Source of the DNA: Ostreococcus lucimarinus
Lineage: Eukaryota
Assembly: GCA_000092065.1 (NCBI GenBank)
Contig: CP000587.1
Reading direction: 5' to 3' (one strand)
Length of the DNA: 64,000 nt
Below, piece by piece: positions 1-64,000 of this stretch; position 1 is the stretch's first letter; the number at the start of each line of letters is the position of its first letter. The translations under genes and the position numbers were made by a program. The notes below the pieces were generated by a model, which had not been told where the DNA came from, made no database searches, and worked only from the letters and a program-made list of their open reading frames with translations.

Positions 1-966
1 CTGACGCGTGAACTTCGAGAGGAGGCGGAGGAGGAGGACGAGGCGTCGCTGGAGGAGGATATATCGCGAGAGGAGGCGCTGTCCACGGCGACGGAGATGA
101 TAAAGTCCGTCGCGAACGGGGACGAAGCGCTGGACGCGGCGAGGTTAGGGAGCTTGTTGTGGGCGCTGAGTAACGCGCTATTGGAAGATTTGACGGATAG
201 GGATGATTTGCGAGTGCCGGGAAATTCGCTCGAGACGTTTCCGGTGGAATTGGTGCGAGATATCATGGCAAACATCGAAACCTTGGTGATTGCGTTGACG
301 TTTGAACCCGAAGACGCCGTGACGCAGCGAAGCGGACAAAAGATTCCGGCGATTGGGTCCCATCGCGTCGCGGCGGCGGAGATTTTGGCCGTGCTCTTGC
401 AAATCGGATGTCAAGACATCGATGAGCGCATCGCAAAGCTCAAGCTTCCGAGCGACGGTCAGTTTGTCCTCGTGTCGCTCGTGCGCATGTTTTTCAAGTA
501 CAATTGGAGTTCGGCTCTGCACGCGACGGTGATTCGTTTGATTCTCGCCGCGTTGGTGAGCCCACATGAACCGCTGTGGGCGCCGATGTTTGAAGGCGGT
601 GAAGAGAGTCTTCAAGGCTCGCTCGCGAAATCCATCAAGGAAGCGTTGGCGACCAAGCCGATTTCAACGCGTCTGGGGAACGTGGGGAGTGTGATCATCT
701 TGGCCAACGCGCTTTGTGAACTCGAAGCGTGCGACGACGTCGAGCGCGCGAGCGTTCGCACGACGCTGCAAGAGGATCCCGCGTGGCGCGCCACCGTGGA
801 GGGCGAAAACAACAGTTTGGCGAAGCTAAACGAAGAGCAGGCGGGCGGTTTGTGCGGCCCAAAGCCGACAAAGTCGCCCGCGTTCATGGATTCGGGCATG
901 GGCTCCAACGTCATCAGCAGCCAAGAGTTGCTGAGGATGTTGCAACACATCTCGCTCGGACAGTAA
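1..966 (+). CDS. SAPS-domain-like protein (SIT4/PP6 phosphatase-associated regulatory subunit family), C-terminal part; 5' end lies upstream of the window
   Basis: The reading frame is open from position 1 with no stop (in-frame ATG at 97). Motif LVRMFFKYNWSSALHATVIRLILAAL resembles the conserved FFKYPWNNFLH block of SAPS proteins. The rest is helical-repeat-like. Stop at 964-966. Confidence 0.45.
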   Translation: MTRELREEAEEEDEASLEEDISREEALSTATEMIKSVANGDEALDAARLGSLLWALSNALLEDLTDRDDLRVPGNSLETFPVELVRDIMANIETLVIALTFEPEDAVTQRSGQKIPAIGSHRVAAAEILAVLLQIGCQDIDERIAKLKLPSDGQFVLVSLVRMFFKYNWSSALHATVIRLILAALVSPHEPLWAPMFEGGEESLQGSLAKSIKEALATKPISTRLGNVGSVIILANALCELEACDDVERASVRTTLQEDPAWRATVEGENNSLAKLNEEQAGGLCGPKPTKSPAFMDSGMGSNVISSQELLRMLQHISLGQ

Positions 967-1048
967 GGAACGGCGAACGTCTGAACATTCGAACATCGCC
1001 GTCTTTAGTTGAGAATATTGTGAACCACGAACATAGGCTAAAATTTTG

Positions 1049-2371
1049 CTATCGCGCCGCGAGCAACGGCGAGCGCGCCGGCGACTTGAGCGGCGTCTTT
1101 GATTTCGCGAACATCGACGACTGCGCGTGCGAACCGCTCCCATCCGCCTCGACGCGCGTACGCTTCGGCGTGGCTTGTGTCTCTTCAAAGCTCCACAAAC
1201 GTTTCGGCGCGAGTCCGCTCGCGCGCGGCGTCGAGACCGCCGTTTTGCTCGGTGTGGGTGAGAAGAACGACACGAGCGATGCGTACAAAGTGTTCGCCAC
1301 GGGCGTCATCGCCGCTCGCGCCGGCGTCGGCGGCGGTTCGTAGCGGGATGTCCTCTTTCGGGATGTCGACGTCACCGCGGGCGCCGGCGCCGGTTTCGAC
1401 GGGAAGTGCATTTCGCGCAACAGCGAGACGCGTTGGAGATAGGCTTCGATGTTGTCGATTGTCGACCCCGCTTCGCGAATGCACTCCACGGATGAGCTCA
1501 TGTCTTCGGCGGCTCGTATCCACGGCGCTTGCAACGCAAGAATCGCCAAAGAGCTTCGCATGATCGTCTCCCGCGGTTCTCTATCGGCGTCGACGAATAT
1601 CAAATCCCACACCCGCAGCACAATCGGCACCGACGCGCATCCGATCAGCGCGCACATCAACCACCGCGCGGTGAAGTATTTCACCGCCAGCCCCATGGAC
1701 TCGAGCTTCGCGTGCGCCTCGCTCGACACGCACCGAAACCTGTGATCGAGCGTGTCCAAGTCCGCGCGCAGCGACTTCAAACCTTCCGTGAAATACCCCG
1801 CAAACATCACGTTAACCACGACGTGAAGCGTCCAAAACGCGTCCTCCTCCGTCTCCATCACCAACAGCAGAAATCCACCGAGATAATTCATCCCCTGCAC
1901 GTATCCCGCCGCCGCCGACGTCGCCGTCGCTCGCAGCACGCGACGCAACGCCGGAAGCGCGTCGCCCGTCTCCGCGAACCTCGCGTGTTCGGGAAACGTT
2001 CGCGCCAAATCCATCTCAATCTGCGCGTCTCGCGTCGTCGCCGCCGCCGCGTCGTCGCTCAGCTCCGCCGCCCTCAGGTACTCTTCGTACGTCGTGTCGC
2101 TCGCGCGCTTCGCCGCCTCCGCGCCGCTCCACGCGAACCAAAGCCGCGGTCGCGCCTCTCGTCCGACGCCGTTCGCGCGCGCGAACGCGCGGACGAGCTC
2201 GCCGCGCGCGCGCGCGTCGCGGCCGTTCGCGACGAATGCGCGCCAGCGCCGCTCGAGGCGCGCGTCGGATTCGCGGAGCGAGGACGCGACCTCGCGCGAG
2301 GGCTCGCGAGGGAAGCCGAGACGCCACGCGTCGTCGCCGGCGTCGTCGGGCGCCGCGCGGTCGGCGCGCAT
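1049..2371 (-). CDS. TBC-domain Rab GTPase-activating protein
   Basis: ATG verified at 2371-2369 (minus). Contains IEMDLARTFP (IxxDxxR arginine-finger motif) and YVQGMNYL (YxQ glutamine-finger motif), and the overall TBC layout is present. Confidence 0.75.
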   Translation of the reverse strand: MRADRAAPDDAGDDAWRLGFPREPSREVASSLRESDARLERRWRAFVANGRDARARGELVRAFARANGVGREARPRLWFAWSGAEAAKRASDTTYEEYLRAAELSDDAAAATTRDAQIEMDLARTFPEHARFAETGDALPALRRVLRATATSAAAGYVQGMNYLGGFLLLVMETEEDAFWTLHVVVNVMFAGYFTEGLKSLRADLDTLDHRFRCVSSEAHAKLESMGLAVKYFTARWLMCALIGCASVPIVLRVWDLIFVDADREPRETIMRSSLAILALQAPWIRAAEDMSSSVECIREAGSTIDNIEAYLQRVSLLREMHFPSKPAPAPAVTSTSRKRTSRYEPPPTPARAAMTPVANTLYASLVSFFSPTPSKTAVSTPRASGLAPKRLWSFEETQATPKRTRVEADGSGSHAQSSMFAKSKTPLKSPARSPLLAAR

Positions 2372-2475
2372 CGCGCGCGCGGGTCGCGAGATGGCGATTT
2401 AGGGGAACGAAATCGTGCCGATTCATCTTCGAGCTCGAAACGCGACGCGAACGGGAATGCGAATACAAGGAGGGG

Positions 2476-5193
2476 CTAGCGCGTCGGCGTCGGAGGATCG
2501 AGCGCGGAATCCGTGAGTTTCTGAGCGATGCGCTCGGCGGAAGGCGATGCGGTCGTGAAGGCGGCCCAGGCGTCGGGACCGCGCAGTAATAAGGAATTGG
2601 TGACGACGGCGACGGAGCTCGCCGCCATCATGGCGCCCGCGGCGGAGGGGTTGAGGGTGAAGCCGTATTCGGGGAGCAAGACGCCCGCGGCGAGTGGAAT
2701 GCCGACGGCGTTGTATGCGAGCGCCCAACCGAGGTTCTGGCGAATCTTTCCGAGGGCGTTCTTGCCTAATTGTACGGAATCAGCGACTTGGGAGATGGCG
2801 TCGTTCAGAAGGATGACGCCGGCGGCGTTGCCGGTGGCTTCCATTCCTCGAGACATCGCGATACCGACGTCAGCGGTGACGAGGGCGGGGGCGTCGTTGA
2901 TGCCATCGCCCACCATGGCCACTTTCAAACCCTTGGCGCGAAGCTTTTCGATTTCATTTGCTTTGTCGCCGGGGAGCATGCCGCCGAGTGCAACGCTGTC
3001 GGCGCCCAAGCCGAGCTCGCCCGCGACGGCGGTCACGACGGCTTGTCTGTCGCCAGAAAGAATGTGAACGGTGATTCCGGACTCTTTCAATCGTTGGACC
3101 GTCGCTGCTGCATCTTCACGAATCTCATCCGTGACGGTGAGCATACCCATAACGCCTCGACCTTCGACGCCGACGGCGACGAGCGAGCACGTCTCGCTCT
3201 CCGCCCACGCTTCTTCGAACGAGTCGCTCGACGGTCCGACGCCTCGCACCTTCTCGTCCACCCACGATGGTGCGCCGACGAAAACGCGTTCGCCATTTAC
3301 AGTCGCACTGACTCCACGACCCGGTTCGGTCTCTGACGCCGAAGCCCGCGGGACGGGGGTTAAATTATCCGTCGTCTCGAATCGCAAATCCGCCGCACGC
3401 GCCACCGCCTTGGCGAGCGGGTGCGTCGTCGTTGCCTCTACCGCAGCGGCGACACTTAAAATATTCCAATCATCGTCACCACTCGTAGCGTAGACCGATT
3501 TCAATTTCGGCTTCCCTCGAGTGATCGTGCCCGTTTTGTCCAACACGACGGCGTCGACGCCGGCGATGGTTTCCAGCACGTCGCCGCCGCGGAGGAGGAC
3601 GCCGTTGCGCGCGCCGAGAGATGTCGCCACGAGTACTGCGGTAGGCGTCGCGAGACCAAGCGCACATGGACACGCAACGACGAGGACATCCGTCGCTAAC
3701 TTTATCGGACCCATCCACGGCGCCGCACCGAACGATCCCGCTTCCATGAGCGCGCCCGGAAACATGGCGTCGCCCGCGAGCGTCCAAAACCCAAACGTCG
3801 CCGCGCTGATGCCCATGACGCCGAACACGAACGGGCCCGCGATGGCATCCGCGAGTCTTTGAACCGGTGCCGCGCGCCCTTGCGCTTCCTCGATCGTTCT
3901 CGTGATACCGGCGACGATGGACGAGTCCCCGCTGCTCGTCGCTTGAATCGTGAGTGGGCCCTCGAACACGCCCGTGCCCGCGTTTACGTCGCTCCCTCGC
4001 GTCTTGTAAACCAGCACAGGTTCGCCCGTAAGCGTGGCCTCGTCCACACCCGCGTTTCCGGCGACGACGACACCGTCTACTGGGATAATTTCACCCGGAA
4101 CGACGCGCACTAAATCTCCGGGCTTCACCGCCGCTCTGTCCACGTCGAGCATCACCGAGTGATCGGCGGGATCTTCGCCTTCTTCGCTCGCGCGATCAGG
4201 CACCACTAAGCGCGCATCCAACGGCAGTAGCGAACTTAAAGAACGCAAATCCGCGCTCGCCCGCGCGCGCGCGCGACCTTCCAACGCGCGCCCGAGCAAG
4301 ATGAACGCCATCAACAGCACCGGTTCCTCAAAGAAATCATTCGTCCACTGCCCGTACTCGTTCAGCTGCGGATTCAACGCCCCCGCGGTGGACAACCCAA
4401 ACGCCGCGAGCGAGCCCACGCCGACGAGTGAGTTCATGTTCGGCGCCCCGTTTGCAAACGCCTGCGCGCCTTCTACTAAAATCTTCCGCCCCGGTCCCAA
4501 CAGCGCCCCCATCGCGAGCGTCGCCCCGATCCACGGCTGCGCCAACGCGTTCAAAACCTCCGTGTGCGCGTACTCGTGCAGGCCAAGCGCGTGTAAGTGA
4601 TGTGTCAAATGCGTCCCTAAACACGCCGCCGTCAATCCCCAGGCTTTGTATAAATCCCACTTCGTCCGTTCCATCTCTTCCTCTCGTCGCGCGCTCGCCT
4701 CTCTCGCCGCCGCCTCCGCCGCGCGTCCGAGCTCGCGTCGCGTCATCTTAAATCCCTTCTTCCCTATCTCCGCCACCGCGCTTTCGATCGAAGCGTCTAA
4801 GCTCCCTACTATCATCGACGTCGTTTTAAACCGCACCGCCGCCGTTTCCGTCACTAAATTCACCGCCGCCGCCTCCACGTCGTCTCGCGCGTCGAGCGCG
4901 TTTCGCACCGCCGCGCTGCATCCGCCGCACCGCATCCCTTCGATCGCGAACAGCACCGTCGAACTCGACGACTCGAGCGACGACGCGCTCGACGACGTCG
5001 CCGACGTCTCTTCATCGCGCATCGCGATGGCGCGCGTCGACGCGAACGCGCATCGTCGCGAATCGCCGAGTCGCGCGCGCGTCGAGTTCGACGGTGCGCG
5101 CGCGCGGGCGACGACGCATCGCGCGCGGGAACGCGGACGCGCGAGCGATGCGAGCGCCCGGACGCACGCGCGTTGGCACGCGACGCGCGGCAT
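2476..5193 (-). CDS. Copper-transporting P1B-type ATPase (PAA1/PAA2, HMA6/8-like, probable chloroplast transit peptide)
   Basis: HMA metal-binding motif GMRCGGCSAAV, CPC transmembrane metal site, DKTGTIT phosphorylation site, GDGINDAPAL hinge. N-terminus is S/R/A-rich. The track start at 5256 is TTG; the first in-frame ATG is at 5193-5191. Confidence 0.9.
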   Translation of the reverse strand: MPRVACQRACVRALASLARPRSRARCVVARARAPSNSTRARLGDSRRCAFASTRAIAMRDEETSATSSSASSLESSSSTVLFAIEGMRCGGCSAAVRNALDARDDVEAAAVNLVTETAAVRFKTTSMIVGSLDASIESAVAEIGKKGFKMTRRELGRAAEAAAREASARREEEMERTKWDLYKAWGLTAACLGTHLTHHLHALGLHEYAHTEVLNALAQPWIGATLAMGALLGPGRKILVEGAQAFANGAPNMNSLVGVGSLAAFGLSTAGALNPQLNEYGQWTNDFFEEPVLLMAFILLGRALEGRARARASADLRSLSSLLPLDARLVVPDRASEEGEDPADHSVMLDVDRAAVKPGDLVRVVPGEIIPVDGVVVAGNAGVDEATLTGEPVLVYKTRGSDVNAGTGVFEGPLTIQATSSGDSSIVAGITRTIEEAQGRAAPVQRLADAIAGPFVFGVMGISAATFGFWTLAGDAMFPGALMEAGSFGAAPWMGPIKLATDVLVVACPCALGLATPTAVLVATSLGARNGVLLRGGDVLETIAGVDAVVLDKTGTITRGKPKLKSVYATSGDDDWNILSVAAAVEATTTHPLAKAVARAADLRFETTDNLTPVPRASASETEPGRGVSATVNGERVFVGAPSWVDEKVRGVGPSSDSFEEAWAESETCSLVAVGVEGRGVMGMLTVTDEIREDAAATVQRLKESGITVHILSGDRQAVVTAVAGELGLGADSVALGGMLPGDKANEIEKLRAKGLKVAMVGDGINDAPALVTADVGIAMSRGMEATGNAAGVILLNDAISQVADSVQLGKNALGKIRQNLGWALAYNAVGIPLAAGVLLPEYGFTLNPSAAGAMMAASSVAVVTNSLLLRGPDAWAAFTTASPSAERIAQKLTDSALDPPTPTR

Positions 5194-5437
5194 CGGACGA
5201 GCGACGCGTGATGACGATGATTGATGGGCGATCGGACGGCGAGGCGACGACGGCAAGCGCGGCGACGACGCGCGAGGACGACGCGCGGGAGACGGCCCGA
5301 GAGCGCCGCGCGTGAACGCAGCGATACGATTATAATACGTGTATTAAATACCTCGCGCGCGCGCGTCGGCGCGCGTGCGACGAAAATATTGTTCTTCGTC
5401 GCGAGAAGTCTTCTCGCCGCTCTCGCCAAATCTAAGC

Positions 5438-6271
5438 CTAGTCGTCGTCTTCTTGGGAAAAAGACTTTTCGAAATGGGAAACTACGCCGTCCGCTACCAT
5501 GAAAGTGATGGCTTGTCCGGGGGGGATGCGCATCAACCTCGGTAGCAGCCCCTTCCACATCGCCAACATCCCCTCTTCCTTCGGAATGAGATACAACGCG
5601 TGCAGGAAAGATTTGTACTTGATGACGCCCGCTTTGCTCTGCGCCATGAGACGCGTCTTCACGACGTCGAACGGTCCCGTGGCGACCGGCCCAATCGTCG
5701 CCGCCAACCCACCGGAAATTAAAGATTGCACCGGATGCAACGCCATGCCATCGCCGTCGTGTTTCCCCCACAAGAATGAGTCGACGTGCGCCTTGGCGGT
5801 GAACAGACACATTTGGTTCGTTCCGTTTCGCGCGATGGTCGGCCCCGCGCCGTTCCACATCGCCATCACACCCTCTTCCTTCATGATCGTTCGCGCGGCG
5901 TGTAACGTGCCTTTGTACTTCAAGTTCACGCTCCCCTTTTGTTGCTGCAAGCGAATCTTCACCACCTCAAACGGGGTCACGATGCACAGCGCCTCGACGA
6001 CGCCCGCGCCGAACCCCGCCGCCATGCGCTTACCCGTCGTCAATTTCCCCTCCTCGTCCCTCAGCGCCGCCTGAAAAGTCGCGTTCGTGCCCATTCGCAG
6101 CATGTACTTAAAGCACAAGTGCGTCGCGAACGCATTCAACCCCTTCCAAAGCGCCCCCACGCCTTCCTCGGCGTGAATCTTCTTGAAGCAGTCCACCACG
6201 CCCTTGTATTGCCCCGACTTATCCAACTGCAACCGCGTCTTCACCACGTCCACCGGTTGCAGGCAGCACGC
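5438..6271 (-). CDS. Mitochondrial carrier family protein, exon 2 (2-oxodicarboxylate carrier ODC/SLC25A21-like)
   Basis: Three carrier signatures PVDVVKTRLQ, PFEVVKIRLQ, PFDVVKTRLM. C-terminal EGMLAMWKGLLPRLMRIPPG resembles ODC. The exon begins immediately after a ttttgcag acceptor (plus 6272-6279, complemented). The track start TTG at 6277 is not a real start. Confidence 0.8.
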   Translation of the reverse strand, partial: ACCLQPVDVVKTRLQLDKSGQYKGVVDCFKKIHAEEGVGALWKGLNAFATHLCFKYMLRMGTNATFQAALRDEEGKLTTGKRMAAGFGAGVVEALCIVTPFEVVKIRLQQQKGSVNLKYKGTLHAARTIMKEEGVMAMWNGAGPTIARNGTNQMCLFTAKAHVDSFLWGKHDGDGMALHPVQSLISGGLAATIGPVATGPFDVVKTRLMAQSKAGVIKYKSFLHALYLIPKEEGMLAMWKGLLPRLMRIPPGQAITFMVADGVVSHFEKSFSQEDDD

Positions 6272-6505
6272 CTGCAAAATTCGCCGCGCTCGCGCGCGTT
6301 TCGTCAGTCTCGTCGTCGAGGCGTTCGATCGTCGTCATCGCTCGATCGCCCTCCGCGCGTCCGCGCCTCGGGGTCCCGTCCCGCGCGTCCCGCCCGTCCC
6401 GTCCCGCGTCGACCCCGTCGAGCGCTCGCGTCGATTCGCCGCGCTCGACCGCGCCGCGCGCCGTCAAAATTCGCGCCATCGCCCGTCGTCGCGCGCGTCT
6501 CGCAC
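6272..6505 (-). other. Spliceosomal intron (234 nt, GT-AG) of the mitochondrial carrier gene
   Basis: Donor GAG|gtgcgag (exon 1 last base at plus 6506) and acceptor ttttgcag|GCG (exon 2 first base at plus 6271). Splicing joins ...GSFGGVIE to ACCLQPVDVVKTRLQ. This restores the canonical helix-1 G..G..E motif plus the Px[DE]xx[KR]x[KR] spacing, in frame. Confidence 0.7.
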
Positions 6506-6664
6506 CTCGATGACGCCTCCGAACGATCCCGACACGCCCTTGACGAGCGGCAGCAGCGCGGCGGCCCGCGCCGCGCTCCGTTTCTCCGTTCGTTCGCTCG
6601 CGCTCGCCGCGCCGCGGAGCCGGCGCAGCGCCGGGACGTCGTACGCGTTCGCGGGCGCGGGCAT
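6506..6664 (-). CDS. Mitochondrial carrier family protein, exon 1 (53 codons from ATG)
   Basis: ATG at 6664-6662 (minus). Encodes MPAPANAYDVPALRRLRGAASASERTEKRSAARAAALLPLVKGVSGSFGGVIE. Exactly 159 nt up to the GT donor. Supplies the first transmembrane helix that is missing from exon 2. Confidence 0.6.
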
Positions 6665-7135
6665 GGCGCGCGCGAGCGCTTCGATCGCGTCCGGCGCGCG
6701 CGCGAGTGCGGCGGCGCGTTTGAATTTAAATGATTCATCGTCAGCTGGCGCGCGATGATCGACGGCAGAGCGCGACGCGCGGCGCGGCGCCGGACGCGGG
6801 CGCGACATGGCGCGAGGCGCGACGCGGAGCGAGGGTCACGGCGCGAACGGCGCGCGAACGGCGCGAACGACGGCGATGGAGGGGATTCTGAGAGCGCTGA
6901 GCGGGGCGAAGGCGCAGACGAACGCGCGCGAGGGCGACGGCGGCGATGGCTTCGCCGCGAATCTGCGCGCGCAGCTGCCGGCGCTGATGTCGGTGATAAA
7001 TCCCACGAACGGTGCGCGCGCGCGACGGCGGTTCGAGCGCGGGACGAGAGCGACGACGCGGTGGAGGCGCGCGAGGCGATCGAACGCGAGACTGACGAGA
7101 AACGCGCGGGACGCGACGAACGACGCGCAGTGTGC

Positions 7136-10100
7136 ATGGAGGAGAACGAGGTGAAACAAGCGCTGGCGCTGCTGAAGGGGGCGCTGAAAAAACATCCAGG
7201 AGCGTTCGCGCTCGGGGCGGGGACGTCGGCGGTGAGGGTGTTCGCGAACGTCTTCGCGTTGTCGGCGGTTTCGGACGCGAGCGCAGAGTTTCACGAACAA
7301 GTGCACTCGGTGTTGTACGCGTTGATGTCCGTGGCGTCGAAGAGCGATTTGGTTGGGATGCATGAGTTGTGTAAGGGGTGCGTGGAGCTCGCGAGCGATT
7401 CGAAGAGGGTGTTGGAGTTGTTTCCGGGGAAGCGGTACGGGGGCGAATTCGGCGCGGCGGACGACGATTTCGAAGACGAAGCGAGTCGTGAAACGATCGT
7501 GTTGTGTTGCTTCGACACCGCGCTGGCGCACGTGAAGCGAAGCGAAGAGACGAGTGGGCGGAATGGTGAGGCGGGAACGAACGGTTTGTCGTCGTCCACG
7601 AGCACGGGGCTGATGATTGAAGTGCAGAGTTTGGAGTGCGCGATGAACGTCACGAACACGGCGTGCAAACTCTTGGAGTGCGCGTTGTTGACGAATCCTC
7701 AAAACGTCGCACCGTTAACGACAAGTGAGTTGTTGTTCACGCTCTCGCGCTTGCTCGTCATCGGCTCGCGAGACGTGCAGCTCTCCGCCGCGGCGGTGCT
7801 GAAGAATCTCATAGCGGACATTCCAATAGTGCTGGTGCCGTGCGACACCATTTTAGCCGCGATCGCAACGTTGCTCACGGGGCGATCGCTACGACGCGAC
7901 GATAAAGTCATTTTAGAGTTGGTATACGCGCTGAAAGAACTCGCGGGTGAGGATGTCTTGCGAAAGCACGTAAACGTGTTGGCGACGTCCATACTGACTG
8001 CGATCGAATCGGCGCGCGATGAATCCGTTCGCGCAGTCCTTTTCGACGTGCTTCGGATGTGTCTGTTGATGCGACCTTCGTTGGCAATCCAGGCAATAAC
8101 TCTGCTTCCTCATGCGGTGGCGACGAAAGGTTCAGACGCTTTGGTTGAATGCCTGGCGATGGCGTTTTCCAACGCGCGCGAGCAAGACGTCGACGACGAG
8201 GACGAGGTTGAAAAACGCTCCAGACTGAACGAAGGTGAAGGTGAAGACGTGCACACGGTGACGTTCGATTACGACACTCGATCGGAGTGGATCGAAAGTT
8301 GCATCGTAACGTCAATGGAGTTTTTAGGTGGCCCAGACTCTGCATACGCGAGAGAGGGCGGTGGCAGTCAGTTGCAACGTGCCGACTCAATGGAATTAGA
8401 AAACTCGCTTCGGGATTCCGCGCCGAGCGAGTACCAACGAATTTTAGCGATCTCGGTGATCGTGCGTTCTATCGCTGCATCAACGGGATCTATGCGTATT
8501 CGACGCATCGCCGCACAAGTTACGTATAAATGGCTCGGATGGATTCGAGCGTATGATGGCGACGCTTCGGACGCGCCAACGACGCGCATGTACGCGCTCC
8601 TCGCCGAGGCTGCGAACTGTCTAGTAAACGTTCAAACAGATAAAGAGAACAAGGCTCCACCACTGTTGAGCACGAAAGACATTTCTTTAGATATTTTGAC
8701 TTGGCCGTGGACTTCGATCGCAAAGAGAGACCCGAGCGCTCTGCTCGACGACGAGACGATTGAAGGCGATCGAATGGCGAAACTCGCCGCTCTTAATCTC
8801 GCAGTTTCTCTCGCATCATCGGAAACTTCGGGGGAAAAGGTGAGCTCTGAAGCAGCTCGGCAAGTTCTCACGAGAGCCTTTGCGGATCAGGATGCAGGCG
8901 TTCGCTCGTCAGCAGCAATTGCGGTGTCTTTCGTGCACGTCCTCGCGTCCAATCCGCCCTCGGGTATCGGCGCTTTGCAGCGTCTCAGCTCGTTGAAGGA
9001 TGCCAAAGAGATCTCAGTGCGGAATGCATTTGCGACCGCACTCGGGGGGCTCGCTGCCGCCGGGGTTTTGCATGGTATTCAGAAAGCTGCCGGAAATGAA
9101 GCGATACGCAACGCCGCGAGACTTCACGGTAACAGAGCCGTCACCGCGGCGTTCAAGACGTGCAGCCACGAACTTGGGAGCGATGAAGCAAAGAATGCGA
9201 TGAAACTTCTCGCAGACTCTATGCAGGCGTTTCATGAAGTCGTAAAGCGAGAGGTCATTAAAGCTGTGCACTCAATCGACGGTGATGACGTCGCCGCCGG
9301 CGCGCCAAAGACACCCGGAAAGTTTAACAGAAACAAACGACGTCTCACTGCGGGTACGCCAAATGCAAATAGGCAAAGGAGTGACGCGCAGAAGGCGCCT
9401 TCACTGAATGCGGCGTTGACTCTGCAAGATTTAAACAGCGCAGGACAGCTTGAAGGCGTTATTTTAGATCGTGCCGATCCAGACGGTTTGGTCGCCGCGA
9501 GCGGTTTGCGTTCGTTGCGCTACGTGTTTGAGATTTTCAGCGCGGCGGGAGATTTTACCGAAGATGGTGAAACATTGAAAGGTGCCCGTGCGCTCGCGCA
9601 AGCGGCGTTGAGAACTGCACATCACAAGTCGCCGCACGTTCGCGAAGCGTTATGCGAAGCGGCGTCTGCGATCGTCTCTGATGATATCTTGCTCGAGATG
9701 GCGCCGCCAAAGAATGAGCGTCCCGAGGATCGAAGGCGCAGTAGTAGTGCGGCGTTACTTCACGCGGAGGCTGTGGTTAACGCCCAACTCACGTCAGGTC
9801 TTCAAATTCTCCGCAACTTGAAGGAAAGCATAGACACTGCCCCAGATTCATTCATTAAGGAGTCCACGCTGCGAACGTTTGCCGCGGTGGCAGAAACTTT
9901 GACGATTCCGGGTGCGACTTCGGCAGCCGTCATCGTGTACTTCAAAAACATTATCGACATGGATCTCACCGCGCAAAACTGTGCGATTTACTTATTGCGG
10001 CGTCTTGCAAAAAAGCGTCAAGTTCGAACGAGAGAGTTATTGTTTGGCGTTCAGGACGTTGCGGCGCAAATTGGCACGTTACTTCCGCTTCACGAGCACT

Positions 10101-13100
10101 CCATAGCGACGCTCGCCGAACTAGCGAAGATGTCGCCGCGGCAGCTGTTGGAAGAAATTTTGCCTCTCTCCATGATGCGCCTGATTCGCACCGCGATCGG
10201 CGCCGGTAGCGAGAAGCAAGAAGATTTGTCGATTTTACAGGCGTACGCGCATTTGTTGAACAAGGACTTGCACCAGCTTGTAGCGGACTACAGTTACGAA
10301 GCCATCGCAGAGCTGATCAACCCAAGGACGCTCAAGCCTTTGAGTGAACAAGAAAGCAACGCGTTCAAATCCTTTTTGCAGAAGTACAGCAAGGATGATC
10401 TTTTGACGCTTATTTCCAATCAAAAGTTTTACATCATGAAGGCTCTAATCACACGAGCCGGTGCGGCGATGAAAGACGAACAAGAAGACATGATAACGTC
10501 CGCAGCAACCATGATGACAGTGTTCAAGGCGCTCGCCGACGCGGCGCAGTCGGATGCCCACGAGGTCAGTGATTTTTTCCGTCCTCACTTCACACGGATG
10601 GAGATGGTCTTGTTCGATAAAAGTGGTGATACGCTCTCACACAAGCGATATATTCGCTCATTGACCATCATGGTTTGGATCATCGGTAAACACTTGCCGC
10701 AATTCGCACCAAAAGTCATGGCGCATCTGGCGCACGCGCTCAACAATCCAGAGCTGCGTCGGACTGCGTTACAGAGCTGGAAAATACTCGTTCAAGTCTT
10801 GTCCGAGCGTCCTGCGCACTTGCAGCGTGCTGCTGATCAGATAGTCGTCGCCATGTTGCCATATTTGGACGCGAACGCGCAAAAGGATGACGAGCATGGC
10901 TCGGACAAAATCGCTCAAGCGAGAGCACTCGAAGACGCGAATCAAGCGGCGGCGGTGATTGACGAACTGGTCTTGCGGCGAGGAGACGTCATGCGAGGCA
11001 ATCTGGCTAGATTACCGATGTTACCTGACGTTCAGCGTCTAGAAGCCTCGAATGCGCGTATAGCACAAGAACGAGGTCTCGTGTCACTTCGCCAACTTCT
11101 CGGCAGTTTGACGGAAAGCCTGGCGGACGAATCTCTTGCCGTTCGCACCACCGCTTTGACTGAAATTCGGCGGCGCGTGAGCAATCCCGATAACGGGATG
11201 GAGATCCAGGGACTAATCCAAGGTGTCGAAGGTACGGCGGCAGACCCCATCATGAGTGCATTAGTTGCAGCGCTTTTGAAGTGTTGCGAAGGTGAAGGAT
11301 CGAGTGAGGCGTCTCGTCGCGTTCAACGCGCTGCGGCGCAGTGTTTGAGCGAACTCGGCGCGATCGATCCAGGTCGTTTGCTCATCGCTTCGCAACAAGT
11401 ACAAGCGCTTAACAGTGAGTCAATCACGGTTGCAAGTATTCTGCTTGTCGATCATCTCGCGCGAACTGTGCGCGGGGCGAACGATTCAGATATGCTCGAT
11501 GCCGCAGCGTACGCGGTTCAGTGCGTGCTCATTCACGTCGGTTGCCGCCCAGAAAGCGTGGATGAGGACGATGCAGTTGGTCTTGAACTTCCCAAAGGGC
11601 ACAGCGCTGACGGCATTGAGTTTTGGGAATCATTACCCGATGAAGCTCGCGTGGTATTGGCACCATGCCTGACATCCATGTATTCCATCAGCGGCATGAG
11701 CAAGGAATCCAACGTCAAGCAGAGGCCACTGTACGGTAGCCCGACTGCAGGAACCACTTTCAACAAGTGGATCGTGTTTTGGTGCCGAACACTCGCGCTC
11801 GAAGCGTCTGGCGAAAACGCTCCGTTGTTCAAGGCAGCAGTTAGCGTATTTCGTCACGATATTCGTATCGCTTTGTTTCTTCTACCATACATGGTACTCG
11901 ACGCAATTCTTGACAATGAAGAACGCAAAAACGAGGTGTACTTGGAGATCGTCGCTGCTTTGACCGATGCTGCGGGTGGAGATCGCGCGAGCGAAGATCA
12001 GAACTTTTCAGGATCGAGTACGTCTCATGGTCGCACTGAACTCGCCGCGCAGACGATATTCTCTCTACTCGATCAACTTAAAGGTTGGGCCGATGCACAG
12101 CAAGACGCTAGCGGTGTCAATCCTGTGCATAGCTTGATGCGCGACTTGTCCTTCACACTTCTTGCCAAGGCTGCGCAAAGGTGCGGTGCAAGTGCACGGT
12201 CGCTGATGTACTTTGAAGATTATTTACGGTCGAATAAGATGGTGTTGAATCAAGCTACGTGCGTGAAGCAGCACGACATCATGGACGTCGACGTGAGCTT
12301 CTTGGCGACGATTTATCAAGGCTTGGCTGAACCAGACGCGCTCGTATCAATTCCGCGCTTGCGCGCCACACCTCAACCTGAAGATCAGCTCTTACAGCAC
12401 GAAGAAGCTGGAGAATGGGAAGAGGCATTGGTACATTACGAAAGCGCCTTGCAGCGCGGCGAAGAGCCCATGAATAATCTCGGCATTTCTGTCGCTGAAT
12501 GGGGACGCTTGCGGTGCCTGCAAGGCTTGGGGCATCTTCGAACTGTACAGCGCGAGGTTGAAAACCTGATTCGAACGCGCCCTGACGCCCCACCGACGTT
12601 GGCCGAGGCTGGCGCCGCCGCCGCTTGGCGACTTGGCCAATGGGACGATCTGGACTCGCTTTTAGGGAAGATTGATTCTGAAAATTCAAGTCACGTCAAC
12701 AGCGGAATGAAGCGCTCGCACAGGCAGATGCATGTTGCACCATCGGCGCTCACACCCAGTGGAATGCCACTGACGGTCGGAGTGGGTACTCAATTAAATG
12801 CCGATGTCCCGCAACTAAGCGCAGATGCCGCCATAGGGCGTGTCCTCCTCGCTTTGCACAAGAACGACGGTCACGCGTTTCAGGTGGCGTGCGCATCGGC
12901 ACGGGACGCACTCATTACACCTCTCCGCGCGGCGTCGATGGAAGGGAGTTACTTACGCGCACACGCCGCTTTGGTTCAATTGCATTTACTTCAAGAAGCC
13001 GAGTCTTCGTACAACGCCGTAGTTTTGACAGAAGAAGCCCGTAAGGCTGCCGCAGCCGCGAAGACGCGCATACCGACAGATTCGTCAGATATTCCGCTCT

Positions 13101-15466
13101 GCGCGGTGAAAGAATTTCAGTTTTGGCACGACCGACTCGATCGCACGCCTCCGAACGTCGCCACTCGAGAGCCTATATTGGCTTTCCGTCGCACGATTTA
13201 CAAGCTTCTCGGCGCAAAATTGGCGGCGTCGAAGACTTGGTTGGAGCAAGCCAAGGTGGCGCGAAGCGCAGGACACTACGGCGCCGCGCAACTCGCGTTA
13301 TTGGAAGCGCGTTCGGAGATTGGAATGTCCCTGCCCCTCGCATTGGAGCAAGCCAAGCTACTCTGGGCCGGGGACAGTCACCAACGTGCCGTGTTGGAAA
13401 TCGAAGAGGCTTTGAAGGATCAAGACGCCGTTGCGGCGCATCCCGAACACGCCGCCAAGGCTGTTTTGCGATTGGCGCGATGGGCTACCGTCACCGGTCA
13501 AAAGCAAAAGAAAGAGATTCTCACGCTCTACGCGAGTGTTATTAAAAGTCATAAGAGCTGGGAAAAATCTCATTTCCACGTCGCTCGATACATGGATGAG
13601 TGGATGAAGGACGCGACGAAGAGAGAGCTCAACGGCGAAATCGGCGCAAATTTGCCCGCCTCAGTCCGACGGAAAGGCATAGGTGGCGATGACGAGGAAG
13701 CGATCGACCTCTTGAGTGAAACTGTGCGCGAGTACGGGGCGAGTATAAAATATGGTCATAGGCACATTTACGAATCACTCCCACGCATGTTGACGCTTTG
13801 GTTCGACATCGGCGACAGAGTGTACGAGGCGGAGGCGGAGGGCATGGAGAATCGAAATTCAGCAAAGCTTAAGAAAGTGTTTGCCGAAGTTTTGTTCGCC
13901 ATAAACACCTTTTCTGATCAGCTGCCGCTGTACAAATGGCTCACAGCTCTTCCTCAGCTTACATCAAGATTGGCGCACAACGATAGAAAGGTGCGAGAGC
14001 TGGTGCAAACGCTCGTGACTCGACTCCTCATCAACTACTCTGATCAAGTCTTGTGGGCGCTCGTACCGATGGCTCGTTCGCGCGACGCAGTTCGCGCGAA
14101 GAGCGCCAAGGATGTGCTTACGAATGCAAAACATGGAAAGCAAGACAAGACGGGCATGCGTGCTGACCGAGAGCTCATAAATCAGTTTGCCCTTGTGGCT
14201 GATCAACTCGTCAAACTGTGCAATTACGCGCCGAAGACGCAAGCAAAGAATGGTCGACCTCCTAGGACCTTCAGCTTGATGAAAACCTTCCCCGATCTCG
14301 CCGCCCTCATGCCGACTCGAGTGATGATTCCCGTGCAGAAGTCGCTCACGGCGACGCTTCCGCCGGCTGGCACGAACCCGACGGATCACAGACCGTTTCC
14401 GCCCGGCACGGCGACGCTCTTCGAGTTGGGCGACGCCGTATCGGTGCTACCTTCGTTGCAAAGACCGAAGAAGCTCACGATGCTTGGAAGTGATCGGGAA
14501 AAATATGCATTCTTGTGTAAGCCCAAGGATGACCTTCGTAAGGATTTGAGAATGATGGAGTTTACCACGATGTTGAATCGCTTGCTGGCGCGAGACGCCG
14601 AGAGTCGCAAACGCAGACTGTATCTCAGAACGTTTAGCGTCATCCCGCTCACCGAAGATTGCGGTATCATCGAATGGGTGCCGAACACCACTGGCTTTAG
14701 ACACATTATTCAAGGTTTATACGCAGACGACGGGCTGTACCACAAGAACTCTCACACAGAGGTGAAGGAACTTTACGAAAAATGCAAAGGCCGCAACCCG
14801 ACGTCTTGGTCTCGAGAAGTTTTGAGTCGACACCCACCCGTGTTCCATCGCTGGTTCTTAGAACGTTGGAAAGAACCCGCGGCTTGGTTCACCGCTCGTA
14901 CTGCGTTCGCGCACACTGCGGCGGTATGGAGTATGGTCGGCCACGTCGTCGGCTTGGGCGATCGACACGGAGAAAATATTTTGTTTGATTGCAAAACGGG
15001 TGACGCCGTGCACGTCGATTTCGCGTGCTTGTTCGACAAAGGTTTAGAATTAGAAATGCCCGAGCGCGTTCCTTTCAGGTTGACGCAAAATCTCGTCGAC
15101 GGTCTCGGCGTCGGTGGTTACGAAGGCGTGTTCATGCGAGTGTGCGAGATTACGCTCACCGTCTTGCGTTCGCATCGCGAGGCGCTCATGAGTGTCCTCG
15201 AAACCTTTGTGCACGATCCTTTGGTAGAATGGACGAAGAGTTCGATTCGCGACGCTTCGCGTGGTGGACGTTCAACGTCGTCGTCCACGCGTGGCAAAGA
15301 CGCGCTCGAAAAGATTCGTTCGAGACTCGAAGGCGTCGTCGTCGGCGTCGGCGCCGCGCCGTCGTTACCGCTGAGCCCGTCGGGACAAGCGCGACGTTTG
15401 GTCGAAGAAGCCGTGTCGCTCTCAAATCTTGGCTCGATGTACATCTGGTGGATGGCGTGGCATTAA
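7136..15466 (+). CDS. ATR: ATR/Mec1/Rad3-type PI3K-related checkpoint kinase (FAT, kinase and FATC domains)
   Basis: Kinase catalytic region GLGDRHGENILFDCKTGDAVHVDFACLF...PFRLTQNLVDGLGVGGYEGVF...SVLETFVHDPLVEW. FLCKPKDDLRKDLRMMEF matches ATR rather than ATM. C-terminal FATC ends ...MYIWWMAWH. The ORF is open from ATG 6755, but 6755-7135 encodes only Arg-rich low-complexity sequence. ATG 7136 (MEENEVKQALALL) is the probable start. Confidence 0.88.
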   Translation: MEENEVKQALALLKGALKKHPGAFALGAGTSAVRVFANVFALSAVSDASAEFHEQVHSVLYALMSVASKSDLVGMHELCKGCVELASDSKRVLELFPGKRYGGEFGAADDDFEDEASRETIVLCCFDTALAHVKRSEETSGRNGEAGTNGLSSSTSTGLMIEVQSLECAMNVTNTACKLLECALLTNPQNVAPLTTSELLFTLSRLLVIGSRDVQLSAAAVLKNLIADIPIVLVPCDTILAAIATLLTGRSLRRDDKVILELVYALKELAGEDVLRKHVNVLATSILTAIESARDESVRAVLFDVLRMCLLMRPSLAIQAITLLPHAVATKGSDALVECLAMAFSNAREQDVDDEDEVEKRSRLNEGEGEDVHTVTFDYDTRSEWIESCIVTSMEFLGGPDSAYAREGGGSQLQRADSMELENSLRDSAPSEYQRILAISVIVRSIAASTGSMRIRRIAAQVTYKWLGWIRAYDGDASDAPTTRMYALLAEAANCLVNVQTDKENKAPPLLSTKDISLDILTWPWTSIAKRDPSALLDDETIEGDRMAKLAALNLAVSLASSETSGEKVSSEAARQVLTRAFADQDAGVRSSAAIAVSFVHVLASNPPSGIGALQRLSSLKDAKEISVRNAFATALGGLAAAGVLHGIQKAAGNEAIRNAARLHGNRAVTAAFKTCSHELGSDEAKNAMKLLADSMQAFHEVVKREVIKAVHSIDGDDVAAGAPKTPGKFNRNKRRLTAGTPNANRQRSDAQKAPSLNAALTLQDLNSAGQLEGVILDRADPDGLVAASGLRSLRYVFEIFSAAGDFTEDGETLKGARALAQAALRTAHHKSPHVREALCEAASAIVSDDILLEMAPPKNERPEDRRRSSSAALLHAEAVVNAQLTSGLQILRNLKESIDTAPDSFIKESTLRTFAAVAETLTIPGATSAAVIVYFKNIIDMDLTAQNCAIYLLRRLAKKRQVRTRELLFGVQDVAAQIGTLLPLHEHSIATLAELAKMSPRQLLEEILPLSMMRLIRTAIGAGSEKQEDLSILQAYAHLLNKDLHQLVADYSYEAIAELINPRTLKPLSEQESNAFKSFLQKYSKDDLLTLISNQKFYIMKALITRAGAAMKDEQEDMITSAATMMTVFKALADAAQSDAHEVSDFFRPHFTRMEMVLFDKSGDTLSHKRYIRSLTIMVWIIGKHLPQFAPKVMAHLAHALNNPELRRTALQSWKILVQVLSERPAHLQRAADQIVVAMLPYLDANAQKDDEHGSDKIAQARALEDANQAAAVIDELVLRRGDVMRGNLARLPMLPDVQRLEASNARIAQERGLVSLRQLLGSLTESLADESLAVRTTALTEIRRRVSNPDNGMEIQGLIQGVEGTAADPIMSALVAALLKCCEGEGSSEASRRVQRAAAQCLSELGAIDPGRLLIASQQVQALNSESITVASILLVDHLARTVRGANDSDMLDAAAYAVQCVLIHVGCRPESVDEDDAVGLELPKGHSADGIEFWESLPDEARVVLAPCLTSMYSISGMSKESNVKQRPLYGSPTAGTTFNKWIVFWCRTLALEASGENAPLFKAAVSVFRHDIRIALFLLPYMVLDAILDNEERKNEVYLEIVAALTDAAGGDRASEDQNFSGSSTSHGRTELAAQTIFSLLDQLKGWADAQQDASGVNPVHSLMRDLSFTLLAKAAQRCGASARSLMYFEDYLRSNKMVLNQATCVKQHDIMDVDVSFLATIYQGLAEPDALVSIPRLRATPQPEDQLLQHEEAGEWEEALVHYESALQRGEEPMNNLGISVAEWGRLRCLQGLGHLRTVQREVENLIRTRPDAPPTLAEAGAAAAWRLGQWDDLDSLLGKIDSENSSHVNSGMKRSHRQMHVAPSALTPSGMPLTVGVGTQLNADVPQLSADAAIGRVLLALHKNDGHAFQVACASARDALITPLRAASMEGSYLRAHAALVQLHLLQEAESSYNAVVLTEEARKAAAAAKTRIPTDSSDIPLCAVKEFQFWHDRLDRTPPNVATREPILAFRRTIYKLLGAKLAASKTWLEQAKVARSAGHYGAAQLALLEARSEIGMSLPLALEQAKLLWAGDSHQRAVLEIEEALKDQDAVAAHPEHAAKAVLRLARWATVTGQKQKKEILTLYASVIKSHKSWEKSHFHVARYMDEWMKDATKRELNGEIGANLPASVRRKGIGGDDEEAIDLLSETVREYGASIKYGHRHIYESLPRMLTLWFDIGDRVYEAEAEGMENRNSAKLKKVFAEVLFAINTFSDQLPLYKWLTALPQLTSRLAHNDRKVRELVQTLVTRLLINYSDQVLWALVPMARSRDAVRAKSAKDVLTNAKHGKQDKTGMRADRELINQFALVADQLVKLCNYAPKTQAKNGRPPRTFSLMKTFPDLAALMPTRVMIPVQKSLTATLPPAGTNPTDHRPFPPGTATLFELGDAVSVLPSLQRPKKLTMLGSDREKYAFLCKPKDDLRKDLRMMEFTTMLNRLLARDAESRKRRLYLRTFSVIPLTEDCGIIEWVPNTTGFRHIIQGLYADDGLYHKNSHTEVKELYEKCKGRNPTSWSREVLSRHPPVFHRWFLERWKEPAAWFTARTAFAHTAAVWSMVGHVVGLGDRHGENILFDCKTGDAVHVDFACLFDKGLELEMPERVPFRLTQNLVDGLGVGGYEGVFMRVCEITLTVLRSHREALMSVLETFVHDPLVEWTKSSIRDASRGGRSTSSSTRGKDALEKIRSRLEGVVVGVGAAPSLPLSPSGQARRLVEEAVSLSNLGSMYIWWMAWH

Positions 15467-15594
15467 GAAGACTCAGTAAGAAGTAGTAGCTTAGTATTCG
15501 TGTAAGATTAATAGCCGGATAAGTAGTAAGACAGTGGTTGGCGACGCGCGCCGCCGAGCGCTAAAATTGGTTCAAGTGCGTCGATCGCATCGCA

Positions 15595-16158
15595 TTAATA
15601 CCGACGATCGTACGGCGGGAAATCGTCGTCCTCGCCATCGTCGCGTCGATCGTCCGCGTTCTCCGCGAACTGCGACAAGAATCCCAAAACCGTATTCGCG
15701 ACGAAGAACAAAAACATCAAGTTGAACAGGAATCCCATCCCCCCGAACCCGAATCCGAACCCGTACATCGGCATGATCGGCATCGGCATGAACACGGAGT
15801 TATACCCGTACCCGTACCCTCCGATCGGCGGCGCCGCGCGGCTCTGCGCGCTCATCCTCGGCGACGCTCGCGACCGGCTCGACGCTCGAAAGCTCCCGCC
15901 GCCCACGCGTCCGCCGCTTCTCGCCGCCTCCGCCTCGTCCGCGTCGATCGCTCCCGTCACCAGCACGCTCGCCGCCACGAGCGCCGCCAACGGCGCGTTC
16001 AGCGTAAACGTCGCCTCCTCCTCGCGCTTCGTCCCTCGCGCCGTCGTTCGCATCGTCCTTCGCGTCGTCGTCGTCGTCGTCGTCGTCGTCTTTCGCATCT
16101 TCTCCTTCGTCGTCGTCATCTTCACCAGCGGCGTCGTCATCGCACCGCGCATCATCAT
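15595..16158 (-). CDS. Hypothetical small membrane protein (Gly/Tyr/Phe-rich segment, one predicted TM helix, acidic tail)
   Basis: ORF with C-terminal ...GYGYGYNSVFMPMPIMPMYGFGFGFGGMGFLFNLMFLFFVANTVLGFL...DDFPPYDRRY. The N-terminal half is poly-Thr/Arg low-complexity sequence from GTC/ACG repeats. The start is uncertain. Confidence 0.25.
   Translation of the reverse strand: MMMRGAMTTPLVKMTTTKEKMRKTTTTTTTTTRRTMRTTARGTKREEEATFTLNAPLAALVAASVLVTGAIDADEAEAARSGGRVGGGSFRASSRSRASPRMSAQSRAAPPIGGYGYGYNSVFMPMPIMPMYGFGFGFGGMGFLFNLMFLFFVANTVLGFLSQFAENADDRRDDGEDDDFPPYDRRY
16064..16090. repeat. (GTC)9 trinucleotide repeat
   Basis: gtcgtcgtcgtcgtcgtcgtcgtcgtc, within the low-complexity region downstream of the ATR 3' end. 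Confidence 0.85.
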
Positions 16159-16538
16159 CGTCGCGCGTCGCGCGTCTTCGAGAGGTGCGTGTTTTTATTC
16201 GCGCGCGCGCGTCGTCGTCGGCGTCGCGTCGTCGGCGTCGTCGTGTGTCGCGTCGCGCGCGCGATCGGCGTCGGGACACGTCATCGGGTCCGTGTTCTTA
16301 ATGTTCGCAGAGTTCATTCGATTGAATGCACGCAATCGCGCGAACGAGTCGAAATTCAACACCCCGACGCGCCGACGCGTCGCATTTCGCGAACCCTGCG
16401 TGTTCTCGTGCGCGATATTTTAGTCCGTGTGCTAATTGTTAATTATTAATGATGATGCATACGTGGCGCGCGCGGGCGGGCGTCGCGTGGGATGGAACGT
16501 CGCGGCCGATTCGAGACGTCGGAGGATGTCGAGTGATT

Positions 16539-16976
16539 TCACGAGTGCACGCTGACGGCCTGCGTGCGATCGAGCAAGGGATGCACGATCGCGTACACCA
16601 AATCCACCGAACACGTGAACAGCACCAACGCCGCGTACAGCACGACGATCGACCTCGAATCGTCCACGCGCAAGTCGCCGTCGAAGTCGACGCGTCGGCA
16701 CGCGTCCACGCGCCTCCGGTGCAGCACCGCGAGCTCGATCGCGGCCAAGATGCAAGATCCGTAGATGATCGCCCCGAACGCGATCGGCACCTTGCCGCCG
16801 CGGCCGACGGCCGTTAATCCGACGCCCGTCAGCGTCATGACGCCGAGAAAGTTGAGCGAACTGTAAAACGTGCGCTCGAGCGCGAGCAGCGTCACGGCGT
16901 CGCAGCTCGCGCGGACGTCGCCGTCGTCGTCATCGCCGCGAATCGCGCGTTTCGCCTTGCCGAACGACCGAATCAT
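16539..16976 (-). CDS. DUF202 (YidH)-like small membrane protein
   Basis: LALERTFYSSLNFLGV resembles the DUF202 LAxERTxLAWxRT motif, followed by 2-3 hydrophobic helices. The track start at 17015 is TTG; the first ATG is at 16976-16974. Confidence 0.4.
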   Translation of the reverse strand: MIRSFGKAKRAIRGDDDDGDVRASCDAVTLLALERTFYSSLNFLGVMTLTGVGLTAVGRGGKVPIAFGAIIYGSCILAAIELAVLHRRRVDACRRVDFDGDLRVDDSRSIVVLYAALVLFTCSVDLVYAIVHPLLDRTQAVSVHS

Positions 16977-17076
16977 CGCTCGTCGCGCGCGCGTCCGAGT
17001 GCGCGCGCGCGCCAATCGTCATTTAATTCTCATGCGCCCGCGCGTCGATCCAGATCGCGCGCGCACTGATCCCTTA

Positions 17077-17123
17077 ACGATGCATCATTATACGTACTCA
17101 TAATGCGTATAATGATGTATCGT
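17077..17123. promoter_or_regulatory. 18-bp inverted repeat (1 mismatch, 11-nt spacer) in AT-rich bidirectional promoter region
   Basis: acgatgcatcattatacg ... cgtataatgatgtatcgt. Lies between the divergent DUF202-like gene (start 16976, minus) and PAK1IP1 (start 17204, plus). Confidence 0.5.
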
Positions 17124-17203
17124 AGTGCTATCCGTCTGCATCTCGACGACGTCCCGGCGCCCGCGGCGGCGCGCCGCGCACCGCGACGCGACGACGGGCG
17201 ACG

Positions 17204-18589
17204 ATGCCGCGCGCGACCGTCCTCGCCGGGTCGTACGAGCGCTTCGTCTTCGGCTACGCGCACGCGCGCGGCGCCGCGAGCGACGCGAGCGACGGCGCGA
17301 CGACGACGACGCTCGCGAAGCGCTTCACCGTGGACGCGCACCTCGCGAGCGTCAAGGCGGTCGCGTGCGCGGGCGGACTCGCGGCGAGCGGGGGGAGCGA
17401 TGACTTGATACGAGTGTATCACTGCGACGCGTCGGGGGCGATGGCGGACCTGGGGACGTGCGTGGGACACGGAGGGGACGCGCGGGCGCTGGAATTTTAC
17501 GCGCCGCGCGGGTACGCGCCGACGCGACTGCTGTCGGGAGGCGCGGACGGCGCGCTGATGGTGTGGGACGCGAGCGATAATTTTGAATTGTTGAAAACGA
17601 TGCGGGCGCATCGGGGAGGGGTGTGCGCGATCAGCGCGCATCGGAGCGGGAAGGTGGCGCTGACGAGCGGGTGCGACGCGCACGTGGCGATGTGGGACAT
17701 GCGAAGGGGACGCGTGGCGTATAAGTTTAAGACGCCGGAACGCGTGGAGGGGTTGGCGTTCACGTGTGATGGGTCGGAATACGTGAGTAGACTGACGCAG
17801 AAGATCACGCTGACGGATGTTGAGGCGGGGAGCGTGGTGACGTCGTTCACGACGCCGGCGAAGACGTTGACGTTTGACGCGCGCGGGCGAATGGTGTACG
17901 TCGGGTGCGAGGGCGGTGACGTGCTCGTGTACGACGCGCGCATGGCGGCGAAGGAGGGAGCGGTGAGTCGCATTGCCAAGGCACATCCGCAACGCGTGCG
18001 CGGATTGGCGATCACTTCGGCCAAGGGTGACGAGACCGTGGGAGACTCTGGGCCGAGCGCGCTCGTCACCGCCGGTTCCGAAGGCGTCGTGCGCGCGTGG
18101 GATTTGCGTCGCGCCTCTGGGCCGCGCGACGAAAACCCAGGAACTCCCGTCGCCGAGATCAACTCTGGTGCTCGATACACGTGCTTATGCGCGATGCCAG
18201 CGGAGACTGTACCGGACGCACCAAAGCCAAAGTTGCCCGCGCCGAAGCCGCGCGCCGACGCGCCGGCGAAGAAGCAGGCGGACAAAAGCTCAAAGGTTTC
18301 GACATCCAAAGACAACAAACCCGCGTCATCGAAGCGACATGATATGAAGCAAAAGAAGCGTCCAGATATCGGTGGCGACGATGACTTCGAAGTCGTTCCC
18401 GAAGAGCACGAGCCCGCGGCGAAACGCGAGCCGAGTCGGTTTGATTCCGACTCTGACGGCGACGCGCCGTACGCGAAGCCTGCCGGCGGCAAGAAGCGGC
18501 AGAAACAGCGTCAAGGACCGGCGTACGAAAAGACAGCCACGTCAGCTCGTCGCAAGGCGAACAATATTAAGCACAAGAAACGTAGATAG
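17204..18589 (+). CDS. PAK1IP1/MAK11-type WD40 ribosome-biogenesis protein
   Basis: ATG verified at 17204. N-terminal LAGSYERFVFGYA parallels the human PAK1IP1 VAGCYEQVLFGFA. WD repeats follow, then a Lys-rich C-terminal tail (KKRQKQRQ...KHKKRR), as in PAK1IP1. Confidence 0.8.
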   Translation: MPRATVLAGSYERFVFGYAHARGAASDASDGATTTTLAKRFTVDAHLASVKAVACAGGLAASGGSDDLIRVYHCDASGAMADLGTCVGHGGDARALEFYAPRGYAPTRLLSGGADGALMVWDASDNFELLKTMRAHRGGVCAISAHRSGKVALTSGCDAHVAMWDMRRGRVAYKFKTPERVEGLAFTCDGSEYVSRLTQKITLTDVEAGSVVTSFTTPAKTLTFDARGRMVYVGCEGGDVLVYDARMAAKEGAVSRIAKAHPQRVRGLAITSAKGDETVGDSGPSALVTAGSEGVVRAWDLRRASGPRDENPGTPVAEINSGARYTCLCAMPAETVPDAPKPKLPAPKPRADAPAKKQADKSSKVSTSKDNKPASSKRHDMKQKKRPDIGGDDDFEVVPEEHEPAAKREPSRFDSDSDGDAPYAKPAGGKKRQKQRQGPAYEKTATSARRKANNIKHKKRR

Positions 18590-18607
18590 GAGATAGATAT
18601 ATCAATA

Positions 18608-19591
18608 TTAATACAAGTGGCTGACGTGCACGGGTTCTTCGGCGTCGAGGTCAAACGGTACCAGGACAGAAATCGCCGGTTCGCCGTCGTGCGTTCGCAC
18701 GTGGTGCCAAAAGAAAGGCGGCGTGTATATCATGTCGCCCGGATAAAGTGTGAACGTCAATGGTGTCGCGTCTTCAAAGTCTGGAAACCGATCTCGCTCG
18801 TCGGCGTCGCCCGCGTACCACGCGTCCAAATTCACGCGCGACAGTTCCGGGCGATCACTCCGCTGATACATCGCGCGAAAGTCATCCTTATGAAATATCG
18901 TAAAGGTTTTTACGCCTCGAATCATGATCAAAAACCCATGGCATAAATCATAATGCAAAGGCGTCACGTTACCCGCCGCGCCGAACCAAACGCCGCAATT
19001 TCTCAACGCGACGTCTTCCGCGAACACCTCACCCACCGCCCCGACGTTCGCCTCGACCGCGAGCGTCGTCGTGCACTCCGCACGCGCGTACACGCGCTCA
19101 CCGTGCTCAAAAATAGCCTCGCAAGCCTCCTCGAACGTGACGGATTCATTCGCGTCGCAGTCCGCTTTGATGAACGCGCCGCGAGCGCCCTCCCGAGACG
19201 TCAGCACCGTCGTCCGCGCTCCCTGGCCCGCGTCGGCGAAGCGCTTCGCGTCGCGCCACGTTCGCACCGCCGTCGTTTCGCTCGCCTCTGAAGACGTGCG
19301 GCGCGCGCATGCGCGTCGTCGTCGCGAACGCGTCGATGCCTTCGTCCCGACGCGTCGAAATCGCATCTTTTCGAGCGACGACGTCGCACATCGACGCGAA
19401 CGGCGCCGCGGCGGCGGGAAACGATCGGGCGCGGCGTTCGTCGCGCGCGCCGCGCTTCGCGCGCGCGATGTGCGCTTCGCGCGCGCGCGCGGACGTGTGT
19501 CGAAACGCGCGAGATAACCCGGGTGGCGGTTCGGTTCTCGACACAGTTTACCCTGAGGCGCGGGGAGTCGGCGGCGCGACGTTCGTTTCAT
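18608..19591 (-). CDS. JmjC-domain (cupin) hydroxylase/demethylase-like protein
   Basis: ATG at 19591-19589. Fe-binding residues TPLHYD (HxD) and FWHHV within a cupin-like block. The N-terminal 130 aa are Arg-rich. Confidence 0.6.
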   Translation of the reverse strand: MKRTSRRRLPAPQGKLCREPNRHPGYLARFDTRPRARAKRTSRARSAARATNAAPDRFPPPRRRSRRCATSSLEKMRFRRVGTKASTRSRRRRACARRTSSEASETTAVRTWRDAKRFADAGQGARTTVLTSREGARGAFIKADCDANESVTFEEACEAIFEHGERVYARAECTTTLAVEANVGAVGEVFAEDVALRNCGVWFGAAGNVTPLHYDLCHGFLIMIRGVKTFTIFHKDDFRAMYQRSDRPELSRVNLDAWYAGDADERDRFPDFEDATPLTFTLYPGDMIYTPPFFWHHVRTHDGEPAISVLVPFDLDAEEPVHVSHLY

Positions 19592-19736
19592 CGGTGTCGG
19601 GGTGTCTACGACATTGGCAAACGCGAGGAAATACTCGCGTGGAATATTGTGTGGTGCTAATCGATGGACGAACGCTGGTTCGTTCGTCGGATGGAGCGCG
19701 CGGCGACGCGCGGAGCGTCGCGCGACGGCTCGCGTC

Positions 19737-20987
19737 TCAGTCGTACTCGCCGTTGGCCTCTAAGATCTGCTGCGACGCTAAACGAATGGCTTGTTTCTTG
19801 CTCGTCGCCTCAGCGCGAGCTTCATCGTTGCCTAAACGCACGGTGGCGACGTAACGCGCAGTTTCGTTCGTTGAGGCGGTGTTGATGCACTCTCCGACGA
19901 GGACGCCGCCCAAGGTGAGGAGATGTCCGTACGCGTTTTCCATTTTCAAATCTTTTTTCTCCTTGAGCTTGGCCGACTCTTGCGCCGGGGCGTTGTAAAT
20001 CTCGTGACCGTAGATTTCGAGCATTTCTTTCGCCGCGTTCGCCTCGGCTTCTTTTTTGCTCTTCCCGATGGCTGTCGTCTCCCGCTGCTGTTCTCTCGGC
20101 GCTTCTTTTGGCCAAACGCATCGCGCTTGGAACGCGGGCTCGTGATCGGCCGTGCCCTCGATTCGATGCGACATCGTGTGACCGTTGAGTTCGATAATCA
20201 ATCCTTTCGGGTTGGTGAATCTCCTTTGTTTTTTTCCCTCCACGACGACGTTATAAACGAACCACTTCGCCAACTGCTGCACCGCCTGAGGTCCGCCGGC
20301 CATTTGATTCACCATGTACACCGCCGCCTCGACTAGCGTTCCCGCGCTGTGTTCTTCAACCTCTCTGCCTCCTTGCACGTGTTGTGGCAGACATTCAGAC
20401 ACCAACTGCGCCATCGACGCATTACTCGCTACCTCTGAATACTGCCTCGTCGCCTCTCCCGTATCCTTGCACAGTCTGTTCCCGACGATTTCCTCCAACA
20501 ACGCCGCGCCAAATATCTTATCCCCGATCAACGCGTGCATCTCCACATCGCTCGTGCTCACGTGCTGTTGCGTCACATCTCGCAATCGCGTCGGCACGAT
20601 GTCGGCCTCGATCAACCGCGAGCTCAAATCGTGCCAAAGTTCCAACGACGGCTTTTCGCGATACGCATCCTCGCACTTTCTTTTAAACCACTGATCTCCC
20701 CCGAACACGTCCAGCTTCAGCCGCTTTTGCGACTTGGCGGACGGCCCGAGGCGCGGTGGCGGCGCACCTCCCATCAGTCGTCGACTGTCGGGGACGAGGA
20801 CGCGAGAGAAGGACGGCGGCGACGCTCGAGTGGACGCCCGAGGGCGTTGACTGCAGGCGGCGGTGACGCGGGAAAAGGCGCGCGACGGCGACGACGACGC
20901 GCGGAGGACGGTGCGTGACGGCGCGGTGCGCGCGGTGCGGTCAGTGGTCGACGTCGATCGCGTTGACGCGGCGAACGCGATGCGCAT
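19737..20987 (-). CDS. RNase III-like protein with C-terminal dsRBD (degenerate catalytic motif); probable organellar (mito-ribosomal L44/RNC1-like)
   Basis: ATG at 20987-20985. N-terminus is S/T/R-rich and presequence-like. HALIGDKIFGAALLEEIV stands in place of the ERLEFLGDA signature. C-terminal dsRBD-like ...SKKQAIRLASQQILE. Confidence 0.5.
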   Translation of the reverse strand: MRIAFAASTRSTSTTDRTARTAPSRTVLRASSSPSRAFSRVTAACSQRPRASTRASPPSFSRVLVPDSRRLMGGAPPPRLGPSAKSQKRLKLDVFGGDQWFKRKCEDAYREKPSLELWHDLSSRLIEADIVPTRLRDVTQQHVSTSDVEMHALIGDKIFGAALLEEIVGNRLCKDTGEATRQYSEVASNASMAQLVSECLPQHVQGGREVEEHSAGTLVEAAVYMVNQMAGGPQAVQQLAKWFVYNVVVEGKKQRRFTNPKGLIIELNGHTMSHRIEGTADHEPAFQARCVWPKEAPREQQRETTAIGKSKKEAEANAAKEMLEIYGHEIYNAPAQESAKLKEKKDLKMENAYGHLLTLGGVLVGECINTASTNETARYVATVRLGNDEARAEATSKKQAIRLASQQILEANGEYD

Positions 20988-21070
20988 GCGCGCGAGAGAG
21001 TGGCGACGGGAAGCCGAGAAGACGCGGCGGAGAGGCGGCGGCGACGGTTAAGAATAATGTTACACGCGCG

Positions 21071-22198
21071 TCAGCCGCCGAATCGTTCGGGGCCGTGACC
21101 GGCGAGGGTTTTGATGGCTAAACTCAACTCCTCGGCGAAGAACGGGTTGTCTTCGTCCGATTGCGCGAACTCTTCCTCGGTCCAGAGCTCTCGCAGCGCG
21201 TTCAAGCCGACGTTGACGTCGAGCAGTAGCAAGGATGGATCGTACTCCACCAGGCGAGCGACGTTGACGCGAGGAAAGGCGTCGCGAAGGGCGCGGAAGC
21301 GCTCTTTAATCTCTGGAATGTCGCGCTGAAGGAAGCTCTTGGAGTCTTGTCGCAAAATCGCGCCGACGTCGGCGCCAGGAATCATAGTCTTCAGCTGCGA
21401 CAATCGAGCCACGATGGCGCTCGAGCTCGTCAGGAGTAACTCTGGATACCCGTAAGCCATCTTTGCCGCATCCGCCGCGGACGAGCACAGACAAATTTGC
21501 TTGATTCGCTCCAGCGCTTCGCACAGCGCGCTCAACGTCGGTTCGCCGAGCATAGCCTCCACGGCTCTCGAATCCTCCTCCATTTCGCACGCGATCACCC
21601 CTCGCTCAAGATCCATCACGAGCGCCATCGTGTACTCGGCGGCCATCTGATCGAATCCCGTTCGCGTCTCCCCCCCCGCTCGCCAGAAATCCCGCACCTC
21701 TCGCTCCGCGTCCAATCGACGCGCCTTTTCGCTTCGCTTCAGCCTGCGCACCGCGTCCTCGATCGTCCGCTCGCCTCCCGGCGGTAAGCTCCCATCCTGT
21801 CGTCGATACGGTAAATCATACAAAAATTCCCCGTACGCCGCCGCGAGCGCGTCCAGCGGTCCCTTCACAAACTTTTCGCGCGTCTTTCGCGCGCCGAATG
21901 AAATCTCGCTCAGCCAATTCAACGTCGTCGCGATCCCGGGCTGGAATCCGCGCGCGCGCTCCGACATCAGCGCCGCGCGCATGGCGTCGTAGTCGTTGTC
22001 GAAATCGTCCGGGTTTTTCGGCGCCCGCGTCGCGCGGCAGCGCGCGCGTTGTCGTCGCCGACGATGCCGCTCTGGACGACCGCGCGGCGCGACGGACGCG
22101 CCGCGCGACGCGCGCGCGACGCGCGACGCGGGCGGCGACGACGTCGTCGTCGTCGACGACGACGTCGACGCGACCGGGCGCGCGCGCGCGCGCTCCAT
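21071..22198 (-). CDS. mTERF-like organellar nucleic-acid-binding protein
   Basis: The C-terminal half shows mTERF-type about 30-aa helical repeats (YPELLLTSSSAIVARLSQLKTMIPGADVGAILRQDSKSFL...VARLVEYDPSLLLLDVNVGLNALRELW). The track start at 22534 is GTG. ATGs lie at 22198 (MERARARP..., presequence-like) and 21982 (MRAALMSE). The start is not resolved. Confidence 0.4.
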   Translation of the reverse strand: MERARARPVASTSSSTTTTSSPPASRVARASRGASVAPRGRPERHRRRRQRARCRATRAPKNPDDFDNDYDAMRAALMSERARGFQPGIATTLNWLSEISFGARKTREKFVKGPLDALAAAYGEFLYDLPYRRQDGSLPPGGERTIEDAVRRLKRSEKARRLDAEREVRDFWRAGGETRTGFDQMAAEYTMALVMDLERGVIACEMEEDSRAVEAMLGEPTLSALCEALERIKQICLCSSAADAAKMAYGYPELLLTSSSAIVARLSQLKTMIPGADVGAILRQDSKSFLQRDIPEIKERFRALRDAFPRVNVARLVEYDPSLLLLDVNVGLNALRELWTEEEFAQSDEDNPFFAEELSLAIKTLAGHGPERFGG

Positions 22199-22255
22199 CG
22201 CGCCGCGCTCGACTCTGCGGCGTCGTCGTCGAATCGACACTCGCTGACGCGCGCG

Positions 22256-22834
22256 ATGGCGCGCTCGAGCGTCGACCGCGCGCTCGACCGCGTCGCGCGC
22301 GTCGCGAGTCACGTCGACGCGTCGTCCGCGACTCGCGACGACGCGCGCGACGCGCGCGCGCGCGCGATGGCGGCGTACGTCGCGGAAAACGCCGCGGGCG
22401 CGGTGGTGCACGCGAGCGACGACGCGACGCCGTGGATCGACGTCGATCAGCGCCGCATCGACGCCTTCGCGACGTGCGCGAACGATCATCAATACATACA
22501 CGCGCGCGACGCCCCGGGCGGGGCGATCGCGCACGGATTCTTGACGCTGAGCCTGCTGACGCCCGCGACGGCGGCGCGCACGACGCCCGCGTGGTCGACG
22601 CGCGCCGTCAATTACGGCCTCAATCGCGTCCGTTTCGTCCGACCCGTGCGCGCGGGCGCGCGCGTCCGCGCGCGGGCGATCAAAATCGTCGCCGCGCGCG
22701 CGTTACCCGACGCCGCGGGCGCGGAAACGGAGTATTTAGTCGAATTAGAAACCGCGCCGAGCGCGTCGTCGGCGTCCGCCGAGCGCGCCGAGCTCGCCTT
22801 GGTCGCGTCTTGGATCGTCCGTCACTACGTCTGA
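22256..22834 (+). CDS. MaoC-like (hotdog-fold) dehydratase
   Basis: NDHQYIHARDAPGGAIAHGFLTLSL matches the MaoC/(R)-hydratase N..IH.D...A..G..IAHG.LT.SL block. The track ORF from 22049 begins with an Arg-run, so ATG 22256 (MARSSV) was chosen. Confidence 0.6.
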   Translation: MARSSVDRALDRVARVASHVDASSATRDDARDARARAMAAYVAENAAGAVVHASDDATPWIDVDQRRIDAFATCANDHQYIHARDAPGGAIAHGFLTLSLLTPATAARTTPAWSTRAVNYGLNRVRFVRPVRAGARVRARAIKIVAARALPDAAGAETEYLVELETAPSASSASAERAELALVASWIVRHYV

Positions 22835-22970
22835 CGTCCCGCGCTCGCGCGTCACCGCGTAACCAAATAACCCTAGTTTAGCTCTGTTTCGTTTCGTCTT
22901 CGATCCATCGTTCGTCGCGTGCCGTTCGGCGCTCGCGTCCGCCGCGCTCGCGTCCGCCGCGGCGTCTCCA

Positions 22971-23014
22971 GATGTGACGAATGTGCCGCGGTGACGCGGC
23001 ACATTCGTCACATC
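22971..23014. repeat. Perfect inverted repeat / hairpin: 20-bp stem, 4-nt loop (gtga)
   Basis: gatgtgacgaatgtgccgcg (22971-22990) and cgcggcacattcgtcacatc (22995-23014) are exact reverse complements. Lies about 137 bp downstream of the MaoC stop. Confidence 0.9.
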
Positions 23015-23224
23015 GAAGTGCCGCGCCGCTCGCGCGCGCGGCCACGACGACGGACGCGCGCGCGCGCGTCGACGACGACGACGACTCGAACGCGCGTCTC
23101 GACGCGGCTCGCCACGCGCGCGCTCGACCGCGCGGCGACGCGCGGCGCGCGCGTTCGTAAAACGGCACGCATTCGCGAGAATTGAATTGAAATTCAAGAC
23201 GCGCTCGACGACGACGACGCGCGG

Positions 23225-24238
23225 ATGGACGCGACGCGCGCGCGCGGAGGCGCGCGGATGGACGCGTGGCGCCCGATGATGACGCTGGACGCGCGAGACG
23301 GAGGCGCGATGGGCGCGGTGAGGACGATGCGGGACGGGACGACGCGAGGGGAAGGCGAGAGAGACGCGCGCGAGGGGACGCGCGCGAGAGGAACGACGAC
23401 GACGACGACGACGACGACGAGTTTGGACGCGTTCGACGCGCGGTTAGCGCGGGCGAGGGAAAGAGCGATGCTCGCGAGGGAAGAGACGGAACGCGTGGAG
23501 AAGTGGTTGCGAGACAGCGCGGCGGCGACGCGGCGAGGGGAAGGCGCGAGAGGCGAAGGCTCGAGAGGACGGCGGTCGGACGACGACGGAGGCGTGAAGA
23601 TGGCGATGGCGAGCGAGGAGGACGTCGAGGTCGAAGAGTATGATTATGGGGTGGAAGAAGAACGCGCGATGCGCTCGTCGATGGCGACGACGTTGGTGGC
23701 GAGGGAATCGATGTCCTCGTTGTTCGTGCCGCAGCGTTCGCCGGCGAGGTCGGTGATACACAGGCCGATACCGAGGCGGCCGCTGAGCGCGAGCGTGGAG
23801 GGCACGGAGTGGACGACTTTACGAGCGAAAGCGACACGATCAGGCGACACGCGCACGAACGTGTCGATAGTGAGCGATGAAGATGGTAGGAGCGCGTTTC
23901 AATCGCTCGCCAGGGACAACCGCGCCGGGCTGGACGGACTAGGCGACATGGTGGCGAGGACGACTATTTCGAGCGGCGTGCTCGACGACGGAGGGTTGGA
24001 CGGAGGAATGAGTACGCCGCCGCGACCGCACCGATCGCCGCTACGTCCACCGGTGGCTCGTCCGAGGAATCGCACACTGAGCGAGGATTTCTCTAGTCCC
24101 GTTCGCCTGTCGTCGTCGATGGAGCTGAGACATTCCACCAGCTCGCGCATGACGTTGTTAGAATCCGTCGCACACGAGGCAGAGTACGAACGCGCGCGTA
24201 TGTCTGAAAAGTCTTACGACGATAGCGAGCCTCGGTAA
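23225..24238 (+). CDS. Hypothetical disordered protein (Asp/Arg/Thr-rich)
   Basis: ATG at 23225, a long ORF in otherwise low-complexity DNA. The C-terminal third is non-repetitive. No recognisable domain. Confidence 0.25.
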   Translation: MDATRARGGARMDAWRPMMTLDARDGGAMGAVRTMRDGTTRGEGERDAREGTRARGTTTTTTTTTSLDAFDARLARARERAMLAREETERVEKWLRDSAAATRRGEGARGEGSRGRRSDDDGGVKMAMASEEDVEVEEYDYGVEEERAMRSSMATTLVARESMSSLFVPQRSPARSVIHRPIPRRPLSASVEGTEWTTLRAKATRSGDTRTNVSIVSDEDGRSAFQSLARDNRAGLDGLGDMVARTTISSGVLDDGGLDGGMSTPPRPHRSPLRPPVARPRNRTLSEDFSSPVRLSSSMELRHSTSSRMTLLESVAHEAEYERARMSEKSYDDSEPR

Positions 24239-24315
24239 TGGTAGCGACAAAGCTTTTCCAAACTTCACAAGATTTAGTGGCCAGAAAACTAGTAAACGTA
24301 TTTAAAAGAGCCTAT

Positions 24316-25329
24316 TTAGTTCGATAACGACTTCGCAAATCGCTGCATCTCACGCATCATCCCCAAAACCTTTTCAGCCGCAGTCTTTTCCGTCGCCTCG
24401 CCATCCTCGCCCACGGGTCGAAGCGCTGCGTCGACGATATCGTCAAGTTCCTCGCCCGCCGGTCGCTGCGCGTACTCATCAATGAGCTTGAACCGTCCCG
24501 GCTCCTCTGGGTCTTCCAAGAAAAGTTTCCACGCGCTCGGATACGACTTGTACAGACTCCCATTGCACCACGGCAGAGGTCTCAAAGAGTACGTGACCGT
24601 CATCTTTCCTAAAAAGTTGTCTCTCATGCGCCGAACGTTCAATCCAACCCCGGCGTCGCCGCTCGCCAATCTCGGATTCAACAGCACCACCGGATACCCC
24701 AACTCGTTCGCTCGACCCGTGGCCTTTTGTACCTTCTCTAAAGACATCGGATCCGGCGCCGCGAACACCAAAACGCCCTCGAAATCATCCGTCACCAAAT
24801 TCCTATCGTCCACGCTCGCCACCTCAAACGCGACGTCGTCTCCCCACCGCGCTCGCAACATCGCCGCCGCGCCCGCGTCCGGGAACACCGCCTTCACCCC
24901 AGTCGCACCACTCGCGCTCAATTTCGACAAAAACTCTCGAGAGATCTCCCACACTTTCAGTTGATCACCCGATTCGCTCATCACGTTTCCGCTCATCGGG
25001 TCCCAGAGCTCTGGGATGAGCAGCTCGACGATGCTTCCCGCGACCCCACGCTGCATGGCGTCTCGCGTCGCCTTCGCCGCTTGCCCGACGGCGTCGAAGA
25101 GGTTATCCGGCAGCACCTCGTCCTCACGCGGCGCCGGCGCCGCCGCGACCGGCGCGAGCGAGCGATCGTCGTCGTCCCCGCTCGATGTGGATAAACGCGC
25201 AAACTTTTGCGCCTTCGTTCGCGTCGTCGCCGCCGCGCCGCGTCGCGAGCGCGTCCCCGGCGTCGCGCGATGCGATGCCTTGGTCAGCGTCGCGCATCGC
25301 GTCGTCGTCGTCGTCGCGCTCGAAATCAT
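24316..25329 (-). CDS. Conserved hypothetical protein with plastid-type presequence (possibly DUF1995 family)
   Basis: ATG at 25329-25327. N-terminus MISSATTTTTRCATLTKASHRATPG is transit-peptide-like. The body is non-repetitive and globular-looking. The DUF1995 assignment comes from memory of general character only. Confidence 0.45.
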   Translation of the reverse strand: MISSATTTTTRCATLTKASHRATPGTRSRRGAAATTRTKAQKFARLSTSSGDDDDRSLAPVAAAPAPREDEVLPDNLFDAVGQAAKATRDAMQRGVAGSIVELLIPELWDPMSGNVMSESGDQLKVWEISREFLSKLSASGATGVKAVFPDAGAAAMLRARWGDDVAFEVASVDDRNLVTDDFEGVLVFAAPDPMSLEKVQKATGRANELGYPVVLLNPRLASGDAGVGLNVRRMRDNFLGKMTVTYSLRPLPWCNGSLYKSYPSAWKLFLEDPEEPGRFKLIDEYAQRPAGEELDDIVDAALRPVGEDGEATEKTAAEKVLGMMREMQRFAKSLSN

Positions 25330-25361
25330 GTCGTCGTCGTCGCACTCCGAGGCGCGCTGTG

Positions 25362-26417
25362 ATGTCTGCGGTCGCGCGAAGCGCGCAGGGCACGCCGCTC
25401 GACGGCGCGCCGCTCGCGACGACGGCCGTCGTGATCGCGGTCGCGATATCTTTCGCGCTCGCGCTCGCCGCGAACGGCGATTTCGCGCGCGTGTGCGCGT
25501 CGCCGCGGTTGGCGTTTGAACATCCGCTGTCGAGCTATCATCGCGTCTGGACGTCGACGTTCTCGCACGGGAGCTTCCCGCACGCGCTGCTAAATTGTCT
25601 AGCGTTCGTTCCGATGGCGTCGGCGCTCGAGCGATCGATCGGGACGACGCACTTCGCGTGGTTATTCGCGACGTTCGCGCACGCGGCGTACGCGCTCTCG
25701 GCGAGCGCGGCGACGGCGCTTTGGATGGCGCTCGGATATCGCGCGTCGTACGAGAGCTGCGCCATAGGAATGTCTGGGGTGGTGTTCGCGCTGATCGTGT
25801 GCGAGACGAACGTGAACGACGTGGAGCGGCGAAGCGTGTTCGGGTTGTTCACAGTGTCGAGCGAGTATTACCCGATCGCTCTTCTGCTTTTCATTCAACT
25901 TTTGATGCCTGGCGTCTCTTTCATCGGTCACGCGGGTGGTATCGCGGCTGGATGGTTGTACGTTCGCGGATACTTGAACTTTTTGCTCCTGAAGGAGACG
26001 CACGTGGAGTATTTAGAGAAATTAGCGATTTGCGCGCCCGCGCGCGCCCTGGCGTCGTTCGTGCCGTCAAACGCCGATCGGGGCGCGCGGCCGAACGCGG
26101 AGGCGAGTTCGACCGCATTTCCCGCGTTTTCGACGGTTAGAGCGATCCCGACTCGTATGAGTGAGGTGACGCGCAACGCGTTCGCGGGTAATTTCCCGGG
26201 CCAAGGACGGAAACTTGGCGGCGACGGGTCCACGACGGGTGAGATGGCGAATCTCGTTCGGGTCGATCCTCGGGCGTTGGATACGTTAGTAGAGCTGGGA
26301 TTCGCAGAACACGCCGCGCGGCGAGCGTTGCAAGAATGTGACGGCGACTCGCAGCGTGCGATCGAGTTGTTGACGGAATCAGCGGCGCACGACGCGAATA
26401 GCGACGAAATAGTTTAG
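25362..26417 (+). CDS. Rhomboid-family intramembrane protease with C-terminal UBA domain (RBL15/UBAC2-like)
   Basis: Rhomboid catalytic Ser in GMSGVVFAL and His in GHAGGIAAG within multi-TM topology. C-terminal UBA-like LVELGFAEHAARRALQECDGDSQRAIELL. ATG 25362 was chosen because the earlier ATGs (25185, 25275) overlap the neighbouring gene. Confidence 0.75.
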   Translation: MSAVARSAQGTPLDGAPLATTAVVIAVAISFALALAANGDFARVCASPRLAFEHPLSSYHRVWTSTFSHGSFPHALLNCLAFVPMASALERSIGTTHFAWLFATFAHAAYALSASAATALWMALGYRASYESCAIGMSGVVFALIVCETNVNDVERRSVFGLFTVSSEYYPIALLLFIQLLMPGVSFIGHAGGIAAGWLYVRGYLNFLLLKETHVEYLEKLAICAPARALASFVPSNADRGARPNAEASSTAFPAFSTVRAIPTRMSEVTRNAFAGNFPGQGRKLGGDGSTTGEMANLVRVDPRALDTLVELGFAEHAARRALQECDGDSQRAIELLTESAAHDANSDEIV

Positions 26418-26574
26418 CTCGACGTAGAGAGTTGTATTTTTTGTATCGATATTTTGAAAATTTGCTGCTCGTATTGGTGGATTTCGAGAGTCAAAAGTGC
26501 AGACAGCAACGTATGCGTCTTAAAGTCTTGATACTGCGACCTGTTCTTGGCTCAAAAGCGCAACAGCGTCGCCC

Positions 26575-26592
26575 TTTTTTTTTCGTTTTTTT
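26575..26592 (+). terminator. T9-cg-T7 run (candidate Pol III terminator or poly-T element) in a 552-bp convergent intergenic region
   Basis: gccc ttttttttt cg ttttttt c. The intergenic space is unusually long for this compact locus. Confidence 0.3.
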
Positions 26593-26968
26593 CATGCACG
26601 TGATGGAGTCCATCACGCTAGTTTCTGGTCCGCAGTCGGCTCGCGGCGAGAGCATTCGTGATTCTCGCGGCGGCTGTGGACACCATGGTCGCGGTTGAGC
26701 GCATAGACAAAAGAAATACCGTCTCGCACCCCCCAATGGCGCCCGCCTATTGGTGCTATCGTATCGTTGCCGCGGGCCGCGTCAAAGCGTCGACGAGACG
26801 TCGCGATGAAATATCGCGACAGCTCGCTCGCGCTCGCGCGGCCCGCAGCTCGCTAAAAATGTTGTGCCTCTTCTCGTGCGCGCGCACGAGAAGACTCGCC
26901 AAAGAATTCTCATACCAAACGTATCCTCACTCACTGAGTTTGAAGTGCATACTTCATCGACGGAGCGA

Positions 26969-28786
26969 TTACGCACCTTCCTCGGCGGCAGCCTTCAGCA
27001 CAGCGAGGGCTTCTTGAACCTTGGAGGTGAGCGCGTCCGGAGACTCGATCAAGTGAAGGACCTCCGACTGGTCCATCTCGAGCAACATACCCGTGATCTT
27101 TGCGGCGTTGGCGGCGTCCTTGCTCTCAATGAGCGGGTAGAGGGCTTCACCAAGAATCATGCGCTGTTGATCCGGAGCGGCGGCGGAGAGCTGAGAAGCG
27201 AGAATAGCCATCGGGTTAGCCGCCTCCGCCGGCATCGGCGGCATCGGCATAGCCGCGGCGGCGTTGTATCGCATGTTTTGACGCTGGCCACGGCCACCGG
27301 CCGGGCCACCTCGGCCACCACGGCCACGCTGGGCGCCCGGAACGCCTTGGCGTTGCGGCATCGGCATGCCGTAACCCGGCATGCCCGGCATGCCCGGTCG
27401 CGGTCCGCCCGGCATCACCGGTTGGAAACCGAAGCCTGGTTGCGGTTGCGGCGGCATCATACCCGGAGGCGGTTGGCCGTAGTACATAGGAGCACCTGGC
27501 ACGCCCGGCGGCGGCATGTACGGAGCCATGCCACCCGGCATACCGGCGCCCGGCATGCGCTGCGCGAATTGCGCTTGGAGACGCATGCGGCGTTCTTCCT
27601 TGCGTTGCGCGAGAGCGACATAGAGCGGCTTGGCACCGACCATCTTACCGTTCATCTCCGTCACCGCGCGGGTGGCTTCGTCGGGAGAAGAGAAGGCGAC
27701 GAACGCGGAACCGCGAGAAACGCCCGAGGCGTCACGCATGACGCGGCAAGAGGTGATGGTGCCAAACTCCTTGAACAATTCGCGAAGCTTTTCATCGTCG
27801 GTGCCGTCCTCAAGATTTTTGATGTAGAGGTTGGCGCCCGCCATCTTTTCCATGCGTTCACGGCGTTCTTGGTCGAACTTGGCCTTCAATTCGGCTTCGC
27901 GCTCAGCCTTCTTTTGCGCTCGGCAGACAACCCAAGTCTTTTCATCCTCGGTGTACCCGTCGAGCTTTTCGACCGCGGCCGCCGCGCCTTCAGGTTCTTC
28001 GTAGCACACGAAGCCGAAGCCCTTAGACTTGCCTTCTTCGTCGCGCATGATGACGCAGCTCGTCACCGCGCCGTGCTCGGCAAACTTTTCACGCAACTTT
28101 TCGTCGCTCAAGTTTTCGCTCAAGTTCTTAACATAGACGTTGTTAAACTTGGCTTCGCCGGTGTTCGAGCGCTCGGCACGGCGTTGGAACGGACCGACGT
28201 ACACTTGCTTGTCGTTCAGTTCCATACCGTTGACGTTGTCAATCGCCGCCTGCGCCGCCTCTTGGGTCTCGAATTGCACGAAGCCGTAGCCCTTCGAGTT
28301 CCCTTGGCCATCCATCGCCACCTTGGCGCTCGTGATCGTCCCGAACTGCGCAAAGGTATCGAGCAACGCCTTGTTGTCGATCGCCTTATCGAGATTCTTG
28401 ATGAAGATGTTCCCCACGCCAGATCTTCGCACCGCCGGATCTCGCTGCGAGTACAACACGCGAATCGGCTTCCCGTTGATGACTTGAAAGTTCAACACAT
28501 CAATCGCGTGCGCCGCATCGTTCGGCGATTGAAAGTTCACGTACGCGTACCCGAGCGATCGTCGCGTGATCAAATCCCGGCACACCCGAATCGACACCAC
28601 CGGTCCGATGGATGAGAACTTTTCGTACAGCTGCGCCTCGGTCACCGAGGTCTCCAGGTCCCCGACGTACAGCGAGCTCGTCCCCGCCCCCGGTTGTTGC
28701 GCCGCGGGCGTCGTCCCATCCGCGTTCGCCGTCGCGTTCGACGCTTTCGCATCGTTCGTCACGTTCGTCGCCGTCGCGGCAGACAT
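26969..28786 (-). CDS. PABP: Poly(A)-binding protein (4 RRMs and PABC/MLLE domain)
   Basis: ATG at 28786-28784. Four RRM RNP1/RNP2 motif pairs (for example LYVGDL, KGYGFVQF), a Pro/Gly/Met-rich linker, and C-terminal MLLE (GEALYPLIE...KITGMLLEMD). Confidence 0.92.
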   Translation of the reverse strand: MSAATATNVTNDAKASNATANADGTTPAAQQPGAGTSSLYVGDLETSVTEAQLYEKFSSIGPVVSIRVCRDLITRRSLGYAYVNFQSPNDAAHAIDVLNFQVINGKPIRVLYSQRDPAVRRSGVGNIFIKNLDKAIDNKALLDTFAQFGTITSAKVAMDGQGNSKGYGFVQFETQEAAQAAIDNVNGMELNDKQVYVGPFQRRAERSNTGEAKFNNVYVKNLSENLSDEKLREKFAEHGAVTSCVIMRDEEGKSKGFGFVCYEEPEGAAAAVEKLDGYTEDEKTWVVCRAQKKAEREAELKAKFDQERRERMEKMAGANLYIKNLEDGTDDEKLRELFKEFGTITSCRVMRDASGVSRGSAFVAFSSPDEATRAVTEMNGKMVGAKPLYVALAQRKEERRMRLQAQFAQRMPGAGMPGGMAPYMPPPGVPGAPMYYGQPPPGMMPPQPQPGFGFQPVMPGGPRPGMPGMPGYGMPMPQRQGVPGAQRGRGGRGGPAGGRGQRQNMRYNAAAAMPMPPMPAEAANPMAILASQLSAAAPDQQRMILGEALYPLIESKDAANAAKITGMLLEMDQSEVLHLIESPDALTSKVQEALAVLKAAAEEGA

Positions 28787-29414
28787 CTCGCGTCGTCCTC
28801 AAAAACTCGTTCGCTCGGAACGTCAAGAAATTCGGCGGCGCGATGCGATCGCGTCCCGGGGCGCGTCTCGAGGCGCGCGTTCGCTGTGTTCGGCGACCGT
28901 CGAGCGCGTCGACGTGCGCGAGCGCGTGATGTGCGAAAACGACGTGCGTCCGTCGGCGTCGCGTGAACCGTCGTTCGCGAGCGCGCGCGCGACGTGGAGT
29001 GTCGCGCGCGCGCGCGCACGATGCGCGATGCCGCGACGTCCCGGCGGCGCCGACGCGACGTGCCGTTTAGGGCTTGCGCGCGTCCGCGCGTCCGATCGTT
29101 CGCACATCGAGGTTTTTCGCACAGTGTACGCGATTCGAGTCGACCACGCGCGCGACGCGCGCGATCGCGATATCCGATGCGATCCGCGGACGGCGCGCGA
29201 CGACCGCGAAAAACCCGCGTGGGTCGAGCGACGGGTCGCGACTCGAGCGTTCGGCGCGCGTGTGCGACCATCGAAACGCGCCGTGTGATATCGGCGCCGC
29301 GCGCGGTGTGATTTCGGACGTCCGACGACGCGCGTCGACGCGACGCGCGACCGCGTCGCGCGCGAGTGCGCGACGCGGCGGCGGCGCGACGACGACGCGG
29401 AGTGGTCGGGCGCG

Positions 29415-30803
29415 ATGACGCCGACGACGGCGCGCGCGAGCGCGCGCGCGCGAGCGACGAGGGCGCGTCGCGACGAGGAGGCGGTTTCGGAATCGTCCTC
29501 GGCGATGGACGCGGGCGCGCGCGCGGACGCGGGCGCGCGGACGCGGGCGCGTGGGGGGGGGAGGGGCGCGCGAGAGGAGGTTTTGGAGGAGGAGGAGTAC
29601 GCGGCGCGGTTGGAGGCGATCATCGAGAGGGATTATTTTCCGGATTTGCGAACGAATCGGTTGAAGGCGGCGCTGCTGGAGGCGACGAGACGGGGAGACG
29701 CGCGGGCGATCGCGGCGGTGCATCGAGAGATGAACGTGGAGAGGATGCGAAGAGTTGGTTCTCGGGGTGGGGTGGTGGGGACGCCGAGCATCGGGGGATC
29801 GGGGACGACGGCGCGCGACGCGGAGGCGAGCTGGGAGACGGAGACGCCGCAGAGGGCGAACGATTTTGAAGACGACGACGAAGAGGAGGAATTCGTAGAC
29901 TACGAAGACTACGAAGGACGCGGGATCGAGGGCATGCGTGGGAGATCTACGGCGTACGAGGAGGACCGTCACTTGAGCGTGAATGGGTTTTTGGCCAAGT
30001 ACACGTCGGAGGACAACGCTTCGTTTACCGAAATTGTCAAACAAAGCGAGGCGAAGCGGGCGTTAAAGAAGCGGCATTTGGAAGCCGTCACGGCGCCACC
30101 GTCGCGTCGAGCGGCTTTAATCGCCGCCCTGGCGTCTCATCCCCAGCCGTCATCCGCGTTGGCGCTTGTCGAAGGCGCAGAGGTTGCCGAAAGTGATCCA
30201 TCCGCAGCAAAGGTGGTCGCCGTCGTCGGTCACGATAGCCTGTACACCGCCCCAAATGGTGTGGCTTTGTCGTTAAAAGAGCGCCAACGCATCGTGGCGA
30301 GCGAACCTAAGGTCACGATTGCGGCGAACACGCGATTTGTGGCGCCAAAGCCACGCACAGACGGAAGCGAAGGTAAGCGCGCGGCGCTGAAGCGCTACGA
30401 GCGCGTGCACACACCGAGCATGACTCCGGGCGTCGAAGGGAGCCCAATTATGACGTGGGGTCAAATCATATCGACACCATTACGCTTGGAAGATACGGAA
30501 GAAGAACTAGCGGGCGCGGGGAAGTTTTCGATGAAAGGTTCGAGCGCGAGAGAGCGAAAATTGCGCGAACTCACCGCGCGAAACGCGAGCGGTTCCGCAA
30601 CGCCGACGCCTCGGACGCGACGCGGCGCACCTACGCCGAATGGACTGTCGAAAGCGGGGAAGAGTTTACTCCGACGCGTCACGACACCCGCTCGACGCGC
30701 AGCGACGACGCCGAGAGATAGCGATTTGCGAAAATCATATAGCGGAAGGACGCCGCGAACGACGCCGGCGAGCCATGGCGGGTTACTTAGATTAGACGAT
30801 TAG
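29415..30803 (+). CDS. ESS2: Splicing factor ESS-2/DGCR14 (ES2) homologue
   Basis: LEEEEYAARLEAIIERDYFPDL, FLAKYTSEDNASFTEIV, NTRFV and SPIMTWGQIISTPLRLE each align with conserved blocks of human ESS2/DGCR14. A later ATG lies at 29505. Confidence 0.8.
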   Translation: MTPTTARASARARATRARRDEEAVSESSSAMDAGARADAGARTRARGGGRGAREEVLEEEEYAARLEAIIERDYFPDLRTNRLKAALLEATRRGDARAIAAVHREMNVERMRRVGSRGGVVGTPSIGGSGTTARDAEASWETETPQRANDFEDDDEEEEFVDYEDYEGRGIEGMRGRSTAYEEDRHLSVNGFLAKYTSEDNASFTEIVKQSEAKRALKKRHLEAVTAPPSRRAALIAALASHPQPSSALALVEGAEVAESDPSAAKVVAVVGHDSLYTAPNGVALSLKERQRIVASEPKVTIAANTRFVAPKPRTDGSEGKRAALKRYERVHTPSMTPGVEGSPIMTWGQIISTPLRLEDTEEELAGAGKFSMKGSSARERKLRELTARNASGSATPTPRTRRGAPTPNGLSKAGKSLLRRVTTPARRAATTPRDSDLRKSYSGRTPRTTPASHGGLLRLDD

Positions 30804-30874
30804 GTAGTTGCAATGTACTAGTTACATCGAATGCGTTAAGTTATTCTATAGTGTGGAGTCAATCGTGTCACTCC

Positions 30875-33100
30875 CTATACGAGCTCATCGAGCGGGAACG
30901 CTTGCGTGAGCAGTTCTGGAATCGCCTCTGGGTTGTCGAAACGCTGGCGCAGCTCCGTCTCTTGCGTGGGCACTAAGTGCACCGAGTTGCGCAAGTACGT
31001 CGGGTTAACGTCGATGTCCCAGCCGTATGCTTCTTTGATTCTCTTCAACGTTTGTACTTGGCGAGCCGCGGTTGCCAAATGCTCTTCGTACACCAAGTGC
31101 ACGTATTGCCGCTTGCGCGCTCGCATTTCATTCATGAAGAACTCAATCCAGTCGTGTCTTTCTTGGAAAGTTTGCTTGAACTTTTCAAAGTCAAACACAA
31201 CTTGTGTCGGTATGGTTTCGTCCTTCGATTCCGGTTTCAACGGATCCGAGAACTTCATCCAAACACCCGTCTCCTCAGCCGCCGCCAACGAAGCGTATTG
31301 GGCGAGAATGTTCGCGCGCTCAAGGAAGAAGACGTTCGCCTTGGGGAATTCATCCAAGATCGTACGTGCGATGCGTCTGGTCGCTCGAGCACCACCCAAG
31401 GCGTTGTTCCAACCAATTCTCGTCATCACGTACCGATAACCGTGTCTCGCCGCGCCCAACAAAAGCTGATCGAGGAACGTACGCGGGTGGTTCACCAAGT
31501 TGTTGAAGACGTCCTCGTCGACGCCGAGCTGCAAAATCTTCGGCTTCATGTCCCGCGTCACCCAGTCCATCTCTAACGCACGTTCTGACCACAAATCTCC
31601 AATGTCCAAGAATCTGTTGTACAAAGGAATATCAGAGTGGAAACCGGTGTCATCTTCCCAAACCACCGTGTCTTCGTCGGCGTTGAATGCTTGTCGCAAG
31701 AGTTCAGACATCAGCTGTGCGCCGGAACGCGCTGTGTTCGCTAACACCACGAGCTGCGCCGAGACGTCGGCCGTACCGAGCAAGCCCATGCGGCGATTCA
31801 CGAGCTTTTCAGTCATGACATCTACGTTATCAGCCTCGGACCAACGAACTTGATCGAGAATGAAATCGAAAATGAAAGACGAAGGATCGTGCACGTAGTT
31901 GAGCGTCCAGTCTACTAAACGCTGCGTTTTCACCTCGGGATCGCATCCCGTCCACGACTTGCCGAGACTGAAATGATCCAGCGCAGTCGCATCGGGGTAG
32001 AGCTTACGAATCTCCTTGCAAGGAACTTTGATGCGCCAAATCTTCTCCGGGTCGTTTTTATCTACGACGAGCTTGGAGCCCTTCTTTGACACGCGTTCGC
32101 CCACTAAAGCTTCGTGATCAACCTGCTCTAAGCACATGTCTCGCCCATCTTGGCCGCACAGCAATGGATACGCAGTATCGCGATCTAAAATGACAGCGTT
32201 ATCGAAATGTAACACCTTGAGCGTCAAGTACATCGGCCCCGTCCAGGCGTTCGCGATGCAGTGCTCGTCGAACGGAATGGCGTCGAGATATTCCTTATTG
32301 GTGATCAGCGACGCAAACAGTGCGGAATGCTTCTCCAGCGCCCCCATGAAACCAGCTGATGCGAATCGTTTGTCTCCCCCGGGATCCGCCACTAAGAAAA
32401 CCTCCTTACCGAGCGTCGCCGTGACGGAGAACAAATCCGTCGGGTCTCTCAAGAGCTCGATGTTTGTATCCATGTACAGCCCACCGTGGTGATACATGAT
32501 CTCAAACTTCATCAAATCCCCAATCATCGAAAACACGTTTTCATGATGCTTTAAGTTGTACTTTAACGCACGCTTGATGGTGTGATAGGTGTACGGAAAG
32601 TTTTCAGGCGTAATGTCCGCGCTCCGCCAAAGCTTGATCTTCCATCCCACCTTGTGAAGAATCTTCTTGTTCTGGTTCAAGAACGCGCGCTTCACGTTCG
32701 GCAGCTCTGAGCCGAGCCAAATCGCGTGCCCCACGGGTTTCACCTTCAAGTGATGCACCTTGCCATCCGTCGGGTACTCATTCGTGGGATACCCATCGCC
32801 GGGATACCCGTCGCCGGGATACCCGGTCGCCCCGAGCGAGGCGAATCGCCTCGCACGCGCGTGTCTCTCACCCTCTCGCACGTACCCAAACGCCACCGCT
32901 ACGACAACAGCGACGAATGAAACTAAACTCACGATCCCACGCACGCTCACCAACCCATCTCTCCGCGTTCGACGCCCCGGACTCGTCGTCGGCTCGTCCT
33001 CGAGCGCGCGATCCTCGCTCGCCGCCGCGCTCGTCGACGTCCCCAGCAACGCCACGCGCTCCGTCGCGCTCGCTCGCGCGCTCGGTATCATCCCGAGCAT
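30875..33100 (-). CDS. Type-II membrane fusion protein: GT32-like (Gly_transf_sug, DXD) glycosyltransferase domain plus Stf0/NodH-family sulfotransferase domain
   Basis: ATG at 33100-33098. N-terminal TM segment GIVSLVSFVAVVVAVAFGYV. GT32 block HAIWLGSELP...WKIKLW...SMIGDLMKFEIMYHHGGLYMDTNIELLRDP (SDxxR..l.YGGxYxDtD pattern). C-terminal block FFLERANILAQYASLAAAEETGVWMKF matches the Stf0/NodH lxRxdxxxQAxSxxxAxxTGxW motif. A short GYPGDGYPGDGYP peptide repeat precedes the catalytic part. Confidence 0.7.
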   Translation of the reverse strand: MLGMIPSARASATERVALLGTSTSAAASEDRALEDEPTTSPGRRTRRDGLVSVRGIVSLVSFVAVVVAVAFGYVREGERHARARRFASLGATGYPGDGYPGDGYPTNEYPTDGKVHHLKVKPVGHAIWLGSELPNVKRAFLNQNKKILHKVGWKIKLWRSADITPENFPYTYHTIKRALKYNLKHHENVFSMIGDLMKFEIMYHHGGLYMDTNIELLRDPTDLFSVTATLGKEVFLVADPGGDKRFASAGFMGALEKHSALFASLITNKEYLDAIPFDEHCIANAWTGPMYLTLKVLHFDNAVILDRDTAYPLLCGQDGRDMCLEQVDHEALVGERVSKKGSKLVVDKNDPEKIWRIKVPCKEIRKLYPDATALDHFSLGKSWTGCDPEVKTQRLVDWTLNYVHDPSSFIFDFILDQVRWSEADNVDVMTEKLVNRRMGLLGTADVSAQLVVLANTARSGAQLMSELLRQAFNADEDTVVWEDDTGFHSDIPLYNRFLDIGDLWSERALEMDWVTRDMKPKILQLGVDEDVFNNLVNHPRTFLDQLLLGAARHGYRYVMTRIGWNNALGGARATRRIARTILDEFPKANVFFLERANILAQYASLAAAEETGVWMKFSDPLKPESKDETIPTQVVFDFEKFKQTFQERHDWIEFFMNEMRARKRQYVHLVYEEHLATAARQVQTLKRIKEAYGWDIDVNPTYLRNSVHLVPTQETELRQRFDNPEAIPELLTQAFPLDELV

Positions 33101-33502
33101 CCTTTCCCGCGCCTATCCTCGCGCCGCGCGCCCTATCCTTCGCGCACCCTCCGTCGCCACGCGCGATCGACGCCGCGCTCGCCGAAGGGTGTTGAGTCCT
33201 CGATTCGAACGCCTCGCGCGAGTTCGCGCGTTTCCCGTCCCCGCGCGTCGCGCTCGCGTCTCGCGCGACGTCGGGTCACGCGCGTTCGCGCTCTTCTCGA
33301 CGCCTCCCGTCGCTCGCCGCGGTCGTGCGCGCGGTCGCCGCGACCGCGGGGTGTGACGCCGTCGCGCGCCGCGGATTTGGCGCGTCGCGCGAGTCTCACT
33401 CTTTTACACACGGATCTTTCTGAACATCCGGCACTCCCGGGTGTTTTCGAACGACGCCGTTGACGCGACGCGACGCGCGCGCGGTCCGCGCACCGCCGCG
33501 AC

Positions 33503-34757
33503 GATGTCGGCGTGCCTGGGGGCGTGCTGCGGGGCGTGCGCCGCGAGCGCGTGCCGCGGGTGCTTCGCGCGGGGACGGACGCGCGAGAGGCGCGACGGTG
33601 CGAAGGACGGCGACGTCGAACGCGGGGACGATGATTCGGGCGCGCCGCGCGACGTCGGGGTCGCGTCGTGGCGGCGGAAGTACGCGGGCGCGTTCGTGGC
33701 GTTGGCGTTCGCGACGTGGGCGCTGAGAGATGGGAGAGGGGCGTCGTCGCGGCTCGGGAAGGCGTTCGGGTGGGCGTGTCGAGACGCGCTCGCGGCGAGG
33801 AGCTGCGCGCACGAGACGGCGGTGCGCGTCGGACTGGGAAACTCGTTGTTTTTCGCGTTCATGCTCGTGGTGACGTTCATGGTGAAGGAAAGCGATCGGA
33901 CGAGCGCGCGCGTGAGGTTTAACGAAGGTTTTTGGTTGGTGAAAGGGGTCATTTGGCTCGGGTTGCTCGTCGCCGCGTTCGCGGTGACGTTGAACGACTA
34001 CTCTGGGCTGGTGAACGTCGATCGGTTCTTCGCGGCGGTGTTCCTGCTGATCCAACTCATCGTTTTGCTCGGTTGGGTGTACGATTTGAACGATAAGCTC
34101 ATGTCAGGCATGGATGAAGGGGGAAATCGGAGTTTCGCGCTCTTGCTGACTTCGTCCGCGGCGACGTACGCGTTCGCGTTCACCCTGGTCGGCTTTCTCT
34201 ACAAGCTCTGGGCGCCGTCGAGCGAATGTCATCGAAACATCGCGCTTATCACGTGCATGTTGATCGTGTGCGTGATATTTTCGGTGATTTCTCTGCACGC
34301 CCGCGTCAACGGAGGCTTGTTCACGTCGGGCGCGATGACGTTTTATTGCATGTACGTGCTCGCCTCGGCGTTGGCGTCCGAACCGAACAATTACGCGTGC
34401 ACGCCCGCATCAAAAGATGGTGATTTGAGCTCAATACTCTCGGTCATCGGATTCGTCTTTGCCCTGTTCGCGCTCGGCGTCACCGCGCACAGCGCCTCGT
34501 CCAAGAGCGCGTTCGCCGGCGAAGGCGCCGAGGGAAGCGAAGATCCCACGTCGACGTTCAACGTCACCTTCTTCCATTTCGTCTTCTTCACCGCGAGTTC
34601 TTACTGCGCCATGACTTTCACGGAGTGGACGAACGGGCGGAGCGCCGCCGGTTGGGAGAGCGCTTGGGCCAAGGTCGCGGCGGCGTACGCGAGCGCCGCG
34701 CTCTACACGTGGGCCTTGCTCGCCCCCTTCGTCTTGCGCAACCGCGAATTCCGCTAG
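33503..34757 (+). CDS. Serinc/TMS1 (serine incorporator) family membrane protein
   Basis: ATG at 33503. Cys-rich N-terminus MSACLGACCGACAASACRGCF, about 10 TM helices, and C-terminal ...YTWALLAPFVLRNREFR parallel Serinc ...VWTLVAPLVLTSRDFS. Confidence 0.8.
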
Positions 34758-35207
34758 CGTCGATCGTCGCGAAATCGTCTTAGACACTAGTACACTAGTC
34801 ACATCATTACAAAAAATCGCCCAGTCGCTCGCTCACTTCCTTCGCGTCGTCCTCGACGTCTTCGTCTTCGCCGACGACTCCCTCGCCGCCTTCTCGTTCC
34901 CGAGCTTCGCCAGGTACGCCAGCACCGCCAGCGCCGCGACGTCCACCGCGCCCGCGAACGGCGAGATCTCCTGTCCGCTTCCCTCCATCGCCATCGCCAT
35001 CGTCGGCGTCGCCGTCGCCGTCGCCGTCGCCATCGCCACCGCCGTCGCGACGCGTCCCACCGTCGTCGTCGTCTCGTCCCGTCGCGCGTCGCGCGCGCGC
35101 GTCGCCGCCCGCGTCGTTCGCGCGCGCGTTCGCGTCGTCGGACGCGTCGTCGTCGCCGTCGTCGTCGTCGTCGTCGCGATCATCGTCGTCGTCGTCGCGA
35201 TGTGCGT

Positions 35208-35231
35208 CGTCGGTCGGTCGGTCGGTCGGTC
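35208..35231. repeat. (GTCG/GGTC)6 tetranucleotide repeat, adjacent to GTC and GCCGTC hexamer runs
   Basis: gtcggtcggtcggtcggtcggtc, preceded by (gtc)n at 35160-35200 and gccgtcgccgtcgcc runs at 34990-35050, upstream of FabI. Confidence 0.8.
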
Positions 35232-35441
35232 TCACGACGAAAGCTAAAAACACGGACCTCCACCGCGGACTAACCTGACCCGGAACGGATAAAGCGACCG
35301 CGCGACGACGGCGACGGCGACGACGACTCGACGCGCGCGCGGGCGACACTGCGCGACGCACCGACGCGCGACCGCGAGCGACGCGAACGAGCGCGCCGGA
35401 CCGCGGACGACGGACGGAGAACGACACCGCGAAGAGGAAAG

Positions 35442-36452
35442 ATGCGCGCGACGACGATGCGACAATCGAGCGCGGTGACGGGGACGCGCGCGCGAACGAC
35501 GCGCGGGGCGCGCGCGGCGCGACCGCGAGCGACGACGACGACGCGGGCGGGATTGAACGTCGATCTGCGAGGGAAGAAGGCGTTCGTCGCGGGCGTGGCG
35601 GACGATAACGGGTTCGGGTGGGCCATCTCGAAGGCGCTGAGCGAAGCCGGCGCGGAGGTGATCCTCGGGACTTGGGTTCCGGCGCTGAACATCTTCGAGA
35701 CGTCGTACCGACGGGGGAAGTTTGACGAATCGCGTAAATTGAGCGATGGATCGATGATGACGTTCTCGAAGATTTACCCGATGGACGCCGTGTTCGACGC
35801 GATGGACGACGTTCCGGAGGACATCGCGACGAACAAGCGCTACGCGGGTAACGAAAAGTGGACCGTGAGCGAAGTCGCGAAGTGCGTCGAGGAAGATTTC
35901 GGTAAGATTGATGTTCTCGTGCACTCCTTGGCCAACGGCCCGGAAGTCGCCAAGCCTTTGCTCGAAACGAGCCGTAAGGGTTACTTGGCCGCCATCTCGG
36001 CGTCTTCTTACTCCAACGTGTCCATGATCCAACACTTCGGACCGTTGATGAACAAGGGTGGTGCCGCCATCTCTTTGACCTACCTCGCCTCCGAACAAAT
36101 CATTCCGGGCTACGGTGGTGGTATGTCCTCCGCGAAGGCGGCGCTCGAGTCCGACACCCGCGTCCTCGCGTACGAAGCCGGTCGCAAGTGGGGCATCCGC
36201 GTCAACACCATCTCCGCCGGTCCTCTCGGTTCTCGCGCGGCCAAGGCGATTGGGTTCATCGACAAGATGATCAACTACTCTCTCTCCAACGCGCCGCTCA
36301 AGGAGAAGCCGCTCGAAGCCATCGAAATCGGTAACACCGCCGCCTTCTTGTGCTCTCCGCTCGCCTCCGGCATCACCGGTGCGACCATCTACGTCGACAA
36401 CGGCCTCAACGCCATGGGTCTCGCCGAGACCGCTCCGGAGATTTCCGGTTAA
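35442..36452 (+). CDS. fabI: Enoyl-[acyl-carrier-protein] reductase (NADH), FabI/MOD1 type, with plastid transit peptide
   Basis: ATG at 35442. [48 protein letters not shown] is near-identical to plant ENR. SDR fold with catalytic Tyr/Lys region. Confidence 0.9.
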
Positions 36453-36719
36453 GCGCGCGTCCAGAACGTTTTGTTGAGGATGGCGAACACGGTCGGCAGT
36501 CGCGGACTCTGCGTTTCGAACGCACCGCGGCGACGACGCCTTCGTCTTCGCTCTCCTTTAGATGACGCAATTCAATATTTTAATTAGAGTCTCAGTGCTG
36601 ACGCCGAGGATCCTTCATCGTCACAATCGTCGTCCCGCGTCTTCACGGCGCGGACACCTCTTCGAACTCGAGGGTTTTCCGGGTGTTTTCAGGCCGTGGC
36701 TCACTTCGCGACGCGACGC

Positions 36720-36971
36720 ATGTCCCACCTCCTCGTCACCTTACGTCGAGGTACCGCGGGCAAACCGAAGACTATCCTCCAGACCTTGTCCGCGCTCGGT
36801 CTGCGCAAGACTCGAGACGCGCGCATCGTGCCGAACGACGCCGGCGCGCGAGGAAAGTTGAATCAAGTCAAGCACTTGGTCTCCGTGGAAACGCTGGAAG
36901 ACGCCGAACGACGCGTCGAAGCGCTGGCGAAGAAGCGCGCGCTGCGAACGCCGATCGTGAGCGAGCACTGA
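36720..36971 (+). CDS. Bacterial-type (organellar) ribosomal protein L30
   Basis: LLVTLRRGTAGKPKTILQTLSALGLRKTRDARIVPNDAGARGKLNQVKHLVSVE follows the uL30 pattern (..v.l.rS.ig....k.tl.aLGLrk....v..d.pa.rGm...v.hlV.ve). The track start at 36696 is GTG; the first ATG is at 36720. No obvious presequence. Confidence 0.6.
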   Translation: MSHLLVTLRRGTAGKPKTILQTLSALGLRKTRDARIVPNDAGARGKLNQVKHLVSVETLEDAERRVEALAKKRALRTPIVSEH

Positions 36972-36975
36972 GGCG

Positions 36976-37785
36976 ATGCTGCTGCGCACGGCGAGCTGCG
37001 AGTCGCTGAGCGGGGGACGAGGGATGGCGAAACGCTCGGGACGAGGTCGAGGGACGGGGACGACGACGACGCGAGCGGTGTCGTCGTCGAGCGCGCCGCG
37101 AGCGCCGCACGTTTCGGTGTTGGATATGTGGCGCACGTGTGATGCGGTGGCGTTCGATGTGGATAGCACGGTGTGCGAAGATGAGGGCATCGACGAGCTC
37201 GGGGCGTACGTCGGTGCGGGCGAACGCGTAGAGGCCATCACAAAAAAGGCGATGGAGGGAGGGATGCCTTTCGGTGAGGCTTTACAAGCGAGATTAGAGG
37301 CCATGGCGATCACTCGGGAGCAGTTGGAGACGTACGTGGCGAAAAACCCGCCGAAATATTCACCGGGGATCAAAGAACTCACTGCCGCGTTGCGCGCGAG
37401 CGGTAAAGAAGTATACCTCGTCTCCGGTGGGTTCAGACAGATGATCGCTCCCGTGGCGAAAGGTTTGGGTATTCCAGTCGAAAATATCTACGCCAATACG
37501 ATAACGTTCAACGAGGACGGCTCGCTGAAAGGTTACGACGCCGGCGAGTTCACCTCGCGTTCGGGTGGCAAAGCCGAGGCGGTCAAGCACATCAAATCGA
37601 GTCGAGGGTACAACACGATGGTCATGGTCGGCGACGGCGCCACCGATCTTGAAGCGAAGATCCCCGGCGGTGCCGACATCGTTGTCGGCTACGGCGGCGC
37701 CCAGCGTCGCGCCAAAGTTGAAGCCGAAGCCGACTGGTTCGTGCTCGATTTATTCGTCCTCGCGGAAGCTCTCAAAGGTGCGTGA
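36976..37785 (+). CDS. serB: Phosphoserine phosphatase (HAD family, SerB/PSP), probable plastid presequence
   Basis: DAVAFDVDSTVCEDEGIDEL (DxDST motif I), MAIT...LSGGF, and GDGATDLEA (motif IV) align along the length with human PSPH. ATG at 36976, only 4 nt after the L30 stop. An alternative ATG lies at 37024. Confidence 0.85.
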   Translation: MLLRTASCESLSGGRGMAKRSGRGRGTGTTTTRAVSSSSAPRAPHVSVLDMWRTCDAVAFDVDSTVCEDEGIDELGAYVGAGERVEAITKKAMEGGMPFGEALQARLEAMAITREQLETYVAKNPPKYSPGIKELTAALRASGKEVYLVSGGFRQMIAPVAKGLGIPVENIYANTITFNEDGSLKGYDAGEFTSRSGGKAEAVKHIKSSRGYNTMVMVGDGATDLEAKIPGGADIVVGYGGAQRRAKVEAEADWFVLDLFVLAEALKGA

Positions 37786-37998
37786 TTCGCACGCAAGTAT
37801 GTTTAGATGCGTTTTAAAGATAAAGTCATCGCATTGTGTATCACCGACTCCACACCAACCCTCGATGCGCCGCGATGACTTCGCGAGCTCGCGTTCGCGC
37901 GCGCCGCCAAAACCTGCGGCGCCTCGCTCGCGTGCCTCACTCACGCGCGCACGACGTCGACGGACGACGCGTCCGTCGAACGCGCGTGCGTCGCCGTC

Positions 37999-40900
37999 AT
38001 GGATGCCGCCGAACGCGGCGCGATCGCGTCGATGCCTCACGACGATGCGCCGACGACGACCGCCGGAACGACGGAGCTGTTCGGCAAGATTGACGGCGAG
38101 ACCGTGCGGTTCCTCGTCCAGAGCTCGTTCGCGGGCGATCAGCTCGATGAGTTGAAGCGGCAAATAGCGATGTTGCGCAGGCTGCGCGCGGGCGATCGGT
38201 TCGTGCTGCCGGGTCAAGGGACGCCGCGCGCGACGAAGGAGCGCGTTTTTGGCTTGTTGGACTTGGGGTGCGGGGCGGAGTTGCGCCTGAGCGATGCGAC
38301 GAAGACGTACTTCACGCACGCCGAGTGGATGTACTCGTATAGAGAATTACCGCTGTTTTCTCAACTTTCGGATGAAAGGTCGACCGATGCGGCCAAGGCG
38401 AAGTTTGCGAGGAAGCGCGACGGTGACGGTCGAGCCGAGTTGAATCTAGCCGACGTGAATAGATTGGCGACGAAACCGGTGGAGATTTTAGAACGCGAGG
38501 GGAAGAGGTTGTTGGAACACGCACATTTGCGAGAAATCGAACGGCTGCGAGAGGAAGCAGATGCTTTGAATGAGATGGACGACGACGGACAACGGCTCGC
38601 CTTGGAAAATCGCATCAAACAGCTTGAGTTGGTGAGGGTTCAACAGCGAGTAAGAAATGAGCTCGTGTTTGCGCAACAGGAGATAATGCAGATGCCGGAG
38701 CGAGCGTATAAGAAGATGGTCAAGGACAACATCAAAATACTCGCTGAGAAGAAGAAGAAGGCTGAGAAGAAGGAGAAGCAAGAACAGACAGCGTTCTATC
38801 GCAGTGTGCTAGCAATGCGTAAACGTATCAACGAAGAGTCGAACAACGCTCGCGATGAGCGCTTAGCAAGAAACAAAGCTGTGCTGAAAATGCACGAAAA
38901 GTTGAACCGCGAATTCATGCGAAAGGCTCGCGATGAAAATTCAGAACGTTTGTTGCGCCTGGAAGCGTTAAAGGCGAACGATTTAGCCGCATATCGCGAG
39001 TTACTCGCAGAGGCGAGAGGTCGCGAGACTGATATGACAGCTGAAGGCGAGGGTGACAAATATGAAGCTTTGACTTCGTTCTTAAACGCAACTGAATCGT
39101 ACTTAACCAAGCTTGGAGGGAAAATTGCCGCGGTGAAGATTGAGCAAGCGCGTTCAGAAGCCGCCGCCGCCGCCGCATCAGAGGCCGAGGCCAAAGGTCT
39201 TACTGAGGAAGAAGTCAAAGTCGTCGCGGAAGAAGCGGCAAACAGTGCAGCTATTGATCATGGTGAAGCCATTTTAGACGGTGCTGCGGATGGTGGAGAC
39301 ACGAAGGAGCGATACTATGCCATGGCGCATAGTACGCAAGAAATCATCACACATCAACCGCGCATGTTGACCTTTGGAAAACTTCGCGATTATCAGCTCG
39401 TGTCCCTGCAATGGATGATTTCGCTGTATAACAATAAGTTAAATGGTATTTTAGCTGATGAAATGGGTCTCGGGAAAACAGTTCAGGTGTGTGCGTTGAT
39501 TGCTTACTTGTTCGAAAGCAAGCAAAACTTTGGACCGCATCTCATCATCGTACCAAACGCCGTGATTGTGAACTGGAAAGCCGAAATCAGGCGATGGTTG
39601 CCGAAACTATCCACCGTGTTTTACGTCGGCTCAAAGGATGCGCGCGCTAAAATTTTCCAGCAACAAGTTTTGCAGCTCAAGTTCAACGTCCTCGTCACTT
39701 CTTACGAGTTCATCATGCGAGATCGATCCAAGTTGAGCAAAGTGGCATGGAAGTACATCATCATCGACGAAGCGCATCGGCTGAAGGATCGCGAAGGTCG
39801 CTTGAGTCGGGATTTGGATAAATTTAGAGCGCAACGTCGCTTACTTCTCACCGGTACTCCGTTACAAAACGAGTTGTCCGAGCTTTGGTCTCTCCTAAAC
39901 TTGCTCTTACCTGAGGTGTTCGACTCGTCAAAAGTGTTTCAAGAATGGTTTGGAGGGAACTCGAAGGTTAGTAACGACGCCGACGGCGAAGATTGGATCG
40001 AGAGAGAAAAGAAGGTTATCGTCATTAGTCGTTTGCATCAGATTCTTGAGCCTTTCATGCTGAGACGATTAGTGCAAGATGTTGAGAGCAAGCTTCCGCC
40101 TCGCGTCACCGTCATCGTCCACTGTCCGTTCAGCGCCTTTCAGTCAGCTTGTTACGACTGGATTCGTAAAACGGCCTCCATTCGCGTTGAACCAGGAACT
40201 AGAATAGGACTGGCGGCACAGCAAAACTTCCGTGGGTACTTGCCACTCCAAAACAGGGCGATGGAACTCCGCAAGCTCTGCAATCATCCGTCGCTGAGTT
40301 ACCCTCCTGAAAAGGGTGGAGATTTCCGAGGTCCGAACCTTGTGCGCGCGGGCGGTAAGTTTTGGATATTGGATCGATTGCTCGTGAAGTTGCAACGCTC
40401 AGGGCATCGAGTGTTGTTATTCTGTACTATGACAAAGCTCCTTGACTTGTTGGAAAACTACTTACAGTGGAGATGGACCACTCCGGATGGTCAAGACTTG
40501 AAGTATTGTCGCATCGATGGAAACACTTCATTGGAGCAGCGCGAGATTGCTATTAACGATTTCAACGCACCTCACAGCGATAAGTTTATCTTCTTGCTCT
40601 CTATCAGAGCCGCTGGTCGTGGTTTGAATCTTCAGACGGCGGATACCGTGGTAGTGTACGATCCAGATCCAAACCCGAAAAATGAAGAACAAGCCATCGC
40701 ACGAGCGCATCGCATCGGCCAAACGCGAGAAGTGCGTGTGATCCACTTTGAAGCAGTCGACGATGACATCGTGCAGAAAAAGAAGGGAAGCAAGAAGGAA
40801 GAAGTTGGTTGGGGCGGTCCAAATAGAAGCTACTGCGAATCCCTCGAGTCGTCCGTTCGCAACGTCATTCAAAAACAAAAGATTGAAATGGCTGCTGAAA

Positions 40901-41535
40901 TTGTTGATGCCGGTAGATTTGATGGTCAGACGACGCATGCCGAACGACGGGAAACTCTCGAAAACCTTCTTCAGCAGCAAGCAAATGGCACGCGAACAGG
41001 CGTAAGCGTGCCTCCGTTAAAAGAACTTAACGGCAAGATCGCTCGCTCTCAAGAAGAATGGGACTTGTTCAACCGTTTGGACGAAGAGCTCGATTGGCCA
41101 GGCGCTTTGCTGAGCTCGGCAGAGTGTCCGTCGTGGATCAAGTACACGCAAGACGAAATCGATCAAGCTGTTTTTGCAAACACTAAAGTTGGACAGTCGA
41201 GTGTTACGCAGTTCAACGAGAACATGGGTAGAGGCGCTCGGTCGACAAACAACTTGAACGCGAGCGGATCGGCGGTGTGGACCCACGCCGACAGACAAGA
41301 GGGTGACTTTATCGATAGAACTGGCATAGCCGACGACGATGGCGATGAAGATGAAGAGAGTGATGACGTAGCCGTACGGGAGGACTCCATAGAAGATATT
41401 GGAGATATTGATATCGATGATATCGAAGACGCTGAAGATGACGACGACACCACGACTTTGAATACGGTTGAGATGAACGACGCCGACGAAGACGACGGCG
41501 GCGAATCACCCAAGAGGCGACGATTAGAGTATTGA
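37999..41535 (+). CDS. SWI/SNF chromatin-remodelling ATPase, Snf2/Brahma subfamily (no bromodomain; CHR12/23-like)
   Basis: ATG at 37999. DEMGLGKTVQVCALIAYL..., DEAHRLKD, LLLTGTPLQNELSELWSLLNLLLP and the helicase-C region align closely with BRG1/Brm. A K/E-rich coiled-coil region lies upstream. Acidic C-terminal tail. Confidence 0.9.
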   Translation: MDAAERGAIASMPHDDAPTTTAGTTELFGKIDGETVRFLVQSSFAGDQLDELKRQIAMLRRLRAGDRFVLPGQGTPRATKERVFGLLDLGCGAELRLSDATKTYFTHAEWMYSYRELPLFSQLSDERSTDAAKAKFARKRDGDGRAELNLADVNRLATKPVEILEREGKRLLEHAHLREIERLREEADALNEMDDDGQRLALENRIKQLELVRVQQRVRNELVFAQQEIMQMPERAYKKMVKDNIKILAEKKKKAEKKEKQEQTAFYRSVLAMRKRINEESNNARDERLARNKAVLKMHEKLNREFMRKARDENSERLLRLEALKANDLAAYRELLAEARGRETDMTAEGEGDKYEALTSFLNATESYLTKLGGKIAAVKIEQARSEAAAAAASEAEAKGLTEEEVKVVAEEAANSAAIDHGEAILDGAADGGDTKERYYAMAHSTQEIITHQPRMLTFGKLRDYQLVSLQWMISLYNNKLNGILADEMGLGKTVQVCALIAYLFESKQNFGPHLIIVPNAVIVNWKAEIRRWLPKLSTVFYVGSKDARAKIFQQQVLQLKFNVLVTSYEFIMRDRSKLSKVAWKYIIIDEAHRLKDREGRLSRDLDKFRAQRRLLLTGTPLQNELSELWSLLNLLLPEVFDSSKVFQEWFGGNSKVSNDADGEDWIEREKKVIVISRLHQILEPFMLRRLVQDVESKLPPRVTVIVHCPFSAFQSACYDWIRKTASIRVEPGTRIGLAAQQNFRGYLPLQNRAMELRKLCNHPSLSYPPEKGGDFRGPNLVRAGGKFWILDRLLVKLQRSGHRVLLFCTMTKLLDLLENYLQWRWTTPDGQDLKYCRIDGNTSLEQREIAINDFNAPHSDKFIFLLSIRAAGRGLNLQTADTVVVYDPDPNPKNEEQAIARAHRIGQTREVRVIHFEAVDDDIVQKKKGSKKEEVGWGGPNRSYCESLESSVRNVIQKQKIEMAAEIVDAGRFDGQTTHAERRETLENLLQQQANGTRTGVSVPPLKELNGKIARSQEEWDLFNRLDEELDWPGALLSSAECPSWIKYTQDEIDQAVFANTKVGQSSVTQFNENMGRGARSTNNLNASGSAVWTHADRQEGDFIDRTGIADDDGDEDEESDDVAVREDSIEDIGDIDIDDIEDAEDDDDTTTLNTVEMNDADEDDGGESPKRRRLEY

Positions 41536-41582
41536 TTTGATTGTAATTTTACACAAACATCTAGAAGTCATCATGAACTCGC

Positions 41583-44333
41583 TCAAATTTTTGTTGCGTC
41601 CTTCTCGCGCTGTTCCGCGGCTTCCAACAGCGTAACAACTTCGGCGATGAGTCGCTGAGCGCTGCCATTCGCCGCGATGGTCGGAATTATCACTTCACGA
41701 AGGAGCGTGCGCTTCTTGATGCCGAGGATTTCTGAAGCCCACGTGTCGACTGACGTGCTCGCACTCAGAGGCCCGAGGAATTCGGTGCAAACTTCGCGAA
41801 GTTGTGATTCTGCCCCGACAAACGTAGTGCGAGGATCATCACCGCACTCAGTCGCCAAGTGACGCACGTACGCCGCAAGCCACGATTTGAATTCGTCCGC
41901 GGATTGCAACATGGCTGCACCCGCAACTAGAATTTCTAAGTGTCTGCCAGTTTCGCGGCGTGCTGTCAGTCCACTTGTCTGCAGCAGTGCAGCTGGTCCT
42001 ACGTGCGCGGCAGCGCGGGCAGCGGCGATTTGCAATGCTTGCATTTCCCCAAAGCCTGAACTACCCGGCTGACGAAGCCGAGATGTAAACTCCGATCGCA
42101 TGAAGCTTTGGTCGGCAACTCGAGCCCACGTTTGCAGATCACTGTGATAGACGTAAGCGTAACCATTCGTGAAGGTGAAAATCGGAGCCCCGGACTTTGA
42201 CAGTCGCACCGTCGCGAGCGCAACTCCAGAGCGCGAGGAACTACGCACGAGCGCCGAGCAGTCCGCCTTGAGCGTGCAAGTTTCTTTGCCCACGGCCACG
42301 TTCCACACAAGGAGCGTGTAGTCTCTAGTAACGATCAAAAGGGACGAATCATCTTTGCCGGACACTAAGAACGCAGCTCGATCAGGCAAAAGCAGAGACG
42401 GCATGTAACGCCGACCGCATGGGGTGTAGAGTTGCAATGAACCATCCTCAAGAGCAACAGCGCAGAAGTTCTTATTTCCACTGAGATGAGTAGCTTTCAT
42501 ATCGATGCGATCCGTCCACTTCATCTTACCCGCTTGCGAGCAAACCAGCTCCACATAAGAGCGCTCATGGTGGTTCTTTGCCTCGAGAAGTAGTGGTGCG
42601 CGTTCCTCGCTTCCTTCATCCGCCTCTAAGTTTGGCTCAACGAGTTGTATGTGCATCGAACCGGGCGCCGGAGCCACGGGAAGAGGCGGTGGTGCGGGCA
42701 ATGCTGTAGTAGGAATTTGCGAACGCTGCGGCATCGACGGAGTAGTCGGTGGAACCTGCTGCACTTGCGTCGGTTGAAGCGCCACTCGCTTCGGTGCGGG
42801 CGCAGATGGCGCCTCAAAAGCACTCTGCACTCCATTGCCCCCATTCATTGCCGTAGGTTCTATTCTACGTTTCAATCCATTCGTAGCATCCTGCAAATTT
42901 TGAGGCTGCGGATTCGCTGGCAAAGGCTGGAGCTGCACGCGTTGCGGTGCCTTGACTGGAGTGCCCACAGATGGACCGGTGGCTGCGACGGGAACAATGC
43001 GTCGACGACCGTCGTTACTCACCGTCTCGCGTTGCGCTGATATTGTCGCCACTCCGTTTTGTGCTACGCCATTATTACTTCGAATCGGCGCGGGCTGAAT
43101 TCGCTTCGGGGGCGGCGGAGTTGTCTTCACACCCTTGGACACGTCGTCTAACTCGCCCGGCGCAGCCGCCGCGAATCCAAGCAACGTGGGATCTTCCAGC
43201 ATGGGCGCGCGGTTGCGTTTGATATCACCGTACGTCTCGGACAAAAAGGCTTCAGCGGCGGTGTCGTCCAACTTTTCACCGATTTCAGCCGGGTCAAACT
43301 TAAACGTGCACAGTGTCCCGTCGGTGCTGCACGCCAGCAATGTGTACCCATCCGGAGTCCAGCACAAGTCCACCACGGACTGCGAGAAGCATTTACGCAC
43401 GATACACACTGGCTTTGGCCTGTTCGTGGTCCAAATTGTCAGTTTGCAGTCTTGCGACCCACACGCGATGACTGTGTGAACTTTATCTCGCTTCTCGTCG
43501 TGGAAAAGCACGGGCGAGAAGCGCACGGCAACGACGGGTCCTTTGTGTCCGACGAAGTCAAAGTTGCTCCCCCAAGACCCGCGTTCCAACACCGATGCCG
43601 TGTGAGACGGCTTTTTGTACGAGTTACAAGTCGTCACCGCCTTGCCGTCCGGGCTCCAGCACAGGCGCATCGAAAACGTTGCGCCCATGGACGCCTGGTA
43701 CGGTTCCTCAACCTTGGCCACTTGCGTCCAATCATCCGTACGCCATATGATGCACGTCTTATCATCGCTCTGCGTCGCCAGAAATTTCCCTATCGGATCC
43801 CACGCCACGCCTTTGACAAAGCTCGTGTGCCCTCGAAGCGTCGCCACCGGATTCCCCGTGCGACAGTCCCAGATAATCACCAAGTTGTCGAGCGAGCACG
43901 ACGCCAACATGGAATCATCCGGCGACCACGCGATATCGATCACATCCGATCCGTGTCCCCTATACCTCGCCGCGATCGTCCAATTCTCCACGTTCGGCGC
44001 ATCCGCGCTCCCGAACGCCGCCTTTCCCGGTCCCTCTCGCAGCGCGTACACCAACACGCTCGTATCCGTCGACCCGCTCGCCAAATACCGTCCATTCCGC
44101 GAGAACCGCACGCAATTCACCGGTCCGAAGTGATCGCTCAGCGTCGCCAAGCACTTCGGCGCGTTTTCATCCGCCTCAATCTCGCGTTCAAGCACCGGCG
44201 CGAGCGCCCAAACCTTCACCTTTTGATCGCCTCCCGCCGTGGCGAATCTCGACCCATCCGGCGCGGCGTCCACGGAGAATATCGGCGCCGTCCCGTCGTG
44301 CGCGACGAACTCGGGTTTATACACCACCACCAT
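41583..44333 (-). CDS. HIRA: HIRA histone chaperone (WD40 plus Hira domain)
   Basis: N-terminal ...YKPEFVAHDGTAPIFSVDAAPDGSRFATAGGDQKVKVWAL parallels human HIRA [28 protein letters not shown]. Seven WD repeats, then a conserved C-terminal Hira domain. The track start at 44339 is GTG; the ATG is at 44333. Confidence 0.9.
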   Translation of the reverse strand: MVVVYKPEFVAHDGTAPIFSVDAAPDGSRFATAGGDQKVKVWALAPVLEREIEADENAPKCLATLSDHFGPVNCVRFSRNGRYLASGSTDTSVLVYALREGPGKAAFGSADAPNVENWTIAARYRGHGSDVIDIAWSPDDSMLASCSLDNLVIIWDCRTGNPVATLRGHTSFVKGVAWDPIGKFLATQSDDKTCIIWRTDDWTQVAKVEEPYQASMGATFSMRLCWSPDGKAVTTCNSYKKPSHTASVLERGSWGSNFDFVGHKGPVVAVRFSPVLFHDEKRDKVHTVIACGSQDCKLTIWTTNRPKPVCIVRKCFSQSVVDLCWTPDGYTLLACSTDGTLCTFKFDPAEIGEKLDDTAAEAFLSETYGDIKRNRAPMLEDPTLLGFAAAAPGELDDVSKGVKTTPPPPKRIQPAPIRSNNGVAQNGVATISAQRETVSNDGRRRIVPVAATGPSVGTPVKAPQRVQLQPLPANPQPQNLQDATNGLKRRIEPTAMNGGNGVQSAFEAPSAPAPKRVALQPTQVQQVPPTTPSMPQRSQIPTTALPAPPPLPVAPAPGSMHIQLVEPNLEADEGSEERAPLLLEAKNHHERSYVELVCSQAGKMKWTDRIDMKATHLSGNKNFCAVALEDGSLQLYTPCGRRYMPSLLLPDRAAFLVSGKDDSSLLIVTRDYTLLVWNVAVGKETCTLKADCSALVRSSSRSGVALATVRLSKSGAPIFTFTNGYAYVYHSDLQTWARVADQSFMRSEFTSRLRQPGSSGFGEMQALQIAAARAAAHVGPAALLQTSGLTARRETGRHLEILVAGAAMLQSADEFKSWLAAYVRHLATECGDDPRTTFVGAESQLREVCTEFLGPLSASTSVDTWASEILGIKKRTLLREVIIPTIAANGSAQRLIAEVVTLLEAAEQREKDATKI

Positions 44334-44531
44334 CGTCACCGCCGCGACGCCCGTCGGCGTCGATCTCGCGCGCGCGCGTCACGCTCGCGAGTGCGGCGTC
44401 CGTCGCGGCGTCGTCGCGGCGTCATTTCAAAAAAAACCGACCGCCGGACCGCGGCGACCGCGTCCATCGACCGACCGACGCGCGATCGATCGCGAGACCG
44501 CGAATCGCGCGATCGCGCGAACCTCGAGGCG

Positions 44532-44563
44532 TCGATCGACCGATCGCGCGATCGGTCGATCGA
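44532..44563. repeat. Perfect 32-bp palindrome built of cgatcg units
   Basis: tcgatcgaccgatcgcgcgatcggtcgatcga. All 16 pairs around the 44547/44548 centre were checked and are complementary. Confidence 0.85.
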
Positions 44564-44825
44564 TGGACGCGCGCGCGTAACGACCGCGGACGGCGACGGC
44601 GACGGCGACGGCGCGACGCGACGCGCGATGGCGACGGCGCGACGCGGTGCGCGGGCGACGGTGCGCGCGGGACGAGGGTGCGGCGCGCGCGACGCGCGAC
44701 GGCGAGGCGAGGCGGCGGCGAGGCGAGGACGAGACGCGGGCGAGCGACGAGGACGCGCGCGCGCGGCGGCGAGGGTGGATTTGGACGACGAGGACGTGGA
44801 CGCTGGGTACGTCCCGGGACGAGGT

Positions 44826-44863
44826 GCGCGATGCGATGCGATGCGATGCGATGCGATGCGATG
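44826..44863. repeat. Pentanucleotide microsatellite (GCGAT)7
   Basis: gcgatgcgatgcgatgcgatgcgatgcgatgcgatgcg, in the HIRA/Mini-III divergent intergenic region. Confidence 0.9.
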
Positions 44864-44945
44864 CGCGCGAACGGCGGGGTGCGGTTTGGTCGAAAGACGC
44901 GGTGACTGACGGGGAGACGACGAGGACGCAGACGCGCTCGAACGC

Positions 44946-45446
44946 GTGGAGGCGAGCGGGACGGCGCGGTCGAGCTCGCCGGGGGAGGTTTGGGTGCCCG
45001 AAGATTTGGTCGATTTGCGAGGGAAATCGGCGAGGCAGTGGAGTCCGATCGCGTTGGCGTTTTTAGGCGACGCCGTGTTCGAGTTGTACGCGCGAGGGGT
45101 GTTTTTTTACCCGCCCGCGAAACCGCTCGAATACGATTTGAAGACAAAGCGACTGGCGCGCGCCGAGGCGCAGGATTTTTTGCTCAGGCTCTTGATCGAC
45201 GGCGACGCGTTGAGCGAGGAGGAGGTTTCAATCGTAAAATGGGGGCGGAACGCGGCGTACGGGAACATTCCGACGCGATTAAAAGGGAAAGGGAAGGGCG
45301 GGCACGGGACGTATCGCAACGCGAGCGCGCTCGAGTGCCTCGTGGGCTACCTCTACGTCGTCGATCGCGCGCGACTGCAGGAAGTGATGACGATCGTCAT
45401 GTCTGAGACCGCCATCGAGGGCGCGTTGGCGCTGTCTTCGAAATAG
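44946..45446 (+). CDS. Mini-ribonuclease III (MrnC/RNC3-4-like), 5'-incomplete model (no in-frame ATG)
   Basis: SPIALAFLGDAVFELYARGVFF...SEEEVSIVKWGRNA...YRNASALECLVGYLYV matches the Mini-III family across the whole catalytic domain. The ORF starts at GTG 44946 and is bounded upstream by TGA at 44907-44909. No ATG precedes the domain. Confidence 0.65.
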   Translation: MEASGTARSSSPGEVWVPEDLVDLRGKSARQWSPIALAFLGDAVFELYARGVFFYPPAKPLEYDLKTKRLARAEAQDFLLRLLIDGDALSEEEVSIVKWGRNAAYGNIPTRLKGKGKGGHGTYRNASALECLVGYLYVVDRARLQEVMTIVMSETAIEGALALSSK

Positions 45447-45528
45447 TTGTTGTCGTTATCTATCTGTACACGTTCTTTCTTCTAGCGAGCGCCTCTCCCC
45501 TCTCCTCGCGCCTCTCTACCGCCCGCGT

Positions 45529-45792
45529 CTACCGCCCGCGCGCGCGATTGACGTACAAATTCGCGATGGACAGCCCTAAAAACAACCCATACAACCCCGC
45601 CGCCTGCGACAGATTCGCGCTCGCGATCTCGTGCGTCATTCCCGGCGCTTTCCAATCCGAACCGAGGTGCGCGTAGTGCTTCTTAAACAGATGCGACAGC
45701 GCCGCGCAGACGACGACACCGAACGCGCTGAGTCCGGCGCAGCACGTCGCGCTTTGCGAGCTCGTCGCGATCGCGAGCACGCGGCCGAACAT
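45529..45792 (-). CDS. Hypothetical small membrane protein (87 aa, two hydrophobic segments, GxxxG-like)
   Basis: ATG at 45792-45790. Non-repetitive sequence with two predicted helices (AGLSAFGVVVCAALSHLF; AAGLYGLFLGLSIANLYV). Confidence 0.3.
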   Translation of the reverse strand: MFGRVLAIATSSQSATCCAGLSAFGVVVCAALSHLFKKHYAHLGSDWKAPGMTHEIASANLSQAAGLYGLFLGLSIANLYVNRARGR

Positions 45793-45875
45793 CGTTCGCG
45801 CGCGCGTCGCGTCGCGGAATCACGTCACGCGCGCCGGACTCAGCGCGTCGTCACATCGCGACGACGCCGCGTTCG

Positions 45876-46415
45876 ATGGGCGAGCGCGGCGACGACGGCG
45901 CTCGCGATGGCGCCGAGCCGTCGTCGTCGTCATCGTCGCCGTCCTTCGCCCTGGTCTTGCTCCCGAGCGGGTTCGTCGTGCGCCCCGTGCCGCCGTGGCC
46001 CGATGCGCGTCGGACGTCCCGGTTGGCGCACGCGCAGCGCGCGCTGGACGCGCTGACGCATCAGTACGACCGGGCGTGGCGAGAGATCGCGAGCGACGTA
46101 TTGCACCGAGGCGTGATGCCGGCAAACGGGGCGCTGAGCGCGCTGCCGATCGTGTACGTCGACGGTGGATGCGCGTGCGAGGTTTGGGACTATCGCGGCG
46201 GCGCGGCGAACGCCGTCGCCGACGTTCGGACGGTGCGGTTGCGAGCGACGTCGGCGACGATCGCGCGGGACGCGGAGATAGAAGCAAATGCGATGGAGGC
46301 GTTGGAAGACGAGGACGCGGCGACGATGCGGCGGTTGCGTTTAGAGGGAGCTCTGCTCGCGGCGACGAAGCCGGCGCTGCGCCTGGAATCGCCTTCGCGC
46401 GAAGACGCTTCTTAG
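45876..46415 (+). CDS. Hypothetical protein (179 aa)
   Basis: ATG at 45876. Mostly non-repetitive. No recognisable motif. Confidence 0.3.
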   Translation: MGERGDDGARDGAEPSSSSSSPSFALVLLPSGFVVRPVPPWPDARRTSRLAHAQRALDALTHQYDRAWREIASDVLHRGVMPANGALSALPIVYVDGGCACEVWDYRGGAANAVADVRTVRLRATSATIARDAEIEANAMEALEDEDAATMRRLRLEGALLAATKPALRLESPSREDAS

Positions 46416-46424
46416 TTGCCACGA

Positions 46425-46543
46425 CGCGCGCGCGCGCGTCGAGACGGCGAATAGCTCGCTCGCCCATAGTGTATTTTTATATATTGCAGTTTTCTAGCGA
46501 ATCTAGGCGCGATCGCACCGCGCGCGCGCGCGTCGAGACTGCG
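46425..46543. promoter_or_regulatory. Pair of 25-bp direct repeats (cgcgcgcgcgcgcgtcgagac[g/t]gcg) flanking an AT-rich TATA-like segment upstream of the TIG/EGF protein gene
   Basis: Copy 1 at 46425-46449. Copy 2 at 46519-46543. Between them lies gtgtatttttatatattgcag. Confidence 0.5.
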
Positions 46544-46708
46544 CTGACAAGCCCTCGAGAGCGTGGCCCGAAATCTCGAGGCCGTTGGCGTGCGAGCCGC
46601 GGCATAGCACGCCTCGCATATCACGCCCGCGAGCGTCCATGCGCACCGACGACGCGCGCAAAACGTAAAACACGCGCGTCCGCGCGCGTCTTCGCGTCGA
46701 ACGGCGCG

Positions 46709-49700
46709 ATGCGCGCCGCGAGGTACCGTCGCGCGCGTCGACGCGTCGACGACCGGGACAGCGGCCGCGGCCGTGGTGTCGTCGCGCTGTGCGCGGTCGT
46801 CGTCGCGCTCGCGCGGGTGAGAACGAGCGGTGGTGAAGCGATATGGGGGTTAGAGACCGTGTACGATGGTTTGGGGTATAATCCAGAGTTCCCGACGCAG
46901 GTTTGCGGCCCGTCCAAGGATGGGAACTCTTTTCGCGCCGCGGGTTGCAAACCGGCGATTACAGAGAAGGATTCGTACGGCACCGCGGGTGATCCGGGAT
47001 TTAGTTTCGCGAGGTACGCGTATAAAGGAAAATCATACGGGCCACCATATAATAATGTAGCGGACGTGGCGGCGTGTACGTACTCGTTGACGTACGCCGC
47101 GGCGGAGGCGGCGGGCCTGGAGCACTGCTTTTACGCTCCGTACACGGGTGGCGTGCCGACGACGACGGTGCAGAAGACGACGACGAACTTGGGATACTCC
47201 ACTCTAGGTTGGCGTCTACCCTTGGCTGAATGGCGAGATAAGTTGCCGGATTACGTGGTGGAACGATACGAATTACCGCCGCTTCGGTTGGGCTTCGAGG
47301 AGGGGACGTTTTGGCCGAATTGGAAGCTACTCTCGAGCGGTTTGCCAAACTTTGCCGTGACGAAGACATGTTTTCTTGAAGCGCACAGCGGAGACTATCA
47401 GCTGTGTAGCGCCTATCCGACGGAGCGTCGCGAAGATATTCACGGCGTCCTTCAAGTGCAAAGCATCTCATTCGCACTCGGGCGTGGGAGCTTGTTCTTT
47501 GAGGCAAACGGCGGAGATAAAAACGTCCCAGACATACCTCAAGACCCGTATCCCATAGCTTCGCACGGGAAAGGTGCGCTTGGAGTTGCGTTAACGAGGA
47601 TTAGCGATGGGTATCGAGTGCTGACAAAACCTGTGCGCGCGAGAAGATATTGGGAAACCTTACGTTGGGAGGAGTCTTTACTCGCACAGTATTACGGGGA
47701 GGTTTTTAGGTTGGAGATTTTCGATTATCGTTCGGGTTCGTTCGGTTGGCTCGCGGTGGATTCTTTCGTAATTCCGCAGGCGCCTGTTATCATCACGGAG
47801 GTGACTCCATCGATTGGACCTCGAGTCGGTGGCACGAGAATCACTATCAGCGGGCAAAACTTTGGAAGTTCCGTTGACGACAAAACCGTGTTCATCGGCG
47901 ATAAAGAATGCATCGACTTACGCATGAGTTATTCTCGTTGTTCGTCCGATACCACCGTTTGTGCTGGTGCGTTGAGCTGTACTACACCAGCAGGTTCCGG
48001 GGTAGGTCTCACAGTAGCGGTGGTGATTGGAGACCCAACCGTCGTCCGCATCGCAGGGCCGCGAGGTGGGTTCCAAGCGGGTTTTTGCGGCGATGAATCG
48101 ACCGAGCATCCCTTCTCCGAATGTGCAATAGATGCAATCGATGCTGTCGCTGGAGCGCGAAAGCGTGGCTTTACTTACGCTGATCCTCCGACGGTGACAA
48201 GTACGCCAGTCACGAGTGCGATCCAAGACATTCAGTACGAGTACACGCTCATTGCTACGGACCCAGACGAGAACGACTTATTGACGTATACGGCAATTAC
48301 GTTACCAACGTTTTTGCAGTTTGATCCAACGACTCGTCTACTTACTGGCGTGCCATTACGGTCAGATGTACAATGTAGGAGCAACAATTGGCACCCAGCT
48401 TCTGAGCGCTGCGCGTTGGGAGCAACGTATCAAGTTGAGTTTGAGATCTCGGACTCAATATACAGAGTTCAGCACAACTTTGAAGTGAAAGTGACGACGA
48501 ATGAGACCTCACTTCTTGTTGATAAGTCCTTTCACTGGGAAAACGCGTTACAAATCTTTGAAAAATACGAAGCCGTCGTTGCTTTGGGGTCGGTTACAGA
48601 ATCGCTCAAAGCCTTGGAAAATAGGAACGTGACGAGTCCGACAGAAATCGTTGGCTTCAATTATAGAAATCCTTTGAATGATGAGGATAAAACGATCCGT
48701 AATGCCCTCATCGCTATTGCAGAGAAGCCGAATATCGATGAAGTCGACGTCGATGCGGCCATTCAGTGGCTGCAAACGAACAACTCTGACGCCGTAAACC
48801 TTGATATGATCCAGGCGCTCAAAGAGCAAGTTGCGGTACAGAAGCGAGGAGACGTATCCAGCGGTGCTTCGGCACCAGCGTTGCAAGGCGTCAGCTGGAA
48901 AGGCTGGTTAAATTATTTTAAAAAACTAGGAACGTCGCTCGGCGCTGGATCTGCCGTTTACACAAATGTTGCTGGGCTCCCCGTTCCAGCCGGCGCAACG
49001 AAAATGCTTACGCGGGAGAAGATAATTGTCATCAAACTATCGACTCCTTGCAACTCGACCGCGTTGAACACGGACAGATATATTCCATCATGTGACGCGG
49101 TTGTGGGTATGTCATCACAGCACGAGGTCTGGCTCGGATTCAGTGACTACGGAACAACGTTGGAGGATGTCATCGTGTTCCCCGAGGATTTTGAGTTTGC
49201 GGATCTTGTTACGTCGGCCGTCTTTACACAAGACGTTCCAGGTTTTCTCGGTCAATTAACTAGACGAATGGTGGCGCAATCAGCAAAGCTACAGGAAATC
49301 GCAACATTGGGCGAAACACACCTTGTATGGTTCGATACATCCACGTCTATGCTAACCGTGAACATGACCATCAAGTCTTCACCGGTGAAAGCAGTCATGC
49401 AACTTGCAACTTCGTATCCTTATCCCGAACCTGGAAAGTATGGATTACCCGAGATTAGCGTTGTGAGCTGCGATAACGTGGCGTACGACTATGAAAACGC
49501 GCTCATTTCATTCAGCAATACCATGACGAGAACTGGTGGATCTTTGACCAGTCGTCTCGCAGCGTTGGCGAACGATGTCTCAACATTTGCGTCACGGTGC
49601 AAAAATTTATGCAACGGTCAGGGTCTGTGCCAAGATTCGCAACTGCCACCCGTTTGTCAGTGTTATCAGGACTACTTCGGCGATGATTGCTCGCAAGTAA

Positions 49701-51148
49701 CGTGTCCGAATGATTGCAGTAATAATGGCGCCTGCGATTCGAGGCAAGTATGTACGCACTTCCCGGAAAGCGGCGAAACAGACTGCTCCGGTGGAACTGG
49801 AAAGTGTGCGTGTAATTACCCTTACTTTGGCAAGGATTGCTCGTTAAAAACATGTGCGAAGAATTTCATCGTTTTTGAAGGTAATTCGACGCACAAGCTC
49901 GACGTCACGGCCGGAACGCAACCTATCAAGGACAAATACACCGCGCTCGGTCTCGATGTGTATGACGTGAAGATTAGCGAAACCAATGGTGACCAACCTG
50001 CAGCTTGGGCAATTCAAGGAGACGAGCTTAGCTTGGCGCATCTTGTTGGATCGGCTTACGTGGAATTTACCAGCTCTGAAGACGGAGAAACGGCGAGATC
50101 ACTGGAGCCATTTTACGTTGACTCTATCCCCAGTCGTGGCGTCGCAATCGAGGCACAATATTTTGCGCAGGAGTACCGCACTTTCGTAAAGCGTGAGCAA
50201 CAGCTACTAGATTTGTTCGGCAAAAGCTCATCAGAGTGCAACGCCGCCGGTGCTTGTGCCTTTGAAACCGGTACGTGCTTCTGTGCGACGCAGTATTATG
50301 GGGCCGGTTGTGAATTTCAGTACTGCGCAAATGATTGTGCAGGTCACGGTACGTGCAATAAGCTTACCGGTGTGTGTACGTGCGAAACACACTACGTGAC
50401 AGATGAAACATATGGATGCGCTTTGAAGGACTATAGTTTGATTTCAACCACGTGCACTGACGAAGCACTTGATAGAGAGGTTGATGACGCTGATCTGCGC
50501 GTGCGTCCATTACACGCATCATGTCTCTTTGGTACAAGATTGGGTAGCCCTGTGACTGGCACGACGACGACTTATATCACTGACTTACAAGGTAATGTGT
50601 GTTTGGATTGCTCTGGTTATACTCTAGAGTCGAACTCCAGGATTTATTTTTACGAAGACGAACCATGCACTTCGTCTGCTGGGAACCGCGAAGACTTTTG
50701 CGACAACACGAAAGAGTCCTACGACACCATCGTTCGCGGCATTGGCATGATACCCGCTGGAGACAGTGGGTCGACTCTTTCATTCAACCTCGCCGCCATG
50801 CGTACATCGGATATTCAGTTTTCTATTTTCAAGGCAAAGGCGGGGATCGTAAGAGAGCATTTAGCTGACATCGATGCGGGCGGTTGTGGTGCATGTACGG
50901 ACGATAATCCCCAGTGCGGCGCCATATTCACTATCGCCGTCGATGGTGTTACCGTATGGACTTCGTTGGTGAACAACAAGTACTCCGAGATCAACATCGA
51001 TATCAGCGCTGCCAGTACCATGACACTCTCCACAGCAAAGTACACCCCGCCGTATTGGCGTTCCAACGTCTTGCCTGGTCTCGCAGGACAAGACGCACCT
51101 GCCGTTTGGTGCGATGGCGCCGCTTGGGCGGACGCAGAGTTCTATTAG
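46709..51148 (+). CDS. Large extracellular/surface protein: signal-anchor, IPT/TIG domain, cadherin-like (He_PIG/CADG-type) domain, multiple tenascin-type EGF repeats
   Basis: Hydrophobic N-terminus VVALCAVVVALARV after ATG 46709. TIG-like VIPQAPVIITEVTPSIGPRVGGTRITISGQNFG. He_PIG/cadherin-like YEYTLIATDPDENDLLTYTAITLPTFLQFDPTTRLLTGVP. EGF repeats CNGQGLCQDS..CQCYQDYFGDDCSQVTCPNDCSNNGACDS and CNAAGACAFETGTCFCATQYYGAGCEFQYCANDCAGHGTCNKLTGVCTC. The track ORF from 45995 adds Arg-rich low-complexity sequence. Confidence 0.8.
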   Translation: MRAARYRRARRRVDDRDSGRGRGVVALCAVVVALARVRTSGGEAIWGLETVYDGLGYNPEFPTQVCGPSKDGNSFRAAGCKPAITEKDSYGTAGDPGFSFARYAYKGKSYGPPYNNVADVAACTYSLTYAAAEAAGLEHCFYAPYTGGVPTTTVQKTTTNLGYSTLGWRLPLAEWRDKLPDYVVERYELPPLRLGFEEGTFWPNWKLLSSGLPNFAVTKTCFLEAHSGDYQLCSAYPTERREDIHGVLQVQSISFALGRGSLFFEANGGDKNVPDIPQDPYPIASHGKGALGVALTRISDGYRVLTKPVRARRYWETLRWEESLLAQYYGEVFRLEIFDYRSGSFGWLAVDSFVIPQAPVIITEVTPSIGPRVGGTRITISGQNFGSSVDDKTVFIGDKECIDLRMSYSRCSSDTTVCAGALSCTTPAGSGVGLTVAVVIGDPTVVRIAGPRGGFQAGFCGDESTEHPFSECAIDAIDAVAGARKRGFTYADPPTVTSTPVTSAIQDIQYEYTLIATDPDENDLLTYTAITLPTFLQFDPTTRLLTGVPLRSDVQCRSNNWHPASERCALGATYQVEFEISDSIYRVQHNFEVKVTTNETSLLVDKSFHWENALQIFEKYEAVVALGSVTESLKALENRNVTSPTEIVGFNYRNPLNDEDKTIRNALIAIAEKPNIDEVDVDAAIQWLQTNNSDAVNLDMIQALKEQVAVQKRGDVSSGASAPALQGVSWKGWLNYFKKLGTSLGAGSAVYTNVAGLPVPAGATKMLTREKIIVIKLSTPCNSTALNTDRYIPSCDAVVGMSSQHEVWLGFSDYGTTLEDVIVFPEDFEFADLVTSAVFTQDVPGFLGQLTRRMVAQSAKLQEIATLGETHLVWFDTSTSMLTVNMTIKSSPVKAVMQLATSYPYPEPGKYGLPEISVVSCDNVAYDYENALISFSNTMTRTGGSLTSRLAALANDVSTFASRCKNLCNGQGLCQDSQLPPVCQCYQDYFGDDCSQVTCPNDCSNNGACDSRQVCTHFPESGETDCSGGTGKCACNYPYFGKDCSLKTCAKNFIVFEGNSTHKLDVTAGTQPIKDKYTALGLDVYDVKISETNGDQPAAWAIQGDELSLAHLVGSAYVEFTSSEDGETARSLEPFYVDSIPSRGVAIEAQYFAQEYRTFVKREQQLLDLFGKSSSECNAAGACAFETGTCFCATQYYGAGCEFQYCANDCAGHGTCNKLTGVCTCETHYVTDETYGCALKDYSLISTTCTDEALDREVDDADLRVRPLHASCLFGTRLGSPVTGTTTTYITDLQGNVCLDCSGYTLESNSRIYFYEDEPCTSSAGNREDFCDNTKESYDTIVRGIGMIPAGDSGSTLSFNLAAMRTSDIQFSIFKAKAGIVREHLADIDAGGCGACTDDNPQCGAIFTIAVDGVTVWTSLVNNKYSEINIDISAASTMTLSTAKYTPPYWRSNVLPGLAGQDAPAVWCDGAAWADAEFY

Positions 51149-51709
51149 CTTTTAGCCGAGTATTCACACGAATGCCATTTAATAGACATTAAATTCCTAG
51201 CGCATCTCCATCTCTTGCCAGACCAACCGCCGGTCTCCAGGCGTGCTAAAACACCAAGTGGGCGTCACTTCGTGGCGTTCACGCACGTTCTATAGTCCAG
51301 CGCGCGCGCTGCTAGCGATCAAAAAGCGTCATGCGCTCCGTGCAGCTCGGCACGCACGCGCATAACGCCCTGCTCGGCGTCACAAGCGCGGGCGACGGTC
51401 GATGCGTGAGCACCGTAGCAAAAGACGGCGTCGTGACGTACGACGTCGAGGAAGAGGTAAAAGAGCGTTCACGCAATCGACGCGAAATATATGACAATAT
51501 TTGACGCACGCGTTGCGTCGCGTGCGTGCGGACGACGTTGTGCGCGCGCCGATCGCTCGAAGTTTGCGACGTCGTAAAAGTGGCGGCTGAGGGCGAAGGG
51601 CGAGTCGAGCACGTCGCTCTCGAGGCGTTCAAACGAAGCAAACGCGATCGAATGGAGCGAGAACTGACGATGAAAACGTTTTTACGCTTCGCAGAAACGA
51701 GAGCGAACG

Positions 51710-53794
51710 TTGGCGCTCGATCGAGGGCGAAAGTTTGCTTGCGCGGTGGCGTGTGGGTCGAATGGCAGGTATTACGCGTGTTTGGAGAAGGAACAAGAAA
51801 GTGATTCATCGTATTTGTGCGCGTGGGAGACGGAGCAAAGCGCAAACGCGGCGACGGTTGGTGAAGCATCGAAAGAGTGCGTCACAACTCTCGATTTAGG
51901 ACGCAGTGGTCGAGTGCGTGAGTTGGTGGCGGTGGACGGCGGCGCTCTCGTGGTGACGACAACGGGGGAGGTCCAACTCTTCGGGATGTCGGCGGAACAC
52001 ATTGACAAAGCGCGCACGAGTGGAGAGTTAGGCTCTCGACGAGTAGAGACGGCGTCGGTTTTACCTGAATCAGTTGGTGCACTCGTAGTGACGACGGATG
52101 GTAACTTTCAGGGTCGCAAAATAGCCACATTTCTTGCCCGCGCGCAAACCGTGACATTGGCTTGGGAGCTGGACATCGAGCACCCGGACGGCGCGGCAAA
52201 AGCCAGAGTGGCGAGCGCGGCAAGTGATGGGGAGACTTTCATGGTATTATGGGACGATGGCGTCTGGGCCCTGCACGACGCGAGCGATGGGTCTCTCAAG
52301 CACAAGCTGCGACTCGACGGGCTCGATGTGCATTGTGATGAAGCCACATCTGGGAAGCGGAGTAAGAAGAGCGAAGATACCTCACCGTTAGCAAGTGCGG
52401 CGTCTTTGTGCCTTTCTCAGGATTATTACGCCGTCGTGGCGAACTCGAAGGAAGAAAATACCGTGGTAGTGGCCGTTTTTGATTCGCGTTACGGCGCCGT
52501 GCACTTGGCGGAGGACGTTAGCCGAGGCTTAGAACACAAAGTTGGCCGAACGTCCGGGGTGAGCCTCGCCGCAACTTCGGGTAATCTGATCGTTGGTCTT
52601 TCTGATCAAGTGGTTTCGGTACAGTTCGATCTTCCTGAACTCTCTTTAGCTTCGCTCGTGGGATCGCTCAGCATACACTCGCAACCGGAGGCGAGCGCAG
52701 CGGCAATTCGAGTTTTGGGTGCGGAGACAGCATCTACGGCACTCGTACCGCCGCAACACGCGGCTGTGACACCTGGCTGGAAACTAGAGGAGTTAAAACT
52801 TGATGGCCAAGGAGTCGTCAGTTTGAGCAATGTCTGGGACGACGACGACGCACAGACCAGGGAGAAGAAGGTCCGGTCGACTGCTGAAGCTTTGGCGAGC
52901 GGTAGCAAAAAGGCGGGCTCATCGTTACAGACTCTGATGAAATCCCTTCCGATTCCGCAAATTCTCATAGAAAGTGCCATTAGTGGTGGTTTAAATCATC
53001 GAGTGTGGGATTCAGTGACACTTTTGCTCGCCGGTGGACACATTCGTGGCTCTTCGACGGCGAGACAATTAGTGACGGCGCTTCTTGAGGAAGACATGCT
53101 TGACGAAGTCAAGGACTTCTTAGTGTACGCCAAGGACGTTTCTGCTGAAGATATCGTTGCGATTTTACACTCTGCAATGATGCGAGACGAAGACGACCCT
53201 GGGTTGAAGAAGCGCGCTTCAGCGAACAAAAAGCTCGCAGAAAAGGTACTCGACGAAGCAGAGGCATGCGCGTCTGATGAAAAGTTCAATGGCGAAGCTA
53301 AACAAAAGCTGTTTGCCAGAGCTCAACTCTTAGTGAGTGCGTACGATAGTTTTGCACCATGGGCACAACAACTTCATCCCCTCATCGCTCGTCCGTTGGA
53401 TCCAACGATGGGTATGCTAGTGTTGCGTGATCTCTCCAAGCAAGACGCGGTTTCGCTACTTCAGTATTTGCTCGTCTGGGCTAACTTTTACGCTTCATCG
53501 GGCGGCTATTTCGCCCGGATCAACACTCTAGTCGAACCTGGGATTCCCAGCGCGCACGCGGTCGTGACGTGGACGTCCGCGTTGCTCGACGCGCAGTTCA
53601 CGACGTTTTGTCTCTCAGACGACGTCGCCGAACCCGTGCGCGCGCTGCGAGAGTCTTCGAGCCAAATGCTCGATATGATGCGCTCTTTAGCCGCCCTCGG
53701 AGGTGCGTTCAGACACGTCGGCGAGAACTCTCCGCTTCCCGAACAACACGGCGTACAGTCCACGACGTACACCGTAGAGAGCGTGGCTTGGTAA
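51710..53794 (+). CDS. Hypothetical protein (beta-rich N-terminal region, alpha-helical C-terminal region); start unresolved
   Basis: A long non-repetitive ORF. The track start at 51710 is TTG; the first in-frame ATG is at 51986 (MSAEHIDK). Residues before it look like genuine coding sequence (VAVDGGALVVTTTGEVQLF). Confidence 0.5.
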   Translation: MALDRGRKFACAVACGSNGRYYACLEKEQESDSSYLCAWETEQSANAATVGEASKECVTTLDLGRSGRVRELVAVDGGALVVTTTGEVQLFGMSAEHIDKARTSGELGSRRVETASVLPESVGALVVTTDGNFQGRKIATFLARAQTVTLAWELDIEHPDGAAKARVASAASDGETFMVLWDDGVWALHDASDGSLKHKLRLDGLDVHCDEATSGKRSKKSEDTSPLASAASLCLSQDYYAVVANSKEENTVVVAVFDSRYGAVHLAEDVSRGLEHKVGRTSGVSLAATSGNLIVGLSDQVVSVQFDLPELSLASLVGSLSIHSQPEASAAAIRVLGAETASTALVPPQHAAVTPGWKLEELKLDGQGVVSLSNVWDDDDAQTREKKVRSTAEALASGSKKAGSSLQTLMKSLPIPQILIESAISGGLNHRVWDSVTLLLAGGHIRGSSTARQLVTALLEEDMLDEVKDFLVYAKDVSAEDIVAILHSAMMRDEDDPGLKKRASANKKLAEKVLDEAEACASDEKFNGEAKQKLFARAQLLVSAYDSFAPWAQQLHPLIARPLDPTMGMLVLRDLSKQDAVSLLQYLLVWANFYASSGGYFARINTLVEPGIPSAHAVVTWTSALLDAQFTTFCLSDDVAEPVRALRESSSQMLDMMRSLAALGGAFRHVGENSPLPEQHGVQSTTYTVESVAW

Positions 53795-53839
53795 CTAAAA
53801 ACGTCGCGTTCACGTTGTTACAAATCGTCCAAAGCGCAC

Positions 53840-54097
53840 TCACTTCTTCGAACCGAACCATCTACTCTTTTTCTTCGCCTCTCGCGCCTTCCTCGCCTCC
53901 TCCGTCGCCTTTCTGTACCTCGCCGCGGTGTCTCCCTGTCGCATCAGCTTCTTCCCCTGTTGAAACCGTTCCTCGCGCGCGCGCTCCTTTTGCCATTGGT
54001 CCAGCGCGCCGAGCTGTCCACCGTACGCCGCGAGTCCGCCGGCGGCGAGAACGGCGACGCCCCACGCCGCCGCGCCGCCGTTTCGCACGCCGAGCAT
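53840..54097 (-). CDS. Hypothetical small protein (85 aa; N-terminal hydrophobic segment, basic C-terminus)
   Basis: ATG at 54097-54095. MLGVRNGGAAAWGVAVLAAGGLAAY followed by a K/R/E-rich tail ...KKKSRWFGSKK. Confidence 0.25.
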   Translation of the reverse strand: MLGVRNGGAAAWGVAVLAAGGLAAYGGQLGALDQWQKERAREERFQQGKKLMRQGDTAARYRKATEEARKAREAKKKSRWFGSKK

Positions 54098-54263
54098 CGC
54101 GACGCGCGCGCGTCGGCGAGTGTCGTCCCGCGTCGCCGGTGTCTCGGCGACGACGACGGACGACGGACGACGTCAACCCTAGGCCGAGGCTGAAATCGAC
54201 GAGGTCGGCGCGCGTCGAGCGACGCGCGATACACGAGGACGCGCGCGCGCGCGACGGACGCAG

Positions 54264-56513
54264 ATGCGCTCGAAACGCGCCCTGGATGCGCTTCGCGCGC
54301 TGCGACGCGCCGCACCGCGAGACGTCGACGCGCGATGGCGAGCGATGACGCTCGCGACCGCACCGCGAGGCGGCGGCGCGATGACGCAGCGCGAGCGCGC
54401 GAGCGATGCGATGGGACGACGGACGTACGCGAGCGAGTCAGCAGAAGCGTTGCGAAGAAATATTGGAATCTCGGCGCACATCGATAGCGGGAAGACGACG
54501 CTCACGGAACGCATCTTGTTTTACACGGGGAGGATCAACGCGATTCACGAGGTGCGCGGGAAGGATGGCGTGGGGGCGAAGATGGACTCCATGGAGCTCG
54601 AACGTGAGAAAGGTATCACGATTCAATCCGCGGCGACGTATTGTCGATGGAAGGAGAGCGATATTAACATCATCGATACCCCAGGGCACGTGGACTTTAC
54701 CATCGAAGTCGAACGCGCGCTGCGCGTGCTGGACGGCGCGGTGCTCGTTCTGTGCTCGGTGGGTGGTGTGCAGTCGCAATCGATCACGGTGGATAGACAG
54801 ATGCGGCGATACAACGTGCCGAGATTGTGCTTCGTGAACAAGTGCGATCGCGCGGGGGCGAATCCGTGGAAGGTTCTCGCGCAGGCGCGCGACAAACTGA
54901 AGCTCAACGCGGCGGCGGTGCAAATTCCAATCGGATTAGAAGACGAGCACGAGGGTGTCGTTGACTTAGTGCGAATGCAATCTGTTGTGTTTTCCGGTGA
55001 AAACGGGCAGACGCTGACAGTGGGTGAAATTCCGGCGAATTTGAAGGAACTCGCCGATGAGAAGCGCAAAGTTCTCATCGAGTGCGTTTCCGAAGTCGAC
55101 GAAGAATTGGGAGACTTGTTTTTGATGGGTGAAGAGCCAACGACGGAGCAACTGTTGGCGGCGATCAGAAGGGCGACAATCGCAAATACGTTTTCTCCGT
55201 TGTTCATGGGCAGTGCGTACAAGAACCGCGGCGTTCAGCTTCTTTTAGACGGCGTCGTGGACTATCTCCCAGCGCCGTCGGAGGTGCAAAACGTCGCTTT
55301 AGATTTGAAGAACGAAGAAGCACCGGTCGTTTTGTCCAACGACCCATCGAAGCCGCTCGTTTCTTTGGCATTCAAACTCGAGGAGGGTAAATTCGGGCAA
55401 CTCACGTATTTGCGCGTGTACCAAGGCCAAATTGATAAGGGCATGACCATCGTCAACACGTCGACTGGGAAGAAGCTCAAAGTTCCTCGACTCGTGCGAA
55501 TGCATAGTGATGACATGGAAGACGTGAACTCCGCTCCAAACGGTGACATCGTCGCACTTTTTGGTGTTGAGTGTAAGAGCGGTGACACATTTACGGATGG
55601 CAGTGTGAACTACGCGATGACTTCGATGAAGGTTCCTGACCCCGTCATGTCTCTCGCAGTGAGTCCGAAGAGTAAAGCCGAAAGCGGCAACTTTAGCAAG
55701 GCCCTGCAGCGCTTTCAAAAGGAAGACCCCACGTTCCGCGTGCACATGGACGAAGAAAGTGGGCAGACTATCATTAGTGGTATGGGTGAGTTACATCTCG
55801 ACATTTATGTCGAGCGAATGCGGCGAGAGTACAAGGTTGACTGTGAAGTCGGTCAGCCGCGCGTAAACTACCGAGAAGCCATCACAAAACGAGCCGAGTT
55901 TGATTACTTGCATAAAAAGCAATCTGGTGGACAAGGTCAATACGGTAAGGTTGTTGGATATATCGAGCCATTAGAAAATACCACCGAAGTCATCTTTGAG
56001 AACGGCATCATTGGTAACGCCATCGCCCCTTCGTTTATTCAAGCCGTGGAAAAGGGTTTCAAAGAGGCTGCGCTCAACGGTGGCTTGGTCGGTTATCCCG
56101 TTGAGGGCATTAAAATTGTGCTGACGGACGGTGCTTCGCACGCTGTTGATTCGTCTGAGTTGGCTTTCAAACTCGCCGCGCTCGCGGCGTTCCGACAATC
56201 GTTTCACAACGCGTCGCCGAAACTCTTGGAACCCATCATGAAGGTGGACATCACTGTCCCTTCTGAATTTCAAGGTACGGTCATCGGTAACATTAACCGA
56301 CGTAAAGGGACGATTAACGACTCTACGGCGGAAGGTGATGACGTGATAATTAGTTCGATGGTCCCTCTGAGCCAGATGTTTGGTTACAGCACCGAGTTGA
56401 GAAGCATGACGCAAGGCAAGGGAGAGTTTACGATGGAGTACGGCTCTCACCAGGCTGTGACGCAGGACGTGCAAGCTGAGTTGATCTCCACGTTGGGCAA
56501 AGTAAAAAATTGA
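54264..56513 (+). CDS. GFM1: Mitochondrial translation elongation factor G1 (GFM1/MEF1)
   Basis: ATG at 54264, Arg-rich presequence. G-domain motifs [17 protein letters not shown] and NKCD. Long stretches match human GFM1 (for example [27 protein letters not shown]; [20 protein letters not shown]). Confidence 0.92.
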
Positions 56514-56549
56514 TAGCTGTCGCTGCTTAAATAACTAACAGTAGTTCTA

Positions 56550-57332
56550 CTATTTTTTAAATTCGAAGTGTCCGCTTTGCGTTAACAAGACGTGCAATTC
56601 ATTCATGTCCGCGCACACGAAATGTGGCACCATCTGCTCGGGAACTTTATCCACACCGAATTCCTCCGCCCATTTCCCCGTACGTCCGCTATCCAAGAGC
56701 ACAGTCAGCGCTCCCGCGGCGTTCCCACTCACTACGTCGTCTTTTGCGCTGTCACCCACCATGATAATCTCGCTCGGCGAGCACCCCCATAACTCGCAAA
56801 TGTGCAGCAACGAATCCGGCGCCGGTTTGTACGGCTTGAACTCCCGACTCAACCACGGTGAAAACGGCGCCATCGTCCACACGGTGTCGTGAAAAAACTC
56901 CACCGAGCTCGCCGCGTTCCGCGTCACCAACGCTCGCGGGATTCCCATCCCGTCCAGCGTCGCCGCCACCTCCATCGCTCCCGGCGCGATGACCGTCGTC
57001 TTCAGCGCCTCTCTCTCCATCTCTCCGATGATCTCGTACGCCTTCGTCCGTCGCGCCTCGTTCCACGAGTCGACTTCACCTAAAATATCACTCGTTTCGC
57101 ACCCGACTCTGCGTCGCATCTCCGTGAAGTCCAGCGCCGCGCTGACGCACAGCGTTCCATCCATGTCGAACACGACACCGCGCACGAGGCGTCGCGACGT
57201 CGACGTCGACGTGGGACTCGTCGCGGGAGACATGGCGCGCGTCGTGTGCGTCGCGCGCGGTGCGCGCGAGTGGGATTTTTCACGAGCGATGCGGTGACAC
57301 GCCGTCGACGCTCGAGCGATGCGACGAAGCAT
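56550..57332 (-). CDS. HAD-superfamily hydrolase/phosphatase
   Basis: ATG at 57332-57330. Motif I GVVFDMDGTL (DxDGT). Motif IV VGDSAKDDVVSGNAAG. Presequence-like N-terminus. Confidence 0.75.
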   Translation of the reverse strand: MLRRIARASTACHRIAREKSHSRAPRATHTTRAMSPATSPTSTSTSRRLVRGVVFDMDGTLCVSAALDFTEMRRRVGCETSDILGEVDSWNEARRTKAYEIIGEMEREALKTTVIAPGAMEVAATLDGMGIPRALVTRNAASSVEFFHDTVWTMAPFSPWLSREFKPYKPAPDSLLHICELWGCSPSEIIMVGDSAKDDVVSGNAAGALTVLLDSGRTGKWAEEFGVDKVPEQMVPHFVCADMNELHVLLTQSGHFEFKK

Positions 57333-57480
57333 GAACGACGACGAGTGGCGCGGCGTGGGGGCGTGGTCGTTTTAACGTTTGCGCGTCAACACGAGTTTCT
57401 GACTGTTTGCGTTTCAACGTATAAGATCTCTGTCGTCCGTGCGTCGAGCGTTGAGATGAGATGAAAAGCGGTGCGATGTA

Positions 57481-58791
57481 TTAGTCGCTGTCCTCGTCCT
57501 CGCTCTCGTCGAGCCAGTCGATGAACTTGGCGGCTTGCTTGCGAACGGCTTGGGCGACTTTGGGCTCGACGTCGATGCACGAGGCGGCGTCCACGTCTTC
57601 ATTCCAAGCCTTGATGACGTCTTCTTCGATGAGATCGAACTCGTAGAGCTGATTGAGAATAAGAGAGAACGCCTTAAAACCAGAAGTGGCGGTTTCGGTG
57701 ACGTAACGTTCGAAGGCGCACAAGAGCGCGCGTTGAAGCGCAGCATCCGGGCACGCGGCGCTCAAGTAATCCTTCTTCGCTTTGATTTGCGGAGGAATGG
57801 CCTCGTCTTCGTCAAAAACGGCTTCGAGGAGGAACAAGACGCCCATTTCCTTGGATTCGACGCCAAGGGCATCAGAGACGAGATATTCGGCCGTTTTCAC
57901 GGCGTCATTTTTCGCCGCGTACGCGCGAAGCTTGGACACTCGAGGATCCTCCTCTTCTTCCGAGCTCTCGTCCTCGATGGCGGCGTCCGCCATCTTATCC
58001 GCGACCACGGTGACCATGTTCGCCGCGCCGTCAGTAAGCTGTTCGATTGCTCGCGCTTTCGCGGCGGCGGCAGAAGTATCAGTCGCCCACTGGACTTCGT
58101 CATCGTCGTCGTCGTCGGCTTCAGAGGCGGAGGAAGCGTCGCCCGCCTCGGCGGGCGCGTCGTCGGTTTTTTCCTTCTTCTCCTTCTTCTCCTTCTTCTC
58201 TTTCTTCTCTTTCTTCTCTTTCTTCTCTTTCTTTTCCTTCTTTTCAGACTTACGTCGTCGACGTTCTTCGTCATCGATCGCTGCACCAGCCTCTTCGCGT
58301 TCGCGTTCGGCGCGGCGCAGTTGCTTTTCCTTTTTGTCCTTTTTAATTTCCGGAGGATTCTTGCAAATGTAACCACACAGCTTGTGTCGCATATCGACGT
58401 CGGAAAGCGCCCCGCACGCCTTACATTTCAAGTGAATCGTCTCTCGCTTGGTAATCTCAATCATCGTCTCCGGATTACCGCACGAAAAGCACTGCACGAA
58501 ACGTTTGATGAAACTCTCCAAACTCTGCGCGAGCTTCCCCGCGTCGTGCGCCCCGTTCACGATCGCGCGTCCTTCCTTTTCGTTAAAAGTCGTCTGCGCC
58601 CCGAGATCGTTCCCTAAAAACTTCAACGTGTACATCGGCGGTCGCGCCAACGCCTTGGACACCTCCACGAGGTTCGTCACGTTTGTCTTGATCCCGTTCC
58701 CGCGCCCCTCGATTTTAGACTGAATGGCTGGCATTTTATACCGATAAAACTGGTCCCCGGCGTTGGACGCCCCGATGTTTATCATCGCCAT
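57481..58791 (-). CDS. EIF5: Translation initiation factor eIF5 (eIF2-beta-like NTD with zinc ribbon, plus W2 domain), with expanded K/E repeat linker
   Basis: ATG at 58791-58789. [36 protein letters not shown] parallels human eIF5 [34 protein letters not shown]. C4 zinc ribbon CFSCGNPET...CKACG. C-terminal W2 with acidic/aromatic end. Internal (KKEKKEKKE)n. Confidence 0.88.
   Translation of the reverse strand: [436 protein letters not shown]
58172..58246. repeat. 9-bp tandem repeat (CTTCTCCTT/CTTCTCTTT, about 8 copies) inside the eIF5 CDS, encoding (KKEKKEKKE)n
   Basis: ttccttcttctccttcttctccttcttctctttcttctctttcttctctttcttctctttc. Confidence 0.85.
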
Positions 58792-59059
58792 CGCGCCTCA
58801 CCTCTCGCGCTTCCGCGTCGCTCGTCCCGTTCGCGCCCCTCGCTCGTCTCTCGCGGCGCGTTCCGTCGTCGCTCGCCGACGCCCCCGCGCGCCGCCCTTC
58901 GTCCTTCGCCAGCCGTCGTCGCCGGTCGCCTCTCTTCTCGGCGTCGCGTGCGTCTCGCTCGCGCATGCACGTCTCGGTTCGCGTCGCGTTCGTCCTCGTC
59001 CGTGGCCTCGCGAGTCGTCACATGCACGTCTTCGTCGACGCGTCGCGGTGTCGCGATCG

Positions 59060-60631
59060 ATGCGATTCGATCGCATCGCTCGATCGCGGCGGCGATTCGG
59101 TGGATTCGGTGTGATTCGCACTTCGCGGCGCGCGACGACGACCATGGGCGCGCGAGATGGGCTGCGACACGCGCAGTTCAAACCTATGAAACGCGCCATG
59201 GACGGCGCGTTCGGCGATCGAGAGCACGGCGCGGCGGCGAACGTCGAGGGGACGACGCGCGCGCACGCGAGCGACGGATCGAGCTTCGTCATGACGCAGC
59301 CGAGCGGACTGGCGCGGTCGCAGCAGGTGTTCCTGGCGCAAAAGTTTTTAAATCTGCCGGCGATGCCGAGCTACGTCGAGAGCGAGGGAGGGATGGTGCT
59401 CGATCGAGTGGTGCTGAACGCGGGACGGGGGAATTGGTGGACGACGCTCACGGCGCGCGCGCGAGCGCAACGCGCGTGGAACACGGAACAAGTGCAAGAG
59501 GGGAAGGCGCATCGAGCGCTGTTGGATCCATCGATGTACGCGTTGGGAGGGAGGTTCAGGGCAAACGCGTTGGAGAACGTGGCGGTGAAAGCGATCGGGG
59601 AGTTGGGGTCGGTGAAGGGCGTCACGCGCGCGTTTGCGAAAAAGTTCAAGCTGAGCGACGAGAAGGACGACGACGCCGAGGCGGCGTTGAATCCACGCGG
59701 CAGGGTCTCCGTGCAAGCGAAACTTCCGTCGCATTTACTCAGTGTGGATTTGTCGCACAATGAGAGGTACCAAACGGACGATAGGTACGTGGACGGTCCC
59801 ACGTCGGCGTCGGTGAGCGTGTCCTCGCGCGGTCGTCGAGCGATCAACTACCGCGTGAGCGCGCGCAAGTGGTTGGGGGACTTGGTACCGTTCGATAGGA
59901 AGCACGGAGGAGGGATGCGAACGCCGCCGAGGAAAGAATTACAAGCTGGTGTGTCGTACGAGCAACAAGCGGTGTTATGGCGCGGTCGTCGACGCCGCAA
60001 ACCGAAATCATCGAGCGCGGTGAGCGGGTACACCGCGCTGCCGCAAGTGCCGACGATTACGGTGGGGGGAATTTACGGGGCGGTCGTGCGGAAGAGTTTA
60101 GATGATGATTACAAAGATGGCGAGCAAACTGAACTGCAAAATTTCGGCTCGTTATCTGTGAATGCACAAGTTGGGTCTTTCGCACGTCCTTTGCTCGATT
60201 TCACGTCGATCAATCTGCGACTCGACGCGGGCGGTATGGGAACGCCCAACAAGCCGCTCGACGCGGCGGCTCAAACACCACTGCCTCTGGCGGATCGTTT
60301 GATCACCATGGGGGGTCGATTGAAAGCAAATCCGGTTTCAGTGACGCTAAGTCTTGGACAGCAACTTCTCGGTCCGCTGCGATTCAGAGCCGAAGTGCGC
60401 GCCAGCGGCGCGGAGGCTTTGTCCGCCACGCGCGCGGGCCTCTCCGCGCTCAAGGAACGAAAGACCATGACGGAGGTTCGCGAGTCCATTCAAAAGCAAA
60501 TCGTGAAGCCAGAAGTTGTGTACGGCTTAGATTGTGCATTACCTCCAACGATCGGTAGTGCGCGCGTCGTAGCGTGGTACAACGCGACGAGACAGGAAGC
60601 CATGGCGGAGCTCCGACTGTTCGACTTGTAG
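59060..60631 (+). CDS. Hypothetical protein (about 520 aa from ATG 59060)
   Basis: A long non-repetitive ORF. The track start at 58763 overlaps the eIF5 start, so ATG 59060 was chosen. No motif recognised. Confidence 0.45.
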   Translation: MRFDRIARSRRRFGGFGVIRTSRRATTTMGARDGLRHAQFKPMKRAMDGAFGDREHGAAANVEGTTRAHASDGSSFVMTQPSGLARSQQVFLAQKFLNLPAMPSYVESEGGMVLDRVVLNAGRGNWWTTLTARARAQRAWNTEQVQEGKAHRALLDPSMYALGGRFRANALENVAVKAIGELGSVKGVTRAFAKKFKLSDEKDDDAEAALNPRGRVSVQAKLPSHLLSVDLSHNERYQTDDRYVDGPTSASVSVSSRGRRAINYRVSARKWLGDLVPFDRKHGGGMRTPPRKELQAGVSYEQQAVLWRGRRRRKPKSSSAVSGYTALPQVPTITVGGIYGAVVRKSLDDDYKDGEQTELQNFGSLSVNAQVGSFARPLLDFTSINLRLDAGGMGTPNKPLDAAAQTPLPLADRLITMGGRLKANPVSVTLSLGQQLLGPLRFRAEVRASGAEALSATRAGLSALKERKTMTEVRESIQKQIVKPEVVYGLDCALPPTIGSARVVAWYNATRQEAMAELRLFDL

Positions 60632-60695
60632 GAAAATATGTTTAGCAGCGCTGCAATGAATTAAAAGTGAATTCTAGTGTAACCAACAATCTCGT

Positions 60696-62090
60696 CTATC
60701 GCTTCGCGTCCTCTTCTTTCATGAGTTTATCTAAAGTGCTCATAAACTCAGGCACGCCCGTGCCTTCTTTCGCGCTTATGGGAAGAATTGCCACAGGCTG
60801 GTCGCCTATGGTTTCCTCGTCGAGCGCCTTGATGCCTTGAGTAATCTCATCCGTACGCAGGGCCGCCCACTCGAGGTCGGTTTTGTTCAGAACCAAGATG
60901 TGCGGTCTTTTGACGTACTCTGGGTTGTATAACTTCAACTCTTGACGCACCACGACGTAATCGCTCACCGGGTCTTGCCCCGAGGCGTCAACGACACAAA
61001 CCATTGAACGCGTGCGGCGCAAGTGTCGTAAAAACGCTCGACCAAGGCCCAAGCCCTTATGTGCACCCTCGATTAAACCTGGCAAATCAGCCATGACAGT
61101 CGATGACTCACCCGTCGGGGCGAGATCATCTTCGGTCTTAATCACCCCGAGATTCGGCATGAGTGTCGTAAAGGCGTAGTTGGCGATTTCCGGCGACGCC
61201 CGCGTGACGGCTTTCAACAGAGATGATTTCCCAACGTTAGGCAAACCAACCAAGCCACAATCGGCGACGACTCGCATCAATAACTCAATTGACAGCTCTT
61301 CGCCGTCCTCGCCCACCGTCGAAACCAACGAAGCGGTATCGATGGCGATGTCTGAAGCCTCAAAGTCTTCCTCCTTGCCGTTGCGCATTTTGCGATTCAC
61401 CTGACGCTGTTGTCTGCGCGCGGCTAATCCACCGCCCCCACCCTCGGCGACGAGTAAAGTCTGCCCGTGCTTGGTCATATCACCCAAGAGCTCGCCTGTG
61501 CGTTTGCGTCGGACCACCGTCCCCGGAGGCACTGGAATGTACATGTGTTCCTGATCCGGCGCCACGCGATGCCGCTCGCGGCCGCCGCTCGCGTGTTCCG
61601 CCGCGCTTCCGTGATACCCCTTCTTCGCTCGCCACGTCTTGCGTTCGTGTAAATGCAACAGCGAATCACACGTGCGATCGACTCGCAGGTACACGTTCCC
61701 TCCTCGTCCCCCATCCGCGGGTTCTGCCGCCGGTAACTCGATATACTTTTTCAAGTTGCGTCCCCACTGGTACTTGAAATTCTTGACCACTTTCGGTTTA
61801 GACGTCCCCGTCCACGACTCGCCCTCGCCGCCCTGCCCGCCGACGACGATGATTTGCGCCTCGTCAAAGTACAGGTGTTTCTCCTTCGCCGCGATCGTCG
61901 CGCCGCCGTCGCTCGGCCTCTTCCCCGCGCGCTTCGCCCCCTCCCCCCACGCCGCCTTGCCGCCGCCGCCTCGACGTCGCGGGACGTTGGACGCGGACGA
62001 TTTACCGCCGCCGGGCCCGCTCGCGGACGCGCGACGTCCGCTCGAGCTCGGTTCCGGTTTCGCCATCGCCACGCATCGCATCGCGCGCAT
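60696..62090 (-). CDS. OBG: Obg-family GTPase (ObgC/ObgM-like, organellar)
   Basis: Obg-fold Gly-rich YFDEAQIIVVGGQGGEG...GGRGGNVYLRVD. G-domain GLVGLPNVGKSSLL, ADLPGLIEGAHKGLGLGRAFLRHLRRTR, NKTD. The track start at 62273 is TTG; the first ATG is at 62090 (presequence-like). Confidence 0.85.
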   Translation of the reverse strand: MRAMRCVAMAKPEPSSSGRRASASGPGGGKSSASNVPRRRGGGGKAAWGEGAKRAGKRPSDGGATIAAKEKHLYFDEAQIIVVGGQGGEGESWTGTSKPKVVKNFKYQWGRNLKKYIELPAAEPADGGRGGNVYLRVDRTCDSLLHLHERKTWRAKKGYHGSAAEHASGGRERHRVAPDQEHMYIPVPPGTVVRRKRTGELLGDMTKHGQTLLVAEGGGGGLAARRQQRQVNRKMRNGKEEDFEASDIAIDTASLVSTVGEDGEELSIELLMRVVADCGLVGLPNVGKSSLLKAVTRASPEIANYAFTTLMPNLGVIKTEDDLAPTGESSTVMADLPGLIEGAHKGLGLGRAFLRHLRRTRSMVCVVDASGQDPVSDYVVVRQELKLYNPEYVKRPHILVLNKTDLEWAALRTDEITQGIKALDEETIGDQPVAILPISAKEGTGVPEFMSTLDKLMKEEDAKR

Positions 62091-62512
62091 CGTCGTCGTC
62101 GTCGTCGCGCGTCGCGCGTCCACGTCGCGCGCGACGCGGCGAAGTGCGGCCGCGGACGCGACGACGCGAAAAAGCGAAAAAAGGGCGCGTCCACGGTTTT
62201 CGTTCGCAAACGTCGTATGTAGATCGTTCGCGACGCGAAGAGTCAGAGCGGGTTGACGCCTCGAAAGTAACAAGGTGTGGGGCGGTGGCCGACGTCTCCA
62301 TCATAATTTCGAAAAATTCAATGGTTAAAACCGTCTCATCATATGGATAAAACCGTGGAATCGCCTCCCGACGATTCCGGAAGAATCAATACCGGCGAAA
62401 CACGACGCGCGAGGCGTGATTGCGCGGCGAAAAAGGGTGAAAAACTTGGGCGTTACGGTTGAGGTCGAGTTACAACGAACGACGAACTTCTAAAGACTAA
62501 TGCGCGCGTCGT

Positions 62513-63952
62513 TCACGTGAGAACCTTTTCCACGAAGTCGGCGCCGGCGATGGTGGCGATTTCTTCGATGACATCCTCTCGCGCGGGGGGATCGGGGTTG
62601 GGTAACCAAGACAAAGAGTCGGGAAGCGCCGCGTCCGCGTGGACGGCGTTTGGCTTGAACGCGACGCCGACGACGTCGCCTCCGTATTTATCCACAAACA
62701 TCAGCGCAGTGCCACCGACTCGATCTTCGGCATCCTTAATGAAACATTCGGTCGGGTCGAATCCTATGAGTAACGCCTCTCGCGCCTTGTCCGGACCTTT
62801 GTTCAAAAGCTTGGGCGGAAGTTTCGCGAGCTTGATGCTTTGCGCCAAGGTTTCTTCCTCGTCCTCATCTACGACGCTCATTTCGTTCTCGAACTGCGCT
62901 CGCATTCGCTTGTACAAGCGCTTGCTAGGGAACAACGCATGTTTTGGGAACGGCAGCGCGGTTCGACGTAGAACAAAAGCGGCATCGAATCCACTGAGAG
63001 ACGGTTTGAAGAAGCGCTCCCAGCACTCCGTCTCAAACATAGAGTGCTTCGACACGCCTTCGAGCACGGCTTGCATCTCCGACTGCGCTCGAGCTGCGAT
63101 GGAAACGAGTCGTTTCAGAACGACTGCGCCTGGCCCACTTTGTGTGAGCCGAATCCCGCTCCTATCGTGCGGCGTGACTATGCACATTGCTGGCGCTGTT
63201 TTCGCCGTTCTGTCGATGCTCTCAATCTCGGCGTCGCTCACGATACCTTCGGGATCTAATACTACCGGATCGAACCAAATGTGCGACGCAAATAGATTCA
63301 AGAAGCGCAAAAATGCCACCTCGCGGGACATCGGAGGCAAAGCTGCGCCTGGGTTGACGAACAACAACGCCACGAGGGCCTCGATCGCTTCGTCAGAAAG
63401 GTGTGGCGAAAACATGTGCGACGAGACCCAACGATTGATGAGCTGCGTCGAAAGGCCATACATCGGAAATCTTGCAGCAATTGATGCAATCAATCCAGCG
63501 TGAGATGCTCTCTCGATGAGTTTTCCCTCCGTCGCCTTGACGTGCGGACCACCGGCAGAGGCATTTACGTGAATGCGAAAAGCGTATCCTTCAAACAAAA
63601 TGTCAATCGCCTCTTCAGCGATGACACTTGGCATCGCGTAACTCTTTCGAAGAGACTCTGCGAGCTGTATGGCCATCATCGATCGCGTCTTTGCGATCGC
63701 GTCGGGGTCCTCTGGCCATCGACCGCTGCCCTCGAGGGACACCATGATGTCAAGAGTTTTGGGACATACAGCAATGTCGTCTTCGCTCTTTCCCAAGCCA
63801 ACGCCCGCACCGTGTGCTAGTGGATGCGGCGTCGGCGGAAATGGATCGGTTCCACGAAATGCTCCGCTCAAAGGCTGGACGTTGTTCACTTTGAGGGGCA
63901 TTTCTTTCAAATCCTTCATTCGTTTCGCCAAGCGATCCAACGTCTGAAGCAA
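62513..63952 (-). CDS. Conserved hypothetical protein, probably 5'-incomplete (upstream exon beyond window end)
   Basis: A non-repetitive 479-codon ORF. The track start is TTG; the first ATG is at 63919-63917. A pyrimidine tract plus cag acceptor (ttctccggcgagtttgcttcag|ACG) lies immediately 5' of the ORF in phase 0. Confidence 0.45.
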   Translation of the reverse strand: MLQTLDRLAKRMKDLKEMPLKVNNVQPLSGAFRGTDPFPPTPHPLAHGAGVGLGKSEDDIAVCPKTLDIMVSLEGSGRWPEDPDAIAKTRSMMAIQLAESLRKSYAMPSVIAEEAIDILFEGYAFRIHVNASAGGPHVKATEGKLIERASHAGLIASIAARFPMYGLSTQLINRWVSSHMFSPHLSDEAIEALVALLFVNPGAALPPMSREVAFLRFLNLFASHIWFDPVVLDPEGIVSDAEIESIDRTAKTAPAMCIVTPHDRSGIRLTQSGPGAVVLKRLVSIAARAQSEMQAVLEGVSKHSMFETECWERFFKPSLSGFDAAFVLRRTALPFPKHALFPSKRLYKRMRAQFENEMSVVDEDEEETLAQSIKLAKLPPKLLNKGPDKAREALLIGFDPTECFIKDAEDRVGGTALMFVDKYGGDVVGVAFKPNAVHADAALPDSLSWLPNPDPPAREDVIEEIATIAGADFVEKVLT

Positions 63953-64000
63953 ACTCGCCGGAGAAGTACCTTCTTTCGAGCTGGCAATCTTGCTCAGAGG

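Follow-up and report, generated by a model that had tools for sequence, protein, structure and literature searches.

A predicted membrane-anchored protein from Ostreococcus lucimarinus that joins a GT32-like glycosyltransferase domain to a Stf0/NodH-like sulfotransferase domain

A single-exon gene with two predicted catalytic domains

We analyzed a stretch of 64,000 nucleotides (the window) from contig CP000587.1 of Ostreococcus lucimarinus, a very small marine green alga. According to the ORF list, the minus strand of 30875..33100 holds a complete single-exon coding sequence, which runs from ATG to stop without interruption and encodes 741 amino acids plus the stop codon. An earlier reading, made from the DNA letters only (the sequence-only reading), had proposed this ORF without stating its strand and had quoted two peptides from it. 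The ORF is real, and both peptides are present: SMIGDLMKFEIMYHHGGLYMDTNIE is at aa 191-215 and FFLERANILAQYASLAAAEETGVWMKF is at aa 591-617. An exact-sequence look-up found that the product is identical to XP_001418999.1 from O. lucimarinus CCE9901 (= ABO97292.1 = UniProt A4S0L4), which was deposited as an uncharacterized "predicted protein."

The sequence-only reading had also raised the concern that a frameshift or an assembly join might have merged two genes, and we found neither. Fourteen independent contigs, which come from different samples, carry the same 741-aa ORF and encode an identical protein, and none of the 5 orthologous coding sequences is interrupted. Three transcriptome-derived peptides cover both domains and the junction between them (P0005, from MMETSP1326; P0045; and P0071), and the latter two carry the label "type:complete." We are confident that the locus is one real gene whose product unites a GT32-like domain with a sulfotransferase domain of the Stf0/NodH-like kind. 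As judged from its sequence, the gene is nuclear and intronless, and its product is predicted to be a membrane-anchored protein with two catalytic-type domains.

The orthologs are syntenic, with the same Serinc, Es2, PABP, and rhomboid neighbors. The gene is surrounded by housekeeping genes.

The N-terminal tail, anchor, and stem

The protein begins with a tail (aa 1-55; 32936..33100, minus strand, as are all of the features below) that is presumed to be cytosolic. In alignment A1 the tail is poorly conserved and evolves fast, apart from a short ER(V/A)ALL motif. It is followed by a single transmembrane or signal-anchor helix (aa 56-74, IVSLVSFVAVVVAVAFGYV; 32879..32935), which is the only strong hydrophobic segment in the hydropathy scan (its mean Kyte-Doolittle value is 2.61, and the next best segment has 1.14) and which is helical in the AF2 model. 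The N-terminal anchor that had been suggested from the sequence is thus borne out.

The stem (aa 75-116; 32753..32878) contains the peptide GYPGD three times. At the DNA level they correspond to a 15-bp tandem repeat at 32786-32831, for which Tandem Repeats Finder gives a period of 15 and 3.0 copies. The repeat region is not conserved among relatives (alignment A1), and the pLDDT of the stem is below 50 in the AF2 model. As modeled, the stem is disordered and would tether both of the catalytic-type domains after the anchor. The dN/dS was 0.02 in the glycosyltransferase domain, 0.036 in the sulfotransferase domain, and 0.56 in the tail and stem together (aa 1-116); these sequence comparisons indicate that purifying selection on the two domains is strong.

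The protein has one hydrophobic helix and then a disordered stem; a type-II orientation and a location in the Golgi are what we infer for it. Both flanks of the helix are charged and Arg-rich, so the positive-inside rule is uninformative and favors neither orientation. The glycosyltransferase domain has five invariant cysteines (281, 315, 323, 361, and 386), which is consistent with a lumenal, oxidizing location.

The glycosyltransferase domain

The region from aa 117 to 385 (31946..32752) is a GT32/GT44-like (TcdB-like) domain of the GT-A type. It matches PF04488 (Gly_transf_sug) over aa 153-221 with 25.3 bits, which is above the gathering score of 23. All 17 of the 17 family members match PF04488 at E <= 0.1, with two long forms scoring slightly under the cutoff of 23 (P0017, 22.3 bits; P0023, 20.0 bits). 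When we compared a profile of the glycosyltransferase domain only (A4) to the sequences in the PDB, we found significant matches to SetA (5e-10), TcdA (6e-8), lymphostatin (2e-7), YeGT (1.7e-6), Och1 (3.9e-6), and TcdB (~1e-4). The matched regions are the N-terminal HxIWxG motif and the D-L-x-R/K-x-E...GG-x-Y-x-D segment.

The boundaries of the domain are delimited by standalone relatives of about 260 aa. They cover exactly aa 117-385 and end at a KHWxLGGSW motif, which in our protein is at aa 375-383 and reads DHFSLGKSW. Within the domain, a putative nucleotide-sugar binding segment (aa 191-215; 32456..32530) aligns with GGIYLDSDI of SetA.

The structure models were less informative for this half of the protein. 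The full-length AF2 model has a pLDDT of 62 and a pTM of 0.55, and it is poor for aa 226-384. When this model was searched with Foldseek, there was no match at E <= 0.001; the top matches were generic P-loop GTPases and low-probability matches to TcdA/B.

The sulfotransferase domain

The remainder of the protein (aa 389-741; 30878..31936) is a sulfotransferase domain of the Stf0/NodH type (Sulfotransfer_3 clan). Our protein by itself has a subthreshold match to PF09037 (Stf0), with 16 bits over aa 581-657 (E = 0.009; the cutoff is 22). The ortholog P0015, which is 52% identical to our protein over aa 327-741 (E = 6.5e-165), exceeds the cutoffs for both PF13469 (35.6 vs. 27, covering model positions 4-211 of 216) and PF09037 (24.7 vs. 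22). Membership in these Pfam families would therefore hold by transitive homology via P0015, and not from our protein alone.

Several other comparisons of sequence and fold point the same way. A profile search of the PDB gave NodH (0.002-0.02), followed by Stf0 and TPST, with both of the PAPS-binding motifs aligned; phmmer with the single sequence gave only marginal matches to the PDB. The NCBIfam scan of the protein found no match. When modeled alone with AF2, the C-terminal domain has a pLDDT of 82, and Stf0 is its top match in Foldseek, with a probability of 1.00. So the C-terminal Stf0/NodH-type block, for which the sequence-only reading had suggested a check of the fold, holds up by Pfam (through the ortholog), by profile, and by structure.

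The candidate 5'-phosphosulfate-binding (PSB) strand-loop-helix is at aa 452-466 (VLANTARSGAQLMSE; 31703..31747). VLANTA-R458-S-G460-AQLMSE aligns with ASQRSGSTLLVE of Stf0 and with ARSGSS of NodH. R458, G460, and E466 are invariant, and the loop is conserved in all clades. E466 aligns with the Glu of "LLVE" in Stf0, which we take to be the general base of that enzyme. The model has a strand at aa 449-455 and then a helix at aa 458-472 (residues 61-67 and 70-84 of the model of the sulfotransferase domain). An RxG loop at this site, with Arg replacing the usual Lys, is a hallmark of the NodH/Stf0 class (PMC11625862).

The candidate 3'-phosphate-binding (PB) strand-turn-helix is at aa 589-611 (NVFFLERANILAQYASLAAAEET; 31268..31336), where FFLE-R595-A-N597-ILAQYA-S604 aligns with LERENKLASYSSL (LERENKLASYSS) of NodH and with HRPDVVSQAVS of Stf0. 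R595, N597, L599, and S604 (the R..N..L..S motif) are invariant, the element is conserved in all clades, and it is modeled as a strand (aa 589-594) and then a helix (aa 598-611). Nearer the C terminus, an LVYEEHL motif (aa 669-675; 31076..31096) has the invariant residues Y671, E672, and L675. It resembles the C-terminal YEdL motif of the bacterial Sulfotransfer_3 enzymes, and the match of PF13469 to P0015 reaches as far as model position 211 of 216.

The fusion is conserved

The glycosyltransferase domain ends at aa 385 and the sulfotransferase domain starts at about aa 389, so the linker between them has essentially zero length. There is no middle region of roughly 250 aa such as the sequence-only reading placed between two conserved blocks: that span is made up of the second half of the glycosyltransferase domain and the first half of the sulfotransferase domain, with its PSB loop. 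The core of that reading, with an anchor, a GT32-type domain, and a Stf0/NodH-type domain on one polypeptide, agrees with the evidence from sequence, profiles, and folds. The reading had also asked if the fusion is conserved, and the single polypeptide is kept in orthologs, in transcriptome assemblies, and on independent contigs.

About 100 sequences that we retrieved have the two domains in collinear order. They come from three divergent Mamiellophyceae-like clades, between which the identity per domain is only about 28-49%. The long-form homologs sit on contigs with a GC content of about 72%, and our guess is that they are Micromonas-like. A fusion that is conserved in this way acts as a natural "Rosetta stone," which indicates that one GT32-like transferase and one Stf0/NodH-like sulfotransferase share a pathway.

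Our searches gave no sign of a phage or viral origin for the gene. A tblastn search against the INPHARED phages found nothing, and neither did scans of IMG/VR with the sulfotransferase profile and with the glycosyltransferase domain of our protein. One viral contig has a distant GT32-like ORF, but it has a canonical DTD motif and is unrelated to this subfamily.

Comparison to known enzymes

The sulfation of carbohydrates by green picoplankton has hardly been charted. A survey published in 2015 on the carbohydrate sulfotransferases of algae included two proteins from O. lucimarinus (A4S6Z1 and A4RZY0), and our protein is absent from it (PMC4659905). A 2024 review states that divergent polysaccharide sulfotransferases escape Pfam-based searches (PMC11625862).

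The C-terminal domain is just 11-17% identical to Stf0, the trehalose 2-sulfotransferase of Mycobacterium (PDB 1TEX; PF09037), and to NodH, the Nod-factor/LPS sulfotransferase of Sinorhizobium (PDB 9VKI; PF13469). It has an additional N-terminal extension of about 60 aa, with three helices, and is about 100 residues longer overall. Our protein is eukaryotic, membrane-anchored, and fused to a glycosyltransferase domain, and alone it falls under the Pfam threshold, while the bacterial enzymes are soluble, cytosolic, single-domain proteins. (The automatic naming in IMG calls some of the relatives "LPS sulfotransferase NodH.")

The other half has significant profile matches to GT32 enzymes, such as the yeast alpha-1,6-mannosyltransferase Och1 (PDB 9N3S), and to toxins of the GT44 type (TcdA/TcdB, SetA of Legionella, and YeGT). 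Our protein also has a predicted type-II-like anchor at its N terminus, as the eukaryotic GT32 enzymes do. It differs from the GT32 and GT44 enzymes in that DTN replaces DXD (almost all of its closest relatives also lack the second Asp); in its C-terminal PC...KHWxLGGSW extension and conserved cysteines; and in its fusion to a sulfotransferase.

Two other groups of enzymes are useful as analogies. NDST1-4 (heparan sulfate N-deacetylase/N-sulfotransferase) also have a sulfotransferase domain, but their first domain is a deacetylase instead of a glycosyltransferase; no deacetylase family was matched in the Pfam scan of our protein. Also, the NDST sulfotransferase is of the Lys type (PF00685) and ours is of the Arg type, and apart from the common fold, the sequences show no detectable relationship. 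LARGE1, EXT1/EXT2, and the chondroitin synthases have an N-terminal anchor and two tandem catalytic domains that alternate on one growing glycan. By analogy, our protein has a similar arrangement of an anchor and two tandem catalytic-type domains, but both domains of those enzymes are glycosyltransferases, and none of them has a sulfotransferase. Our literature searches for a fusion of GT32, or of another glycosyltransferase, with a sulfotransferase found no description of such an architecture. It is an undescribed pairing of two known enzyme families, rather than a new fold or a new principle.

Proposed function

We propose that the protein adds a sugar and then sulfates it. Both domains would be on the lumenal side of the secretory pathway. 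The glycosyltransferase domain would move a hexose from a nucleotide sugar to a glycolipid, glycoprotein, or oligosaccharide acceptor, and the sulfotransferase domain would then O-sulfate the same sugar, or one beside it, using PAPS. Arg458 (in the RxG loop) and Ser604 would hold the PAPS, and Glu466 is the likely base. The fusion would guarantee 1:1 stoichiometry and co-localization and would ensure that the intermediate is passed on, which also applies to other bifunctional enzymes of the Golgi, a well-known group. The catalysis by each half, the sequential action on one substrate, the lumenal or Golgi site, and the nature of the product are all part of what we infer. For the proposal as a whole, from the gene and its domains to this mechanism, we estimate a probability of about 60%. 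The bacterial Stf0, NodH, SetA, and TcdB all work in a cytosol, which counts against the proposal.

As to the product, the sequence-only reading had suggested the polysaccharide of a scale. To our knowledge, Ostreococcus makes no scales, so we rejected this reading as unlikely on organismal grounds, and a sulfated glycoconjugate that is secreted or on the cell surface is likelier than a scale polymer. The conserved fusion offers a directly testable way into a putative sulfated glycoconjugate of ecologically dominant picoalgae.

Alternative explanations

The protein might effectively be just a membrane-anchored sulfotransferase, with a GT32-like module that is not catalytic and instead binds a nucleotide or glycan, or acts as a scaffold that positions the sulfotransferase. 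The sequence-only reading described a DXD signature, but this is absent. The segment reads GGLYMD211-T-N213-I-E215, with N213 in place of the canonical second Asp, and D211-T212-N213 is invariant in 17 of 17 aligned family members. In a motif census, the second Asp was present in just 1 of 99 motif instances among relatives (otherwise, the residue was N, T, L, K, I, or G), so it is wanting across the subfamily. The sole D-x-D within the domain (D306-R-D308) is not conserved in the standalone relatives. Because the canonical second Asp is missing, metal-dependent transferase activity is not assured, and the low confidence of this part of the full-length model, with its lack of a significant Foldseek match, also fits a module that is not catalytic. 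However, many proteins of about 260 aa have the same non-DXD signature and stand alone, with no second domain that they could assist. D195, K198, Y209, and D211 of the nucleotide-sugar binding segment are conserved throughout, as are E215 and a TGP motif, and the dN/dS of this domain is even below that of the sulfotransferase domain. Also, the invariant E215, four residues past D211, could stand in for the missing acid. We consider an inactive module to be unlikely. The locus also draws attention to a sizeable and uncharacterized branch of marine GT32-like proteins in which the second Asp is missing.

Another explanation is that both domains are active, but on separate substrates or in separate steps, so that the fusion serves only for co-targeting or co-regulation, without channeling. 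No sequence feature links the two active sites, and with the full-length model's pTM of 0.55 and pLDDT of 62, the geometry between the domains is not reliably modeled. On the other hand, the near-zero linker is kept across clades that have diverged to about 28-49% identity per domain. Furthermore, in a search of 1.84 billion representatives, we found no complete standalone protein from this sulfotransferase subfamily among the best 150 of 867 matches; the sulfotransferase-only matches among these 150 are all truncated fragments. We doubt that the two activities are separate.

If the C-terminal domain were instead a kinase-like enzyme of the P-loop type, such as one that acts on a sugar or glycan, then the product would be phosphorylated instead of sulfated. 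We found no Walker A motif in the domain, and sulfotransferases are the only Pfam families matched in aa 389-741, as judged from seven relatives that were scanned singly (the scan of 17 members gives family counts without positions). A kinase seems very improbable. Finally, some database entries are truncated at the N or C terminus (e.g., P0004 and P0011-P0016), which could hint at two adjoining genes that were merged through misassembly, through a frameshift, or by a gene model that reads through, but these fragments begin at arbitrary positions within domains, as contig ends would give, and with the identical ORF on 14 independent contigs, the 5 uninterrupted orthologs, and the de novo transcriptome peptides that cross the junction, an artefact is scarcely credible.

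A possible cell-surface determinant

A more specific version of the add-then-sulfate proposal is speculative, and we would not bet on it. The enzyme might be confined to Mamiellophyceae-type picoalgae, with a glycosyltransferase half from a large, uncharacterized marine GT32-like subfamily that would manage without the second Asp by means of a D-x3-E arrangement. The enzyme might build a terminal glycoside that is sulfated and belongs to a glycolipid or glycoprotein of the cell surface, and this product could act as a cell-surface determinant, for example in the adsorption of prasinoviruses. The expression of sulfotransferases and glycosyltransferases is reported to change between virus-susceptible and virus-resistant lines of Ostreococcus, and the genes with these changes lie on the small outlier chromosome (bioRxiv 10.64898/2026.02.10.705097). 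Because the neighbors of our gene are housekeeping genes, its setting does not look like that chromosome. If the surface-determinant reading is true, it would tie this gene to the differences in expression between susceptible and resistant lines.

Domain organization of the fusion protein

The ORF at 30875–33100 (minus strand) runs uninterrupted from ATG to stop and encodes 741 amino acids. By exact-sequence look-up, the product is identical to XP_001418999.1 (ABO97292.1, UniProt A4S0L4), which is named "predicted protein" from Ostreococcus lucimarinus CCE9901, so the locus is O. lucimarinus nuclear DNA. This single gene is conserved and under selective constraint, and its product combines an N-terminal anchor, a GT32-like glycosyltransferase (GT) of the GT-A type, and a Stf0/NodH-like sulfotransferase with intact PAPS-binding motifs. 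The GC content of the ORF is 55%, versus 59% for the window, and its GC3 (0.69) is similar to that of the neighboring Es2-like gene.

The N-terminal tail (aa 1–55) evolves rapidly, apart from a short motif in the alignment, ER(V/A)ALL(G/P) (aa 11–20; window ~33040–33070). The motif is common to the Ostreococcus proteins and the orthologs at 63% identity, and it might act as a signal for sorting or retention. The sole strongly hydrophobic stretch is at aa 56–74 (mean Kyte-Doolittle 2.61); because both flanks are rich in arginine, the positive-inside rule is uninformative. The stem (aa 75–116) is not conserved and is disordered in the structural model. It includes three copies of GYPGD, which correspond in the DNA to a 15-bp tandem repeat (3.0 copies, window 32786–32831). 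Orthologs lack this repeat, so the length of the stem is likely polymorphic.

The rest of the protein comprises the GT32/TcdB-like domain (aa 117–385) and the Stf0/NodH-type domain (aa 389–741). When we searched 1.84 billion representative proteins with a profile of the family, we found 867 matches at E ≤ 0.001, and most of the best 150 cover only profile positions 73–338, which correspond to aa 117–385. Standalone marine proteins of ~260 aa align over exactly these residues and stop just past a KHWxLGGSW motif (DHFSLGKSW in the query, aa 375–383), which fixes the C-terminal boundary of the GT domain. Domain HMMs that we built from the family place the second domain at aa 389–741 in all full-length members. 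The true linker is just a few residues, and the "middle region" of roughly 250 aa in the sequence-only reading turns out to be made up of the second half of the GT domain and the first half of the sulfotransferase.

The glycosyltransferase domain

PF04488 (Gly_transf_sug, the GT32 signature) matches the query with 25.3 bits, above the gathering score of 23, and it matches 17/17 family members at E ≤ 0.1. A profile of the GT domain alone matched GT32/GT44-group GT-A enzymes with solved structures in the PDB: Legionella SetA (E = 5e-10), TcdA (6e-8), lymphostatin (2e-7), YeGT (1.7e-6), the yeast alpha-1,6-mannosyltransferase Och1 (3.9e-6), and TcdB (about 1e-4). These results support the original assignment to GT32. 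Foldseek with the full-length model, which is poor over aa 226–384, gave nothing significant for this domain.

The D-x-D signature that had been read in this domain is not present. The actual sequence is GGLYMD211-T-N213-I-E215 (aa 206–215; window 32456–32485), and N213 does not vary within the family. Dozens of standalone proteins (P0131–P0276), mostly of ~250–300 aa and largely from marine metagenomes, are the GT domain's closest relatives. They have GG-x-Y-x-D-[TS]-x-x-E, with the second Asp missing. When we tallied the motif in relatives (99 instances), the position of the second Asp was occupied by N (50), T (16), L (13), or else K, I, G, A, S, or Y, and by Asp in just 1/99. Four residues past the first Asp, GT relatives have a Glu with at least 90% conservation. 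The sole literal D-x-D in the domain is D306-R-D308, which the standalone relatives do not conserve. Judging from these alignments, the domain looks like part of a sizeable uncharacterised GT32-like branch that lacks the canonical second acid, and E215 may stand in for it.

The missing acid could also mean that the GT module is non-catalytic, which we consider unlikely. The domain's dN/dS is 0.02 versus the closest ortholog (dS ~1.6) and five of its cysteines are invariant, which clearly points to constraint.

Relatives of the fusion protein

Protein searches found both domains together in three divergent groups, so the fusion is conserved. The short form (720–745 aa) includes the O. lucimarinus protein, its relatives at 78–86% identity, and a group at 63% identity (contigs of ~59% GC, with conserved synteny). 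The long form (900–1060 aa; contigs of ~72% GC; 28–49% identity per domain) has low-complexity insertions in both domains, and one of its clusters includes a fragment from Mantoniella antarctica. The third form (P0131/P0277) has 719–766 aa. In the long forms P0017–P0025, the inserts are long, are rich in Ala, Pro, Gly, and Ser, and lie within both catalytic domains (columns ~350–590 and ~800–1090 of the family alignment). One insert directly follows the 3'-phosphate-binding helix (PWQxxAEPPPAP...), and the catalytic motifs of the long forms are intact.

Among the best 150 of the 867 matches, the sequences with only the sulfotransferase are all partial fragments. The GT domain, by contrast, has many standalone relatives, and in P0145, P0232, P0150, P0187, P0149, and P0203, the non-DXD module is fused to a PIG-L GlcNAc-deacetylase, GT25, or GT1-like domain. 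(The GT modules of P0149 and P0203 also match PF05704, Caps_synth.) The module seems to combine easily with other domains that modify glycans. The two domains of the fusion might work on unrelated substrates; given a pairing that is kept in three divergent groups, we rate this as rather improbable.

Among phages (INPHARED) and viruses (IMG/VR), we detected no relatives of the sulfotransferase domain, nor any of the GT domain of the query itself. One viral contig (IMG/VR UViG_3300021440_000666; L011 3273–4621) has two adjacent ORFs. The 260-aa ORF is distantly GT32-like, with 29% identity to the standalone protein P0152; it has the canonical GGLYVDTDFE and lies outside the DTN subfamily. The 189-aa ORF upstream looks GT25-like by eye.

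The sulfotransferase domain

For the query alone, the evidence for a sulfotransferase is weak: PF09037 (Stf0) gives 16 bits, below the 22-bit cutoff (E = 0.009), and phmmer matches NodH (PDB 9VKI) with E = 0.26. Adding the relatives makes the case solid. In seven relatives that we scanned one by one, this region matches sulfotransferase families (PF09037, PF13469, and PF17784) and no other Pfam family; a scan of 17 members, which gives family counts without positions, returns the same families. The ortholog fragment P0015, which is 52% identical to the query across aa 327–741 (E = 6.5e-165), exceeds the curated thresholds for PF13469 (35.6 vs. 27 bits, model positions 4–211 of 216) and PF09037 (24.7 vs. 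22). Profiles matched NodH first in the PDB (E = 0.002 to 0.02), then Stf0 and tyrosylprotein sulfotransferases, and these alignments cover both PAPS-binding elements.

The 5'-phosphosulfate-binding motif, VLANTA-R458-S-G460-AQLMS-E466, aligns with Stf0 ASQRSGSTLLVE, and the 3'-phosphate-binding motif, FFLE-R595-A-N597-ILAQYA-S604, aligns with NodH LERENKLASYSS and Stf0 HRPDVVSQAVS. Neither motif varies across the family's three clades. Arg-x-Gly where Lys is usual is the hallmark of the NodH/Stf0 class (PMC11625862). The AF2 model of aa 389–741 alone is confident (pLDDT 82.4, pTM 0.81); it places R458-S-G460 within a strand-loop-helix and R595...S604 within a strand-turn-helix whose helix carries the Ser, which is the architecture described for the two PAPS-binding elements of sulfotransferases. 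The domain's dN/dS is 0.036. These results agree with the earlier identification of a Stf0/NodH-type sulfotransferase, and sulfotransferase matches do occur for aa 480–700. We consider it very improbable that the C-terminal domain is a kinase.

Integrity of the gene

Both peptides quoted in the sequence-only reading occur in the translated ORF (aa 191–215 and aa 591–617). Four lines of evidence concur that the fusion ORF is one gene, as that reading proposed. In different metagenome samples, 14 independent contigs, one of them 764 kb long, encode the identical 741-aa product. Orthologs at 86%, 78%, and ~63% identity are collinear with the fusion protein across aa 118–741, and their neighborhoods match (Es2, PABP, and rhomboid-UBA downstream, and Serinc upstream in the closer orthologs). 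Internal stops are absent from 5/5 orthologous coding sequences that we extracted. De novo transcriptome peptides cover both halves: P0005 is from MMETSP1326 (Mamiellaceae sp. RCC2288), and P0045 and P0071 are labelled "type:complete" by their source. There is no frameshift or assembly join near 31700–32000. Partial database entries start anywhere within the domains, like contig-end fragments, and the chance that the fusion is an artefact is almost negligible.

Proposed function and novelty

The presence of a signal anchor and of five invariant cysteines suggests that both domains are lumenal in the secretory pathway. The GT domain would transfer a hexose onto a glycolipid, a glycoprotein, or an oligosaccharide. 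GT32 and GT44 enzymes form alpha linkages with retention, and if the GT domain behaves similarly, its linkage would be alpha with retention as well. The adjoining domain would then O-sulfate the added sugar or a neighboring residue, with PAPS as the donor. The fusion may provide co-localization and hand-over of the intermediate, by analogy to NDST (a deacetylase followed by a sulfotransferase) and to the two-domain Golgi transferases LARGE and EXT. Ostreococcus is not known to have scales, so the product is unlikely to be a scale polymer and is more plausibly a sulfated glycoconjugate that is secreted or on the cell surface.

The sequence was already public, solely as a "predicted" or "uncharacterized" protein. 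IMG's automated annotation describes some relatives as "LPS sulfotransferase NodH" and one as "glycosyltransferase [bacterium]". For O. lucimarinus, a survey of algal carbohydrate sulfotransferases listed only A4S6Z1 and A4RZY0 (PMC4659905); a score below the Pfam threshold in the sulfotransferase domain presumably explains why A4S0L4 was overlooked. No account of a GT32-sulfotransferase fusion came up in our full-text literature searches, whose coverage was incomplete, in line with the initial impression that this is not a classical architecture. The gene joins two known enzyme families in a lineage-restricted architecture that is apparently undescribed. What seems to be new is the domain combination, and the GT branch has a non-canonical DXD; the component families are conventional, the gene had been deposited, and we infer the function. 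The gene is a useful and testable lead into the sulfation of picoalgal glycans, and no surprise of principle.

Genomic neighborhood

The fusion gene lies among typical housekeeping genes of eukaryotes: Serinc, Es2, poly(A)-binding protein, rhomboid-UBA, a SNF2 helicase, and the ribosomal L30 family, and also ATR kinase, a Cu-ATPase, EF-G, Obg, and Nrap. A 694-aa ORF (window 51710–53794, plus strand, listed with a TTG start) lacks Pfam matches at E ≤ 1e-5. A 1717-aa ORF (window 45995–51148, plus strand), which lies about 13 kb from the fusion gene, has IPT/TIG, He_PIG (Ig-like), and EGF-like domains and encodes a putative large extracellular or surface protein.

Follow-up and report, generated by a model that had tools for sequence, protein, structure and literature searches.

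A conserved gene of Ostreococcus lucimarinus encodes a predicted secreted, Cys-rich mosaic protein with putative binding modules near both ends

The locus at positions 46,709 to 51,148 of the 64,000-nucleotide stretch of Ostreococcus lucimarinus DNA analysed here (the window; contig CP000587.1, assembly GCA_000092065.1) raises the question of what a very large protein built from extracellular-type modules might do in a unicellular picoalga, and where it might act. The initial annotation had read it as a metazoan-style, adhesion-like surface protein of about 1,480 codons, held at the membrane by a hydrophobic signal-anchor. We therefore consider the gene itself, the identity of its modules, its relatives, and the probable destination of its product.

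The locus is one real, uninterrupted nuclear gene. In the ORF listing, the mechanical reading frame covers 45995..51148 (+ strand; 1,717 aa) and opens on a GTG, while ATG 46709 lies 714 nt 3' of GTG 45995 and gives, on translation, a product of 1,479 aa. The start at 46709 is supported because public contigs carry an identical 1,479-aa product, because in the relatives, too, the signal peptide at the start leads into a conserved (I/V/A)W(G/N)L motif, and because a separately called gene of 179 aa (45876-46415), in a different frame, overlaps the intervening 714 nt. A Pfam search of those 714 nt returned no family, and together with the overlapping gene and the signal-peptide start of the relatives this excludes them as a coding part of this protein. 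The earlier view that the track ORF begins 714 nt too early was thus upheld, as was the single gene of about 1,480 codons (1,479, from ATG 46709 to the stop at 51148). A reading as several genes, raised at the same time, is ruled out by the one ORF, by a domain order that more than 20 relatives share collinearly, and by family members in transcriptome-derived MMETSP records, two of which are labelled complete. Furthermore, the gene is under purifying selection, with a whole-gene dN/dS of 0.20 against a diverged environmental variant. The gene and its parts are laid out as follows, with approximate residues marked by a tilde:

46709..51148, + strand: complete intron-less CDS, 1,479 codons plus stop (ORF and translation, public 1,479-aa record, collinear relatives, dN/dS)
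46709..46834, + strand: putative signal peptide, ~residues 1-42, with an Arg-rich n-region, the h-region VVALCAVVVALA and a probable, predicted cleavage position just ahead of EAIWGLE
46835..47278, + strand: N-terminal region, ~residues 43-190, with four conserved Cys (66, 80, 123, 140); AF2 pLDDT mostly <50, no Pfam family
47279..47782, + strand: beta jelly-roll, ~residues 191-358, cleaved-adhesin/MAM/CBM-like; best-conserved module of the family
47783..48043, + strand: IPT/TIG Ig-like domain, ~residues 359-445 (Pfam PF01833)
48044..48184, + strand: conserved Cys-containing linker, ~residues 446-492 (C460, C472, motif GPxGGxQAGxCGDES), defined by invariant columns
48185..48496, + strand: He_PIG/dystroglycan-type cadherin-like Ig domain, ~residues 493-596 (Pfam PF05345; pLDDT 83-94)
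48497..49588, + strand: middle region, ~residues 597-960, helical at ~613-743 (low confidence), then alpha/beta at ~749-960 with an RWD/UBC-like fold
49589..49855, + strand: EGF modules 1 and 2 and the first Cys of module 3, residues 961-1049 (Pfam EGF_2, EGF_TEN and EGF_Teneurin stretches)
49856..50236, + strand: inserted alpha/beta domain of ~125 aa, residues 1050-1176, RRM-like fold, between C1049 and C1177
50237..50419, + strand: rest of EGF module 3 and EGF module 4, residues 1177-1237 (Pfam EGF_2 1206-1229, EGF_TEN 1176-1233)
50420..50728, + strand: Cys-rich linker, ~residues 1238-1340, with conserved Cys 1249, 1272, 1298, 1301, 1320 and 1331
50729..51145, + strand: CBM51/NPCBM carbohydrate-binding-module fold, ~residues 1341-1479, by structure comparison

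The large multi-domain, extracellular-type architecture first proposed is indeed present, and the Pfam scan suggested for it placed TIG, He_PIG and EGF_2 all above threshold, so that the Ig-like and EGF folds stand. TIG covers residues 361-442 (E 6.4e-11, 42.5 bits vs GA 20.9), with an Ig-like fold that superposes on IPT domains of known structure, and He_PIG covers residues 493-550 (E 8e-8, 33.1 bits vs GA 24) in a domain with a dN/dS of 0.10; the peptides quoted for these two segments, PSIGPRVGGTRITISGQNFG and TDPDENDLLTYTAITLPTFLQFDPTTRLLTGVP, both occur in the translation. In the linker between them, which is assigned to no family, Q456, C460, G461, S464, P468, C472, R486 and G487 are invariant in the relatives' alignment. 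EGF_2 (PF07974) was matched in three stretches with the six-Cys pattern (29.6 bits vs GA 22.1), which bears out the claim of at least two Cys-rich EGF clusters, at residues 964-1049 and 1177-1237. All Cys of these clusters are kept in 23/23 full-length relatives, including all 15 of residues 961-1049. Between the clusters, the RRM-like domain apparently interrupts EGF module 3 in its first loop. The initial annotation left out this insertion, as well as the jelly-roll near the N-terminus and the C-terminal CBM51 module. Conservation is lowest in the middle region (~20% identity beyond the genus), whose 364 residues received no confident domain assignment; a motif scan also noted an RGD at residue 713.

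The jelly-roll, with a dN/dS of 0.09, has a whole-domain relationship to a solved member of the cleaved adhesin/MAM superfamily: a profile of 23 such modules matched PDB 3m1h at E 1.4e-5, profile positions 4-176 of 181 aligning with chain residues 6-175. Pfam Cleaved_Adhesin and MAM gave no match for it in the O. lucimarinus protein or the 23 members, and CBM_17_28 gave weak matches only, in the jelly-rolls of four members. Closest to it in sequence are the gingipain adhesin domain and bacterial surface proteins of PEP-CTERM or autotransporter type. A CBM-like Ca2+ site is common to cleaved-adhesin domains, and those of gingipain bind both erythrocytes and albumin, as far as the title of Ganuelas et al. 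2013, given in PMC4882317, indicates. Unlike the gingipain/HagA cleaved adhesins (Kgp K1-K3; PDB 3m1h, 4itc) and metazoan MAM, the algal protein has no protease partner or processing sites, and the nearest sequence relatives of its jelly-roll are instead uncharacterised bacterial PEP-CTERM or tandem-repeat proteins.

At the other end, the CBM51 beta-sandwich fold was recognised by structure comparison only; profiles of the C-terminal region against the PDB gave no sequence-level match. For NPCBM (PF08305), the O. lucimarinus protein scored 18.8-18.9 bits, below the GA of 23.9, and 8/12 relatives matched at E <0.1 (best 2.2e-5). The module is constrained (dN/dS 0.17), and the Cys-rich linker preceding it, likewise assigned to no family, is the most relaxed segment (dN/dS 0.61). 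Characterised CBM51 members bind galactose-configured glycans. In Clostridium perfringens GH95 and GH98, in ZmpB and in Streptococcus Sp3GH98, CBM51/NPCBM modules are linked to enzymes, whereas the algal module sits on a non-enzymatic Ig/EGF stalk in a eukaryote and carries extra conserved Cys at 1393, 1396, 1403 and 1468.

Comparison with known animal families did not sustain the label "metazoan-style": FN3, fibrinogen, Sema/PSI, TM and kinase parts are all absent, and the best-conserved module has its nearest relatives in bacterial surface proteins and gingipain. The tenascin-type description of the EGF modules was not sustained either: their compact six-Cys spacing is that of tenascin and teneurin arrays, but EGF_TEN (PF25024) reached only 46.1 bits against a GA of 65, there are only four EGF modules, and the YD-shell of teneurin is missing. 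A tenascin was rejected given no FN3 or fibrinogen match in Pfam at E up to 1 and a CBM51-like C-terminus in their place, and a teneurin given the subthreshold EGF_TEN and no YD parts. With Plexin, MET and RON ectodomains the protein shares homologous IPT/TIG sequence, but it lacks Sema, PSI, a TM helix, and the kinase, GAP or other cytoplasmic signalling domain of such receptors. A classical cadherin was likewise discarded (one He_PIG domain only, no Cadherin Pfam match, no TM segment). The likeness to Reelin is at the fold level only, there being no reeler domain, A-EGF-B repeat unit or Asp-box.

The protein belongs to a family confined, in our sequence searches, to prasinophyte-type picoalgae, and nearly all of its Cys are kept across the 23 full-length relatives compared. 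The cluster representative from O. tauri is 64% identical, full-length and collinear; an "EGF-like domain-containing protein" of Pycnococcus provasolii is 36% identical, also full-length and collinear; and Micromonas pusilla MICPUCDRAFT_67563 is 49% identical in a partial model covering the first ~39% only. These share the conserved Cys and bear automatic names only, among them "EGF-like, conserved site" (O. tauri CEF98842.1 / XP_022839501.1) and "tenascin X" (O. tauri OUS47253.1), the latter a misnomer. The collinear relatives in O. tauri, Micromonas and Pycnococcus are probably orthologues. The searches run found no equivalent architecture outside the family; residues 961-1479 as query retrieved family fragments and one unrelated EGF protein only, NCBIfam had no match for the protein, and an IMG/VR scan yielded no viral relatives. 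In O. lucimarinus the gene sits among housekeeping genes, and no neighbourhood conserved outside the genus was seen at the Pycnococcus locus or on one relative's contig, so that gene context offers no functional clue. The view that the architecture is unusual for a picoalga was not upheld: these searches met nothing equivalent outside the family, but within the lineage Ostreococcus, Micromonas and Pycnococcus all conserve the gene. A literature search covering the family and its accession numbers, as well as tenascin or EGF proteins of Ostreococcus or Micromonas, returned nothing relevant, with no ligand, localisation or phenotype for any member.

As to its destination, secretion as a soluble protein is most likely. 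The sole hydrophobic stretch is one of 12-13 residues at the N-terminus (maximum 19-residue Kyte-Doolittle hydropathy 1.64), and hydropathy and sequence features revealed no second TM segment or GPI-type tail in the 1,479 aa, nor a motif scan any KDEL/HDEL retention signal, which together predict release from the cell. In relatives with an alignable N-terminus, an h-region of 12-19 aa is followed by VSA, ASA, GAA, VDG or ARA immediately before the conserved W; this AxA-type site preceding a conserved mature N-terminus suggests a cleavable signal peptide rather than the signal-anchor first proposed, which the short h-region and the absence of any other TM segment also argue against. Behind it, Cys 66, 80, 123 and 140 are kept in 18-21/23 relatives. 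A type II receptor, with an uncleaved signal-anchor displaying its ectodomain on the plasma membrane, would account for retention on a naked cell, and the long, Arg-rich n-region, which puts 22 residues in front of the h-region, favours the N-in orientation; we nonetheless give this receptor little chance, because the h-region has only 12-13 uncharged residues here and 13-19 in most alignable relatives, small-x-small sites follow it within 5-8 residues and directly precede the conserved mature start, the hydropathy peak is low, and the n-region is conserved in neither length nor sequence, being short in P0003, P0014 and P0020. Also unlikely is a lumenal secretory or vacuolar protein, for instance a component of the Golgi matrix or a lectin-type receptor for cargo or quality control. 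Lectin-type modules, a housekeeping gene environment, and retention of the family in naked, scaled and walled lineages would suit such an internal role, but the protein has no cytosolic sorting tail in addition to lacking KDEL/HDEL and TM segments, modules such as its TIG, He_PIG, EGF, CBM51 and cleaved-adhesin ones typically belong to extracellular proteins, and the family was not eukaryote-wide in our searches.

Two further explanations concern activity and structure. Were the middle region or the jelly-roll catalytic, with CBM51 as the targeting part as in bacterial GH95, GH98 and M60, the protein would be a glycan-active enzyme or protease; this is improbable, since the motif scan turned up neither HExxH nor ExDxxE nor any further catalytic motif in the protein, and the poorly conserved middle region holds no conserved His, Glu or Cys constellation and matches RWD/UBC-like interaction domains in fold, while the jelly-roll is closer to binding modules than to enzymes. 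We regard a structural role in a mastigoneme-type appendage (flagellar hair, scale or wall type) as very improbable. In PDB sequence searches, EGF modules 3-4 matched scavenger receptor F1 and tubular mastigoneme proteins (9ufe, E 1.2e-5 to 7.6e-3), but the latter match is confined to a generic EGF stretch of ~50 residues, the protein showed nothing else of mastigoneme type, and Ostreococcus, to our knowledge a naked cell with no wall, scales or flagella, keeps the full gene under purifying selection.

With somewhat better than even confidence, we favour an extracellular lectin or adhesin scaffold: a mosaic glycoprotein, secreted and rich in disulfides, that has a binding module at either end. 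This reading follows from the two terminal modules. The signal peptide would direct the chain into the ER, where the ~50 conserved Cys would form disulfides, and the protein would then be released from the cell. Its N-terminal binding module would be the cleaved-adhesin/MAM/CBM-like jelly-roll and its C-terminal one the CBM51-type module, the two held apart by a stalk of ~1,000 residues comprising TIG, He_PIG, the helical and RWD-like region, and four EGF modules, one with the RRM-like insertion. Such a two-ended layout would fit the tethering or cross-linking of glycoconjugates, for example with one end on the alga's own surface glycans and the other offered to another cell, particle or polymer. 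Far more speculatively, and with a low likelihood in our estimation, it may serve pericellular recognition in prasinophyte-type picoalgae specifically, as a two-ended lectin on otherwise naked cells for cell-cell contact (cryptic mating or aggregation) or for prasinovirus or particle attachment, and its EGF-embedded RRM-like domain would put that fold to an extracellular use not described before.

Ostreococcus and its relatives have very small genomes and rank among the most abundant eukaryotic phototrophs of the sea. As far as we know, neither Ostreococcus nor Micromonas has a wall or scales. On present evidence the protein is an uncharacterised, lineage-specific mosaic of known domains and not a new principle, and what is gained is a corrected gene model, a corrected annotation (not a tenascin) and two putative binding modules. 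No molecule for interactions of this kind has been characterised in Ostreococcus and relatives; a 4.4-kb gene that purifying selection has maintained from Pycnococcus to Ostreococcus, with a predicted secreted product bearing lectin-type ends, is thus a candidate for the dealings of picoalgae with glycans, partners, particles and viruses.

The gene that encodes the Ig/EGF mosaic begins at ATG 46709, the first plausible start, and yields 1,479 aa, while the mechanical ORF (45995-51148, plus strand, 1,717 aa) opens at a GTG 714 nt further 5'. The initial annotation had made the same correction, and rightly so: a product of this very length, 1,479 aa, is on record for many public contigs; relatives whose N-termini can be aligned start on a short hydrophobic stretch, behind which comes a conserved (I/V/A)W(G/N)L motif; the upstream 714 nt match no family in Pfam; and a 179-aa ORF overlaps them. 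Gene callers report this ORF on 372 public contigs, and Pfam yields no above-threshold family for it; it probably represents a genuine small gene. The Arg-rich "junk" before the ATG thus comes from reading GC-rich upstream DNA in the wrong frame. Database models of the gene are inconsistent, some starting 80 codons too early at a non-conserved position (e.g., the public protein P0001, 1,559 aa) and others being truncated at 1,308 aa. That a single gene is involved, as had been assumed, is borne out by 22 full-length relatives aligning collinearly with the protein and by family members in transcriptome-derived MMETSP records, two of them marked complete.

The neighbouring ORFs are identical to XP_001418997.1 and XP_001418999.1 of Ostreococcus lucimarinus CCE9901, encoded on a 783-kb chromosome, and the surroundings are made up of housekeeping genes (ATR kinase, SNF2 ATPase, HIRA, an RNase III-domain ORF, V-ATPase subunit f, EF-G and eIF5). 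Gene context gives no hint of function, and the neighbourhood is conserved neither at the Pycnococcus locus nor on one contig with a distant relative. The features flanking the mosaic gene are:

44946-45446, plus strand: RNase III-domain ORF, between HIRA and the mosaic gene
45529-45792, minus strand: V-ATPase subunit f, likewise between HIRA and the mosaic gene
45876-46415, plus strand: 179-aa ORF of ordinary protein composition, overlapping the upstream 714 nt in another frame
51710-53794, plus strand: 694-aa ORF directly 3' of the mosaic gene

The first two illustrate how tightly the locus is packed. The 694-aa ORF contains no Pfam family and is called as a gene of 682-694 aa on other O. 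lucimarinus-like contigs. GC content is 0.65-0.71 at the 5' end and immediately before it (45800-47000) and drops to 0.47-0.51 over most of the gene body (48200-51200); other long genes of the window are likewise low, at 0.51-0.55, namely ATR (8-14 kb) and SNF2 (38-42 kb).

Both peptide strings quoted in the initial annotation occur in the translation, and its TIG, He_PIG and EGF calls held in the Pfam scan, where IPT/TIG (residues 361-442, E 6.4e-11), He_PIG (residues 493-550, E 8e-8) and EGF_2 (three stretches) all scored above the curated thresholds; EGF_TEN fell below its own (46 bits vs 65). Sequence searches of the PDB matched the IPT part to the IPT domains of plexin-A4, plexin-A1 and MET, and the EGF part to tubular mastigoneme proteins and scavenger receptor F1. 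Two AlphaFold2 models, built on the family alignment (pLDDT 71 for residues 38-600 and 78 for 596-1479) and compared with the PDB, gave the following anatomy, with approximate boundaries:

residues ~43-190: N-terminal region with four conserved Cys, poorly predicted, no family
residues ~191-358: beta jelly-roll, the best-conserved part of the family (52-85% identity)
residues ~359-445: IPT/TIG
residues ~446-492: conserved Cys-containing linker
residues ~493-596: He_PIG
residues 961-1237: four EGF modules
residues 1050-1176 (window 49856-50236, plus strand): RRM-like inserted domain of ~125 residues
residues ~1238-1340: Cys-rich linker
residues ~1341-1479: CBM51/NPCBM fold

The jelly-roll and CBM51, putative binding modules at either end, were missing from the earlier domain list. 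Foldseek matched the C-terminal domain to CBM51/NPCBM at E about 1e-5; in Pfam, NPCBM stays sub-threshold for the O. lucimarinus protein (18.8 bits vs 23.9), yet 8 of 12 relatives show it (best E 2.2e-5). Cys spacing suggests that the inserted domain of ~125 residues sits between Cys 1 and Cys 2 of EGF module 3, within that module's first loop. Its predicted topology is beta-alpha-beta-beta-alpha-beta (pLDDT 82-93), and it carries an RNP1-like motif, G-x-A-Y-V-E-F-x-S-S-E-D...A-R, which aligns weakly with the RRMs of nucleolin, HuR and PABP; we describe the domain as no more than RRM-like. A probably secreted EGF array is an unusual context for such a fold.

The jelly-roll reaches far beyond this family. 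Among 1.84 billion cluster representatives, 83 proteins matched it, about nine of them within the mosaic family; the remainder carry the module at 28-40% identity, often in tandem, with copies about 190 aa apart (public proteins P0094-P0167). When ten and seven of these relatives were scanned against Pfam and NCBIfam, most had PEP-CTERM sorting signals, and in others the module was accompanied by DNRLRE/CBM96, PA14 or fasciclin domains; the names of several refer to Verrucomicrobiales or autotransporter-type proteins. Neither database holds a model for the module in the window protein or the scanned members. A profile of 23 jelly-roll modules matched 3m1h, an adhesin domain of Lys-gingipain, from one end to the other (E 1.4e-5). 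The module looks like a widespread family of domains, so far undescribed, that is akin to the cleaved-adhesin domains of gingipains.

The full mosaic looks restricted to prasinophyte-type picoalgae. Seven clusters at 62-67% identity represent other lineages of the genus Ostreococcus; O. tauri CEF98842.1 ("EGF-like, conserved site") and OUS47253.1 ("tenascin X") are among them. Further out lie Micromonas pusilla MICPUCDRAFT_67563 (49%, a partial model of the first about 39% only), one group at about 40%, a Pycnococcus provasolii relative (36% over the full length) and a few lineages more diverged than the latter. A search with the C-terminal half returned family fragments only, no relative was found on viral contigs, and we found no literature on the protein or its family. 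The gene is under purifying selection: compared pairwise with a diverged environmental variant (L004), it shows 137.8 synonymous and 97.2 non-synonymous differences (dS 0.146, dN 0.029, dN/dS 0.20). The folded modules are the most constrained (dN/dS of 0.09 for the jelly-roll, 0.10 for He_PIG, 0.05 for the RRM-like insert and 0.17 for CBM51), and the Cys-rich linker at ~1238-1340 is the most relaxed segment (0.61).

The sole hydrophobic segment comprises residues 24-36 (VVALCAVVVALA), with a hydropathy maximum over 19 residues of 1.64 and no hydrophobic tail at the C-terminus, and had been taken for a signal-anchor. This is probably mistaken: where the N-terminus of a relative can be aligned, the h-region usually spans 13-19 residues, and VSA, ASA, GAA, VDG or ARA follows it directly before the conserved mature start, a pattern that points to a cleavable signal peptide. 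The protein is therefore most likely secreted and soluble, and the short h-region and cleavage-site pattern make a type II anchored receptor rather unlikely. The protein has 54 Cys, and nearly every one beyond the signal peptide is retained in 18-23 of 23 relatives, in keeping with a disulfide-bonded protein of the extracellular space or of a lumen. A lectin working in the lumen of the secretory pathway would still be an unlikely reading: a motif scan revealed no KDEL/HDEL, no retention or sorting signal is present, and the domain set is of the extracellular type. An enzyme with an unrecognised catalytic domain seems quite improbable, for the search for conserved catalytic residues gave none, and conservation is lowest in the very region that would have to be catalytic. 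Least probable is a mastigoneme, scale or wall component: what speaks for it is a generic EGF match, whereas the gene is retained in Ostreococcus, which has neither flagella nor scales.

Judged by its sequence, the protein belongs to the TIG, He_PIG and EGF families; it is by predicted fold a CBM51 member, and by profile a relative of the cleaved-adhesin/MAM superfamily. Defining parts of tenascin, teneurin, cadherin, plexin/MET and reelin were each sought and are absent, and identity with any of them was rejected. The "tenascin/metazoan-style" label of the initial annotation accordingly falls, and "tenascin X" for O. tauri OUS47253.1 should be regarded as a misnomer; the protein is lineage-specific and built of known modules.

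By analogy, it may work like a mosaic extracellular lectin or adhesin. After signal peptide cleavage the chain would fold with many disulfides and be secreted, and the mature protein would consist of a ~1,000-residue stalk flanked by two binding-type modules, an adhesin/MAM/CBM-like jelly-roll at the N-terminal end and CBM51 at the C-terminus. A CBM-type Ca2+ site is common to cleaved-adhesin domains; by the title of Ganuelas et al. 2013, as cited in PMC4882317, those of gingipains bind erythrocytes and albumin. With a binding module at each end, the protein would lend itself to the tethering or cross-linking of glycoconjugates: one end might sit on the cell's own surface glycans, with the other free for another cell, particle, polymer or virus. 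Towards this general two-ended lectin/adhesin mechanism we lean, if only by a little, and the protein, though made of known modules, is a good candidate for a part in the surface biology of naked picoalgae.
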